IMG/VR virus record: IMGVR_UViG_3300048575_000062
Location: 1-43,878 of that record
Direction: 5' to 3' (one strand)
DNA length: 43,878 nucleotides
Origin: a virus
Lineage: Duplodnaviria > Caudoviricetes
Every line of letters starts with the position of its first letter. The stretch's first letter is position 1. Shown here piece by piece: positions 1 through 43,878 of the stretch. The translations under genes and the position numbers were made by a program. The notes beneath the pieces are model-generated. The model saw only the letters and a list, made by a program, of their open reading frames with translations. It was not told where the DNA came from and searched no databases.

Positions 1-129
1 CGTGGGCTTATTCGGTGAGTGTCCTTATTCTGTGGACTTTGTTATTTGTTTTTTGGTACGTAACTGGTTTACCCTTAGGATTATAGCCGTGTTAACGCAG
101 AAAGAGATTAAAAAAAGTGCAGAAAAGGT

Positions 130-159
130 TTTGAGATTCCACAAAAAGCACTACCTTTG
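130..159 (+). promoter_or_regulatory. Bacteroidetes sigma-A promoter of tRNA-Arg
   Basis: TTTG at 130-133 and TACCTTTG (TAnnTTTG) at 152-159, 17 nt before the tRNA. Confidence 0.75.
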
Positions 160-176
160 CAACCGCAATTAAGGAT

Positions 177-250
<74 letters not shown>

Positions 251-256
251 CTAGTA

Positions 257-295
257 AAAACCGCAAATGGCTGATTATCAGGCTTTTGCGGTTTT
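257..295. terminator. Hairpin/terminator after tRNA, in att-proximal region
   Basis: AAAACCGCAAA...TTTGCGGTTTT enclosing CTGATTATCAG. Confidence 0.7.
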
Positions 296-360
296 CTTGT
301 TCTAAAAATTGTCCCCGTTTTGTCCACTTACTTATTTTCACGGGAAATTCAGAGCACTTT

Positions 361-804
361 CTATAACCATCTTGCAACTCCACCATGATGTGAGCATGTT
401 CCTCGTCTGCTTCTACTAAAACTGTACGTTCCATCTCGGCAAAGGGCTGTTGCACCGGATGGGGGTGAGTTATAATGAGTAGGGGATTGCACTCTTTCAC
501 CACTTGAGTTTGTATAATACTTTATCGGTGAGCTATAGGGGACTTTTATAGAGGTTTTCTCTTTGCTGAGGTATTTGGTAGAGACGTACCCTATTTGTCC
601 GTTGTAAGTGACAGGAATCCACTTGCAGTCGCAATCTTCGTCTATAGTAACAGATGTGCCTTGAGGAATAACCAATATAACTTCTGATGAAGTATTGGCT
701 TGGGAGCGCATATTCAGGTTGCACGTTATGTACCTGATATTGTCTTGAGCATTGAGGCTAAAGACAAATACTAACTGAAATAATAGTAATATGGCTTTTT
801 TCAT
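361..804 (-). CDS. Secreted SH3b-domain + DUF3761-like protein
   Basis: Signal peptide MKKAILLL; LNMRSQANTSS..W..V.YNGQIGYVS (SH3b); ATALCRDGTYSFS...GTCSHHGGV (DUF3761). Start moved to ATG 804. Confidence 0.85.
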   Translation of the reverse strand: MKKAILLLFQLVFVFSLNAQDNIRYITCNLNMRSQANTSSEVILVIPQGTSVTIDEDCDCKWIPVTYNGQIGYVSTKYLSKEKTSIKVPYSSPIKYYTNSSGERVQSPTHYNSPPSGATALCRDGTYSFSRSRRGTCSHHGGVARWL

Positions 805-820
805 TTGAGTAGATTTTAAA

Positions 821-860
821 GAAGCCAATCGTTATAATAGTTGTTGTAACGGTTGGCTTC
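821..860. terminator. Stable hairpin between cargo genes
   Basis: GAAGCCAATCGTTA / TAACGGTTGGCTTC inverted repeat. Confidence 0.55.
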
Positions 861-869
861 GTTGGTTAC

Positions 870-1073
870 TTACTTAGTGTGGCAATCATTACAGCAATAA
901 TAGCATCCGTCAACATTGTCATAGTACTTTCTAGCTTCTTTAACTGCTTCTTTGCAATTGGAAAAGTCTCCTAAGTAAATCCGGTTATCTGCATCAGGCA
1001 AATAACTACAACTACTTGTGTGTACTTCATGCTCGCGTTTTGATTGGGCATTTTTATTCACATAGTACTTCAT
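870..1073 (-). CDS. Small Cys/His-rich, putative metal-binding protein
   Basis: HEVH...C and C-terminal CYYCCNDCH; start at MKYYV. Confidence 0.75.
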   Translation of the reverse strand: MKYYVNKNAQSKREHEVHTSSCSYLPDADNRIYLGDFSNCKEAVKEARKYYDNVDGCYYCCNDCHTK

Positions 1074-1286
1074 GATAAAAAAGTTTTTGGTTAACAATTT
1101 CAATTCTTTTTTTCCTATAGAGGGATACTCTTAGGCTTGTTCGTGGAATTGTGTGAACGAGCAATTTAATTATATAGTTATTTCAGAATATAACTCTACA
1201 TTGATGATACTTTGAATAAGGTATTTATTTTTTTTATACACAGAATATAAGGAGTATAATAGAAAAGTAGTTTATTGTAATGTCTA

Positions 1287-1673
1287 TTATTCTTTTATTT
1301 TCTTATAAATACCGTTTTCTGTTTCATTATCTATTTTCAACTTATCTCCCGAAATTGCACAATTCCAAGATTTAGATGTTCCTATCAATCCTTTGGTTTC
1401 AGAATATATAATCTTTATATTAATTTTCTCGTCAGAAATGGAGTATGAAAATGTGTAATTTTGACCCATTGTGGCTCCATTGAATAATGCGTAAAATCCT
1501 GTGCCATCCGATTCAAATTCCAGATATTTATGTATGTCATTTATTCCGGTCGACCACTCTCCTATAATTGCGGATTGAGTTACTGGAATAGATGGAGTGT
1601 CATCGCTATCCGATGAACATGCTGTAAACAGCATCATTGGCAGTATTGCCATTAAAAATAAAGTCTTCTTCAT
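1287..1673 (-). CDS. Lipoprotein, lipocalin-like
   Basis: Lipobox FTAC followed by acidic SSDSDD export signal; IIGEW motif. Confidence 0.8.
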   Translation of the reverse strand: MKKTLFLMAILPMMLFTACSSDSDDTPSIPVTQSAIIGEWSTGINDIHKYLEFESDGTGFYALFNGATMGQNYTFSYSISDEKINIKIIYSETKGLIGTSKSWNCAISGDKLKIDNETENGIYKKIKE

Positions 1674-1698
1674 TATTTTAAATATTTAGTTTGTCTTT

Positions 1699-3078
1699 TT
1701 AATTTGCGTTTATGCTCTCTAAAATTCTTATAGATTCTCTATATTGCTCTGCTTGCGGAGTTCTTTCAAATTCAACAGTCTTGTCGTAATTGTTTTTAAT
1801 CACTTGTTCTATTTCATCTAACGAAACTTTAAAGAATTCCCTTCGATTATTAATCATATTGACCTTTTTGTTTTCAAAAGCTCTATGCAAGGCAGCTTCC
1901 AATCTAGGAGCATCGTCTGAGAAAATTATAGCATGAACATCGAATTTGAAAGGTACAGAAGCGTCTCCTAATTCATCCACTCTTTCCATCGGGTCAAGTC
2001 TTCGAGTCATACCTATTTTATATATATTTTCTCCAAATGAACCGATGTTAGATATGATATACACATATCCAGCTTTTTTATTTGCTTCACGGTAATCAAT
2101 ATCTTTAATTGCAACATCAAGTTCAGAGAGATGAGATTCAACCTCCTGTTTCTTAATTAGAAGAATCTCTTTTTCGATTTCATCACACGATTCGAGTTGC
2201 TTATTTAATTTTAATAGGGCATTGCTGTAATGTTTCTGTTCTTTTTCAATATCTCTTCTGGCTTCTTCTATTTCTTTTTGAAGTTTTGCTTCTTCACGCA
2301 TTTGTTCTCGTATACGTTTCTGCTCTTCTTTCTCTTCTTGCTTTTTTACTGCGTATTCATAAGCTAATTGGAGTTCATCTATTTTTAAAGACAAATATTC
2401 ATACGAGATAGAAATGGCATTTTTAGAGTTCATTTTGTTCAATGCATCGTAGGATTTTCTTATTTTCTCAATGAACGCCGCTATATTATTGAACTTGACT
2501 TTGCTTATTAGCATATCGCACTCATCGTTAAAACACCTGAGTATTTGTTTTATGTTTTGATTTGTCATGACTCTGCCTTGAGCTTCACTTCCGTTTATAG
2601 TCCAAGTTTCAGAACATGTTGCCGCTGTTTTGTACAAGATCATATTCTTCTGTTCTGTTCTAACCGCATCTAGTCTGTCTTTGTACATTTCAGAGTTGGC
2701 AAAATCGTAAATCGGTGAATACATACCAAATTCTTGGAGAAGTATTCTTTCATCGAGTTCTATTATCTCTTCTTTTTTACTTTGTATTTCTTGGCATAGC
2801 TTGTCTAGTCCTGATTTTAATTGAGTTATTTCCGACTGGCTCTTCTCTATCGCCTTTTGAGCTTGTTCTTCTTCAGTTCTTATTCTTAATAATATTTCAT
2901 CTTTCTTATTGTCTAAATCAGCTATCTCTTTGAACTTGGAAAGGGAGTCGCATTCCTTTTTTAATTCCTCAATCTTTTGGTTGAGATCTCGTTCCTTATT
3001 TGATGAAATTTCTAAGTCTTTTTTCAAGCAAGTTATTTCAGCAATTTCCTTTTGTTTTAAAAAATCAAAAAAAGCCAT
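1699..3078 (-). CDS. DUF4041 coiled-coil + T5orf172/MUG113 (GIY-YIG-like) protein
   Basis: Long coiled coil; GYVYIISNIGSFGENIYKIGMTRR...ASVPFKFDVH...LEAALH...REFF. Confidence 0.88.
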   Translation of the reverse strand: MAFFDFLKQKEIAEITCLKKDLEISSNKERDLNQKIEELKKECDSLSKFKEIADLDNKKDEILLRIRTEEEQAQKAIEKSQSEITQLKSGLDKLCQEIQSKKEEIIELDERILLQEFGMYSPIYDFANSEMYKDRLDAVRTEQKNMILYKTAATCSETWTINGSEAQGRVMTNQNIKQILRCFNDECDMLISKVKFNNIAAFIEKIRKSYDALNKMNSKNAISISYEYLSLKIDELQLAYEYAVKKQEEKEEQKRIREQMREEAKLQKEIEEARRDIEKEQKHYSNALLKLNKQLESCDEIEKEILLIKKQEVESHLSELDVAIKDIDYREANKKAGYVYIISNIGSFGENIYKIGMTRRLDPMERVDELGDASVPFKFDVHAIIFSDDAPRLEAALHRAFENKKVNMINNRREFFKVSLDEIEQVIKNNYDKTVEFERTPQAEQYRESIRILESINAN

Positions 3079-3094
3079 ATCTTTAAATTTAATA

Positions 3095-3787
3095 TTACAT
3101 TTGCGTTCTTGCTAACTTTCCAACAACCTTATATAAATGGAGTATTTGATTGCCATCAATCTCCATATCAGGATATTTTCGACGTCCATCAGGGTTACAT
3201 ATCGGATTGTATGAAACCAGCTTTAAACCTGTTTTTTCAATATAGATTAATTTAAGTAATCTATCTTCATTAGTGATCACAACATAGGGCTGTCCGTTAT
3301 CTATAAGGTCTTTATCTTGAATTTCACGAACAAATATTGTGTCTCCTGGCATATATTTATCATACATTGAATCTCCATATACGGTTATTCCATAGCATCC
3401 TGTGAAATCTGGAATATTCACATATCCTACAACTTTATTTTCGTCTCCATCAAAACCTATTCCATGCCCTGCGCAAACACGAATATCTAATATTTTTATA
3501 TCGCTGCTTGTTGTTGGTTTCTCCATTATTATGGAAGTAATTTCACTTTTCTTTAATGGTTCACCTTTGCCAGTTAGAATGTAATCAGAATTTATTTTAT
3601 CGCAGTTGGTACACACAGCGGATAATATATCTGAGGGAAGAGACTTATCTTTCCCCGTATTAGTTTTTCCTCCTTTCATTTGCGAAATTTTAGACTGAGC
3701 AGATTTTACTCCAAATTTTGTTTCTATTTCATAAGGAGTTATTCCAACTCTTTCAATTGCTTCAAAAAATCTTTCAATCATTCCCAT
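3095..3787 (-). CDS. CI-like repressor (HTH + S24 peptidase)
   Basis: CAG cleavage motif (VCAGHG), GDSM catalytic Ser, LLK; N-terminal helical domain; start taken at MGMIE. Confidence 0.9.
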   Translation of the reverse strand: MGMIERFFEAIERVGITPYEIETKFGVKSAQSKISQMKGGKTNTGKDKSLPSDILSAVCTNCDKINSDYILTGKGEPLKKSEITSIIMEKPTTSSDIKILDIRVCAGHGIGFDGDENKVVGYVNIPDFTGCYGITVYGDSMYDKYMPGDTIFVREIQDKDLIDNGQPYVVITNEDRLLKLIYIEKTGLKLVSYNPICNPDGRRKYPDMEIDGNQILHLYKVVGKLARTQM

Positions 3788-3811
3788 AAATTTAGATTTT
3801 AAAATTTTATG

Positions 3812-3827
3812 CTTTAGAAATATAAAG
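3812..3827 (+). promoter_or_regulatory. Operator copy 1 (CTTTAGAAATATAAAG)
   Basis: Identical to copies at 4732-4747 (reverse) and 4761-4776. Confidence 0.7.
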
Positions 3828-4051
3828 TTTGTTTGCCTCGAAATCAAGTTGCGGATGATACCGATTAATAAATTAAACTGTTTCTGTAGAGGATTGTATT
3901 GGAGACTTCACTTCAAACCGCAACTTTGGAGTTGGTCACTTCATTTTATTACTATCTATAAAGAGCTTATGAAATTTATACCTTTCAATATAAAAGACGA
4001 TTATTATTGTTGGAATTATTAATTCAATCAGGTACTTCTAAATAAAACATG

Positions 4052-4684
4052 TTAAGATTGTGATTTCAATAATTCTAAAAGTATATTTTGTATTCCATCG
4101 TACTTTTGATTCTTTTCATCTTTACTATAGCTCATAAACTCGTGTAAAAAATCCTCTATTTCACCAGTTTTAAGTACTCCTTTCATTTTTTTTGTGAAAT
4201 TATTAACGAATTCCTCATCGTTGCTCTTTATTATAGACATTATGCTTTGCAATATATATTCTCTTGCTATTGCTTTGGCAAGGGTATTATTGTTAGTATT
4301 TTCATGAAACACATTAAACATGAATTTAAGAGTCTGTATTAAATCTCTATTTTCCAGCGCTATAAGAACCGGAACTGTTTTCATTATCTCTAATTTAACA
4401 TTGAATTCTACTTCCCCTTTTACACTTTCAATTTTTTTCTCAAACTCTGCTCTAAACTCATTTAGTCGTTGACTTGTCTCTTTTATATCTATTAAAGTAT
4501 ATATATTCCAACCAATTAGAACGGTTACTAATAAAGCTATAATTCCAACGAGTACGCCAATATAGTCAAATTGCAATTCAGGAGTTCTGTATGCAGCAAA
4601 ACATATAGCAATAATGCTTATTATTATCGCAATGCCGCTTAATCCAATCGCTATCCAATTTTTATGCTCGCCTTTTTTCTTCAT
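4052..4684 (-). CDS. Two-TM membrane protein inserted in immunity region
   Basis: Two N-terminal hydrophobic segments then helical domain; low GC. Confidence 0.75.
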   Translation of the reverse strand: MKKKGEHKNWIAIGLSGIAIIISIIAICFAAYRTPELQFDYIGVLVGIIALLVTVLIGWNIYTLIDIKETSQRLNEFRAEFEKKIESVKGEVEFNVKLEIMKTVPVLIALENRDLIQTLKFMFNVFHENTNNNTLAKAIAREYILQSIMSIIKSNDEEFVNNFTKKMKGVLKTGEIEDFLHEFMSYSKDEKNQKYDGIQNILLELLKSQS

Positions 4685-4731
4685 TTAATAATAAGGTATA
4701 AACCGCTGTAAGAGTTAAATAATGTTTATTG

Positions 4732-4784
4732 CTTTATATTTCTAAAGCAAATATTGAATACTTTAGAAATATAAAGTATATTTG
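4732..4784. promoter_or_regulatory. Operator copies 2 and 3 plus rightward lytic promoter
   Basis: Perfect 16-bp inverted pair 4732-4747/4761-4776 abutting TATATTTG at 4777-4784. Confidence 0.75.
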
Positions 4785-4868
4785 CATCATCAATCAATTA
4801 TGTAATGCAACAAAGGTAAGTAATGCTTATCTGAATTGCAATAGTATAAATCTATTATTTACACGATT

Positions 4869-5204
4869 ATGAGCACGAATTTTAAAAATCAAATGAAAGA
4901 GGTTATGAATCTCGCTTGGCAAATGGTGAAAAGAAACGGTTTTTCAATGAGTGAAGCTTTGAAAACAGCTTGGGTGAATGTGAAATTGAAAGCTCAAATG
5001 AAAAGGAAAATTGTGAGATTCTATTTTCAGAAAGTAGACGGTAGCATAAGAGAAGCTTATGGCACACTTAGCGAAAATATAATGCCTGCTACAAAAGGTG
5101 AGGATATGAGAAAGAAGAATGATACAGTTCAAACCTACTACGATACAGAACGCTGCGAATTTAGATGCTACAAGAAAGCTAACCTTTTAAAAATTGACTT
5201 ATGA
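4869..5204 (+). CDS. DUF2693/WYL_2-like SH3 beta-barrel protein
   Basis: VRFYFQKVDGSIREAYGTL...YYDTERCEFRCYK. Confidence 0.8.
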   Translation: MSTNFKNQMKEVMNLAWQMVKRNGFSMSEALKTAWVNVKLKAQMKRKIVRFYFQKVDGSIREAYGTLSENIMPATKGEDMRKKNDTVQTYYDTERCEFRCYKKANLLKIDL

Positions 5205-5443
5205 CACACTATGAATTAGAACAGGGACTAAATGCCCTTTACAGAGATTTGGAAAATGTCAATAACATGGACGAAGAAACTGCATGTAAAGTCTACAATG
5301 TCGATTATAAGGCTGAAATATTAGAGGTGATAAAAGAGGAAATTGAAACCTATGAAGCGATTCTTCAACCAAATGATACGGATGATGATGGTATGGATTA
5401 CGAGGCTCTTTGTGAAGTTCAGGGGCTAAGTAGATATGCATAA
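5201..5443 (+). CDS. Acidic hypothetical phage protein
   Basis: ATGA overlap with upstream gene. Confidence 0.7.
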   Translation: MTHYELEQGLNALYRDLENVNNMDEETACKVYNVDYKAEILEVIKEEIETYEAILQPNDTDDDGMDYEALCEVQGLSRYA

Positions 5444-5449
5444 CTATAC

Positions 5450-5499
5450 ACCCCGTTGACGGATTGAACGCTAACTGTGAGCGAGACACAGGCGGGGTA
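5450..5499 (+). ncRNA. tRNA-like minihelix (acceptor stem + T-arm mimic)
   Basis: 7-bp ACCCCGT/GCGGGGT stacked on 5-bp CTGTG/CACAG with 7-nt loop AGCGAGA. Confidence 0.5.
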
Positions 5500-5507
5500 C
5501 TTTGATT

Positions 5508-5524
5508 AGTTCTTTGACGTAATG
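5508..5524 (+). promoter_or_regulatory. boxA-like antitermination element
   Basis: AGTTCTTTGACGTAATG resembles rrn/lambda boxA (GCTCTTTAACA). Confidence 0.5.
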
Positions 5525-5701
5525 ATAAAGCTTGTTCGGTGTAATTCATAAGCCGTGAACGAGTGAACAAAAGATAACGCACACAAGCAAGTTGGGGCTT
5601 GCAAAATGTGCAATGTATAACAATTAATAGATGTGTAACCATAGTCTCTGAGGTGTAAGTAATGACGGATTAGGCGACCGACACGCACATCGACCTATAT
5701 A

Positions 5702-5753
5702 GCCCGTGCCGAGCTTGTGATAAGAGTTCTGCTCTTCGATGAGAGCACGGGTA
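5702..5753 (+). ncRNA. Second tRNA-like structured element
   Basis: 7-bp GCCCGTG/CACGGGT closing stem; 3' hairpin with TTCGAT loop. Confidence 0.4.
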
Positions 5754-5774
5754 CGAATTTTAATATCTACAATT

Positions 5775-5942
5775 ATGATTAAAAGAATAATTAATTATTT
5801 CAGAAAGCGCAATGATATGAGGTTGCGCAAATGGTGTGCAGAGTTGGCGACACATACAGATTGTATCAGTTCAGACAGTATGTATTATGCCGCCAATAAG
5901 ATTTACGAATGGGTTAAAGGGCTTCCAGAATCAAATCCTTAA
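5775..5942 (+). CDS. Hypothetical phage protein
   Basis: ATG with AT-rich leader at 5775; overlaps 3' end of antisense gene. Confidence 0.55.
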   Translation: MIKRIINYFRKRNDMRLRKWCAELATHTDCISSDSMYYAANKIYEWVKGLPESNP

Positions 5943-6105
5943 TCTCTTCATAGGTTTGAGAAACTAAAAGATAATGTGATTGCTTTTCGCCTTGTGGTAA
6001 AAGTACAATTATTGTTTTCTCTTTTCCTCGGTAAATGTAGCTAATGGCATTGACATTCAGTAAATATTTCTTTGTACTGGAAGTCACTTCAATAAAATTT
6101 TTCAT
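5914..6105 (-). CDS. Small antisense-oriented protein (LytTR/FlbD-like beta fold possible)
   Basis: LLNVNAISYI...V.QTYEEI pattern; own promoter TAACTTTG at 6139-6132. Confidence 0.7.
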   Translation of the reverse strand: MKNFIEVTSSTKKYLLNVNAISYIYRGKEKTIIVLLPQGEKQSHYLLVSQTYEEIKDLILEAL

Positions 6106-6211
6106 ATTTCTTGATTTTTAGTTTGACATCTCAAAGTTAAGAAAAACCCCTGACAAAGACGTGATGTTGTCAATCGAATTGGCTCAGGGGCACAAACAAA
6201 TACATATTATT

Positions 6212-6400
6212 ATGAAGGTAACGTCACTATTATCTATTTGGTGTATATCATTCGCTGCAATGGCTATCACCTGTATGAGTTTCAGTGTAGTCTTTTGGTT
6301 ATCCTTTCTTGTCTTTATACTTACGTCCTTATATATAGGGAAAAATTCTGAGCGACTTGAAAGAGAATTAGAAGATGAATATGATCCTACAAAAAGGTAG
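6212..6400 (+). CDS. Small two-TM membrane protein
   Basis: Hydrophobic N-terminus, charged tail; ATG 6212. Confidence 0.6.
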   Translation: MKVTSLLSIWCISFAAMAITCMSFSVVFWLSFLVFILTSLYIGKNSERLERELEDEYDPTKR

Positions 6401-6475
6401 TCCTATAATCCGACACAAGGCACCTGCAATGTTCAGCGCTGATAGTAAGGAAAACCAGTCGGGTAGGTTCATTTT

Positions 6476-6511
6476 AAATGAGGGCATCTATTTAAGTACC
6501 CTCATTTTTTT
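6476..6511 (+). terminator. Intrinsic terminator in early operon
   Basis: AAATGAGGG...CCCTCAT followed by T-run. Confidence 0.7.
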
Positions 6512-6538
6512 GACTGATAAATTATAAACTAAAGATAT

Positions 6539-6781
6539 ATGATAAAAGAAGTAGAAATCAATGAAAGCTTTCAGCCTACTAGGGTTTTTGATGGGCTGGA
6601 AGTTGGGGATATGATTAAGATCCCGTACGATGAAGGGAGGCATGCCTCTTTAAGATCTATTGCATCTCGAAAGAACAGGGATGAAAGGTTGATGAAAAAT
6701 TTAAAGGGCAAGATGGATAGAATGTATTGTGTGTCGAAGGAAGAATTTCCAGGCTATACCACGATAATGAAAATAAAATAA
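6539..6781 (+). CDS. Hypothetical basic protein, possibly DNA-binding
   Basis: Clean ORF with Bacteroidetes-type leader. Confidence 0.7.
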   Translation: MIKEVEINESFQPTRVFDGLEVGDMIKIPYDEGRHASLRSIASRKNRDERLMKNLKGKMDRMYCVSKEEFPGYTTIMKIK

Positions 6782-6798
6782 CCCTTGATTATACGATT

Positions 6799-7164
6799 AT
6801 GGAACGGATATTAACTGAATTGACCCCTGAATGCGAAATTACTGCACGACTTTACGCACAGGGATATGAGAAAAAAGAGATTGCAAATCTGAAATGCAGG
6901 GCTGTAAGTACTGTAAATAATCAATTGCAAAAAGTCTTTGAAACTCTAAGGATTAGAAACGGCAGAGAATTGGCAACTATGATTTATGAACGAATAACAG
7001 GCGTGAAGATGATGGATCTCTCTCCTGCAATGCGTACAGTTGTAGCCTGCTGTTTATTATGTGTGTTTTCTCTCACATTTTTGCACCAGCAAGATTTAAG
7101 AAGAGGAAGAAGAAGTAATAATAGAACAGAGACAAGGTATGACTATAGAAGAAATATTGAATAG
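6799..7164 (+). CDS. LuxR-type HTH regulator with C-terminal hydrophobic segment
   Basis: LTPECEITARLYAQGYEKKEIA...STVNNQLQKVFETL. Confidence 0.8.
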   Translation: MERILTELTPECEITARLYAQGYEKKEIANLKCRAVSTVNNQLQKVFETLRIRNGRELATMIYERITGVKMMDLSPAMRTVVACCLLCVFSLTFLHQQDLRRGRRSNNRTETRYDYRRNIE

Positions 7165-7432
7165 TGGTGCGAACATCACTTTAACAATCAAGTCAACTGA
7201 TTTGAAAGAATTTGCCGACTGTCTGGTAAAGAGGACTGCCGGAACAATAAAAGAATCCTTTATCAAGCAGGATGAGGATTATCTTACAGTGCATGAGGCA
7301 AGCAAGCTTCTTCATGTTGATAAGTCTACATTGTGGAGGTGGGCTAAAAATGGTTATCTATCTCCAGTCGAAATAGGAGGAAGGAGATTATACCGAAAAA
7401 GCGATGTAGATATGCTATTGAATAAAGAATAA
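7139..7432 (+). CDS. HTH_17 excisionase-like protein
   Basis: YLTVHEASKLLHVDKSTLWRW...IGGRRLYRKSDV. Confidence 0.85.
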   Translation: MTIEEILNSGANITLTIKSTDLKEFADCLVKRTAGTIKESFIKQDEDYLTVHEASKLLHVDKSTLWRWAKNGYLSPVEIGGRRLYRKSDVDMLLNKE

Positions 7433-7449
7433 CAATAAATTATACGATT

Positions 7450-8385
7450 ATGAGTTTAATTAGAAAAGCAAATGAATTAGAAATCCCAACCACTGTAAAG
7501 ATGATGATCTACGGACAAGCTGGTATGGGTAAATCAACATTGGCATTAAGTGCGCCAAAACCTTTGTTATTGGACTTTGATAATGGCGTGAAGCGTGTTA
7601 ATATGTCTCATCTGGACAACATTGATACTGTTCAGGTTAAGTCATGGAGCGACTTGCAGCAAGTTTTACAGGAAAATTTATCGGGGTATCAGACGATTAT
7701 TGTCGATACTGTAGGCAAGATGATGGATTTTATCATTGGTTATAAATGTGGGACGCGTCAGCCAAGTATAAGAGATTGGGGAGGTATTAATGCTGAGTTT
7801 TCGTGGTTAACAAGAACCTTATCTTCTTTAAATAAGAATGTGGTATTTGTTGCTCACAGAGATACCCGAAAAGAAGGTGATGATACAGTGTTTATTCCAG
7901 CCTTGCGTGAAAAGTCTTATAATTCTATTGTTACAGAACTTGATCTTTTGGGGTATTTGGAGATGAAGAATGAGAATGGAGTGCAAAGAAGAACAATTAC
8001 TTTTGATCCTACAAGTCGGAATGATGGGAAAAATACCTGTAATCTGCCCGGTTTAATGGTAGTGCCTATGATTTTGGATAATCACGGCAAACCAACTGCT
8101 AAGAATGACTTCATATCTTCAAAGGTTATTACACCATATCTCACTATGTTAGCTGATAAGAAAGCCGAACAGCAAAAGTATGATAATGTCATAGCCGAGA
8201 TCAAAGAAAATATAGAGTTGATAACCGATGCCAACTCTGCTAATGAATTTGCTTCACGAATAAATGAATTTGAGCATGTAGGCAGCTCGCTGGTGATGGC
8301 TCGTAACCTTTTTATGCAAAAGGTTAAGGGCTTAGGGCTTGTCTACAACAGTGAATCTAAAACCTACAGTGATGCGGCAGCTTAA
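7450..8385 (+). CDS. AAA_24 ATPase (Sak4-like recombinase)
   Basis: Walker A GQAGMGKST; IIVDT; VFVAH. Confidence 0.85.
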   Translation: MSLIRKANELEIPTTVKMMIYGQAGMGKSTLALSAPKPLLLDFDNGVKRVNMSHLDNIDTVQVKSWSDLQQVLQENLSGYQTIIVDTVGKMMDFIIGYKCGTRQPSIRDWGGINAEFSWLTRTLSSLNKNVVFVAHRDTRKEGDDTVFIPALREKSYNSIVTELDLLGYLEMKNENGVQRRTITFDPTSRNDGKNTCNLPGLMVVPMILDNHGKPTAKNDFISSKVITPYLTMLADKKAEQQKYDNVIAEIKENIELITDANSANEFASRINEFEHVGSSLVMARNLFMQKVKGLGLVYNSESKTYSDAAA

Positions 8386-9136
8386 TTATCGCTTTTATGC
8401 CACAATTCTAGATGCCTATTATGGTTATCTGAATAGTGACGTGATTTGGGAAAAGTACTGGGGGTGGTCTGAAAATCCACCCCATACCCCCGATGAGTTT
8501 CATGAATTACAGTTTAAGGAACTGATTGATCGGATAAATCGGAAACCCTTTGATAACGAGAAAGCTGATAGAGGTACTTGCTTTAACGAACTAATTGACG
8601 CTTTGATTGAGAACAGGAAACCGAAGGATGTTGATGTAGAGAGAACACCGGATGGTAAATGTTACCAAGCTGTTTACAATAACCGAACATTTATTTTCCC
8701 TATTTCTCTTTGCAAAGAGTTCTCAAATTACTTCAAAGGTGCACTCACTCAGCAAAGAGTAGAAGCGGTCTTACCAACTGCATTTGGTGATGTACTTGTT
8801 TATGGTTTTATTGATGAGCTAATGCCTGCTACAGTCCATGATATTAAAACAACGGGGAGTTACAGTGTAGGAAAATTTAAAGATCATTTTCAGCATTTGG
8901 TTTATCCTTATGCCCTTATGCAGAATGGGTCTGATGTACGGATTTTTGAGTACAATGTAGTTGAGTTTAATAAAGCTGGCTTTGCTGTTGATACATATAC
9001 TGAAACCTATGTCTTTAATCCCGAACGTGATATACCTATTCTCACACGGCATTGCGAAGAGTTTATTAAATTCTTGGAAGAAAACAGAGAACTAATCACT
9101 GATAAGAAAATCTTTAATTTACAAGACGATGAGTAG
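8372..9136 (+). CDS. PD-(D/E)XK exonuclease-like protein
   Basis: RGTCFN; GFIDEL...DIKTT...QHLVY; follows recombinase. Confidence 0.75.
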   Translation: MRQLNYRFYATILDAYYGYLNSDVIWEKYWGWSENPPHTPDEFHELQFKELIDRINRKPFDNEKADRGTCFNELIDALIENRKPKDVDVERTPDGKCYQAVYNNRTFIFPISLCKEFSNYFKGALTQQRVEAVLPTAFGDVLVYGFIDELMPATVHDIKTTGSYSVGKFKDHFQHLVYPYALMQNGSDVRIFEYNVVEFNKAGFAVDTYTETYVFNPERDIPILTRHCEEFIKFLEENRELITDKKIFNLQDDE

Positions 9137-9440
9137 TTTATATGGAAGTATCTGCCTGAGTGAAATACCACGCGAGCAGATGAAGAAAGTATTATGTAAA
9201 GATGGCAAGGAGCGCATCTTTTTAAATGTTTGGGTAGGGGAGAGAAAAGAGCCTGCTATATTCGGAAACAGCACCTATACGCACTATGTATCCTGTGCCC
9301 CAAAGAGAGAAGAAAGGGTAGAAGGCACCAACTATTTCTTAGGTGATTTACAAACCTATAATCCACAACCTAGTGCACCTACCATTGAACAGATAGCAAG
9401 TGCACCAAGTGTGTCACCGGAAGATGATTTGCCATTTTAA
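9129..9440 (+). CDS. SSB-like protein
   Basis: Acidic C-terminal tail EDDLPF; recombination module context. Confidence 0.6.
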   Translation: MSSLYGSICLSEIPREQMKKVLCKDGKERIFLNVWVGERKEPAIFGNSTYTHYVSCAPKREERVEGTNYFLGDLQTYNPQPSAPTIEQIASAPSVSPEDDLPF

Positions 9441-9460
9441 TAACTTAAAAAATAATCAAT

Positions 9461-9772
9461 ATGGACTTTTTAAAAACAATTGAAAATCAATCTGAAAGCC
9501 TTAAAAAGGAAGTCTCAGAAAAAGAAGATTTATCATTCCTCACAGTAGCTGACAATGGAGAGCGTATTTTGTGTGAAGGTGCTGGAAATCCCAATAAGAT
9601 AGCACGTTCGATATTAAGTGTGTTGAAACACGATAAGTCACTACAACGAGCATTTCAAGAAGAAATAGAAGCTGATAATGAGCGGAAGAGCGGAGTTAAA
9701 GTTGTGGTTGTCAAAGCTAGTAATACTGAAGATATAAAGAAAGCTATAGATGAGATTAAAAACAGTCTATGA
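9461..9772 (+). CDS. Hypothetical protein
   Basis: ORF coupled to next gene by ATGA overlap. Confidence 0.7.
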   Translation: MDFLKTIENQSESLKKEVSEKEDLSFLTVADNGERILCEGAGNPNKIARSILSVLKHDKSLQRAFQEEIEADNERKSGVKVVVVKASNTEDIKKAIDEIKNSL

Positions 9773-10206
9773 TTTTCGATCTGAGAAATGAATATCAGAT
9801 ACCCAAGTTCAAAGAGTATGTAAATAAGCTTTTTAGAGAGAAGGCGCTTGTAGAAGTTAAGAAGAAGTTACCAAACCGAACTTTAGCGCAAAACAGCTAT
9901 TTGCATTTACTTCTAGGGTATTTCGGTAGTGAATACGGTTGCAGTCTTGATGAAGTCAAAATCGACTTTTATAAAAGGACTTGCAACCGTGATTTATTTG
10001 AGAGAAAGATGATCAATAAGAAGGGTAAAGAAGTAACCTATTTAAGAAGTTCAGCAGAGCTGACAACAGGTGAAATGACTCTTTCTATTGACCGCTTCCG
10101 TAATTGGAGTGCAGCAGAAGCAGGTGTCTATTTACCCGCTGCGAACGAACATCAAATGTTAGTCTACGCCCAACAGGCAATTGAAGACAATAAAGAATTT
10201 ATTTAA
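9769..10206 (+). CDS. NinB-like recombination accessory protein
   Basis: RTLAQNSYLH...RSSAELTTGEM motifs. Confidence 0.65.
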   Translation: MIFDLRNEYQIPKFKEYVNKLFREKALVEVKKKLPNRTLAQNSYLHLLLGYFGSEYGCSLDEVKIDFYKRTCNRDLFERKMINKKGKEVTYLRSSAELTTGEMTLSIDRFRNWSAAEAGVYLPAANEHQMLVYAQQAIEDNKEFI

Positions 10207-10216
10207 TAATTAGCTT

Positions 10217-10648
10217 ATGGAAAAATTTTTAGGTCAAGAAATCTTGGAAAAAGATAGATGGCAATTTTTGCAAGACAATGCTGATTCTATAGAAGAAATT
10301 GGGTATACACATCGTTTTACCCCTGAAGAGTTAGCACAGAAAAAGGAATCTTTAGCCGAAACTTCTATTCAGATCAATGATATTGAGGTAGAGAAGAAAG
10401 AGGTGATGGATGGATATAAGGAACAGCTTAAACCCCTGAATGAGACAAAGCAGACTCTTCTTGAAAATATCAAGAAAGGTTCTGAATATGTAGACAATGA
10501 AGAGTGTGCTAAAATTCTCTATCCAGAGGAGAAAATGGCAGGCTTTTATAATAGGCTTGGCGAATTGGTGTATTCACGTCCAATCATGCCGCAGGAAATG
10601 CAGAAAACAATTTTTAGTATTAATCGTAAAACAGGAACAGAATCATGA
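10217..10648 (+). CDS. Hypothetical phage protein (coiled coil)
   Basis: Clean ORF in operon. Confidence 0.75.
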   Translation: MEKFLGQEILEKDRWQFLQDNADSIEEIGYTHRFTPEELAQKKESLAETSIQINDIEVEKKEVMDGYKEQLKPLNETKQTLLENIKKGSEYVDNEECAKILYPEEKMAGFYNRLGELVYSRPIMPQEMQKTIFSINRKTGTES

Positions 10649-11382
10649 GTGAGAACAAATTAAATGTAATTGTACCAAAAGACTATAATGTCGCACCTAT
10701 CGAAGTGATATTAAGAGAGGGTGAAGCCCCTGTAGCACTTGATCCGAAAGAACCCAATCCGGTTGATATTACCGGAACAATAGACAGCCCGTTACGATGG
10801 TTGGAAAAACGTGTTGATTTGATCGATCAGAAACAAGCTAATATTACTGTAGATCGTGATAATATGCAGATTAGTTTGGTTGACAAGGAAACGGACTTTT
10901 ATAATAATGGCGTACGTGGAGTGTTGCAATTATCTAAAGAGATGAATGAGTTCGGCATTAACACTGACAAGGTTTGGGATCCTATTAAACTTTCGAAATT
11001 CATTAAGATGCACAGAGCTTTTTTCACTGATAAAACAGAAAACATGCAGCTCGTTTCCATTTTGAAGAATTTCAAAGCAAAAGTCAATCAGGACATTGAG
11101 AGGAGTAAAGAAGAGAATGGGAGCAGGGTAGATAACTATTCGCAAGTTGTTGATTCTAACCTGCCAAAGTCTTTCAAACTGTTTATCCCGCTTTTTAAAG
11201 GATTTGCCTGTGAAGAGATAGAGGTCGAGATTTATGCAGATGTAGACGGACGTGATGTCTCTCTGTCTCTAGTCTCTGCCGGTGCTAATGAAGCGATTGA
11301 GGAATATAAAAACAGAGTCATTGATGAGCAGCTTGATGCTATCAGAGACATTGCTCCTGATATTGTAATTATTGAAGTATAA
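10645..11382 (+). CDS. Hypothetical phage protein
   Basis: 245-aa ORF with ATGA overlap. Confidence 0.8.
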   Translation: MSENKLNVIVPKDYNVAPIEVILREGEAPVALDPKEPNPVDITGTIDSPLRWLEKRVDLIDQKQANITVDRDNMQISLVDKETDFYNNGVRGVLQLSKEMNEFGINTDKVWDPIKLSKFIKMHRAFFTDKTENMQLVSILKNFKAKVNQDIERSKEENGSRVDNYSQVVDSNLPKSFKLFIPLFKGFACEEIEVEIYADVDGRDVSLSLVSAGANEAIEEYKNRVIDEQLDAIRDIAPDIVIIEV

Positions 11383-11408
11383 AGGAGGTGTTTCCATTGA
11401 ATTAGTTA

Positions 11409-11466
11409 GCAGTCCCGAAAACGAGAATTATAAAATGTAGAAGTATTACTTAGTATTCGGGACTGC
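11409..11466. repeat. Perfect 11-bp inverted repeat
   Basis: GCAGTCCCGAA (11409-11419) / TTCGGGACTGC (11456-11466). Confidence 0.8.
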
Positions 11467-11470
11467 AAAC

Positions 11471-11551
11471 GGGCGGTTATATTTTCGTTGGCTGAAATTA
11501 CGGTGAGGTGAGCAATATTCCGTGAGGCTGGTTCGACTCCGGCACCGTCCA
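11471..11551 (+). ncRNA. tRNA-like RNA with G3-U70 and no canonical anticodon loop
   Basis: Acceptor GGGCGGT/ACCGTCC-A; T-arm GCTGG-TTCGACT-CCGGC; ACGG/CCGT stem with 16-nt loop. Confidence 0.7.
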
Positions 11552-11568
11552 CACTATACAGATTTATT

Positions 11569-12033
11569 ATGCTATACAAGTACAAGAAGAAAAAAGAAAA
11601 ATCTTTGTCTGATAAGGCAGGGGTGAGAGTTAAGAAGAAGCCGGATTATAAGAAGAAGCTGGATGAAGTTTTTTCAAAATATATCCGGCTTAAATATGCA
11701 ATGCCGAACGGGATGTGCAAGTGTATAAGTTGTGGCTCTTTCAAGTATTGGAAGGAAATTCAAAACGGGCATTATATGTCAAGGCGGTATATGTCAACCC
11801 GTTTTGATGAAGATAACTGCCGACCGCAATGTGTGGCTTGCAATATATTCAATCAAGGTAATGCGCAGATGTATAGACGTGGGCTTATAGCCCAGATCGG
11901 AGAACAGCGGGTGGACTTAGTAGAATATAAAGCAAAGAACACTTCTAAACATTATACATATTTTGAGTATAAGGAATTATTTAAATACTATTCCGTTTTA
12001 GTGGATAAATTAAAAAATGAGAAAGGCTTATGA
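11569..12033 (+). CDS. ninG: NinG/Rap-family recombination endonuclease
   Basis: FSKYIRL..CKCISCG...GHYMSR...RFDEDNCRPQCVACN. Confidence 0.85.
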   Translation: MLYKYKKKKEKSLSDKAGVRVKKKPDYKKKLDEVFSKYIRLKYAMPNGMCKCISCGSFKYWKEIQNGHYMSRRYMSTRFDEDNCRPQCVACNIFNQGNAQMYRRGLIAQIGEQRVDLVEYKAKNTSKHYTYFEYKELFKYYSVLVDKLKNEKGL

Positions 12034-12620
12034 CTGAAGTTTGGAAAGATATACCTCGATTTGAAGGGCTATATCAAGTGTCTAACATAGGCTGTGTTAG
12101 AAGCGTTGAAAGAGTTGTCCCTTTTGGTTCTCAACAGAGAATTATAAAACCTTCTAATTTGCGTTTTTTCAAAAAGCATAATGGATATTTATCTGTAAAA
12201 ATATACAAAAATGGGAGACAATACACAATGTATGTTCACAGATTGGTAGCTATGGCTTTTTGTGATGGATATTTTTATAAAGCGGATGTGAATCATATAG
12301 ATGGGGATAAATCAAACAATATATCAAGTAATCTTGAATGGTGTACACGTTCGGAGAATCAGATACATTCTGTTAATGTTTTGCATAATAAATTGGGCAA
12401 TAGAAAAAGATGCAAGAAATGGAACTCTAAGCCTATTGTACAACTATCTCTTGATGGAAAGAAAATAAAAGATTGGAGTTCGGCTTTTGAAGTTCAAAGA
12501 GTTTTGGGGTTTAACGAGGCAAGTATAAGAAAGTGCCTCTATGGTGATAAGCATAAAGGTAGGAGAAGCTATCAATCTCATGGTTATAAATGGGTATATG
12601 CAGAAGATTACTATAAATAA
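12030..12620 (+). CDS. NUMOD4-HNH homing endonuclease 1
   Basis: EVWKDI..FEGLYQVSN; VHRLVA...VNHIDGDKSNN..NLEWCT. Confidence 0.92.
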   Translation: MTEVWKDIPRFEGLYQVSNIGCVRSVERVVPFGSQQRIIKPSNLRFFKKHNGYLSVKIYKNGRQYTMYVHRLVAMAFCDGYFYKADVNHIDGDKSNNISSNLEWCTRSENQIHSVNVLHNKLGNRKRCKKWNSKPIVQLSLDGKKIKDWSSAFEVQRVLGFNEASIRKCLYGDKHKGRRSYQSHGYKWVYAEDYYK

Positions 12621-12648
12621 GCCGAATGATAGAATATGTGTAATTGCA

Positions 12649-12708
12649 CAATTAATTAAATATTATATGGCTCTCAGCAAGAAAAAAAGGAAGGAGAAAG
12701 GCTTATGA
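12649..12708 (+). pseudogene. Relic alternative ninG 3' end
   Basis: QLIKYYMALSKKKRKEKGL* aligns without gaps to ELFKYYSVLVDKLKNEKGL* (11974-12033). Confidence 0.8.
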
Positions 12709-12863
12709 AAAGAAGGTATAGATGCTTAGACGGTAAGTTTCGTGAATATGAAGTAAAAGATTACGCCTGTAAAAAACGTAAGTGTTTTGTCCCTTTTGAG
12801 GGAAACGGGCAAAGGATTTGTCGATTATATGAACTTGGGATGTGCTCTGAAAATACAAAGTAA
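12705..12863 (+). CDS. 52-aa Cys-rich protein (not in ORF track)
   Basis: MKRRYRCLDG...CKKRKC...C...C; ATGA and TAATG overlaps at both ends. Confidence 0.6.
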   Translation: MKRRYRCLDGKFREYEVKDYACKKRKCFVPFEGNGQRICRLYELGMCSENTK

Positions 12864-12895
12864 TGTTTAAACTTCGAGATTATCAGCAGGCTGCC
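12863..12895 (+). pseudogene. Relic helicase 5' end
   Basis: MFKLRDYQQAA versus helicase start MEIILRDYQKAA. Confidence 0.8.
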
Positions 12896-12939
12896 CGCAC
12901 GACTTTAAAGGCTGCCTTTATTATCCACTTTTAAATCAA

Positions 12940-13551
12940 ATGATTATGGATGAAATTTGGAAAGACATTGAAGGGTATAAGGGCTTGTACCAAGTATCAA
13001 ATTTAGGTAGGGTAAAGTCTTTAGAAAGATACAGAAAAGGCAAACGTGGGGCATTAACATTTTGCAAAGAAAGAATACTGATAGATAGAGTTGGCAAAAA
13101 TGGTTATTCTCAAATATGCCTTTGTCGAAACAACATAAAGAAACTACTTCTTGTACACCGCTTGGTTGCGAAAGCTCACGTGCCAAATGAAAGCAAGTTG
13201 CCATGTGTTGACCATATAAATGGTATTCGCACTGATAATAAAGCAATTAATTTGCGATGGTGTACAACAAAAGAAAACTTGAATTTTGATTTAGCACGTA
13301 AAAACATATCGCAATCAAATAGGGCAAGCGAAAAGTGTAAAAAACATATAAAGTCATTGCATAAGTCTTGCTGTAAAGAAATAGTGATAGTATTTTCTGA
13401 TGGCTCTATAAAAGAGTACAAATCGGCAACTGATGCCGAAAAAGACGGATTTAATCATTCGCTTATAGCCGCCTGTTGTAGAGGCAAGCAAAAAACAACA
13501 CGTGGGTGTAAGTGCTATTATAAAACTGATTATTATGGAAATAATACTTAG
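12940..13551 (+). CDS. NUMOD4-HNH homing endonuclease 2
   Basis: EIWKDIEGYKGLYQVSNLGRVKS; VHRLVA...VDHINGIRTDN..NLRWCT. Confidence 0.92.
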   Translation: MIMDEIWKDIEGYKGLYQVSNLGRVKSLERYRKGKRGALTFCKERILIDRVGKNGYSQICLCRNNIKKLLLVHRLVAKAHVPNESKLPCVDHINGIRTDNKAINLRWCTTKENLNFDLARKNISQSNRASEKCKKHIKSLHKSCCKEIVIVFSDGSIKEYKSATDAEKDGFNHSLIAACCRGKQKTTRGCKCYYKTDYYGNNT

Positions 13552-14707
13552 GGATTATCAAAAGGCTGCCTCTGACAAAGCGGTAGCCTTTTTCAAAGAC
13601 AGGAATAAGAAAAGTAATAGTATTATGGTTTTGCCAACAGGGGCGGGCAAATCAATTGTAATAGCTGATATAGCACATAGATTAAACGACTATGTGCTTG
13701 TTTTTTGTCCGTCACGTGAAATTCTTGAGCAGAACTACAAAAAGCTATGTTCTTATGGAATACTAGACTGCTCTATTTATTCAGCTTCTTTTAACTCTAA
13801 GCAAATAAATAGAATAACGTTTGCCACGATAGGAAGCGTTAAAAGTAAACCTGACCTGTTTACTCATTTTGAAGCTATAATCATAGATGAATGCCATTTA
13901 GTCAACCCTAAAGATGGAATGTATAAAACATTCCTAGAAACAGTTACATGCAAGGTATTAGGGCTTACAGCCACTCCTTATCGTTTAAGTTCATCACAAG
14001 GATTTGGTTCAATGTTGAAGTTTATCACCCGCACCCGTCCGGCCATCTTCAAAGAGGTGATTTATCAGGTGCAAATATCTACCCTTTTGGATATGGGGTA
14101 TCTCTCAAAACTGAACTATTATCCGATGAATCCGATTGGATGGAACGAACTCAATTTAAAGGTGAATACTACCGGTGCCGATTATACGGACAAATCAGTA
14201 CAAAAAGAGTATGAACGAATAGACTTCTATAGCTATCTTGTTCATATTGTCCAGAGACTGATGAATCCTAAAACAGGAGGAAAACGGAAAGGCATATTGG
14301 TATTTACTCGGTTTCTGAAAGAAGCGGAGCGATTAACGTGGTCCATACCTGGTTGTGCTATCGTCTCAGGCGATACCCCTAAGGGTGAACGTGAAAGAAT
14401 TTTGGAGGCGTTCAAATCAGGTGAAATACAGGTAGTGGCGAATGTCGGTGTATTGGTTTGCGGATTCGATTACCCAGAGCTAGACACAATTGTTATTGCA
14501 CGTCCTACCATGTCATTAGCACTATATTACCAAATAGTAGGCAGAGCCATTAGGCCACATCCAGACAAGAAAGAAGGCTGGATAGTTGATTTGGCCGGAA
14601 ACATAAATAGATTTGGGAAAGTAGGAGATTTGAAGTTGGTAGATGGTGGTAATGGAAAATGGGCTGTTTACTCTAAGGGCAGACAGTTAACTAATATAAG
14701 ATTTTAA
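13535..14707 (+). CDS. SF2 DEAD/DEAH helicase (RadD/YejH-like)
   Basis: LRDYQ; PTGAGKS; DECH; TAT; QIVGRAIR. Confidence 0.92.
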   Translation: MEIILRDYQKAASDKAVAFFKDRNKKSNSIMVLPTGAGKSIVIADIAHRLNDYVLVFCPSREILEQNYKKLCSYGILDCSIYSASFNSKQINRITFATIGSVKSKPDLFTHFEAIIIDECHLVNPKDGMYKTFLETVTCKVLGLTATPYRLSSSQGFGSMLKFITRTRPAIFKEVIYQVQISTLLDMGYLSKLNYYPMNPIGWNELNLKVNTTGADYTDKSVQKEYERIDFYSYLVHIVQRLMNPKTGGKRKGILVFTRFLKEAERLTWSIPGCAIVSGDTPKGERERILEAFKSGEIQVVANVGVLVCGFDYPELDTIVIARPTMSLALYYQIVGRAIRPHPDKKEGWIVDLAGNINRFGKVGDLKLVDGGNGKWAVYSKGRQLTNIRF

Positions 14708-14855
14708 GATAAATGATTATAGCTGTTTGAATAAATGAAATTATGATTATGGATTATCAAAAACAAATAAAGATACTATACGGGAGAAGAAAAGCATTAA
14801 AAAAGCCATACTTTGATAATATACAGAAAGAAAATAATGAAAATCCTTTTTGATT

Positions 14856-15752
14856 ATGGCAAGACCAACGAAACAAGGTCTTGAATACTTTTCATTTGAT
14901 ACGGATTTTTTTTCAGATGTGAAAATTCGAAGAATATCAAGGGCATGTGGCCCAGCTTCGACTTCTATACTAATCTGCCTGCTGTGTAATATCTACAGAG
15001 ATAAGGGGTATTATATTTCGTGGGATGAGAATTTACCTTTTGTAGTGGCTGACACTGTTGGTACTACCGAGGGTGCTGTAGAAGAAGTGGTAAAGAAAGC
15101 TATACAGGTAGGATTCTTCGACAAAGAACTGTTTGATAAATACCAAATCCTTACTTCAAACGGTATTCAAAACCGATTTAAAAGTGCAGTTACAAGACGT
15201 CAGGAAATTGAATATGTAGTAGATTATTTAGTTTCTGAACGCAAAAATGAAGTTATTGCATACAAAAACGAAGTTATTGATGACAGAAGTACACAAAGTA
15301 AAGTAAAAGTAAAGAGAAAGAATAATATATCCCCCTCACCCCCTTTAAAAGGGGGATGTCGAATAAAAAAAAGCGATCCTAAGAAAATAAATTCTAAAGC
15401 TCGCTTTCTTTTTGAGGAACATTTTAAAAGTGTTTTTTCCGATACTTACTACTGGACGGCTAAAGATGCCGGTGCAATGTCTCAATTACTTAAGAAACTT
15501 ACATTCTCACGTGAGCAAAAGAACTTGCCCGTGGATGATGATTCTGTTTTGTACGCGCTTGAATACTTCCTTTCCCAAATCAAAGAGGGGTGGATATTTG
15601 AAAATTTCAGCGTAACTAATATCAATTCAAAGTTTAACGAAATCGTCTCGCAGGCTAAAAAGTCTCATTCTGCCAAGCCTGATGTCGGCATTGTCCTTAG
15701 AGACAATTCGGTTGACAAATATTCAAATGATGATGAAAAATGGAAACGATAA
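14856..15752 (+). CDS. DUF4373-type replication initiator
   Basis: MARP.K.GLEYFSFDTDFFSD.KI...LTSNGIQ; precedes loader. Confidence 0.85.
   Translation: MARPTKQGLEYFSFDTDFFSDVKIRRISRACGPASTSILICLLCNIYRDKGYYISWDENLPFVVADTVGTTEGAVEEVVKKAIQVGFFDKELFDKYQILTSNGIQNRFKSAVTRRQEIEYVVDYLVSERKNEVIAYKNEVIDDRSTQSKVKVKRKNNISPSPPLKGGCRIKKSDPKKINSKARFLFEEHFKSVFSDTYYWTAKDAGAMSQLLKKLTFSREQKNLPVDDDSVLYALEYFLSQIKEGWIFENFSVTNINSKFNEIVSQAKKSHSAKPDVGIVLRDNSVDKYSNDDEKWKR
15242..15279 (+). repeat. Putative origin iterons inside initiator gene
   Basis: CAAAAA(T/C)GAAGTTATTG twice at 21-bp period. Confidence 0.55.
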
Positions 15753-16321
15753 ATTTTCAGCAAACATTAGAAAATTTAAAGGATACAGGCTTTAACCCCG
15801 TACCCAATCTGGTGAATATCGGAGTTCCTGATGCAAAAAATAATCTTTGGCGTGGTATAAGCTATTTCTGCAAACAACCTGTATGGTTGTCTGAATACGA
15901 TCAAATAGTAGCATGGCTTACGTCAAATGATGGGCGAGGGTTATTCTGTTACGGAAACTGTGGACTTGGCAAAACGCTAATTTGTGGGAAAGTGATTCCT
16001 GTACTTCTCAATTACTATTGTCACAAGATAGTTTCATGTTATGACGCCCAGCAAATGAATGCTAATCTTGACACTGTTAAGTCAAGGCATATCATTTACA
16101 TTGATGACATTGGTACAGAAAACCTATCAGTGAAGTATGGAGAGAAAAGACTGGCTTTCTCTGAAATAGTGGATGAAGCGGAGAAGAGAGGTAAATTGCT
16201 TATTGCTACAACAAATCTTTCTTTAAACGAAATTAGTGAGAAGTATGGAGAACGTACTATGGATAGACTTGTAGCCATAACTAAGCGAGTTAATTTCATC
16301 GGTAAAAGTCTTCGAAAATGA
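15740..16321 (+). CDS. DnaC/IstB-like helicase loader ATPase
   Basis: GNCGLGKT; IDDIG; TTNL; YGERTMDRL. Confidence 0.88.
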   Translation: METINFQQTLENLKDTGFNPVPNLVNIGVPDAKNNLWRGISYFCKQPVWLSEYDQIVAWLTSNDGRGLFCYGNCGLGKTLICGKVIPVLLNYYCHKIVSCYDAQQMNANLDTVKSRHIIYIDDIGTENLSVKYGEKRLAFSEIVDEAEKRGKLLIATTNLSLNEISEKYGERTMDRLVAITKRVNFIGKSLRK

Positions 16322-16512
16322 GAGTTACTATTTATTGGGGAAGAGAAACACAACCAATCATCCGAAAGAAAATAAGAGAGAGATTCAATATCTCGGACTA
16401 CTTGTCTGTGAATGGTGAAACTCCAGCAGATATACGAGAGGAAGATCTTCCGCTACTGAGAGAAACAGAGAAAAGAGGGTTTATTCAAATAAGAAATAAG
16501 CCTGAGAAATAG
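16318..16512 (+). CDS. Hypothetical phage protein
   Basis: ATGA overlap. Confidence 0.7.
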   Translation: MRVTIYWGRETQPIIRKKIRERFNISDYLSVNGETPADIREEDLPLLRETEKRGFIQIRNKPEK

Positions 16513-16594
16513 TTGAAGTAAACCTTAAAACCAGCCACAATAAAACAGAATATAAATCTTATCCGGCAACGGATAGCATAAAAAGAAGATAGCT

Positions 16595-16867
16595 ATGAAA
16601 GCAGAAGAATTAATAACGAAGAATTTATTAGGTATGCAAAATCTACCTGATATGTTGAAACCGGACGGAACAGTTCAAAAAGTAGTGTTTGAAGAGATTG
16701 CATTAGCAGCCGTCAAAATGGCACGCATTGAAGCCACTGAGAAAGCAATCGAAGAGTTTACTCGTTTTGTAGATACGTATTGCAGGGAAGCCGGCCATCG
16801 TGAAATCTCTAAAGACGCTGAATATTATATCAAGGCATTCAAAAAACAATTAAAAGTGAAGCAATGA
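16595..16867 (+). CDS. Hypothetical phage protein
   Basis: Clean ORF. Confidence 0.65.
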   Translation: MKAEELITKNLLGMQNLPDMLKPDGTVQKVVFEEIALAAVKMARIEATEKAIEEFTRFVDTYCREAGHREISKDAEYYIKAFKKQLKVKQ

Positions 16868-17013
16868 AAGATATTATTTAGAGATGGAAGTATATGTTGG
16901 CGATTGGATGAATAAAAAAACGAAGTGAACTGCATGGTTATTGCTATGATTTGTGCTAATTCAAAAAAAAACAGTAATTTTGGACGGTGTATAATAGTAA
17001 AAATTATAAATAT

Positions 17014-17773
17014 ATGAAACGTTATTATTTTTACAGAAGTTTTATTTTCTCTAGTGATACTAGGAATTACTATTTGCGGATGTGACAATAAATCAAAAAA
17101 AACATCCGACGTTGACATTGCAGGCAACATGGGAATGTATGTTGCCACATTGCCTTGTGCTGACTGCCCTGGCATCTTTACCCACCTTACACTGAATGCC
17201 GACAGCACTGCTTATCTGACCACGTTGTATATGGATTCAGACAACACGTCTGAAACAATAGATGGTAGGTGGATCTTTACAGATAGCATCTTTACTATTA
17301 AGGCATCAAACGGTGAAGTTACAATGTACAAACTGTTATCTGAAAATCAACTGGTACAGGTAGGCGAAACTAAAGAAGTGAAGAAAGAGTATATTCTTAC
17401 CAAAGAAGCAGAGATGTTAGCCGATAGTTTTGTAGGAACTTACAGTTTCGGTTCAGACGAAAAAGGTGCTTACAGGCAAACACTCAAGATTGCCAAAGTA
17501 GACGACAGGCATGTAGAAGTTGCTATCACTAAAACAGGCGGCAAAGCCAAAGGGTGTGAATTCAAGGCGCAAGGTTATATCGTAAACAACCAGATCGAGG
17601 TCAACCTAAAAGATGTGAACCCTGATATGAAATCAGTAATGACCATTTGCCCGCTTAACAGTGGGGATGGCCTGAATGTCTTTACTTCTAAGTTTGATGA
17701 TCGTTACGATCTGATGTTTTTCTGTGGTGGCGGTGGTAGCTTGGCAGGAGACTATATTAAAGAGAACCACTAG
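17014..17773 (+). pseudogene. NlpE N-terminal-domain lipoprotein with frameshift in signal peptide
   Basis: LPCADCPGI motif; ATG 17014 is one base out of frame with lipobox ICGC; the body frame has TGA at 17015. Confidence 0.7.
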
Positions 17774-18035
17774 CTGAATTATCAGTTGTGATTTGCCTAC
17801 AGCCGCTGGCTGGATAGGCTATAAAGGTAGAGTTCCTTACATACAATGAGGAACTCTTTTTGTATATAGGCGCTATCTGTTTTGCAATGGTGTGGGGTAG
17901 GGTATTGGTGAAAAGAATAATAGATTCAGGAGAGAGGATGTAAAATAAAAAGGGAACACCATCCGCACGACCAGATTAGTATTCCCATACACGATTATGA
18001 TACAAATATACTATTTATTTTTTATAAATCGTGCT

Positions 18036-18473
18036 ATGGTGAAAGATTTTTCTACTATCTTGGAGCTAAAAGCCATTCGTGAACAAAAGTCAAGACTTTC
18101 AGAACGTGAAAGTGAATTATCAATCCCTCTATTGGAAGATTTAGGGCTTATCCCAGAACTTTATAAATGGTTTGCAGATATACTTGCAGGTATGGATTTC
18201 CCACCCAGTTTAGAGAGCGTTACACAGCGAAAGAAGTTCTTATTTATTATTCTCTTTCTATACTGCCCAAGTGTACTAGCAGGTGGTAGAATGCCCAACG
18301 GAGTGCGAAAGGCTTTAGAGGATGTTTTTTCTAACATTAGTCCAAGTCGAATATCGCACAATATCGAAGATGTTACCTTTTCATATCAAATATACAAGGA
18401 CTTCCGTAGAGATGTTGACTATCTTTACACAGAAGTTATAAATCGACTGAAGGTCAAAGAGCTAATCAAATGA
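18036..18473 (+). CDS. Phage protein, candidate late transcription regulator
   Basis: Last gene of early rightward block; HTH-like ISPSRISHNI; function inferred from position. Confidence 0.6.
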   Translation: MVKDFSTILELKAIREQKSRLSERESELSIPLLEDLGLIPELYKWFADILAGMDFPPSLESVTQRKKFLFIILFLYCPSVLAGGRMPNGVRKALEDVFSNISPSRISHNIEDVTFSYQIYKDFRRDVDYLYTEVINRLKVKELIK

Positions 18474-18535
18474 ACGTGTTGCCAGTTGTGATTTGCTTCA
18501 AAGTTAGATTAATCAAACATTGTAGCACGAGGAGT

Positions 18536-18561
18536 AAAGCCGGGGTATTAAACTCTGGCTT
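18536..18561. terminator. Terminator between convergent genes
   Basis: AAGCCGGGG...CTCTGGCTT hairpin. Confidence 0.6.
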
Positions 18562-19262
18562 CACTGTTTTGTTGGAAAATCAGTTTTTAAGTGTAACTTT
18601 GCATCGAAAAATAGTTTAAGATATATATTGTATTTACGGACAGCCTCTATATATTTTTTATATAACTCAGTAGAGTCTCTATTGTATTCTTCAATAATCT
18701 TTATTGCTCGTTCTTTCGACTTTTCTATTTCAGTTTTTGTGTCTTGATTTCCTTTCTGAGCACAATTTACTAAATTGGTAAATGAGACATTTTCATTATA
18801 GAATCTGAAAATAGTACTATATAGAAGATTGCTAAAGTCATTTGAAGCATTATATATATTTAAAAGTAGGTCTTCGCTTTTTTTATTTGGATTATAGACA
18901 ATTAAGAGCCTATATTGTTTACTCAATTTTAATATGTAATTTTCTAAGTCACACAAATATTGATAACTAATGTCTGGCGCTTGTAAAGTATTTGACATGC
19001 GAAATACTTTCATTCTGTAAATATCTAGTTCATCTAAACAATTAAGAAATTCAATAAGAGATTCATTTCGTTTATATAAATACTCTGTTTCTCTTTGTTT
19101 TTGAACGCTTATTTCGGTTTTTATAGATTCTACTGTATTGGTAATTTCTTTAATATCTTCTTTTGTAGCAAGGTTCTTTCCTTTTTCTTTGAAGTAAGAA
19201 ACAATATATTGCATTAGTCCGGCAATTACGGCAAAAATTGTTAATTGTAACCAATAGGGCAT
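18561..19262 (-). CDS. N-terminal TM helical protein (moron)
   Basis: TM then SYFKEKGKNLATKEDI; low GC. Confidence 0.75.
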   Translation of the reverse strand: MPYWLQLTIFAVIAGLMQYIVSYFKEKGKNLATKEDIKEITNTVESIKTEISVQKQRETEYLYKRNESLIEFLNCLDELDIYRMKVFRMSNTLQAPDISYQYLCDLENYILKLSKQYRLLIVYNPNKKSEDLLLNIYNASNDFSNLLYSTIFRFYNENVSFTNLVNCAQKGNQDTKTEIEKSKERAIKIIEEYNRDSTELYKKYIEAVRKYNIYLKLFFDAKLHLKTDFPTKQ

Positions 19263-19263
19263 G

Positions 19264-19506
19264 TTATTCTCCTTTCTCTATATTAATTTTCTTTTTTCGT
19301 TCCAACTCTCCCTTTCTGATTATACAGATAGCATTCTCGTAAGGCTCTTCTGTTTTCTGCCAGTAGTTCAGCAAGGACTGACGGGCAATTCCAAGCTGTT
19401 TGCTTGTGAATACATCGTATACGGCAGCTGGTGAAGCAAAATACTTGTGCTCTCCGGTCGCTTTAATCTCTACATGTATAACTCTTCTTTTATCTTCCTT
19501 TTCCAT
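19264..19506 (-). CDS. Small HTH-like protein
   Basis: SKQLGIARQSLLNY; promoter TATATTTG at 19519-19512. Confidence 0.7.
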   Translation of the reverse strand: MEKEDKRRVIHVEIKATGEHKYFASPAAVYDVFTSKQLGIARQSLLNYWQKTEEPYENAICIIRKGELERKKKINIEKGE

Positions 19507-19658
19507 AAATGCAAATATACTTTATAATTATTATATGTTACGCAAAATAACTATATTATAATTTATTAACCATGCGAATAGTATTATATGATTCTTATTA
19601 TACTATATTTGTAATATCAAAATCAAATAAATTAATGACTAATTAAACATATACTATT

Positions 19659-20300
19659 ATGAACACATACGTAAAATATGTGCCAAACGTGTTTTTGGCA
19701 AAGTGCGAAGAAAAGCATGAAAAAGGCGAAATCATTGAAGTAACAACTAAATACGGCAAAGTGAATGAGAGTATTGTCTGTAATCTCGTGTTTGAAAAAG
19801 ATGGTTTTTACTACTACTCAATAGTTCGTGCAGACGGTTTCAACGTACAAGAGTGGGCAAAAGCCAGAGCTGAAAGGCGTAGAAGATGGGCAGCATCAGC
19901 TGAAAGAAAAAGTGAAGAGTACTTTAATGCTTCAAAAAAGTATGCTGATTTTCTTTCGTTGGGCGAACCTATTAAAATTGGGCACCATAGCGAAAGACGT
20001 CACAGAAGGATCATAGAAGAGGCTCATAATAACATGGGTAAATGCGTAGAATTTAGTAACAAAGCAGAAAAATATGAGAGTAAAGCTGAATATTGGGCAA
20101 GAAGGGCTAACACAATAAATCTGTCTATGCCTGAAAGTATCGAATACTATGAGCATAGATTAGAGGTTGCAAAAGAGCGGCATGAGGGATTAAAATCAGG
20201 CAAATATCCACGTGAACACGCTTATTCACTGACTTACGCTAAGAAAGACGTAAACGAAGCTCAAAAGAACTTCGATCTAGCTAAGAAATTGTGGGCGTAA
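19659..20300 (+). CDS. DUF3560-domain protein
   Basis: GEPIKIGHHSERRHRR signature; promoter TATATTTG at 19604-19611. Confidence 0.85.
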   Translation: MNTYVKYVPNVFLAKCEEKHEKGEIIEVTTKYGKVNESIVCNLVFEKDGFYYYSIVRADGFNVQEWAKARAERRRRWAASAERKSEEYFNASKKYADFLSLGEPIKIGHHSERRHRRIIEEAHNNMGKCVEFSNKAEKYESKAEYWARRANTINLSMPESIEYYEHRLEVAKERHEGLKSGKYPREHAYSLTYAKKDVNEAQKNFDLAKKLWA

Positions 20301-20360
20301 TGTAATAATAACAATTCATGGCATATCAAAGTTGGTATGTCATGAAAATCATCTAAATAG

Positions 20361-20385
20361 CGAACAATTGGCAAAAGGTGCGCTA
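20361..20385 (-). promoter_or_regulatory. Late-promoter upstream motif, copy 1
   Basis: TAGCGCACCTTT-N6-TTGTTCG on minus strand. Confidence 0.6.
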
Positions 20386-20424
20386 TGCACGTTTTAATAA
20401 TTAGCCCTTGGGCTTGGTATGTAG

Positions 20425-20432
20425 TATCTTTG
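20425..20432 (+). promoter_or_regulatory. -7 promoter element of tRNA/packaging operon
   Basis: TATCTTTG 9 nt before tRNA. Confidence 0.7.
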
Positions 20433-20441
20433 AGGTACTAT

Positions 20442-20514
20442 CGCGGGGTAGAGCAGTGGTCAGCTCGCTACTTTGACTTGGTAGAGGTCGGTGATTCGAA
20501 TTCATCCCCCGCAA
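20442..20514 (+). tRNA. Atypical tRNA: initiator-type body, anticodon GAC (Val)
   Basis: CGCGGGG/CCCCGCA (C1xA72), D-stem GAGC/GCTC, arm CTACT-TTGACTT-GGTAG, T-arm GGTGA-TTCGAAT-TCATC, A73. Confidence 0.85.
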
Positions 20515-20544
20515 CTATTAAATTATATACTAAATATCACGATT

Positions 20545-20910
20545 ATGGAAATTTTGACCCTCTCAATAAAACAGAAGTTTTTTGATGAGATTTTAGCAGG
20601 CATTAAGAAGCAAGAGTTTAGAGAGATTAGACCTAATTCTCAATCTAAATATTGTGAGCTTGATGAAGACGGCTATGTGAAAGAGATTGAAGGCGTTTTG
20701 CAACCTCGCAAATATGATGCTATCAAATTTTTAACAGGTGAATATAAGGGCAAAAGACCTTTTATAGTTGTAGAGGTCAAAGACGCTAAAATAGAACTCT
20801 TTGAAGATGAGAATCATGAATTAGTAACCTACGCCTATCAAGGTGAGCAGTATATAGCCGCTCAGGTGGTTTATGATCTAGGTGAGGTCTTAGAGAGACA
20901 TATAGATTGA
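20545..20910 (+). CDS. ASCH-domain protein
   Basis: LSIKQKFFDEILAGIKKQEFR (GxKxxExR). Confidence 0.85.
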   Translation: MEILTLSIKQKFFDEILAGIKKQEFREIRPNSQSKYCELDEDGYVKEIEGVLQPRKYDAIKFLTGEYKGKRPFIVVEVKDAKIELFEDENHELVTYAYQGEQYIAAQVVYDLGEVLERHID

Positions 20911-20936
20911 TTGTTTAATTAAAATTGATTTGCTGA

Positions 20937-21080
20937 GTTAGAATTAAAGTAGGTACAAGCGCAACGTCAAATAAAGGCGTTGTTGGTCGCAGAAGTTTTA
21001 CTGGTGGTAACGGCCAGTTTATGAACCGTAGACAGAAATACGGTGAAGTTCGTAGGGGATTAGGTTTATCCGGAGGTTAG
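20937..21080 (+). CDS. 47-codon Arg/Gly-rich peptide ending GLSGG; start uncertain
   Basis: Open frame GTT..TAG fills the gap between ASCH and PP-loop genes; preceded by in-frame TGA; only internal ATG at 21021. Confidence 0.65.
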   Translation, partial: VRIKVGTSATSNKGVVGRRSFTGGNGQFMNRRQKYGEVRRGLGLSGG

Positions 21081-21754
21081 TGTCTATGCTAATCGAGGAT
21101 ACATATTGCAGCATTGACCGAATTCGTGAAAAGACGAGTTCGGCTTTGCTGTTTTTATCTTTTGGTAAGGATAGCCTTGTCTTGCTTGACCTCATCTATC
21201 CGAAGTTTGACAGGATTGTATGTGCCTTTATGTATTTTGTCCCCGAACTGGGGCATATTGAACGCTGGATAAAGTGGACGAAAGCAAAGTACCCGAAAAT
21301 AGAGCTCATCCAAATACCGCATTGGAATTTAACCTACATACTTAAATCAGGTATGTATTGTGTTCCTAACCCTAAAGTAAAACTATTGAAGCTTGCTGAT
21401 GTGGTTAAATCCATGAAATTGAAATACGGTATTGATTATGTCTTTTTAGGGATGAAGAAAGCTGACTCCATGAATCGACGTTTGATGTTGAATAGAATGG
21501 GTTTCCCATACGAGAAAAACGGGATGGTTTACTCTCTGGCTGACTGGACGCAAAAGGATATTCTTGCTTATATGAAACAAAAAGGATTACCCGAGCCTGT
21601 AAGGTATTCCAAGAATGCCAGTGGCGGGGTTGGCTTTAATCCCGAATGCTTTTTATGGTTAGAAAAGAACTACCCTGAAGATCTTGAGAAGATTTACGGG
21701 GTATTTCCTATGAGTAGAAGAATATTATTTGAACACTATAATGGAACTAAGTAA
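21080..21754 (+). CDS. PAPS-reductase-like PP-loop protein
   Basis: SFGKDS PP-loop; GMKKADSMNRR; LADWT. Confidence 0.85.
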   Translation: MSMLIEDTYCSIDRIREKTSSALLFLSFGKDSLVLLDLIYPKFDRIVCAFMYFVPELGHIERWIKWTKAKYPKIELIQIPHWNLTYILKSGMYCVPNPKVKLLKLADVVKSMKLKYGIDYVFLGMKKADSMNRRLMLNRMGFPYEKNGMVYSLADWTQKDILAYMKQKGLPEPVRYSKNASGGVGFNPECFLWLEKNYPEDLEKIYGVFPMSRRILFEHYNGTK

Positions 21755-22481
21755 GTATATAACATCGGAATCGGTAGAGCTTAAACGCTCTATGATTCAT
21801 CTAGCAGGGTATAATCCCCGTAAAATATCCGAAGAAGCGAAGAAAACGCTTAAACGAGGGATAAAGAAATTCGGGCTTGTAGGCGGTTTGGTAGTAAACA
21901 AGCGTACAGGTATGACACTTGTATCGGGGCACCAGCGTTTATCCGTTATGGATGAGCTGAATAAGTATCCGGATAATGATTATCTAATTCGTGTAGAGCT
22001 TATTGATGTTGACGAAAAGCGGGAAAAGGAGCTAAACATCTTAACGAATAATCCAAATGCTATGGGCTCATGGGATTATGACGCTTTACGTGAGCTTATT
22101 CCCGATATAGATTGGAAAGATGCCGGACTGACAGATGTAGATTTGAATCTCATCGGCTGTGATTTCTTACTCCAGACAGAAGAGGAAAGCTCACTCGCTG
22201 ATGCACTAAGTGATATGATGGCACCTGTTACCGAACAGAAAGAAGCCGAGAAAGCTGCTAAACAATTGGAAAAGGCGGAAAAGGTCGCTCACATGAAAGA
22301 CGTTAAAGAACAGGTAAAGCAGTCAGCACAAGAAAAAGCAAACGATATGGATGCCTATCTGATGTTATCCTTTTCTTCCTATGAGGAGAAAGCTGCTTTC
22401 TGTGAAAGGTTTGGATTTGACCCCAACGAGAAGTTTATAGTAGGTTCAGTATTTGATGAAATGATAGAAAGGATAGATTGA
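21741..22481 (+). CDS. ParB/Srx N-terminal domain protein
   Basis: YNPRKIS...LVVN...LVSGHQRL. Confidence 0.88.
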   Translation: MELSKYITSESVELKRSMIHLAGYNPRKISEEAKKTLKRGIKKFGLVGGLVVNKRTGMTLVSGHQRLSVMDELNKYPDNDYLIRVELIDVDEKREKELNILTNNPNAMGSWDYDALRELIPDIDWKDAGLTDVDLNLIGCDFLLQTEEESSLADALSDMMAPVTEQKEAEKAAKQLEKAEKVAHMKDVKEQVKQSAQEKANDMDAYLMLSFSSYEEKAAFCERFGFDPNEKFIVGSVFDEMIERID

Positions 22482-22483
22482 TT

Positions 22484-23017
22484 ATGGCAAGAAGTGAATC
22501 TAAAGATACAGCAAAGAGCAATAAGGGAAGAAAACCCAAATTTGATTACACAGGAGAAGAGTTCCTTTCCTCTGTGGAATCATTTGCAAAGAAAGGATTC
22601 ACGGATAAAGAGATTGCTTATGCTTTGGGTATAGCTCCGCAAAGATTTTGTGAGAAGAAGAGTTTGCACCCGGAATTACGTGAAGTCTTAGCGCGCGGGC
22701 GGGCGACAATTAACGCAGCGGTAAGGGCAAAATTCCTTGCAATGGCTATTGGTGGTATTAAGACAAAGAGTGTTACTAAGCGTAAACTGAAAGATATTAA
22801 TGGGGATTATACGGGCGATGAAGAAATTCAGAGTGTAGAAAGTGAGCTGGCTCCAAGTCTTCAAGCTATGTCCGTCTGGTTATACCATCATGACGAAGAG
22901 TGGAGAAAGATTGAACGAAAGCAGGATGAAGATGCCAGCGATATTCCTACAGATATAAAGCAAGGCGTTGATATTGATTCTTGGATTAAAGATCAGGTGA
23001 AAGGAGATGGGAAATGA
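22484..23017 (+). CDS. terS: Terminase small subunit
   Basis: GRKPK, HTH (GFTDKEIAYALGI), directly before TerL. Confidence 0.8.
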   Translation: MARSESKDTAKSNKGRKPKFDYTGEEFLSSVESFAKKGFTDKEIAYALGIAPQRFCEKKSLHPELREVLARGRATINAAVRAKFLAMAIGGIKTKSVTKRKLKDINGDYTGDEEIQSVESELAPSLQAMSVWLYHHDEEWRKIERKQDEDASDIPTDIKQGVDIDSWIKDQVKGDGK

Positions 23018-24282
23018 TTACCCCGCAGGCCATTTACCATCCGTTATACATTGACAAGGAGAAGTTTATAATTCTTATTACCGGTGGTCGTGGATCGGGT
23101 AAGTCGTTCAATGCATCTACCTTTATCGAGCGTCTGACATTTGAAATGACTCCTGTCGAGAAGATAGTTCATCAGATTCTTTATACCCGTTACACAATGG
23201 TTTCGGCCGGAATATCTATTATTCCCGAAATGATGGAGAAGATAGAACTGGATGGAACAACGAAATATTTTAAGACTACCAAGACGGATATAGTCAACAG
23301 AATGACTAACAGCCGTATCATGTTCCGGGGTATCAAAACCTCATCAGGGAATCAGACGGCAAAGCTGAAATCCATTCAAGGCATAACGACTTTTGTCTGT
23401 GATGAAGCGGAGGAGTGGACTAATGAGGAGGAATTTGATAAGATCATGCTCTCCATTCGTAAGAAGGGTATTCAGAACCGGATTATCATCATAATGAACC
23501 CTTGTGATTCCAATCACTTCATCTATAAAAAATACATTGAGAAAACTCATAAACAGGTAGAAATTGACGGTGTTCAGGTGCAAATCTCCACTCATCCAAA
23601 CGTATTACACATTCACACCACTTACCTTGATAATATGGAGAATCTTTCTCCTGAGTTCTTGAAAGAGGTTCAGGATATGAAGGTGAGCAACCCCGAAAAG
23701 TACGCCCATGTGGTTATCGGTCGTTGGGCAGATGTTGCCGCGGGTGCTGTGTTCAAGAAGTGGGGTATTGTTGATGAATTTCCACCTTATGCGAAAAAGG
23801 TTGCCATAGGTCAGGACTTCGGTTATACGCACGATCCGTCGGCTTCCATTCGTTGCGGTATCGTTGACAATGCTTTGTATCTGGATGAAGTTGACTATCG
23901 AACTGGATTATTGTCTTCTGACATTATTAAAACACTCCGTCCGTGGGGATTGAAAGTATATGCAGATAGTGCCGATCCCCGGCTGATTCAGGAAATACAC
24001 AACGGTGGTATTACCATCTATGCAACGGAGAAAGGTGCCGGATCAATCAATGCCGGTATTGACAAAATGCAAAGCATGGAGATATTTATCACTAAGAGGT
24101 CTTATAATCTGATAAGAGAGTTTAGAAACTATGTATGGGCAAAGGACAAAGACGGGAACTATATCAATGAGCCGGAGGATCACGATAACCACGGGATCGA
24201 CGCTGCCCGATATTATTGTTTGTGTGCCCTCTTAGGTAAGATTCAGAAGCCTAAAGATTTAACAGGAATATTCACACATTAA
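23014..24282 (+). CDS. terL: Terminase large subunit, PBSX family
   Basis: GGRGSGKS; DEAEE; DFGY..DP; NHGIDAARY. Confidence 0.95.
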   Translation: MITPQAIYHPLYIDKEKFIILITGGRGSGKSFNASTFIERLTFEMTPVEKIVHQILYTRYTMVSAGISIIPEMMEKIELDGTTKYFKTTKTDIVNRMTNSRIMFRGIKTSSGNQTAKLKSIQGITTFVCDEAEEWTNEEEFDKIMLSIRKKGIQNRIIIIMNPCDSNHFIYKKYIEKTHKQVEIDGVQVQISTHPNVLHIHTTYLDNMENLSPEFLKEVQDMKVSNPEKYAHVVIGRWADVAAGAVFKKWGIVDEFPPYAKKVAIGQDFGYTHDPSASIRCGIVDNALYLDEVDYRTGLLSSDIIKTLRPWGLKVYADSADPRLIQEIHNGGITIYATEKGAGSINAGIDKMQSMEIFITKRSYNLIREFRNYVWAKDKDGNYINEPEDHDNHGIDAARYYCLCALLGKIQKPKDLTGIFTH

Positions 24283-24293
24283 GATATTGGATT

Positions 24294-25787
24294 ATGACAT
24301 TAGAAGAAATATTAGCATTGGAGGATATTGATAGAAAGATTCAGTATCTCAAGAAAGGGAGAAAAACCGAACTTCCAGACAGGAGAAAATTATGGGAAGA
24401 TTGGAATCCGGATCTACATGAGATAATGACGGATAAGAATAAATATCCCGACCGCAAAGTGCTAAAGGAAGAAGCGAAAAAGGAGTTTGATGAGAAGACA
24501 GGTAAAACCTACAATATTGAGGCTAAATACGAAACAGAGCCTGTAAATCGTATTGTCATTCCTCTGGAGCAGGATATTGTGAACATACAAACAGCCTTCA
24601 CAGTAGGCACTGAGCCATCAATGGATTGTACTCCTTCCGATGAAGGTGAAAAGAATTTGTTCGCTGCTTTGAAGTCTGTCTTGCAGAAAAACAAAATCAA
24701 ATACCAAAACAAAAAGATTGTTCGTGCCTGGTTGAGTGAACAGGAGGTGGCCGAGTATTGGTATGTGACCGATGATGATTCTTTTTGGGCTAAATTTTGG
24801 GCAAAGGTAAAGATAACTTTCGGGGGTAAGGTAAAGCCTACAAAGAAACTAAGAAGCGTTATATGGTCTCCGTTCAGAGGGGATAAGCTCTATCCGTTCT
24901 TTGATGATTATGGCGACTTTGTTGCAATGTCTCGCGAGTATAAAAAGAAAGATCTGGATGATAACGAGATAGATGTTTTTATGACAGTGACTAAGAATGC
25001 CGTTTACCAATGGGAGTTAAATAAAACTTGGAATATGCCTGAAGGCAAGACTTTTAAGCACGGTTTCACTAAGCTGCCTGTTATATACGCCTACCGTCCT
25101 GAGACATACTGTCACAAGATTAAGACGTTTCGGGTAAGACTGGAGAAACTTCTATCAAACTATGCCGACTGCATAGATTATCATTTCTTCCCGCTTCTAA
25201 AACTCATTGGTGATGTAAGCGGTTTTGCAGGCAAGACAAAGGATAGAATGGTAAAGTTGGAAGGAGAGGGGGCAGACGCTCAATACTTAACGTGGTCTCA
25301 GGTTCCTACAACTATTGAGCTTGAGATGAAGACACTCTTTGAGAAAGCCTATTCTATGACTAATACACCTCAGATTAGCTTTGAGAGCTTGAAAGGTGCC
25401 GGTAATGCTTTATCGGGCGTCGCTTTTGATTATGTGTTCTTATCTACTCATTTGCAGGTTGAAAATCATGCAGAGGTGATCGGAGACTTTATGCAACGAA
25501 GAGTTAACTTCTTAGTTTCTGCATTGGGAGCTATCAATCCTTATGAGTTTGATAAAGCATCCAAAACGATAGATATAGACGTGGATATTGTTCCATACCG
25601 ATTGGATAATGTAGATGATAAAGTCTCTACCGCAGTGAAAGCTGTCGAAGGTGGAGTCTGGTCTCAAAAGAGAGGCGTAATGTTTGCTGGTATAACAGAT
25701 CAGATAGAAGAAGAGCTGGCTCAAATCAAGGAAGAACAAGAAGAAAGGCAAAGTACTGAGGAACAGGAACAAAATATGAACAAGTAG
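24294..25787 (+). CDS. Portal protein, SPP1 gp6-like
   Basis: Size, position, YLTW and SGVA motifs, EEELAQI tail. Confidence 0.9.
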   Translation: MTLEEILALEDIDRKIQYLKKGRKTELPDRRKLWEDWNPDLHEIMTDKNKYPDRKVLKEEAKKEFDEKTGKTYNIEAKYETEPVNRIVIPLEQDIVNIQTAFTVGTEPSMDCTPSDEGEKNLFAALKSVLQKNKIKYQNKKIVRAWLSEQEVAEYWYVTDDDSFWAKFWAKVKITFGGKVKPTKKLRSVIWSPFRGDKLYPFFDDYGDFVAMSREYKKKDLDDNEIDVFMTVTKNAVYQWELNKTWNMPEGKTFKHGFTKLPVIYAYRPETYCHKIKTFRVRLEKLLSNYADCIDYHFFPLLKLIGDVSGFAGKTKDRMVKLEGEGADAQYLTWSQVPTTIELEMKTLFEKAYSMTNTPQISFESLKGAGNALSGVAFDYVFLSTHLQVENHAEVIGDFMQRRVNFLVSALGAINPYEFDKASKTIDIDVDIVPYRLDNVDDKVSTAVKAVEGGVWSQKRGVMFAGITDQIEEELAQIKEEQEERQSTEEQEQNMNK

Positions 25788-25934
25788 AATCTTTTTAAAA
25801 TTTATTGCTATATATAAGTGATTTTTATGTGTTTGTTTTTACTTTTGCTTTACGATCTGTAGATGTGAATTAAACTCTGCGGAATATGTGAAGAATTTAG
25901 CGGGGAGATTATAGTAACTTAAAATAATACGATT

Positions 25935-26606
25935 ATGAAATGTCCACATTGTCAAGTTGAAATTAATGAAGATTTTAGTGAGGTTTATATTGGTAAATAT
26001 AAGGATGTACATTATAGTTTATATTATATGAAGTGCCCGAATTCAAATTGTGAAATGCCTGTAATTTTATTGTCTTCATCAAAAAGTCCAATGTATTATA
26101 GTGATGGTAGGGCGACGCTAAAAGACAGTACTGAGAAAAAAAATATAATATATCCATTAAGTAGTGGTCGTACCCCTGCTGCTCCAGAAGTCGAATCTAA
26201 GTTTGCAGAAGACTACAATGAAGCTTGTCTGGTACTTTCGTTTAGCCCAAAAGCAAGCGCTGCCTTAAGTCGTAGATGTTTGCAAAATATCATTCGCATG
26301 AAAGAGGGTATTAAAGAACGGAATCTCAAAACAGAGATAGATACGTTAATTACAACCGGTAAACTTCCTTCATATATAAGCGATAATCTTGAAATAATAC
26401 GTGGGTTTGGGAATATCGCTGCTCACGGTATGGAAGATCAAACTTCTGGTGAAATTTTGGATGTAGAACCTAATGAAGCAGAATTCTTGTTAGATGTTTT
26501 GGAACTTCTTTTTGATTTTTATTTTGTTCAGGCTGCCAAAGCCGCCAAGATGAAAACTACGCTAAATCAGAAACTGACAAGTGCAGGACAAAAGCCTATA
26601 CTATAA
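25935..26606 (+). CDS. Zn-ribbon + DUF4145 (HEPN-like) protein
   Basis: CPHC/CPNSNC; DYNEA...ASAALSRRCLQ; RGFGNIAAH (Rx4-6H-like). Confidence 0.85.
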   Translation: MKCPHCQVEINEDFSEVYIGKYKDVHYSLYYMKCPNSNCEMPVILLSSSKSPMYYSDGRATLKDSTEKKNIIYPLSSGRTPAAPEVESKFAEDYNEACLVLSFSPKASAALSRRCLQNIIRMKEGIKERNLKTEIDTLITTGKLPSYISDNLEIIRGFGNIAAHGMEDQTSGEILDVEPNEAEFLLDVLELLFDFYFVQAAKAAKMKTTLNQKLTSAGQKPIL

Positions 26607-26608
26607 GT

Positions 26609-26685
26609 CGTATTGATGAAGAGTTAAAGGAGATTTGGCCAAGAATAACAAAATCGGAGAAAAAGAACAGAAAATGGCTTCTTAG
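26609..26685 (+). pseudogene. Relic portal 3' end
   Basis: RIDEELKEI resembles portal QIEEELAQI. Confidence 0.5.
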
Positions 26686-26851
26686 TCAGGAAAATTACGG
26701 GATTTATAATTTTGTGATAAGAAAAATAGGCTATATAGTGGTGATTCTTCGGAGCTGCTACTATTTTTTGTATTTAATTATAATTATCAGAATTTAATTT
26801 TGAAAAATAGAATTTAGTTATTATCTTTGTCACATGAAAATTGAGTAAGCA

Positions 26852-27145
26852 ATGAGAATATTTACAGAACAAGCTTTAAAAGAATATGCAGAGAATCACC
26901 CTGATTCAAAGGTGGCTTTGCAAGAATGGACTATGATTGTTAAGAAGAGTGAGTGGGCTTGTTTTGCTGATGTCAAGAAAACCTTTAATAGTGTTGACAA
27001 TGTAGGTAATCAGCACTATGTTTTCAATATCAAAGGCAACAATTATCGCTTAGTAGTCGTTATAAAATTTACTGTAAAGTTTGTATATGTTCGTTTTATT
27101 GGTACTCATAAAGAATATGATAAAATAGATTGCGCTAATATTTAG
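26852..27145 (+). CDS. higB: HigB toxin (RelE superfamily)
   Basis: VFNIKGNNYRLVV...FIGTHKEYDKID; promoter TATCTTTG 26822-26829. Confidence 0.93.
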   Translation: MRIFTEQALKEYAENHPDSKVALQEWTMIVKKSEWACFADVKKTFNSVDNVGNQHYVFNIKGNNYRLVVVIKFTVKFVYVRFIGTHKEYDKIDCANI

Positions 27146-27150
27146 AGCTT

Positions 27151-27516
27151 ATGACAAAGATAGAAAATCAAGCCCAATATGAATGGGCAGTGAAAAGAGT
27201 AGAGGAGCTTCTTCCATTAGTGAAAGATGATACCCCTTTGAATGATCCTAACAGCATAGAGTTAGAGCTTCTTTCCAATCTTGTTGCTGATTACTCAGAG
27301 GAGCACTTTGCTATTGGAGAGCCTTCATTAGTGGATGTTCTCAAACTTCGTATGTTTGAAATGGATCTGAATCAGAAATCTCTATCTAAGTTGATTGGCG
27401 TTAGCCCTTCACGTCTTAGTGATTATATTTCTGGCAAATGTGAACCGACATTGAAAGTTGCTCGTGAGATTAGTCGAAAGTTGAATATTGATGCTAATAT
27501 CGTGTTAGGGGTATGA
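27151..27516 (+). CDS. higA: HigA antitoxin (XRE HTH)
   Basis: ELELLSNLVADY; LNQKSLSKLIGVSPSRLSDYISG. Confidence 0.92.
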   Translation: MTKIENQAQYEWAVKRVEELLPLVKDDTPLNDPNSIELELLSNLVADYSEEHFAIGEPSLVDVLKLRMFEMDLNQKSLSKLIGVSPSRLSDYISGKCEPTLKVAREISRKLNIDANIVLGV

Positions 27517-27875
27517 TAGATATTAAAGAACTAAGAATAGGGAACTATGTCTTTCCTAAAAATTCTAGTGGAGCAAAATCTGTAAAAGGAGTAGTGTTCG
27601 CTATTGATGATTATTTAGTAAGTGTGGAAGGAAATCATAACCAATATGATTATCATCTTCTTGAACCCATACCTCTCACAGAGGAACTGCTTTTTAAGTG
27701 CGGTTTTGAGAAAAAACCATTTGGTAGTACTACGGTTTATTATAATCCATTGATTGAACTTGATGCACATTTTCGCTTAAACAGGGTTGACTATAATATA
27801 CAGGTACAATCTTTGCATCAGCTTCAAAATCTATACTTTGATTTGACGGGGCAAGAGATTGAAGTCGATTTGTAA
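27513..27875 (+). CDS. Hypothetical phage protein (YopX-like possible)
   Basis: ELRIGN...EPIPLTEELL...LHQLQNLYF. Confidence 0.7.
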   Translation: MIDIKELRIGNYVFPKNSSGAKSVKGVVFAIDDYLVSVEGNHNQYDYHLLEPIPLTEELLFKCGFEKKPFGSTTVYYNPLIELDAHFRLNRVDYNIQVQSLHQLQNLYFDLTGQEIEVDL

Positions 27876-27877
27876 TC

Positions 27878-28573
27878 ATGGAAGAATTAATAAGAAAATT
27901 TATTGGTTTCTTTGAAAGTGATAGGATCTCTGTGTCTCGCAAGATAGCTATTCCACTATTGATGGTGCTAGTTGTTTTTTTATTAGACAATGCCTTGGGG
28001 ATTTCATATTACTGGATAAATAAAATGGAAATTGATTATATTGTTAGAGCTGAGGAAGCAAAAGCAATATGTGAATCTGATTCTATTATTCTGTCCCATC
28101 TCAATGATAAAATAGAGAAGGCTATCAATAGAAAAAATGCATTCCAGTGGTTTGCTTCGTTATTTGAAAATGCTAATATTGAAAAGAATGAAGAAGTAAG
28201 TGTTACAAATTCCGATAGGAATATATTATCTGTAATAGGAAAATGGTTTCCGGAACTTGAGAGAAATCAAATGTGGCACACTATAACATCATCTCTTCTG
28301 TGGGTTATTTTATTTGCGATATTATTATTATTCTCAATATTTGTTCCGTTTATTGTTGAAAAAGATAAGGTTGCCACTAGTATTGGAGTTATATTGGGAC
28401 TTGGGTGACTGGCTTTTTTGATTTGGATAACTCAATGGCTTTTTGGCTTAATTCCAGTTTTATTTAATCGAGCATATATAAATTATATTCTGCAATTAGG
28501 ATTAAATCTTATTCCAATAGTCGCTTTAACTATTGGCTCTATCAAAGAAGAAAAGATGAAGAAAATATCATAA
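27878..28573 (+). pseudogene. Multi-TM membrane protein with internal TGA at 28406-28408
   Basis: Frame continues 54 hydrophobic codons (LAFLIWITQW...) to TAA 28573. Confidence 0.7.
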
Positions 28574-28594
28574 TAAATTCAGAATTTTTAAAAT

Positions 28595-28633
28595 AAAAAA
28601 AGGCGTGATTCCACTCGGTTTCACGCCTTTTTT
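28595..28633 (+). terminator. Intrinsic terminator closing moron island
   Basis: AAAAAAGGCGTGA...TCACGCCTTTTTT. Confidence 0.85.
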
Positions 28634-28639
28634 CTTTAA

Positions 28640-28664
28640 TAACGCACCTTTCCCTACTTGTTAG
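28640..28664 (+). promoter_or_regulatory. Late-promoter upstream motif, copy 2
   Basis: TAACGCACCTTT-N6-TTGTTAG. Confidence 0.6.
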
Positions 28665-28755
28665 CTTTCCCACCTCTAAAAAATTCCCACAGCAATACAC
28701 TATAAGTACTTTTATACCACTGAATTTCAATTTAACAATTTAATATTCATACGGT

Positions 28756-29388
28756 ATGAAAGAAAAAATCTTAGCAGCATTGAAAACGAAATTTGTCGGT
28801 GTCGATGATGCTATTCTTGACCGGATAGCGACCAAGAAAGCTGAAGGTCTAACGGACGAAAGCCAAATACCTGCCATTGTGGAGGGAGTTAGTTTTTCGT
28901 ACGTGTTGACAAGTTACGGTGATTTCCGTGCCGGGGATGCTACTCAATCAGCAATCAGAAACTATGAGAAGAAGCATAACCTTAAAGACGGTAAGCCAAT
29001 CGAGAATGCCAGTCCTAATCCACAACCAGAAGAAAAGAAAGATGATGTTCCCGCATGGGCACAGGTGTTGATTGAGTCCAATAAGGTTCTCTCAACTGAA
29101 CTTTCTACTTTGAAGCAAGAGAAGTTGCAGGCCACACGCCAAGAGCAGATTCTTGCAAAGGCAAAGGAGTATGGTATTCCTGAGAATTACGCTAAGAGAT
29201 GCGCCATTAAAGAAGATGAGGACTTGGATGTCTATTTCAAGGACTTGAAACAAGACTTTGCTAATGACGGATTCAAAGGCGTACAAGCTCCCGAAACACC
29301 GGAGCAAAAGCTTGAGAAAGAAAGTACCGAAATCGCCAATATGATTAATAAAGGTACTGAAGAGATTGTAGAACAAAACAAAAAGTAA
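28756..29388 (+). CDS. Capsid scaffold protein
   Basis: Position, helical and charged composition. Confidence 0.7.
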   Translation: MKEKILAALKTKFVGVDDAILDRIATKKAEGLTDESQIPAIVEGVSFSYVLTSYGDFRAGDATQSAIRNYEKKHNLKDGKPIENASPNPQPEEKKDDVPAWAQVLIESNKVLSTELSTLKQEKLQATRQEQILAKAKEYGIPENYAKRCAIKEDEDLDVYFKDLKQDFANDGFKGVQAPETPEQKLEKESTEIANMINKGTEEIVEQNKK

Positions 29389-29390
29389 CA

Positions 29391-29978
29391 ATGAGTGCAG
29401 GATTTAAGTACAACTTAACCCCAGAGCCATCGATAGAGGAAAGATACGATGTAAGTACGGGTATTCGTCGTAGAGGGCCGTATAAACTCGATACGACAAA
29501 TCTGAACGTAGGGGATGTTCTTCCTTCATTTATTCCAATAGCTGCCGATTTGAAATACAAGACATGCAAGGTAGTGAGAAACGTGAAGGTGGTAGAAGCC
29601 TATACCTCGGGAGGCACGAGCCTTAAAATCCAGAAGGGATCTTATGCTTATTCTGGTATGTTTTTAGGTAATGGAACTAAAGGTACCACAGTTTCAGGAG
29701 TTGATAAGTCGAATTCTGATTATGATGTGTTGACCATATCAGACTTTGGTACCAGCATCGCAAAAAATGCCGTTCTTTTCGAGGCTAGTGAAGTTGGCGG
29801 AACAACCCCTAAGAACGTTGCAAATTCAGCTCTTTATGAGAGCAGGAAAGTAGAGGATGGTATCAATCTGGTTGCGCTGTTATCGGCAGCTCGTGAGATT
29901 GAACCGGATAAGTTGGTAGTTCCTTTCTCCGATACGGACAAAGCGAATTTGGGTAAAGATTTTCAATTTAACGAATAG
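29391..29978 (+). CDS. Head decoration-like protein
   Basis: Between scaffold and capsid genes. Confidence 0.6.
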   Translation: MSAGFKYNLTPEPSIEERYDVSTGIRRRGPYKLDTTNLNVGDVLPSFIPIAADLKYKTCKVVRNVKVVEAYTSGGTSLKIQKGSYAYSGMFLGNGTKGTTVSGVDKSNSDYDVLTISDFGTSIAKNAVLFEASEVGGTTPKNVANSALYESRKVEDGINLVALLSAAREIEPDKLVVPFSDTDKANLGKDFQFNE

Positions 29979-29990
29979 GAGGATTAAGAT

Positions 29991-31091
29991 ATGATGTTGA
30001 CTATTGAAACTCTTTTTAATGATGCGAATATAATCTCCGCTATCATTAATCGTGTCTCTCAGACGAGAGACGATAAGATATACTGGCAGCAGTATCTTGA
30101 CTTCCGTCGTACTACTACACGTGTGTTCAAGGACTATATAGGTTCTGTAACTGGGGTCATGGCCGGTTCTATCAATTCACGCTATGGTGAGAAACCTATC
30201 CGTGAACGTCGGAACATCGGTTCTGGGTATGGTGAAATAGCCTATCTTGGTGATGCCTACCAAATATCAATTGACCGTTTGTCTGAGTTACAGGATCTGA
30301 TTGATAAATTCAACGCAGCCAAACCCGCTAATCAAAATACTGCTTTGAATGAGATTATCAATTTCGTTTATGATGATTTCCGTCAGGTGATGTTGGCAGC
30401 TCACAAGCGTATGGACTTGGTTGTAGGTTCTTTGTTGATGACGGGTTCTGCAAATGTGAAGAACAAAGATAATCGCTCAGACATAAACACTCCGGATGTG
30501 TTAGAAATTGATCTTCCGTTCAAATTTATCACTCCCGAAGCCGCTGTAGCAGATAAGCTTATTTCTTATCTGCAAACACAGATCAATTCTTTAAAGCCTC
30601 AATACGGTGCGTTTCAAAAGATGGTTATGTCTCGTGGAACGTTCGTTAAGTATATCGTGGGCAGTCCCGAATTAGGAGATAAATTCAAGATGATTCTTGG
30701 GCAGCGTGAAGTCATGGCAAGTGCCGCTTTGGTTACTTCCGATCTTGCATCGCAAGTGTTCACTGGCATTGGGCTTCCTGCTATTGATATTAAGGAAGAT
30801 TACGTTGAGGATCAGCAAGGTATTAACCATCAGGTTTATGCCGATGGTCGTATAACTCTGCTTCGTCAGGATAAAATCGGATATATGCGCTTCCATACTC
30901 CGTATGAGGCTACCGATCCCATACCAGGACGTGCTTATACACAATCAGACGGGAACATGCTTATCTCGCAATACAGGGATAAAAATGGGCGTTATCTGGA
31001 GTACACAGCCGAGTGGATTCCGCAGATTAGTAATCCTACGCGGATTGTGAACTTTGATTTATCACTTATTAATGCAGTTCAGGAGGGCTAA
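29991..31091 (+). CDS. Major capsid protein
   Basis: 366 aa, position in head module. Confidence 0.8.
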   Translation: MMLTIETLFNDANIISAIINRVSQTRDDKIYWQQYLDFRRTTTRVFKDYIGSVTGVMAGSINSRYGEKPIRERRNIGSGYGEIAYLGDAYQISIDRLSELQDLIDKFNAAKPANQNTALNEIINFVYDDFRQVMLAAHKRMDLVVGSLLMTGSANVKNKDNRSDINTPDVLEIDLPFKFITPEAAVADKLISYLQTQINSLKPQYGAFQKMVMSRGTFVKYIVGSPELGDKFKMILGQREVMASAALVTSDLASQVFTGIGLPAIDIKEDYVEDQQGINHQVYADGRITLLRQDKIGYMRFHTPYEATDPIPGRAYTQSDGNMLISQYRDKNGRYLEYTAEWIPQISNPTRIVNFDLSLINAVQEG

Positions 31092-31093
31092 AG

Positions 31094-31423
31094 ATGAAAG
31101 TAAAAGTTATTGGTATTTTTCGTGATAAGTTCACCAAAGAACTGTATCAGGTTGGCACAGAGCTTGAGATGACTGATGAGGATCGTGTAAAAGACTTAGT
31201 GTCTCGTGGTCTGGTTGAAGCTCTTGAAGAGAAGAAAGAAGAGAAATCCATTCTTTCTCTCTTTGAACAGGAGTTTGAGAAAAAAGCAGTTGTTGATGCA
31301 TTGAAGGCTATAGGTGAAAAAGCAACGATGAACATGAAAGGGGAAACTCTGATTGCAAATATTGTCGCTTTGGATGAAGAGAAGACAATGACTCTAAAAA
31401 CAGCTTTGGGAATTGAAGCATGA
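31094..31423 (+). CDS. Head-associated hypothetical protein
   Basis: FRDK.T..LY.VG...RV..L...GLV pattern after capsid gene. Confidence 0.65.
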   Translation: MKVKVIGIFRDKFTKELYQVGTELEMTDEDRVKDLVSRGLVEALEEKKEEKSILSLFEQEFEKKAVVDALKAIGEKATMNMKGETLIANIVALDEEKTMTLKTALGIEA

Positions 31424-31722
31424 TAGTAGGTGACTACATAAAACAAAAGTTTCAGACCTTCGGCATTCAGTTGTCGGAGGCTGACCTTTTGGATATTTCT
31501 CTTGAAGTGGATGATGAAGTAACCGAAGATAATAAGCTGAAAATCAGTGTGTCGATTGCGAAGTTTATTCCTTCTCTCTTACTCCGTGCGCAGTCCATCT
31601 CAGAAAGCGGGTTTTCAATGTCTTGGAACATTCAGGGCGTTAAGGACTACTATTCATGGGCTTGCAAAGAGTACGGATTAAAGGATGAGTTAAGCAATAA
31701 ACCTAAAGTAACATTCTTATGA
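31420..31722 (+). CDS. Head-tail adaptor
   Basis: ISESGFSMSW motif; synteny. Confidence 0.65.
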   Translation: MIVGDYIKQKFQTFGIQLSEADLLDISLEVDDEVTEDNKLKISVSIAKFIPSLLLRAQSISESGFSMSWNIQGVKDYYSWACKEYGLKDELSNKPKVTFL

Positions 31723-32042
31723 TTTTTTCCCCTCATATATTGCAAGTTAAAGTCATTACCAAACCAAAAAAGGATGAGTTTGGCAGACCTATTCCAAATA
31801 CAGGTAGAGAAGATTGGGAAACGGTATGCGGATGTCGGTGCGATGATAACACTACAAAAGAGTTTACCTCTGATAATGGTTCTGTGTTCAGGCCAAACTA
31901 TCACGTTGTATGCGAGAAGAAGGTTTCTCTGAAAGCGGGTGATGAAGTGAGATGCCTAGATGGCGAAACGGTGAGGGCATGTGGGACGATTTACACTGTG
32001 AAATCTACAAATTATTTTAATTATTCAGAGTTATGGATGTAA
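31719..32042 (+). CDS. Head closure protein
   Basis: DEFGRP motif; synteny. Confidence 0.6.
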   Translation: MIFSPHILQVKVITKPKKDEFGRPIPNTGREDWETVCGCRCDDNTTKEFTSDNGSVFRPNYHVVCEKKVSLKAGDEVRCLDGETVRACGTIYTVKSTNYFNYSELWM

Positions 32043-32329
32043 ATTTTGACTTTTCAGATGTGGCTTCTTGGTTTGATGACGAGAAATCCCGTGTTCTTGC
32101 AAAAGAGCGTGAGATAGCTAATGAATCAGTTCAATACGCTAAAGATAACGGTAGTTATCAAGATCGTACAGGCGTTCTAAGAGCATCCAATGAGGGAGAA
32201 GTTGACGAAGAGGGGATATTGCTGAAGAATGAAACAGAATATGCTTCATATGTGGAATCCAAAGAGTTTGATGTTTTAAGTGGTGCCGCTCTACATGCGG
32301 AAAAACGAGCTAAAGAAGAATTTGAATAG
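32033..32329 (+). CDS. HK97 gp10-like neck protein
   Basis: DRTGVLRAS...EYASYVE. Confidence 0.7.
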   Translation: MDVNFDFSDVASWFDDEKSRVLAKEREIANESVQYAKDNGSYQDRTGVLRASNEGEVDEEGILLKNETEYASYVESKEFDVLSGAALHAEKRAKEEFE

Positions 32330-32722
32330 ATGATAGTAAGTAGCGACATAGCGAACATCCTTTATCGTGATTGCAAGGCTTTCGGGATTGATAGAGTACC
32401 TGACGGAGAAACTCTTACGGGCGAGATTACAACCGAAAGAATTGTCATTCATGCCAAGAAGCAAGAAGCGGGTACTTATTGGAAGAAAGGTTTTGTAGAG
32501 GTGAACCTATGTGTTCCTGATTCAAGCAAGAATTCCGCTAATTCCACCCGTTTGGGCGAACTTGAAAGACAAGCTCAAGAACTGCTGGATGATGTGGTAA
32601 GTTCTTACGACGGTACTACCTATCGCTATGGAATTTCTTCTATCGGGCGAGAGCAAGACGCTTATTTGAAGTGTCATTATGTAAATGTAAGAATTTTGTT
32701 TGAAGTTTTAAATGTGAAATAA
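32330..32722 (+). CDS. Tail completion protein
   Basis: Synteny and size. Confidence 0.6.
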   Translation: MIVSSDIANILYRDCKAFGIDRVPDGETLTGEITTERIVIHAKKQEAGTYWKKGFVEVNLCVPDSSKNSANSTRLGELERQAQELLDDVVSSYDGTTYRYGISSIGREQDAYLKCHYVNVRILFEVLNVK

Positions 32723-32724
32723 TT

Positions 32725-33267
32725 ATGAGTAAGAAGTTTATCGGAATTAAAAGGTTATGGTATGCTGATCCTATAACTAGTATTGCAGGGACTTCCTTAA
32801 CCGGTGCTGAAATTAAAACTCTATTAGCTAAAGAAACTACCAAAGAAGTTAAGAATTCCCATCAGGATACATGGGGATATACGGAAGATGATCCATCTGT
32901 TACGAATTACATAAATGAGTTGACAGGCCAGATCTATTATAAGGATATAACCCAAGCCGGAGCCGTGTCTATCGCTTTCACTTTAGGTGAATATGAATAT
33001 GCAGACAAGGCAGCCTTGCAGGGTGGTACGGCCACTACAACAGGCTGGGACAGGGGAGACGTTCAGAATATCAACAAATGTATCATTGCTCAAACCAAGA
33101 GCGGAAATTACATTGTATTTCCAAACGCCTCTATTGTGGGCAAAGGGAATTTTGTCGAGAAGAATATCGGTTTAGGAGTAACGGCCGTTGCCATGGAAAC
33201 TGGTGTTGCCAATTTAGCTGCCGAGGTATGGAGAGATCAAGCAGAAGTAGAGGCCGTAGAGGGGTAA
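32725..33267 (+). CDS. Major tail tube protein
   Basis: Synteny, followed by terminator. Confidence 0.75.
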   Translation: MSKKFIGIKRLWYADPITSIAGTSLTGAEIKTLLAKETTKEVKNSHQDTWGYTEDDPSVTNYINELTGQIYYKDITQAGAVSIAFTLGEYEYADKAALQGGTATTTGWDRGDVQNINKCIIAQTKSGNYIVFPNASIVGKGNFVEKNIGLGVTAVAMETGVANLAAEVWRDQAEVEAVEG

Positions 33268-33293
33268 TATAAGGTAGAAAGATTGTATAACGT

Positions 33294-33330
33294 AAAGGGT
33301 GGAGTGGGTGATACCACCCCATCCTTTTTT
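33294..33330 (+). terminator. Intrinsic terminator after tail tube gene
   Basis: AAAGGGTGGAGTGG...CCACCCCATCCTTTTTT. Confidence 0.75.
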
Positions 33331-33343
33331 AATTTAAAATCGT

Positions 33344-33760
33344 ATGAATGAAGCTGCTAAACTAGTATCTGACAGCGTGTTAGGTGAAGATTTTATCACT
33401 ATAAAAATCGGAAAGAAGGCCTATACAGTCTATCCTCCGGCAATAAAAACGCTTTGTCGGGCTGTTTCCGAGTTTTCAAAGATAGGCATGGATGGAGAAT
33501 ACAATCAGTTAACCGTTTTAGCGGAACTACCAGAAAACGCACCTCATATAATTAAGGGCATTTCTACTTTGATTGTAGGTGACGTGAAGTGTTGGCGTTG
33601 GAAATCTCACAGGGTAGGAAAGACTCTTAAGTCATTAAACCTTCACGAATTAAAGAAAGTAATTGAAGATGTTCTTCCACTGTTAGGAGGAGATGCTTTT
33701 TTCGCCTGTGCCGCTTCTCTGAAGTCCATGTCAAAGATAGCGGCACATCCCAAGTTGTAG
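33344..33760 (+). CDS. Tail assembly chaperone (G-like)
   Basis: Between tail tube and tape measure; slippery site near end. Confidence 0.75.
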   Translation: MNEAAKLVSDSVLGEDFITIKIGKKAYTVYPPAIKTLCRAVSEFSKIGMDGEYNQLTVLAELPENAPHIIKGISTLIVGDVKCWRWKSHRVGKTLKSLNLHELKKVIEDVLPLLGGDAFFACAASLKSMSKIAAHPKL

Positions 33761-33954
33761 GTAATGATACACTTTTAGGGCAGATAGCCTCTTTTATGGA
33801 AAATCTTCATTTAAACTATAAAGAAGTGATTGAAGTAATACCTTATAGAAATCTCATTATCATGCAGAAAGATAAACTTCATACTTTAAGTGGTGAGGTG
33901 ATGGAAGAAGTGTCAGAAGAAGAGTATTTTAAGAATAAATCAAAAAGTAGATAG
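33697..33954 (+). CDS. -1 frameshift extension of tail chaperone (GT-like)
   Basis: T-TTT-TTC at 33697-33703; -1 frame open to TAG 33954. Confidence 0.8.
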   Translation, partial: FFRLCRFSEVHVKDSGTSQVVGNDTLLGQIASFMENLHLNYKEVIEVIPYRNLIIMQKDKLHTLSGEVMEEVSEEEYFKNKSKSR

Positions 33955-33956
33955 AT

Positions 33957-36900
33957 ATGCCTAAATTATACTTTCGTGTAGAATCAGACTGGGAAAAAGT
34001 TCTAAGACTTCGTGAAGAGATTGTTAAGTTAGAATCTCAATTAAAGTCGATGGATGCCAATAAAGCACCTGCAGCAGTGGCAACGTTAAACAGACAGATT
34101 AACGAGGCTCAATCACAACTCAAGGGAATGGTCAGCGAGGCTGCAAAAAAGGCTGTGGTGATGGATGGAGATTTTAAAAGTAAGATATATAAAGGCTCTC
34201 AGGCTGTTAATGATTTCACGCAAAAAATAATCAACCAGAAAGCAGTAGTCAAGGATGTAGAGGCTGATGTAAGACGGCTTACCGATGCTTATCGCTCCGT
34301 CCGTATGAACCCTTTAAAGGCAGGCAATGCGCTAGGTGAACTAAACGCAGCCAAACGAGCACTCAACGAAGAGAGGTCGGCTCTGTTTGACCTTACTCAA
34401 CAACAAGCTAATGCTAGATTGTCTGTAAGGAAGCTAAAAGATGAATATGCTCTTTATAGTACTCAGGTAAAAGACTCAACATCCTCAATATTCTCACTAG
34501 GAAAAGCATTGGGTATTATCGGTGGAGTGGCGACTCTTAAACAACTAGGCTCAAAAATACTAGATGTTCGCAGTCAGTTCCGTTCTGCAGAAGTATCACT
34601 AGAGACAATAGTAGGCGAAGAGCAAGCGAAAAAACTCTTATCTAAGAATAAACAGTATGCCAAAATATCTTCTTTGGAGTTCATGGATATACAATCCTCA
34701 ACGGAGATGATGATAGGCTTTAATATTGAAGCCGAGAAGGTGCCTAGATACATAGAGGCTATTGGGGATATATCAAGGGGAAACAGCCAGAAATTTCAGT
34801 CTCTTTCGTTGGCCTTTAGTCAGATGTCGGCAGCGGGTAAGCTCATGGGACAGGACTTGAATCAGATGATTAATGCCGGTTTCAACCCGCTACAATTTAT
34901 AGCAGAGAAGACGGGCAAAACAATTGCGCAACTCAAAGACGAGATGTCAAAAGGTGCTATCTCCGCAGAGATGGTACAGCAAGCATTTATCGATGCCACA
35001 AGTGCAGGAGGAAAATTCTATGGCATGTCACAGAAGCAAAGTGAAGAGGTAGCCGGACAGATGTCTATCCTTTCAGATACAATCTCAAACAAATTGAATG
35101 AGATTGGAGAAAGCAATGAAGGGCTTATAAAAGCAGGAATCAAGGGAGCTACTGCTTTAGTCAATAACTATGAAGAGATTGGTAAAGCTATCACTATTCT
35201 GATAACAACTTATGGTACGTATAAAACCGCTCTGGTGTTGAGTACCCTATTGGAAGAGGGAGGTAGCAAGGCGTTATGGGGTAAGATAGCAGCTACGAAG
35301 GCAGCTACAGTCGCACAGGCCACTTACAACAAGGTTTTATTAATGAATCCTTATGTGGCCGTTACGGCTGGGGTAGTAGCTCTAGGAGTAGCTTTATATA
35401 CCTTGAGCGATTCAACAAGCGCACAAGAAAAGGAATACAAAAAACTGATAGACAGACAAGAAAAATATGATAAATATTTAGAAAACGAGAAAAGAAGGAT
35501 AGATGATTTATTGTCAATTTTACAAGACGAGCTATCTACCAGAGAAGCCAAACTTAAAGCCTTTAACGAACTTCAAAAAATATCTCCATCTGTTTTTGGC
35601 ACGTATGAAACAGAGAAGCAACTTGTAGATAACTTAACAGAAGCGAGGAAAAAAGAGAACGAACAACTTCTTATAAAGCAAAAAATGATGACCTCATATA
35701 ATCAGATCAATGATATAAATAGTCTGAAAGGTCTTAAAAGATTGCAAGAATTAGAGCGTGTTGGTGAAGCTGGCAGGATAAGGCAGGGTACGCAGGCTGA
35801 ATATCAGTCGCTGTATCAGCAGTTTAATATAAAGCGAGACAAAGGGGCATTTGAAACTGATGCAGAGGTGATAAAAGGTAAAATCAGGGCTATCACATCC
35901 ATAATTGGAGCTGATCAAGAAAAGATGCGTCAATCTCAACAAATAGCATGGGCTTTATCACTGGAAGGAATGACTAAAGAGTCTGCAAAGGCCTATCTGA
36001 AAATGTACGAAGGGTATAGGATAATATTAAGAGATTCAGGTAAGGAATGGCTTCAGATACAAGGTGAAGAGGCACCATTAACAGATAAAATGTTAGTAAG
36101 TAGAATCCAATCTCTTAATGATAAAATTATAAATATCGAAGAGAAATCAGCCAAAGATTATATCAATGAAGCTAAGTCTGCATGGGATAAGGCTAAAAAA
36201 GATGTAGAGGATATAAAAACATCCGCTAAAACATATACATCGGCAGATCAGTATGAGAAAGAGCTTAAAAAGGCAGATGATGCAGAAAAGGCAGCAAAAG
36301 AACGGTATGAAAAACTAGGCGGCAGTACTACTAAGAAAGAGACTGAATCCGAGAAGCTAAGGAAAGAGACGGAAAAGTATAACGTTCTCCTCACTAAGCA
36401 AGCCTTAGAGGAAAAACGAAGAGCCGAAGACTTACAAATGTCAGTTGTAGAAGATCGTATTAAAGCAATGGATGAAGGCTCAAAAAAAACAATCGCTCAA
36501 ATGGAATACAACTTCGAAAAGGAGATGCAGACCATTGACAGAGAAAAAGAGGATGCTCTAAGAAGGAAGATAGAAGATGCGCGCGCTGCTTTTGAAGCCA
36601 ATCCTAAGAATAAAGGCAAATCTTTTGATTCATCAGGCATCACTTTATCCGATAAAGATATTGAGATGTACGACAGTCGTTATAAGTCAGCCATATTGAG
36701 TTTTGAGAAAGAACAGGCTGCTTTCAAGCAGAGATCAAAAGATTCATGGAATGACTACCTCAAAGAATGGGGTACAGTGATGGAGAAAAGGAAAGCTATT
36801 ACAGAGTCTTATTCTGATAAAATTGCTAAAGCAGAAACAGATGGCGAAAAGGAGTCTCTTAAAAAGCAGATGCAAGAAGAACTGTCTAACATCGACCTTA

Positions 36901-38852
36901 GCGAGTTGAAGCAGTCTATCAATTGGGAGGCCATATTCGGGAACTTATCTGCTTTGACTAAGAAGCAGCTTCAAGATGTGAAGAAGCAATTGGTTGCATT
37001 TAAAAACAGCCCTGAATTTAAAAAAAATGCATCTCCGGAAAATGTGAAGATCATAGAAGAGGCCATCAACAACCTTAATACGGCCATTGTCGACAAAGAA
37101 GGTTTATTTGGTGGAATTGAGTCGTCTTTATTGGATTATAAGAATGCGGTTGATAAAGTTACAGAGGCACAGGAGAAGCTTAAAGAGGCTCTAAAGTCAG
37201 GGGATGATGCAGCTATTGAGAAAGCTAGAAAAGACCTTCAGGAAGCCAAAGATTTACAGATCAGCGCTCAGAGCAATGTAAGTAAGTCTCAAAATAAAGC
37301 GATTAGTAACATTACAGCTATCACTAACGCAATAACGCAGCTGGGCGAAGCCGATGTGTCATTAACCAGTCTCGGCAACACCGTAGGTACGCTGGTAGAT
37401 GCGCTAAGTGAATCAGGCAGTCAAATAGGTGGGATCATTTCTGCTCTTCTTGCTGTTATGGACCAGATTGGGCAGAAAGGTTTAGATGGATTCCTGAGTG
37501 ATATAATTGAATCAAGCTGGCAGGCCACCGGAGGATTGGTTGAAAGCATTGGGAAAGTCTTTGGTATCAAGGGAGCAGGAGGGATCTTCAAAGGTGCGGA
37601 CTATTCGGGATATAACGAGATGGTTGCGCAATATCGTAGGTTGAACGATATATGGGATGAACTTATCAATAGCAAGAAAGAGTACATCGAGATGTCATAC
37701 GGGGCGGAAGCTTACAAGGCAAGCAAGGAGGCCGAAGAGCTGATCAATAAAAGCATTGAAAGCTATCGTAAATTAGGTGTCGAAAGACTTAATTCAGGGG
37801 CTAGTACAGGCTCTCGCAGTATTGGTGTAAGGCAAAGAAAAAGAATGTCCTCATCTGATTGGGAAGAAGCACAAAAAGCATTAGGTTCTGCTTACGATAA
37901 AGCCACAGAAGGGCGCATGACCGGACTCTTCGATTTATCAGTAGAACAACTAGAGAAACTTAAGTCGGAAGCTCCCACATTCTGGGCTAAACTAGATGAT
38001 GATGTACGTGGGTATCTGAATAGTATTATCGAAGGTCAGGAACGTATTGAAGAGATACAAGAAACGCTTAAAGAGTCTGTTACAGGTGTTTCTTTTGATT
38101 CTTTCTTTGATAGTCTACTAGACTCCCTTTACGATGTTGAAACGACATACAAGGATATAGCCGATGACATGTCGGAGCACATGAGGAAATCTCTTATCAA
38201 GGCGTTTGTCATTGAAAACTACAAAGATGATATACGGAAGTGGTACGATATGTGGGCTAAATCACTTGAAGACGGTAAGATTTCCTCAGATGAACAAAAA
38301 GCCCTTGACGATTTAAAGAGTAGTATCATAACCGGTGCCGTAGAATCAACCAAGCTGATAAACGATCAATTTGATACAGCTGCTTCATCTCAAAAAAACA
38401 CATCTAAAGGTTTCAACACGATGGATCAGGATACTGGGAATGAACTTAAGGGTCGTTTCACTGCTTTACAGATTTCAGGTGAAGAAAGTAAAACTCAACT
38501 AGTCCAACAAACGGCTTTACTTATTTCTATTAATGAGAAAATGTCTCTGCTCAATTACATGAAAGGTGAAGCGATTTTGTCTACTCCAAGTGCTCCTGAT
38601 ATTGCAGATCAGAACAGAGCTGTTATCTCAAACAGTTATCAGCCACATATAAACATCAACTTTCCTACCGATAAGATCGATTCGTTAGCGTCTGATGTTT
38701 TTGCTATGAAAGGAATAATTGACGAGATGCGTACTTTGCAAGTTGAGCATATTCCGGATATTGCAGGTAATATTTCAAGAGTAGTGAAAAACTCGCCTAA
38801 AATAAACGATAAATTAGACAATATAAATGATAACATTAAAAAAGCATTATAG
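33957..38852 (+). CDS. Tape measure protein
   Basis: 1631 aa helical; AFSQMSAAGKLMGQDLNQMINAG tape-measure motif. Confidence 0.93.
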   Translation: MPKLYFRVESDWEKVLRLREEIVKLESQLKSMDANKAPAAVATLNRQINEAQSQLKGMVSEAAKKAVVMDGDFKSKIYKGSQAVNDFTQKIINQKAVVKDVEADVRRLTDAYRSVRMNPLKAGNALGELNAAKRALNEERSALFDLTQQQANARLSVRKLKDEYALYSTQVKDSTSSIFSLGKALGIIGGVATLKQLGSKILDVRSQFRSAEVSLETIVGEEQAKKLLSKNKQYAKISSLEFMDIQSSTEMMIGFNIEAEKVPRYIEAIGDISRGNSQKFQSLSLAFSQMSAAGKLMGQDLNQMINAGFNPLQFIAEKTGKTIAQLKDEMSKGAISAEMVQQAFIDATSAGGKFYGMSQKQSEEVAGQMSILSDTISNKLNEIGESNEGLIKAGIKGATALVNNYEEIGKAITILITTYGTYKTALVLSTLLEEGGSKALWGKIAATKAATVAQATYNKVLLMNPYVAVTAGVVALGVALYTLSDSTSAQEKEYKKLIDRQEKYDKYLENEKRRIDDLLSILQDELSTREAKLKAFNELQKISPSVFGTYETEKQLVDNLTEARKKENEQLLIKQKMMTSYNQINDINSLKGLKRLQELERVGEAGRIRQGTQAEYQSLYQQFNIKRDKGAFETDAEVIKGKIRAITSIIGADQEKMRQSQQIAWALSLEGMTKESAKAYLKMYEGYRIILRDSGKEWLQIQGEEAPLTDKMLVSRIQSLNDKIINIEEKSAKDYINEAKSAWDKAKKDVEDIKTSAKTYTSADQYEKELKKADDAEKAAKERYEKLGGSTTKKETESEKLRKETEKYNVLLTKQALEEKRRAEDLQMSVVEDRIKAMDEGSKKTIAQMEYNFEKEMQTIDREKEDALRRKIEDARAAFEANPKNKGKSFDSSGITLSDKDIEMYDSRYKSAILSFEKEQAAFKQRSKDSWNDYLKEWGTVMEKRKAITESYSDKIAKAETDGEKESLKKQMQEELSNIDLSELKQSINWEAIFGNLSALTKKQLQDVKKQLVAFKNSPEFKKNASPENVKIIEEAINNLNTAIVDKEGLFGGIESSLLDYKNAVDKVTEAQEKLKEALKSGDDAAIEKARKDLQEAKDLQISAQSNVSKSQNKAISNITAITNAITQLGEADVSLTSLGNTVGTLVDALSESGSQIGGIISALLAVMDQIGQKGLDGFLSDIIESSWQATGGLVESIGKVFGIKGAGGIFKGADYSGYNEMVAQYRRLNDIWDELINSKKEYIEMSYGAEAYKASKEAEELINKSIESYRKLGVERLNSGASTGSRSIGVRQRKRMSSSDWEEAQKALGSAYDKATEGRMTGLFDLSVEQLEKLKSEAPTFWAKLDDDVRGYLNSIIEGQERIEEIQETLKESVTGVSFDSFFDSLLDSLYDVETTYKDIADDMSEHMRKSLIKAFVIENYKDDIRKWYDMWAKSLEDGKISSDEQKALDDLKSSIITGAVESTKLINDQFDTAASSQKNTSKGFNTMDQDTGNELKGRFTALQISGEESKTQLVQQTALLISINEKMSLLNYMKGEAILSTPSAPDIADQNRAVISNSYQPHININFPTDKIDSLASDVFAMKGIIDEMRTLQVEHIPDIAGNISRVVKNSPKINDKLDNINDNIKKAL

Positions 38853-38854
38853 CT

Positions 38855-39271
38855 ATGAGAGGAGAGTTAATAATAAACGGTAAAGATGCTTTCGATACAT
38901 GGGGCGTTAATATGGGTAGTGGTTTTCTGAATAATATTTTAACACCTCCACCTGTGAAAGATTATATAGAAAATAAAAGCAGGTTGGAAAATGGAAAGAG
39001 GGTTATTCTGAATAATAAAAAATATGACGAAAGGGAATTCAATCTTATTTTTACCATAAAAGGTTCAAGCCCAAGTGATTACATATTAAAATTCAAAGCT
39101 TTTATGTCTGAAATGTCTTCTGGCTTGGTATCTATTAATATTCCATCTATCGGAAATGAGATTTACCGCGTTTACTATAAGAATTCCACATCGTTTGCTT
39201 TTAGCTTTGATCGTACTTTTTCTAAGATAGCCATGAAAGTTTGTGAACCTAATCCGGCAAACAGAGAATAG
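38855..39271 (+). CDS. Distal tail (Dit-like) protein
   Basis: Directly after tape measure. Confidence 0.7.
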   Translation: MRGELIINGKDAFDTWGVNMGSGFLNNILTPPPVKDYIENKSRLENGKRVILNNKKYDEREFNLIFTIKGSSPSDYILKFKAFMSEMSSGLVSINIPSIGNEIYRVYYKNSTSFAFSFDRTFSKIAMKVCEPNPANRE

Positions 39272-39275
39272 AATA

Positions 39276-39300
39276 ATAAGCCGGATTAACTCCGGCTTAT
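39276..39300. terminator. Terminator between convergent genes
   Basis: ATAAGCCGGA-TTAAC-TCCGGCTTAT. Confidence 0.75.
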
Positions 39301-39315
39301 GCTGTTTTATATTAT

Positions 39316-39849
39316 TTAGTTATCAATATCTTTTATATCAATAAGTTTGGACATATCTTTATTGAATCGGAATTCTTGTTCTTTTAGTATAGTTGCATTA
39401 TAAACATTCTTAGTTCTATATTTGTGAATAAGTTTCCATCCTATAAATGAGGGGTTGAAATCTTTTAGATATGAATAAAACAAACCTCTGTTTGCTTGAT
39501 ATATCTTCCATTTCTCAATGGCACCTACTTTATACAAATGTTCTTGTGCTTCCATCTGTTTTATTGTTTCTGATACATCTGGAAGCCCTTCTATATTTTC
39601 AAGTCCCGCTTTTTCTTTTGATTCCATAGCACGCATAAACAATCCTTTTCCGTATTCATCGTCAGACAGTGATGTAAACAAACTATCTAATCTGCTATAA
39701 GATATAGGAGAATAGCTTGCGTAATCATTCATGGTTTCTTTGAATTCCTTTCTTATAAGTTGCTTCGCTTTGTCCATCTTGGATATCTTTTGCTGAGAAA
39801 AAGAATTCAATGAAAAGAGAAGTACTACAGGGAATAATATTTTTCTCAT
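39316..39849 (-). CDS. Secreted protein (moron)
   Basis: Signal peptide ending SFSQ; YRTKNVYNA motif. Confidence 0.75.
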   Translation of the reverse strand: MRKILFPVVLLFSLNSFSQQKISKMDKAKQLIRKEFKETMNDYASYSPISYSRLDSLFTSLSDDEYGKGLFMRAMESKEKAGLENIEGLPDVSETIKQMEAQEHLYKVGAIEKWKIYQANRGLFYSYLKDFNPSFIGWKLIHKYRTKNVYNATILKEQEFRFNKDMSKLIDIKDIDN

Positions 39850-39898
39850 AATCGCATATTAAAGTTTAACAATTCACAAATTTAGAGACTATTTTTAA

Positions 39899-39958
39899 CT
39901 ACTCACCCATTTTCAGTAAAGATTCAAGGTCGGAACTGGATTTTATTGTGTAAACTAC
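39899..39958 (-). pseudogene. Relic 3' end of an XRE regulator
   Basis: VVYTIKSSSDLESLLKMGE* resembles TVYEIHSFDDLEKLLKLKRE of the XRE fragment. Confidence 0.6.
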
Positions 39959-40017
39959 TTATCTTTAGTCCTATTTTTGCTTTCATTCGAGTTTAGCACC
40001 GTAGTTGAGACAGGTGA

Positions 40018-40497
40018 TTATTCTATGGGGTCTTTTTTCCAGTTTTTACCTCCGAATTCTTTATATTGAATATCCTGATATGGATACCACCAAACATCAC
40101 TTGGGCAATCAAATGAGGATTGTGCAATAAAATGGTCTGCCACTTTAATGTATTTCTCACCTTTTAATGGATATTCCTTTATTAATGGGTATATCTTCTT
40201 TGTGTCAACAATATTGATATTTGATTTCGAGTAGTGAGTATCTCTAAAATCATGTACGAACTTCGATACAGAATCTTTATTGATAGTTCCTTTATACAGT
40301 ATGTAGTAGTTTGTTACAGCAGGTAAAACCTCCTCTTCAAGAATTTCAAATTTTGTTGTGTCCAAAGCTGTAACAGGGGCTTGTTCTTCTTGCATGAGAA
40401 CCGAATGAGCGGTTACTTCTTCTTGATTTCCTTTTTTATTATTTCCACATCCAAATAATAAGGATATAACCAATGCAAGGAGTATTTGCTTTCTCAT
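40018..40497 (-). CDS. Lipoprotein (moron)
   Basis: Lipobox LFGC. Confidence 0.8.
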   Translation of the reverse strand: MRKQILLALVISLLFGCGNNKKGNQEEVTAHSVLMQEEQAPVTALDTTKFEILEEEVLPAVTNYYILYKGTINKDSVSKFVHDFRDTHYSKSNINIVDTKKIYPLIKEYPLKGEKYIKVADHFIAQSSFDCPSDVWWYPYQDIQYKEFGGKNWKKDPIE

Positions 40498-40524
40498 AAT
40501 TGTGCGCTTTAAATGTTAATATTG

Positions 40525-40840
40525 TTACAAATCAACGCATAAAATTACACAGAAGCAAATATTACCCCAACAATTTAAATTTAGAACTACAATTTTAGTG
40601 TTTGTTTCTCTTTTTAGCTTCAAAAGCTTCTCCAAATCATCGAAAGAATGAATCTCATAAACAGTTCCTTTTACTTTAATGTAACCGTTTACATCTTCTC
40701 CTAAATCATTCTTTTTGAATAATTCGATTATGTCTACATTTCGGGCATTGGCAATGCGTTCCAATGTATCAACGGTCGGGTTGCCGTTTATCGCTTTTGA
40801 AAGCCCTGCTCGTGACAGTCCTATCTTATCCGCTAACTGG
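40525..40840 (-). pseudogene. 5'-truncated XRE HTH regulator
   Basis: QLADKIGLSRAGLSKAINGNPTVDTLERIA lacks first helix; junction with Dit relic. Confidence 0.7.
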
Positions 40841-40843
40841 AAA

Positions 40844-40897
40844 TTTGGCAAGATTACGGTTGAATTCAATGAACCGAATCCGGCTAATAGAGAATAA
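40844..40897 (+). pseudogene. Relic Dit 3' end
   Basis: FGKITVEFNEPNPANRE* versus FSKIAMKVCEPNPANRE* (39218-39271). Confidence 0.85.
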
Positions 40898-40898
40898 A

Positions 40899-40923
40899 TA
40901 ACGCACCTTTCTTACATTGTTCG
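40899..40923 (+). promoter_or_regulatory. Late-promoter upstream motif, copy 3
   Basis: TAACGCACCTTT-N6-TTGTTCG. Confidence 0.6.
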
Positions 40924-40980
40924 TTTTGGAAGTCCATAGAAATTGGGCTTCCTTTTTTTATCTCCGAACTTTGGTGTGTT

Positions 40981-43878
40981 ATGGTAGACATTAAAGACAT
41001 ACAAGGTAATATAATTCTTTCCACTCCCATAAAGGAAGATTCAAAGAGAAAATTCACGCTGCAAAAAGAAGATTATGTAACGTTGAAATTCTCGTTGGAT
41101 GATCCGATCTATTTTAAACTGGGTAATTGGGTTGATACAGACTTCGGCCTGTTTGAACTCGTGGATTTGTATAAGCCAAATTATAATCAGTCAACGGCAG
41201 CTTATGATTACGAGCTGAGACTAGATGCGTATTACTGGAAGTGGAAGAATAAGAAACTAAAATACTCTCCTGAAAGCGCAGCTAAAGAGACTTCATTCAA
41301 CTTAACTGCAACACTGGATGTGCATGCAGGGATCGTATTGCGCAACCTGTCCGCACTCGGATATAAGTATAGAGGGGTGGATTTCACTTTCTCTATTGAC
41401 TCCACGGTGGAGAACAAACCGTTTTTAATGACTTATGACAACATCAACATACTGGATGCCTGCTTTCAAATGGCGGATAGTGCAGGTTGTGAATGTTGGG
41501 TGACGGATAATATTATTCATTTCGGGAGATGTGAATTCGGGGATCCGGTAGATTTCGAGCTAGGTGTCAATGTCGATACCATGAAGAGGTCAGACAGCCA
41601 GACGGAATACTCTACAAGAATAATTGCGTTCGGTTCTACCCGAAATATCCCCACTAACTACAGGCCGACCGATGATAGTATGATTGTCGCAGGTGTAGTG
41701 CAGAAAAGGCTTATGCTTCCCGTTGGTATTTCTTATGTGGATGCTTACGAGAACATGGCAGAGGAAGAAGCGGTAGAAGATGTTGTAGTATTCGACGATG
41801 TTTATCCAAGACGAATAGGCACAATGTCGGGTGTTACAACTAAACAGTACATTGATAAGATAGAGAACGCAGACGGAACGACCACAAGTGAGGTCTGGAA
41901 CGCATACCGATTCAAAGACAGCATTAACTTCTCAAAGGACTATGTAATATCAGGGCAAGACCTGAAAATCAAATTTGAATCTGGACTTCTTAACGGGATG
42001 GAGTTCGGGGTAACATTCAACCCTGATGGTAAGCCCGAAAAGATAAATGGAGATTGGAATCCTGAGGCACAGATTTGGGAGATAGTTAGAAACTCAGACT
42101 ATGGAGTCAATCTACCCAATGACACCCTAAAACCTGTAAATGGTGATAAGTTTGTGTTGAGCGGTTTTGATATTACATTCGTTTCTGACACATATATTCC
42201 TCTGGCCGAGCAAGAACTACTCCAAAAAGCTCAGGAATATGTAGCAAAGACAAAGATAGATCCGTCCACATACGACAATAAGATGATGTCAGGGGGAGCT
42301 TTGTATGAGGTTGGCGATAGAGTGAACCTTATCAATCCGGGCTATTTTGAGAATGGGCGTGTATCAAGGATTATAGGTTTTGAGTATAACCTTGACATTC
42401 CAACCGACAGTCCGATATATACAGTTGGCGAAACAGCTGCTTATTCCAGAATTGGGGATATTGAAGAGAAGCTGGAGACTATAACCTATAAAAGTCAGAC
42501 GTATACAGGATCAGGGGGAAGCGGTGTGTACGTAATCCGACTTAACGATAGTACAACTGCTTCCAATAGTAACGTCTTCTCTTCATTACGTCAATTGGCT
42601 ATGTTCCTTCGCAAAGATATACCGGATAAGGCTTCCGAAATAATAGACTTTCTAAAAGGCTTAACGGTAAACGGAGATAAAGCCTCCATAGATAAAGACG
42701 GTATAGCAACTGTGCAGGAGCTTATTGCTTTGGTTAAAGCCCAATTAGCTGCATTGGAAGTAACTGGAAATGCAAAAGCTAAAACGGCAACTATCACACA
42801 TAAAGTCACTACCCTGAATCTGCTCGTTCAAAAGCTTGCAGAAACATACGATCTGAACGTTTCCAACGTTGCTACACTTTTCCGCACGATAATCAGGGAT
42901 TATGTAAGCTCCGAAACATTTATCCACGGACTCACAGGTGAAGGTTTTAAACTGTATAAAGCCCTGAACGGTGATTGGAATTTAGAGCTTGATAACCTGA
43001 TCATCCGTAAGGCCATGACTATTTTCGAGCTGATCATCTCAAAAGTCCGTGCTGTCAATGGCGGCTTGGTTGTCTCTTTGGCAAACGGTCGGGTTAAGTC
43101 TGTAAGTGAAGATTCAACGAGTTATGTTTTAGGTATTGAGGGCGACATGACTTTTGTGGCTGATGACTTTGTACGCTGTCAGGTATTTAGCCCTTCCGGT
43201 GCAAAATATTACTGGGTACGTATCCTTTCAGTATCGGGGGATGCAATAACCATTCCTAAATCAGAGTTTCCGGTTGGGATTGTGCCCGCCGTTGGTGATG
43301 ACCTTGTACAGATGGGTAACAAAACGAATACAGCCCGACAAGGTGTTTTGTATCTCACCGCATCCGAAGACGGTAAGCCCCGTTTTTCTGTTTTTGACGG
43401 TGTTAACTCAACTGACCTGACAGGAAAGAATAAATTGATATTAGGCTGTTTGGATGGTATTACTGATTCAGATTTCCCTTCTGATGCACAACCTTCCGGT
43501 TATGGCCTTTGGGCTGTTAATGTGTTCTTAAAAGGGTTGTTTATTCTTCGCAACGGTAAGTCTGTCGAAGATGAGCTGAACGCTGTGAAGACAGAGCTTT
43601 CCGTTATACCGGGACAAATCAGCTCGGCAATTACCGAAAGTAAGTCATATACAGATGCAAATGCGGCTATTCACACCGAAGTGATTAGCTCCAACGGTAC
43701 AGCCTTCCGCAATGACGTAATTGATTCAACACTCACAGCAAGGGTTTACAAGGGTAACGTAGATATAACGGACACAATCAATCAGTCCTGTTTTAAATGG
43801 AAAAGGAAAAGCAACAATTCGGAAAAGGATGCTGTCTGGAACCTGAAATATTCAACTTACGGCTCAAACATCATCAAC
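40981..43878 (+). CDS. Tail tip/hub protein, partial (runs off window; not in ORF track)
   Basis: ATG 40981, MVDIKDIQG...; TRIIAFGSTRN; SRIIGFEYNLD; in frame at window end. Confidence 0.85.
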   Translation, partial: MVDIKDIQGNIILSTPIKEDSKRKFTLQKEDYVTLKFSLDDPIYFKLGNWVDTDFGLFELVDLYKPNYNQSTAAYDYELRLDAYYWKWKNKKLKYSPESAAKETSFNLTATLDVHAGIVLRNLSALGYKYRGVDFTFSIDSTVENKPFLMTYDNINILDACFQMADSAGCECWVTDNIIHFGRCEFGDPVDFELGVNVDTMKRSDSQTEYSTRIIAFGSTRNIPTNYRPTDDSMIVAGVVQKRLMLPVGISYVDAYENMAEEEAVEDVVVFDDVYPRRIGTMSGVTTKQYIDKIENADGTTTSEVWNAYRFKDSINFSKDYVISGQDLKIKFESGLLNGMEFGVTFNPDGKPEKINGDWNPEAQIWEIVRNSDYGVNLPNDTLKPVNGDKFVLSGFDITFVSDTYIPLAEQELLQKAQEYVAKTKIDPSTYDNKMMSGGALYEVGDRVNLINPGYFENGRVSRIIGFEYNLDIPTDSPIYTVGETAAYSRIGDIEEKLETITYKSQTYTGSGGSGVYVIRLNDSTTASNSNVFSSLRQLAMFLRKDIPDKASEIIDFLKGLTVNGDKASIDKDGIATVQELIALVKAQLAALEVTGNAKAKTATITHKVTTLNLLVQKLAETYDLNVSNVATLFRTIIRDYVSSETFIHGLTGEGFKLYKALNGDWNLELDNLIIRKAMTIFELIISKVRAVNGGLVVSLANGRVKSVSEDSTSYVLGIEGDMTFVADDFVRCQVFSPSGAKYYWVRILSVSGDAITIPKSEFPVGIVPAVGDDLVQMGNKTNTARQGVLYLTASEDGKPRFSVFDGVNSTDLTGKNKLILGCLDGITDSDFPSDAQPSGYGLWAVNVFLKGLFILRNGKSVEDELNAVKTELSVIPGQISSAITESKSYTDANAAIHTEVISSNGTAFRNDVIDSTLTARVYKGNVDITDTINQSCFKWKRKSNNSEKDAVWNLKYSTYGSNIIN

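Follow-up and report, generated by a model that had tools for sequence, protein, structure and literature searches.

A tRNA encoded by this phage, which combines the body of a bacterial initiator with the anticodon GAC, is very probably a private initiator of linked genes that have no ATG start, by which it likely gates a packaging operon at its head. This reading, which was drawn from sequence comparison and had been put forward in a preliminary description of the same DNA as a private pair of initiator and start codon, was supported by covariation of the tRNA with the start, by reversion to ATG, by alignment with orthologues and by the spacing of upstream elements.

The window (the whole 43,878-nucleotide stretch of DNA analyzed, a viral record that is 75% complete) encodes a temperate siphovirus-like phage with repressor, Sak4, helicase, terminase, portal, head and tape-measure genes, and most of its closest labelled relatives were Bacteroides prophages. 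The plus strand at the start of the packaging region carries in order the tRNA (20442–20515), a gene for an ASCH-like protein of 121 aa (20545–20910; Pfam ASCH E=0.0078, below the cut-off), a 47-codon peptide gene (20937–21080), a PP-loop/PAPS-reductase-like ATPase gene starting 5 nt further on (21086–21754; PF01507 E=4.5e-6; phrog_424), a ParB-like gene (21741–22481; phrog_620 E=8.7e-25), and the genes for the small (22484–23017) and large (23014–24282) terminase subunits, with portal, head and tail genes downstream. The counterpart of the ASCH-like gene in phage BS-TP2 is named as an ASCH-domain protein, and the PP-loop profile gave a single short match against the PDB, to CysD. A promoter-like box predicted from the sequence (TATCTTTG; 20425–20432, plus strand) lies 9 nt 5′ of the tRNA within a short inverted repeat (plus-strand arms at 20422–20429 and 20433–20440) and resembles TAnnTTTG, the Bacteroidota −7 consensus; among 122 distinct upstream regions, 100 had such a box 3–25 nt 5′ of the tRNA. 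Repeats similar to that at 20422–20440 occur in many relatives and may represent an operator. Elsewhere in the record, a second tRNA gene, tRNA-Arg(TCT), at 177–251 near the left end is possibly an attachment site, and the signal-peptide frame of an NlpE-like lipoprotein gene (17018–17773) has no ATG, one being located slightly upstream in another frame, which suggests a frameshift or a sequence error. Motif and ORF scans for further private starts in the window yielded none that was convincing.

The initiator-like tRNA and the start of the peptide gene

The tRNA gene, with its anticodon at 20475–20477, was called by ARAGORN and matched the Rfam tRNA family with 51.4 bits. It carries C1×A72, G2–C71, C3–G70, A11–U24, A73, U37 and U38, and its anticodon stem consists of A29–U41, C30–G40 and U31·G39, that is, it is without the three G–C (3GC) pairs; A53–U61 is unusual, and CCA is not encoded. 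The fMet-type hallmarks, the GAC anticodon, U37 and the missing 3GC pairs reported previously were all confirmed by ARAGORN, Rfam and the sequence itself. The phage tRNAs share with bacterial tRNA-fMet the 1×72 mismatch, G2–C71, C3–G70, A11–U24, A73 and the D- and T-arm sequence, but differ from it in having the anticodons GAC, AAC, AGT, GGT, CGT, GAT or GCT instead of CAU and U37 or G37 instead of A37, in the loss of 3GC in the Val classes, and in being phage-encoded and matched to few genes. Host Bacteroidota initiator tRNAs likewise have A37, and their D- and T-arm sequence is close to that of the phage tRNA. By membership, the phage tRNA is not a tRNA-fMet, since its anticodon, base 37 and 3GC positions depart from that class, nor is it an elongator tRNA-Val(GAC), since C1×A72 is unpaired and U37 is not a purine. 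Position 1:72 was unpaired in 38 of 39 aligned relative tRNAs, through several base identities, and all four stems covaried. In a blastn search, most of the other matches in named phages were annotated as tRNA-Met, where any tRNA was annotated. A11 was found in all GAC (54/54) and AAC (12/12) tRNAs, and U11 in all seven Thr-class G37 tRNAs, which have 3GC or nearly so, yet carry U11–A24 in place of A11–U24. C36 is one of the determinants recognized by ValRS. Two others, A35 and A73, named as such in PMC9976931, are present in the window tRNA.

The peptide ORF follows an in-frame TGA (20934–20936) and opens at 20937 with GTT (20937–20939) preceded by A (written A-GTT, the first letter being base −1), runs for 47 codons and ends with TAG (21078–21080); GTT would be read by GAC through a G34·U wobble. 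The Arg/Gly-rich product, with the C-terminus LSGG, belongs to a real gene family, as the nine of ten protein matches that were aligned are all Met-initiated, 48–49 aa long and 68–79% identical to it over the whole length of the peptide, and GTT aligned with the orthologue ATG (V-R-R-R-T-T-Y versus M-K-R-R-T-T-Y). The peptide had no Pfam or PHROG family and no informative Atlas match. Two other conceivable starts, which the preliminary description had set against GTT, were rejected: TTG 20925 is in frame but shut off by the TGA, and ATG 21021 would yield only the last 19 codons, whereas the Met-initiated orthologues are full length.

The predicted private start site (20921–20939, plus strand) comprises an A-run at −16 to −13, GCTGA at −5 to −1 and the GTT codon. 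A−1 and G−5 were invariant in 79 distinct Val-class starts. At all Val and Thr starts, G−5 was invariant and −4 always a pyrimidine, whatever the tRNA carries. The window start is weak, with wobble pairing, no Shine–Dalgarno sequence and a start-region score of −0.7; an upstream GTT wobble start with GAC was confined to the window's lineage (1 of 73 upstream starts), and a close relative of the window (L289) has shifted to AAC/GTT. Among the downstream peptides, wobble starts were common: 26 distinct ones were counted, and each had GGAGG. More generally, peptides 3′ of the PP-loop gene in the GAC class had GGAGG at Shine–Dalgarno spacing in 49 of 56 distinct starts, and GGAGG preceded 26/26 downstream GTT starts versus 0/73 upstream starts of this class. 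Bacteroidia ribosomes reportedly ignore Shine–Dalgarno sequences.

Several larger genes point to the cognate triplet as the start codon. In L331, the PP-loop enzyme itself (220 aa) starts at A-GTC with a stop just upstream, reading V-S-K-I against M-S-K-I in the orthologue. In an unrelated setting, the tape-measure gene of L581/L623 begins with A-AGC opposite the ATG of its nearest relatives; ATG was present in 76 of 80 tape-measure relatives, the tRNA only in L623, and three relatives had neither a nearby ATG nor the tRNA. An A occupied −13 in 91% of the 79 Val and 100% of the 10 Thr starts, as compared with 84–90% of ATG starts. Of 93 sites, 66 had the peak of a profile trained on ATG starts (−20 to −6) at most 1 nt from the cognate codon, where about 9 were expected. 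A−12 and A−13 are described as stimulating initiation in Flavobacterium (PMC6847099). In a phage of 58% GC (L622), a full Shine–Dalgarno sequence lies 7 nt 5′ of A-ATC, with two in-frame stops between them. Assembled metatranscriptome contigs covered a related locus (L019) patchily and gave no start, strand or level.

Covariation of the tRNA with the start codon

The close set comprised the window and 80 viral loci retrieved by means of the ASCH protein. A peptide match was obtained in 77 of these 81 loci, all 77 having TGA-GTY-AG and an upstream tRNA(GAC); of the four others, three had both features on reading and one was a lone ASCH copy. Distant GAC loci had CGA or AGA before GTC, leaving A-GTC as the constant core. 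Because these triplets also stand before GTC, the TGA that the preliminary description had noted before the start is not part of the signal.

We examined 392 PP-loop loci, in 373 of which the peptide was called. Bases 34–37 of the tRNA matched codon 1 and base −1 in 319 of 320 tRNA-bearing loci, which are redundant and represent 103 distinct contexts; a match was defined as a cognate or G·U-wobble four-mer, in frame and within the first 12 codons, for tRNAs with 7-nt loops. The sole miss had a frameshift inside the peptide. Left out before this count were L308, L312, L316, L347, one duplicate and three loci with 8-nt loops. Nine classes of anticodon and base 37 were recognized, each matched by its own start: GAC/U37 by A-GTC, AAC/U37 by A-GTT, AGT/G37 by C-ACT, GGT/G37 by C-ACC (L261), CGT/G37 by C-ACG (L346), GGT/U37 by A-ACC (L520), GAT/U37 by A-ATC (L368 and L622), GCT/U37 by A-AGC (L581), and CAT/A37 by T-ATG (L344). 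Base 37 was complementary to base −1 in nine of nine, and in L261 and L520, which have an identical anticodon (GGT), the two bases differ in step. A control with non-cognate classes was noisy, giving 139 matches in 1610, 58 of them GTT wobble starts.

Among 80 held-out metagenome loci, a match was found in 68 of the 71 that carried the tRNA and a called peptide, and in the other three a short leader ORF bears the cognate or wobble start; a further three, which lacked the tRNA, used ATG, and the remaining six were truncated, interrupted or without clear assignment. In a phylogeny of 65 PP-loop proteins, at least 19 changes of start codon were counted. Five independent well-supported pairs could be drawn from it, in which tRNA presence went with a non-ATG start in a mean of 4.9 of 5 and never the opposite, the lowest p-value that a sign test on five pairs can reach being 0.0625. 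The 37/−1 switch was represented by one independent pair in the PP-loop tree, and L520 was found afterwards. The comparison that the preliminary description had proposed thus turned out as it predicted, in that the linked tRNA reads the start of the homologues, the pair covaries, and tRNA-less relatives use ATG. Its idea of an mRNA-specific initiator did not hold for a single mRNA, since a locus has up to three peptide genes and the target elsewhere is an enzyme or a tape-measure gene.

Loci that have lost the tRNA, and many relatives manage without this system, behaved consistently. Among 33 distinct tRNA-less groups, 31 clearly used ATG, one had an uncertain frame call and one was cut by the contig end. 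An HNH gene lay within the tRNA in eight loci (L084, L094, L148, L127, L142, L035, L052 and L078). The insertion point was just 3′ of the anticodon arm, and a second, downstream copy of the tRNA was intact in five of these loci and had decayed in the other three. The three loci with a split and decayed tRNA used ATG, and of the five with a restored tRNA, the two examined in detail retained GTC. Since L316 and L347 had A-GTC but no tRNA in view, an initiator tRNA was predicted elsewhere in these genomes, and each indeed has an initiator-bodied tRNA(GAC); in three ATG genomes, only an initiator body with CAT was found among the best matches listed.

Exceptions and outlying cases were also encountered. 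L531 had A-GTC with no tRNA seen, and L215/L382 retained C-ACT although the 5′ half of the tRNA is missing. Initiator-bodied tRNAs with 8-nt loops stood beside ATG peptides in L342, L343 and L348; a cognate start was looked for in L343 and L348 and not found, and L342 has an in-frame A-TGC two codons 5′ of the ATG that would fit an anticodon GCA. Initiator-bodied tRNAs also occur in other phages (L557, L558, L559, L579 and L605, with anticodons CCT, GTT, CCA, TTT and GCA), where a search within 2.5 kb gave no convincing cognate start. The relatives of the L622 terminase were distant, and in none of the 35 others did an initiator-bodied tRNA lie within 1.2 kb. In L368 (about 2970–3000), no ATG is found close to where the PP-loop gene should begin, an ATA codon lying there instead. 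L560 and 47 similar gut-phage loci carry initiator-bodied tRNA-like genes with an anticodon loop of about 3 nt, 5′ of a long ORF.

Complementarity beyond the anticodon and other possible roles for the tRNA

The tRNA segment 20472–20485 pairs with 20929–20942 over 14 nt (eight Watson–Crick and six G·U pairs), in the register that places GAC on GTT, exactly as had been described, and no other 14-mer on the plus strand of the window can pair with the tRNA segment throughout. The duplex was calculated at −11.9 kcal/mol versus −2.6 kcal/mol for the anticodon stem-loop; in a cofold of the whole tRNA with the start region, it was not chosen. The proposal that it represents a conserved mechanism had to be abandoned, as full pairing was possible in only 17 of 103 distinct loci. 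The duplex that covaries is 4 nt long (34–37 with +3 to −1), sometimes 5 (38 with −2). Position 38 paired as a rule, whereas pairing failed at 39 and 40 in the AGT class and at 40 in the AAC class.

The alternative that comes closest to private initiation, although we regard it as unlikely, is that in the GAC class the extended duplex, formed with an opened stem (39–41 with −3 to −5), docks the tRNA first and replaces 3GC selection. Pairing at 39/40/41 was possible in 92/96/98% of 80 distinct GAC contexts, as compared with 100/12/38% in the AAC class and 0/0/100% in the AGT class, and G30 occurred in 3 of 54 distinct GAC tRNAs, 11 of 12 AAC tRNAs and 7 of 7 Thr-class tRNAs; thus, it is the class without G30 that can pair at 39–41, whereas AAC and AGT keep this base. 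Nevertheless, because G−5 and the pyrimidine at −4 are fixed in the Val and Thr classes regardless of the tRNA, there is no covariation for the 39–41 pairing; the full duplex is found in 17 of 103 loci; pairing on the plus side is a consequence of Arg, Ala or Gly second codons; and a P-site tRNA requires an intact anticodon stem.

Private initiation itself has to accommodate the anticodon stem, as C30–G40 in the window tRNA and the lack of G30 in 51 of 54 distinct GAC tRNAs count against ordinary initiation. The base of 3GC that matters most in E. coli is G30; although a mid-CG mutant reaches the 70S ribosome, it cannot sustain growth (PMC5389676). We infer that the GAC tRNA may be a deliberately weak initiator, aided by the 37:−1 pair and requiring a high tRNA level.

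A still less probable role, to which we give little credence, is regulation by RNA pairing, in which the tRNA would act as a T-box-like or antisense ligand to open or close the mRNA and translation would start with host fMet-tRNA or elsewhere. Covariation of the anticodon loop by itself would fit such a role, the 14-nt pairing is stable for naked RNA, and in five loci (L308, L312, L543, L554 and L556) the cognate codon precedes a strong hairpin and the peptide is on ATG. Against this, the cognate triplet lies in frame at the ATG position of orthologues in genes lacking any other start, among them the 220-aa enzyme and the tape-measure gene, and at initiation spacing from an A-run or Shine–Dalgarno sequence; the 1×72 mismatch is retained in 38 of 39 tRNAs; and an Rfam search of 19500–21800 at E≤1 for a T-box gave the tRNA as its only match.

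We consider it highly improbable that the tRNA is an elongator or recoding tRNA that decodes GTY during read-through or hopping over the TGA from an upstream start: the window does have an in-frame TTG three codons 5′ of the TGA, and in most close relatives GTY comes immediately after TGA, but the TTG is not conserved, CGA or AGA replaces TGA in many loci, tRNA-less relatives have ATG at the GTY position, and the 1×72 mismatch and U37 fit initiation better than elongation. We give hardly any probability to a main role of the tRNA as substrate or cofactor for its two neighbours, the ASCH and PP-loop proteins, or as a site of integration or homing, with the start match incidental. PP-loop enzymes do include tRNA-modifying ones, and HNH genes do insert into the tRNA in eight loci, but the tRNA also occurs where ASCH and PP-loop genes are missing, beside a terminase or tape-measure gene that has the cognate start or lies 3′ of it, ASCH remains in 34 of 40 tRNA-less PP-loop loci, and nine matched classes are not incidental. 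ASCH had been considered as a dedicated partner of the tRNA and was rejected on the same count of tRNA-less loci.

Predicted mechanism, targets and relation to known systems

In the mechanism we propose for private initiation, the tRNA would be transcribed from the upstream promoter-like box, processed and provided with CCA by host enzymes, charged by host ValRS via A35 and A73, formylated by host Fmt via 1×72 and R11:Y24, and delivered to the P site by IF2, so that linked genes would start with (formyl-)valine. Since a search of the window record (75% complete) and four related records found no phage Fmt, the host enzyme would serve. The 37:−1 pair would add affinity and specificity and offset the missing 3GC pairs. 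Host fMet-tRNA would read GUC and GUU very poorly, so output would depend on the phage tRNA that has accumulated; this could make expression of the basic peptides and, via coupling or leader translation, of downstream genes switchable in a leak-proof, delayed or copy-number-dependent way. The separate steps have published parallels: engineered tRNAfMet(GAC) receives valine, is formylated and starts translation at GUC (PMC2268962); with i-tRNA(AAC), translation from GUU begins with Val and fVal, charging and formylation being limiting (bioRxiv 10.64898/2025.12.21.695813); tRNA base 37 pairs with mRNA base −1 (PMC10018350); and IF3 tolerates G/U at the third position (PMC11744186), which would cover the GAC/GTT wobble of the window.

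The target genes vary, being one to three basic peptides per locus, an enzyme, a tail gene or a short leader ORF, so ribosome loading, rather than the N-terminal residue, appears to be the selected property. On balance we lean, by a small degree, towards a tRNA-dependent gate on late genes as the purpose of the system; roles of the peptide and of the PP-loop and ParB-like proteins in DNA binding or as substrates are guesses. In the five loci L308, L312, L543, L554 and L556, a cognate or wobble start just after the ASCH stop opens an unconserved leader ORF of 5–30 codons, which overlaps, or lies 5′ of, a strong hairpin whose tail is U-rich, after which the peptide starts with ATG, an arrangement that resembles an attenuator. 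These hairpins were identified by folding alone and could equally be processing sites, and a consensus terminator scan of L312 did not call its leader hairpin. In L621, a Shine–Dalgarno-led mini-ORF of three codons at GCTGA-ATC, together with a hairpin, lies 41 nt 5′ of a tRNA(GAT), possibly reflecting autoregulation.

T-box riboswitches are defined by a Stem I with a specifier loop and a T-box antiterminator, and leader-peptide attenuators by stalling codons. As in these systems, a match between tRNA and codon ahead of a hairpin could control downstream expression in the five loci; unlike in them, no T-box fold was found (19500–21800 of the window), and a dedicated tRNA would read the codon as a start rather than as a specifier or stalling codon. 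The closest counterparts are the engineered tRNAfMet G34C36 (GAC) and i-tRNA(AAC), which have identical anticodons and start codons and whose target ORFs also begin with the cognate codon. The predicted phage system differs from them in being natural, in covering at least four non-Met amino acids, and in its covarying 37:−1 pair and remodelled anticodon stem. A quadruplet pairing of A37 in tRNA-fMet with U−1, shown by mutation, tunes AUG initiation (PMC10018350); the phage pairs likewise have base 37 complementary to base −1, but are evolutionarily fixed as U37:A, G37:C or A37:U in a non-AUG system.

We found no report of a natural pair of non-CAU initiator and start codon, or of such an operon, in a literature search that covered subscription journals thinly, and PMC10853773 contained nothing on this locus. 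To our knowledge, bacterial proteins are held to start with fMet via a CAU initiator, and initiators with other anticodons are engineered tools. A natural private pair would therefore be categorically new if initiation is confirmed, would break the fMet/CAU rule as an evolving pair, and would add a new layer of phage gene control. Slightly better than even, in our judgment, is the chance that these loci use a natural orthogonal initiation code, in which bases 34–37 serve as a password over Val, Thr, Ile and Ser, the tRNA acts as a trans-acting translational switch, and the commonest class works without 3GC. Such a switch would license packaging-operon peptides, enzymes, structural genes or attenuator-like leaders once the phage tRNA accumulates. 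If this is true, the phages would hold evolved orthogonal initiators, with solutions in the stem and at position 37, for synthetic biology. The loci also supply evolutionary evidence for the 37:−1 pair and offer a natural setting in which to examine when 3GC is dispensable. The cultured phage BS-TP2, whose host is Bacteroides salyersiae, carries the system, which is therefore directly testable. Gene callers overlook or shorten genes of this kind: in the annotation of BS-TP2, the tRNA is absent from the list and the peptide is begun at an internal ATG.

Follow-up and report, generated by a model that had tools for sequence, protein, structure and literature searches.

The virus record analysed here over its whole length (43,878 bases; hereafter the window) carries, upstream of its terminase genes, an initiator-type tRNA with a valine anticodon and a small gene whose first codon is not a standard start. 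The tRNA matches this start, and comparison with related loci indicates that, through four-base pairing, it probably begins a glycine-tailed protein with valine. We arrive at this reading of private initiation because of the anatomy of the tRNA, the lack of a standard start in the gene, selection for coding ahead of its first Met codon, and the covariation of tRNA and start. The relatives of the window are Bacteroidota phages and prophages, so a Bacteroidales species is the probable host. The relevant features are:

20442..20514, plus strand: initiator-type tRNA, anticodon GAC (ARAGORN; Rfam RF00005, 51.4 bits; host tRNA comparison; pair counts)
20545..20910, plus strand: ASCH-domain protein, 121 aa, Glu-type GxKxxExR motif (Pfam, motif and fold)
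20921..20939, plus strand: recoded start site with an A-run at -16 to -13, GCTGA at -5 to -1 and first codon GTT (sequence; start profile)
20937..21080, plus strand: basic Arg/Gly-rich protein, 47 aa, beginning with Val and ending GLSGG; one of a family of glycine-tailed paralogues
21086..21754, plus strand: PP-loop enzyme (adenine nucleotide alpha-hydrolase fold), 222 aa, annotated PAPS reductase-like (PF01507, E=4.5e-6)
21741..22481, plus strand: ParB-like domain protein, 246 aa (PHROG 620, E=8.7e-25, and other ParB-like families)
22484..23017, plus strand: terminase small subunit, terS (PHROG 309, E=5.4e-31)
23014..24282, plus strand: terminase large subunit, terL (Pfam Terminase_3, E=2.7e-25)

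The initial annotation of this DNA described four ORFs adjoining terS; all four are present, with terS and then terL downstream. It also placed a ParB-domain gene directly before the terminase, and this gene indeed matches ParB-like PHROG families and is followed by the terS ATG at 22484. Among the 405 loci with enough downstream DNA, 403 have a ParB homologue after the PP-loop gene, and the same pair occupies the same position in phages Riemerella RAP44, Bacteroides BS-TP2, and Lactobacillus LR1 and JNU_P7. A phylum-wide sample of 401 genomes gave two matches, and the new locus is tRNA-less with an ATG start. A scan for sigma-70 promoters found 6 against 8 expected. Two metatranscriptome runs contributed short contigs that span portions of the ASCH and peptide region; a contig is no evidence of transcription.

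The peptide frame contains no ATG, GTG or TTG start, and its GTT directly follows an in-frame TGA. For this reason the peptide was missing from the ORF list, and as quoted in the initial annotation it begins with Val. Pairwise codon differences among six close relatives are 240 synonymous to 128 non-synonymous over the peptide, and 153 to 78 over codons 2-28, which precede the first Met. We rejected an internal ATG start in view of this coding selection in codons 2-28, and no in-frame ATG, GTG or TTG exists at all in 7 of 39 clusters; the annotation of BS-TP2 gp53 begins at an internal ATG. Read-through of the TGA was rejected as well: several loci have AGA or CGA in its place, and in 38 of 39 clusters the frame closes 0-7 codons further upstream, before any standard start is reached. 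An upstream TTG is present in L147.

A profile of start sites was assembled from 39 recoded and 27 ATG starts. An A at -13, reported as a start determinant in Bacteroidetes (PMC7797042), occurs in 36 of the former and 24 of the latter. T occupies -1 in 23 of the 27 ATG starts, which is, with A37, the same rule of pairing between base -1 and tRNA base 37 that the recoded starts display (see below). The GC at -5/-4 of recoded starts has no explanation in our model and is dispensable at four sites. The window contains 20 matches to GYNGA-GTY, and by eye none besides the peptide start was convincing.

The strongest regularity lies between the tRNA and the start. Our first set comprised 80 viral loci and the window, 78 of them with a complete peptide frame. 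All 72 loci with the tRNA start at GTC (70) or GTT (2) with GA before it; the remaining six are two truly tRNA-less loci with ATG, one in which GTC accompanies a degenerate tRNA, and three truncated by contig ends. We also searched with the tRNA body as a DNA pattern, U37-U38 being fixed and the anticodon free, and this gave GAC in 120/120 loci. More distant loci were drawn from phage records, viral contigs, species genomes and metagenomes, and the resulting 473 loci were clustered by PP-loop identity (90%) and tRNA state into 69 clusters, after tRNA-less loci with less than 1.5 kb of upstream DNA had been set aside.

A non-CAU tRNA with a 7-base anticodon loop occurs in 41 of the 69 clusters, and in 39 of these the first codon of the peptide is the one read by that anticodon, while base -1 is the complement of base 37. 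The match is fully Watson-Crick in 38 of the 39, the sole G-U wobble being that of the window. Seven anticodon/37 states were found: GAC/U37 with GTC or GTT, AAC/U37 with A-GTT, AAC/C37 with G-GTT, AGU/G37 with C-ACT (often before two or three tandem peptides), GGU/G37 with C-ACC, CGU/G37 with C-ACG, and GAU/U37 with A-ATC; CAU/A37 goes with T-ATG. The tRNA-less clusters have ATG in 24 of 25 cases (22 by script, two by eye), and in the exception, L215, ACT persists although the 5' part of the tRNA is gone. ATG is also the start in the three clusters left over, of which one carries a CAU tRNA and two carry tRNAs with 8-base loops.

Because the 4-mer list and the G at -5 on which the start caller relied came from these data, the matches are partly circular. 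When tRNA states were shuffled among the 39 clusters, a control which ignores kinship, the mean was 23.3 matches and none of 100,000 shuffles reached 39. On a maximum-likelihood tree the tRNA state changes 25 times. Eight independent tree pairs contrast presence and absence of the tRNA: seven go the same way, none the opposite way and one is a tie (p=0.016; four long-branch rows were dropped and two rows set by hand). AAC versus GAC tracks GTT versus GTC in 5/5 independent pairs (p=0.06). L044 and L057 encode nearly identical enzymes, and one has ATG without a tRNA while the other has GTC with one. Sister phages that use ATG without the tRNA also count against our reading, since the tRNA is evidently dispensable for the module. 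The initial annotation had suggested that the tRNA could serve as substrate or as a donor of aminoacyl groups. The comparison does not support this: what the anticodon and base 37 follow is the start codon, together with base -1, of the glycine-tailed genes.

Exceptions to the rule point the same way. In the two unmatched clusters of the 41, the cognate start sits on a neighbouring gene. L459, L461 and L462 have an ATG peptide, but their PP-loop gene starts at GCTGA-GTC, and its first Met is residue 38, beyond the catalytic loop; in L321 the peptide has ATG and the paralogue after the enzyme starts with GTT. Paralogues that follow the PP-loop gene are common, and in tRNA loci they have A-GTY in 21 of 23 distinct sequences (17 by script, four by eye), the other two being one GCC and one ambiguous case, whereas those in tRNA-less loci have ATG in 33/33. 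GGAGG stands at Shine-Dalgarno distance in 12 of the 17 script-called A-GTY paralogues.

The tRNA ends 30 bases before the ASCH start, was called Val(GAC) by ARAGORN, and has its anticodon at 20475-20477, U at position 37 and no encoded CCA. It displays C1xA72, G2-C71, C3-G70, A11-U24 and A73. Purine 11 with pyrimidine 24 is a trait of bacterial initiator tRNAs, and G2-C71, C3-G70 and A73 are the determinants recognised by formyltransferase. These features extend to the family: among 79 distinct sequences scored, 1:72 is unpaired in 75/75 recoded tRNAs (23/24 in a second set), and the 75 have G2-C71 in 74, C3-G70 in 75 and A73 in 75, with C73 found in the L360-type tRNA, a type outside the scored 79. 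The anticodon is CAU in 2/79. Stem pairs changed on both sides in 15 of 21 cases, which none of 500 shuffles equalled; together with the constancy of the initiator traits, this speaks for selection of the tRNA as an initiator. The acceptor and D arms match Bacteroidales initiators; whole-length identity (44-47/73 to host initiators; 44/76, gapped, to tRNA-Val(UAC)) does not separate initiator from Val ancestry. We also considered the tRNA as an integration site and rejected this, given its mid-genome position and fixed distance before ASCH.

Two traits count against the initiator reading. The three G-C pairs of the anticodon stem (29-31/39-41) are present in 0/65 Val-type tRNAs and 9/10 Thr types, the window having A29-U41, C30-G40 and U31-G39 instead; and position 11, a purine in 65/65 Val types, is U in 10/10 Thr types. 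With its GAC anticodon and without the three G-C pairs, the window tRNA falls outside canonical tRNA-fMet, which has CAU and carries methionine; its function is most likely closest to that of tRNA-fMet. It is probably weak as an initiator because the three pairs are missing, and 37:-1 pairing could compensate for the weak anticodon stem. C30-G40 has been reported to cut initiation 20-fold in E. coli (PMC11497404).

Missing G-C pairs would also suit a tRNA that pairs at the start region as a guide or regulator, either uncharged or aiding re-initiation or hopping, with residue 1 supplied from elsewhere. The degenerate D and T loops of a few tRNAs (L010, L305, L457) are compatible with such a role, pairing could reach -5 with wobbles in GAC types, and in 36 of 37 measured cases the recoded start follows the preceding stop by 17-34 bases. 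ATG starts, however, mostly lie at similar distances from the stop, the Thr types keep their G-C pairs, and the formylation determinants are kept across all 75 recoded tRNAs while other stems change. Moreover, the anticodons found all belong to amino acids whose synthetases read the anticodon. We therefore consider a guide or regulator improbable.

It is harder still to see the tRNA as an ordinary elongator supplement, or as a decoy against tRNA-cutting defences, with the peptides made through weak near-cognate initiation by host fMet-tRNA; we regard this as very nearly negligible. Elongator tRNA-Val has a paired 1:72 and a purine at 37, as in the G1-C72 and A37 of host tRNA-Val(UAC), whereas the window tRNA has C1xA72, an initiator trait, and U37. 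A supplement might be of use, as a pattern search of two host genomes gave only tRNA-Val(UAC), and tRNA-Val(GAC) was absent from the host genomes searched (three patterns, 2-4 genomes). Phages are known to supply substitutes for host tRNAs that have been cut, and the tRNA of T5 that acts against PARIS has, like ours, an altered anticodon loop (PMC10264068, PMC11464382). Those tRNAs replace a host tRNA for normal decoding, while the one described here would create a start codon which the host does not use. A supplement or decoy leaves unaccounted for both the tracking of first codon and base -1 by anticodon and base 37 and the return of ATG when the tRNA is absent, and the covariation already contradicts it.

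For private initiation we envisage the following course. The operon transcript would be processed to release the tRNA, to which CCA would be added. Host valyl-tRNA synthetase, which reads A35, C36 and A73, would charge it, host formyltransferase would formylate the Val-tRNA, and the charged tRNA would enter the P site at A-GTC or A-GTT, where anticodon and base 37 would pair with the mRNA. Judged from the covariation, charging by ValRS, formylation and P-site entry at GTC/GTT are very probable steps. The product would begin Val-Arg, resembling the Ala-Arg-Arg that ATG versions would present after Met removal. As to its purpose we favour a gate: the product would require both the mRNA and the tRNA, the latter excised from that same operon transcript and matured, so that a single promoter would supply both. 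Whether such a gate exists, damping leakage of strongly basic proteins in the lysogen and making them independent of the host start tRNA, is to us an even call.

The product belongs to a family defined by its last residue. Small basic ORFs between the PP-loop and ParB genes, collected with no filter for Gly, end in Gly in 38/39 cases, compared with 5/25 for other ORFs in the same interval, and the rule holds in Lactobacillus phages LR1 and JNU_P7, thus spanning two phyla. In the peptide, R39, G43 and G47 are at least 90% conserved and the bodies are otherwise unrelated; the proteins are strongly basic, with bodies and copy number varying freely. Some distant upstream peptides lack the terminal Gly (RAP44, L296, L363, L355, L578). 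The window peptide has no match in Pfam, PHROG, NCBIfam or PADLOC. The initial annotation had called it Arg/Gly-rich with a GG end. Its 47 codons do end in SGG, but GG is not the conserved feature: it ends 5 of the 38 Gly-ending paralogues in the unfiltered set and 45 of 138 distinct upstream-peptide ends in a set whose filter favours Gly. What is conserved is the single terminal Gly, and the sequence comparison supports a functional role for it.

The initial annotation likened the peptide to ubiquitin, ThiS and MoaD. This analogy fails on the minority status of GG, the unrelated basic bodies, the lack of a Pfam match and an enzyme without a conserved cysteine; a 47-aa peptide of this kind also gives no indication of a beta-grasp fold. 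A carrier of the ubiquitin/ThiS/TtuB type, which would be adenylated and thiocarboxylated to pass on sulfur while the tRNA acts as its substrate or donor, would fit the GG end of the window peptide, and TtuA and LarE are among the fold neighbours of a modelled PP-loop homologue. Further results speak against it: the cysteine columns of the window are shared by 44/88 (Cys46) and 32/88 (Cys92) homologues, and a scan of the 47 window proteins found no match to ThiF/MoeB, JAB or a desulfurase. A sulfur carrier is thus very improbable.

The PP-loop motif SxGKDS noted in the initial annotation is intact as SFGKDS, and the ASCH motif is likewise intact. Over 88 aligned sequences the loop is almost invariant (S25 in 88, G27 in 87, K28 in 86, D29 in 85), and the enzyme keeps SxGKDS and GxKxxD...R. 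NCBIfam CysH/CysD models gave 13-17 bits against cut-offs of 154-413, and, with neither such scores nor a conserved catalytic or Fe-S cysteine, the enzyme stands apart from the sulfur-transferring PP-loop class (TtuA, DndC, APS/PAPS reductase). In a Foldseek search, the model of homologue L279 falls near LarE, TtuA, CysD and TilS, at 13-18% identity and TM about 0.5. A predicted complex of enzyme, ATP and peptide scored 0.00, which gives no answer either way.

The ASCH protein is weakly identified by Pfam (E=0.0078, below cut-off; 31/59 homologues match at E<=0.01), but its identity holds by motif and predicted fold. G19, K21, E24 and R26 are invariant in 59/59 rows, a set selected on the presence of this motif, and the model (pLDDT 93) returns ASCH proteins in all top ten Foldseek rows (best E=0.014). 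The suggested comparison with the amidohydrolase YqfB does not extend to the motif residue at position 24, which is Glu here and Thr in YqfB (PMC6972931). Glu-type ASCH proteins have nevertheless been reported to be able to remove N4-acetyl groups (ac4C; bioRxiv 10.64898/2026.02.27.708502). The ParB-like protein matches the profiles of PHROG 620, 723 and 940 and has no Pfam match.

These proteins allow two chemistries. In the one that we prefer, the PP-loop enzyme would adenylate the carboxylate of the terminal glycine and form an amide with an amine on phage DNA or protein; ParB would bring this chemistry to DNA before packaging, and ASCH would read or hydrolyse the amide. We hold this scheme tentatively, at slightly less than an even chance. 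Its main rival, possible rather than probable, is that the basic proteins stay free as protamine-like DNA-binding or virion proteins whose tail serves for docking, while PP-loop and ParB place a small-molecule mark on DNA (IbrA/IbrB- or Ssp-like) which ASCH reads. Free proteins would agree with the strong basicity and the freely varying bodies and copy number, with the distant members lacking a terminal Gly, with the exchange of the PP-loop allele beneath one tRNA-ASCH-peptide unit (L083, L147, L162, L167), and with fusions of ParB-like domains to methyltransferases in PHROG 498 and PADLOC MTase_II. An exact terminal Gly over unrelated bodies in two phyla is better suited to carboxylate chemistry, however, and the module yielded no enzyme that would make a donor.

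Cellular translation is taken to begin with a single methionine initiator tRNA. The phage tRNA resembles bacterial tRNA-fMet in its unpaired 1:72, G2-C71, C3-G70, A73 and A11-U24, and in 37:-1 pairing, which was reported as demonstrated for fMet-tRNA in E. coli with compensatory mutants (PMC10018350). It differs in its anticodon (GAC, AAC, AGU, GGU, CGU or GAU), in a base 37 that is U, C or G, in serving one gene family only and, in the Val types, in lacking the three G-C pairs. It is also similar to engineered initiators, in which an initiator body with a swapped anticodon is reported to function at the matching non-AUG start (PMC11744186). Unlike those, it is natural and phage-encoded, co-evolves with its target codons through several switches, and has a compensating fourth pair. 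Older E. coli initiator variants with GAC, GAU and GAA anticodons were engineered too, and to our knowledge non-AUG initiators are otherwise laboratory constructs only. Our literature survey, mostly of titles and abstract openings and with few subscription journals, found no natural non-CAU initiator with matching start codons. The evidence for private initiation is comparative and, as such, strong.

The PP-loop enzyme shares the SxGKDS loop and, by its model, the fold of TtuA/TtuB, LarE, TilS and Cap9 of type IV CBASS, the last reported as a QueC-like enzyme that links the N-terminus of a protein to a nucleobase (bioRxiv 10.1101/2025.04.06.647259). It differs from them in having no conserved Cys and in its putative substrates, basic proteins with a constant C-terminal Gly. 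Phage pairs annotated as 'PAPS reductase' and 'ParB-like nuclease' are familiar; their annotations mention neither glycine-tailed proteins nor a recoded initiator. We take such a pair before the terminase to be IbrA/IbrB-like. A survey of the same scope, mostly titles and abstract openings, found no study of a PP-loop/ParB/ASCH/glycine-tail module; PMC10853773, in its accessible part, treats DndC/DndB and does not describe the module of the window.

The repeated re-keying of the anticodon hints at conflict. In its most far-reaching form, which we think rather unlikely as a whole, a re-keyed Val/Thr/Ile start code would unlock glycine-tailed polycations, the PP-loop enzyme would ligate these covalently by their C-terminus to phage DNA before packaging, ASCH would erase them, and the switches would reflect conflict with host defences that target tRNA or with competing elements. 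The reading of private initiation accounts for genes of a kind that automated annotation overlooks or shortens, and it singles out the glycine-tailed proteins as the substrate under regulation in a PP-loop/ParB/ASCH module that is common among phages and uncharacterised. The cultured phage BS-TP2 makes the private start testable. If true, these phages would possess evolved orthogonal pairs of initiator and start that function without the three G-C pairs, and with them a second, virus-owned initiation code written in Val, Thr or Ile anticodons.

The recoded tRNA, which carries an initiator body with a non-CAU anticodon matching the first codon of the glycine-tailed peptide gene, does not always adjoin the genes it would serve. 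The genome of the related locus L306 carries its GAC tRNA (G010:C23:3616-3688) on a non-overlapping stretch, and in L278 the tRNA lies at 469-542, 2 kb upstream of the ASCH gene. The matching tRNA may act in trans. In L145, L163, L173, L190, L201-L203 and L206, a copy of the tRNA's 5' part breaks off past the anticodon arm and a second match follows about 550 bases further on; the tRNA is the site of an insertion or duplication here.

Upstream of the ASCH gene, two loci carry initiator-body tRNAs whose anticodon stem has six pairs and whose loop has eight bases:

L348, 3319-3395
L354, 3346-3422

In both, the peptide starts with ATG, and the start regions contain ATGCC, which is partially complementary to the 8-base loops. 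The sister loci L345/L351 have a true CAU initiator tRNA. The peptide is likewise ATG-started in L321 and L326, where another element lies 3' of the ASCH stop:

L321, 3655-3730: short GA-GTT-started frame and hairpin region
L326, 3655-3730: short GA-GTT-started frame and hairpin region

The short frame enters a strong hairpin (z about -2.9) followed by U-rich bases, all upstream of the peptide. This arrangement may be an attenuator that the recoded tRNA reads.

In L083, L147, L162 and L167 the same tRNA-ASCH-peptide unit precedes PP-loop proteins whose branches are very long (the L083 protein has about 35% identity), which indicates that the enzyme allele has been exchanged; the peptides of these loci end in NG, GGK or GGD. 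Many PP-loop representatives, among them P0131, P0133, P0172, P0179 and P0183, start at profile position 48, an internal Met past the catalytic loop. Gene callers may have cut off a recoded start in some of these, as in L459; others may be contig ends.

In L023, a glycine-tailed paralogue 3' of the PP-loop gene starts with GCC rather than GTC under a GAC tRNA, while keeping the usual Shine-Dalgarno and TGA context, and is probably a defective allele. Between the PP-loop and ParB genes, variable basic proteins of 160-200 aa without a terminal Gly are interspersed with such paralogues in L308, L332, L337, L339-L341, L352 and L550, and HNH/NUMOD-like genes are inserted in L072 and L323.

Elsewhere in the window, the following were located:

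177-251: tRNA-Arg(TCT), at the left end
3095-3847: S24 repressor gene
17054-17773: NlpE-like lipoprotein gene, within the early region
25935-26606: DUF4145 gene
26852-27516: HigB/HigA toxin-antitoxin pair

The toxin-antitoxin pair and the DUF4145 gene are flanked by portal and head genes. The tRNA-Arg(TCT) is likely an attachment site and, together with the S24 repressor, suggests that the phage is temperate.
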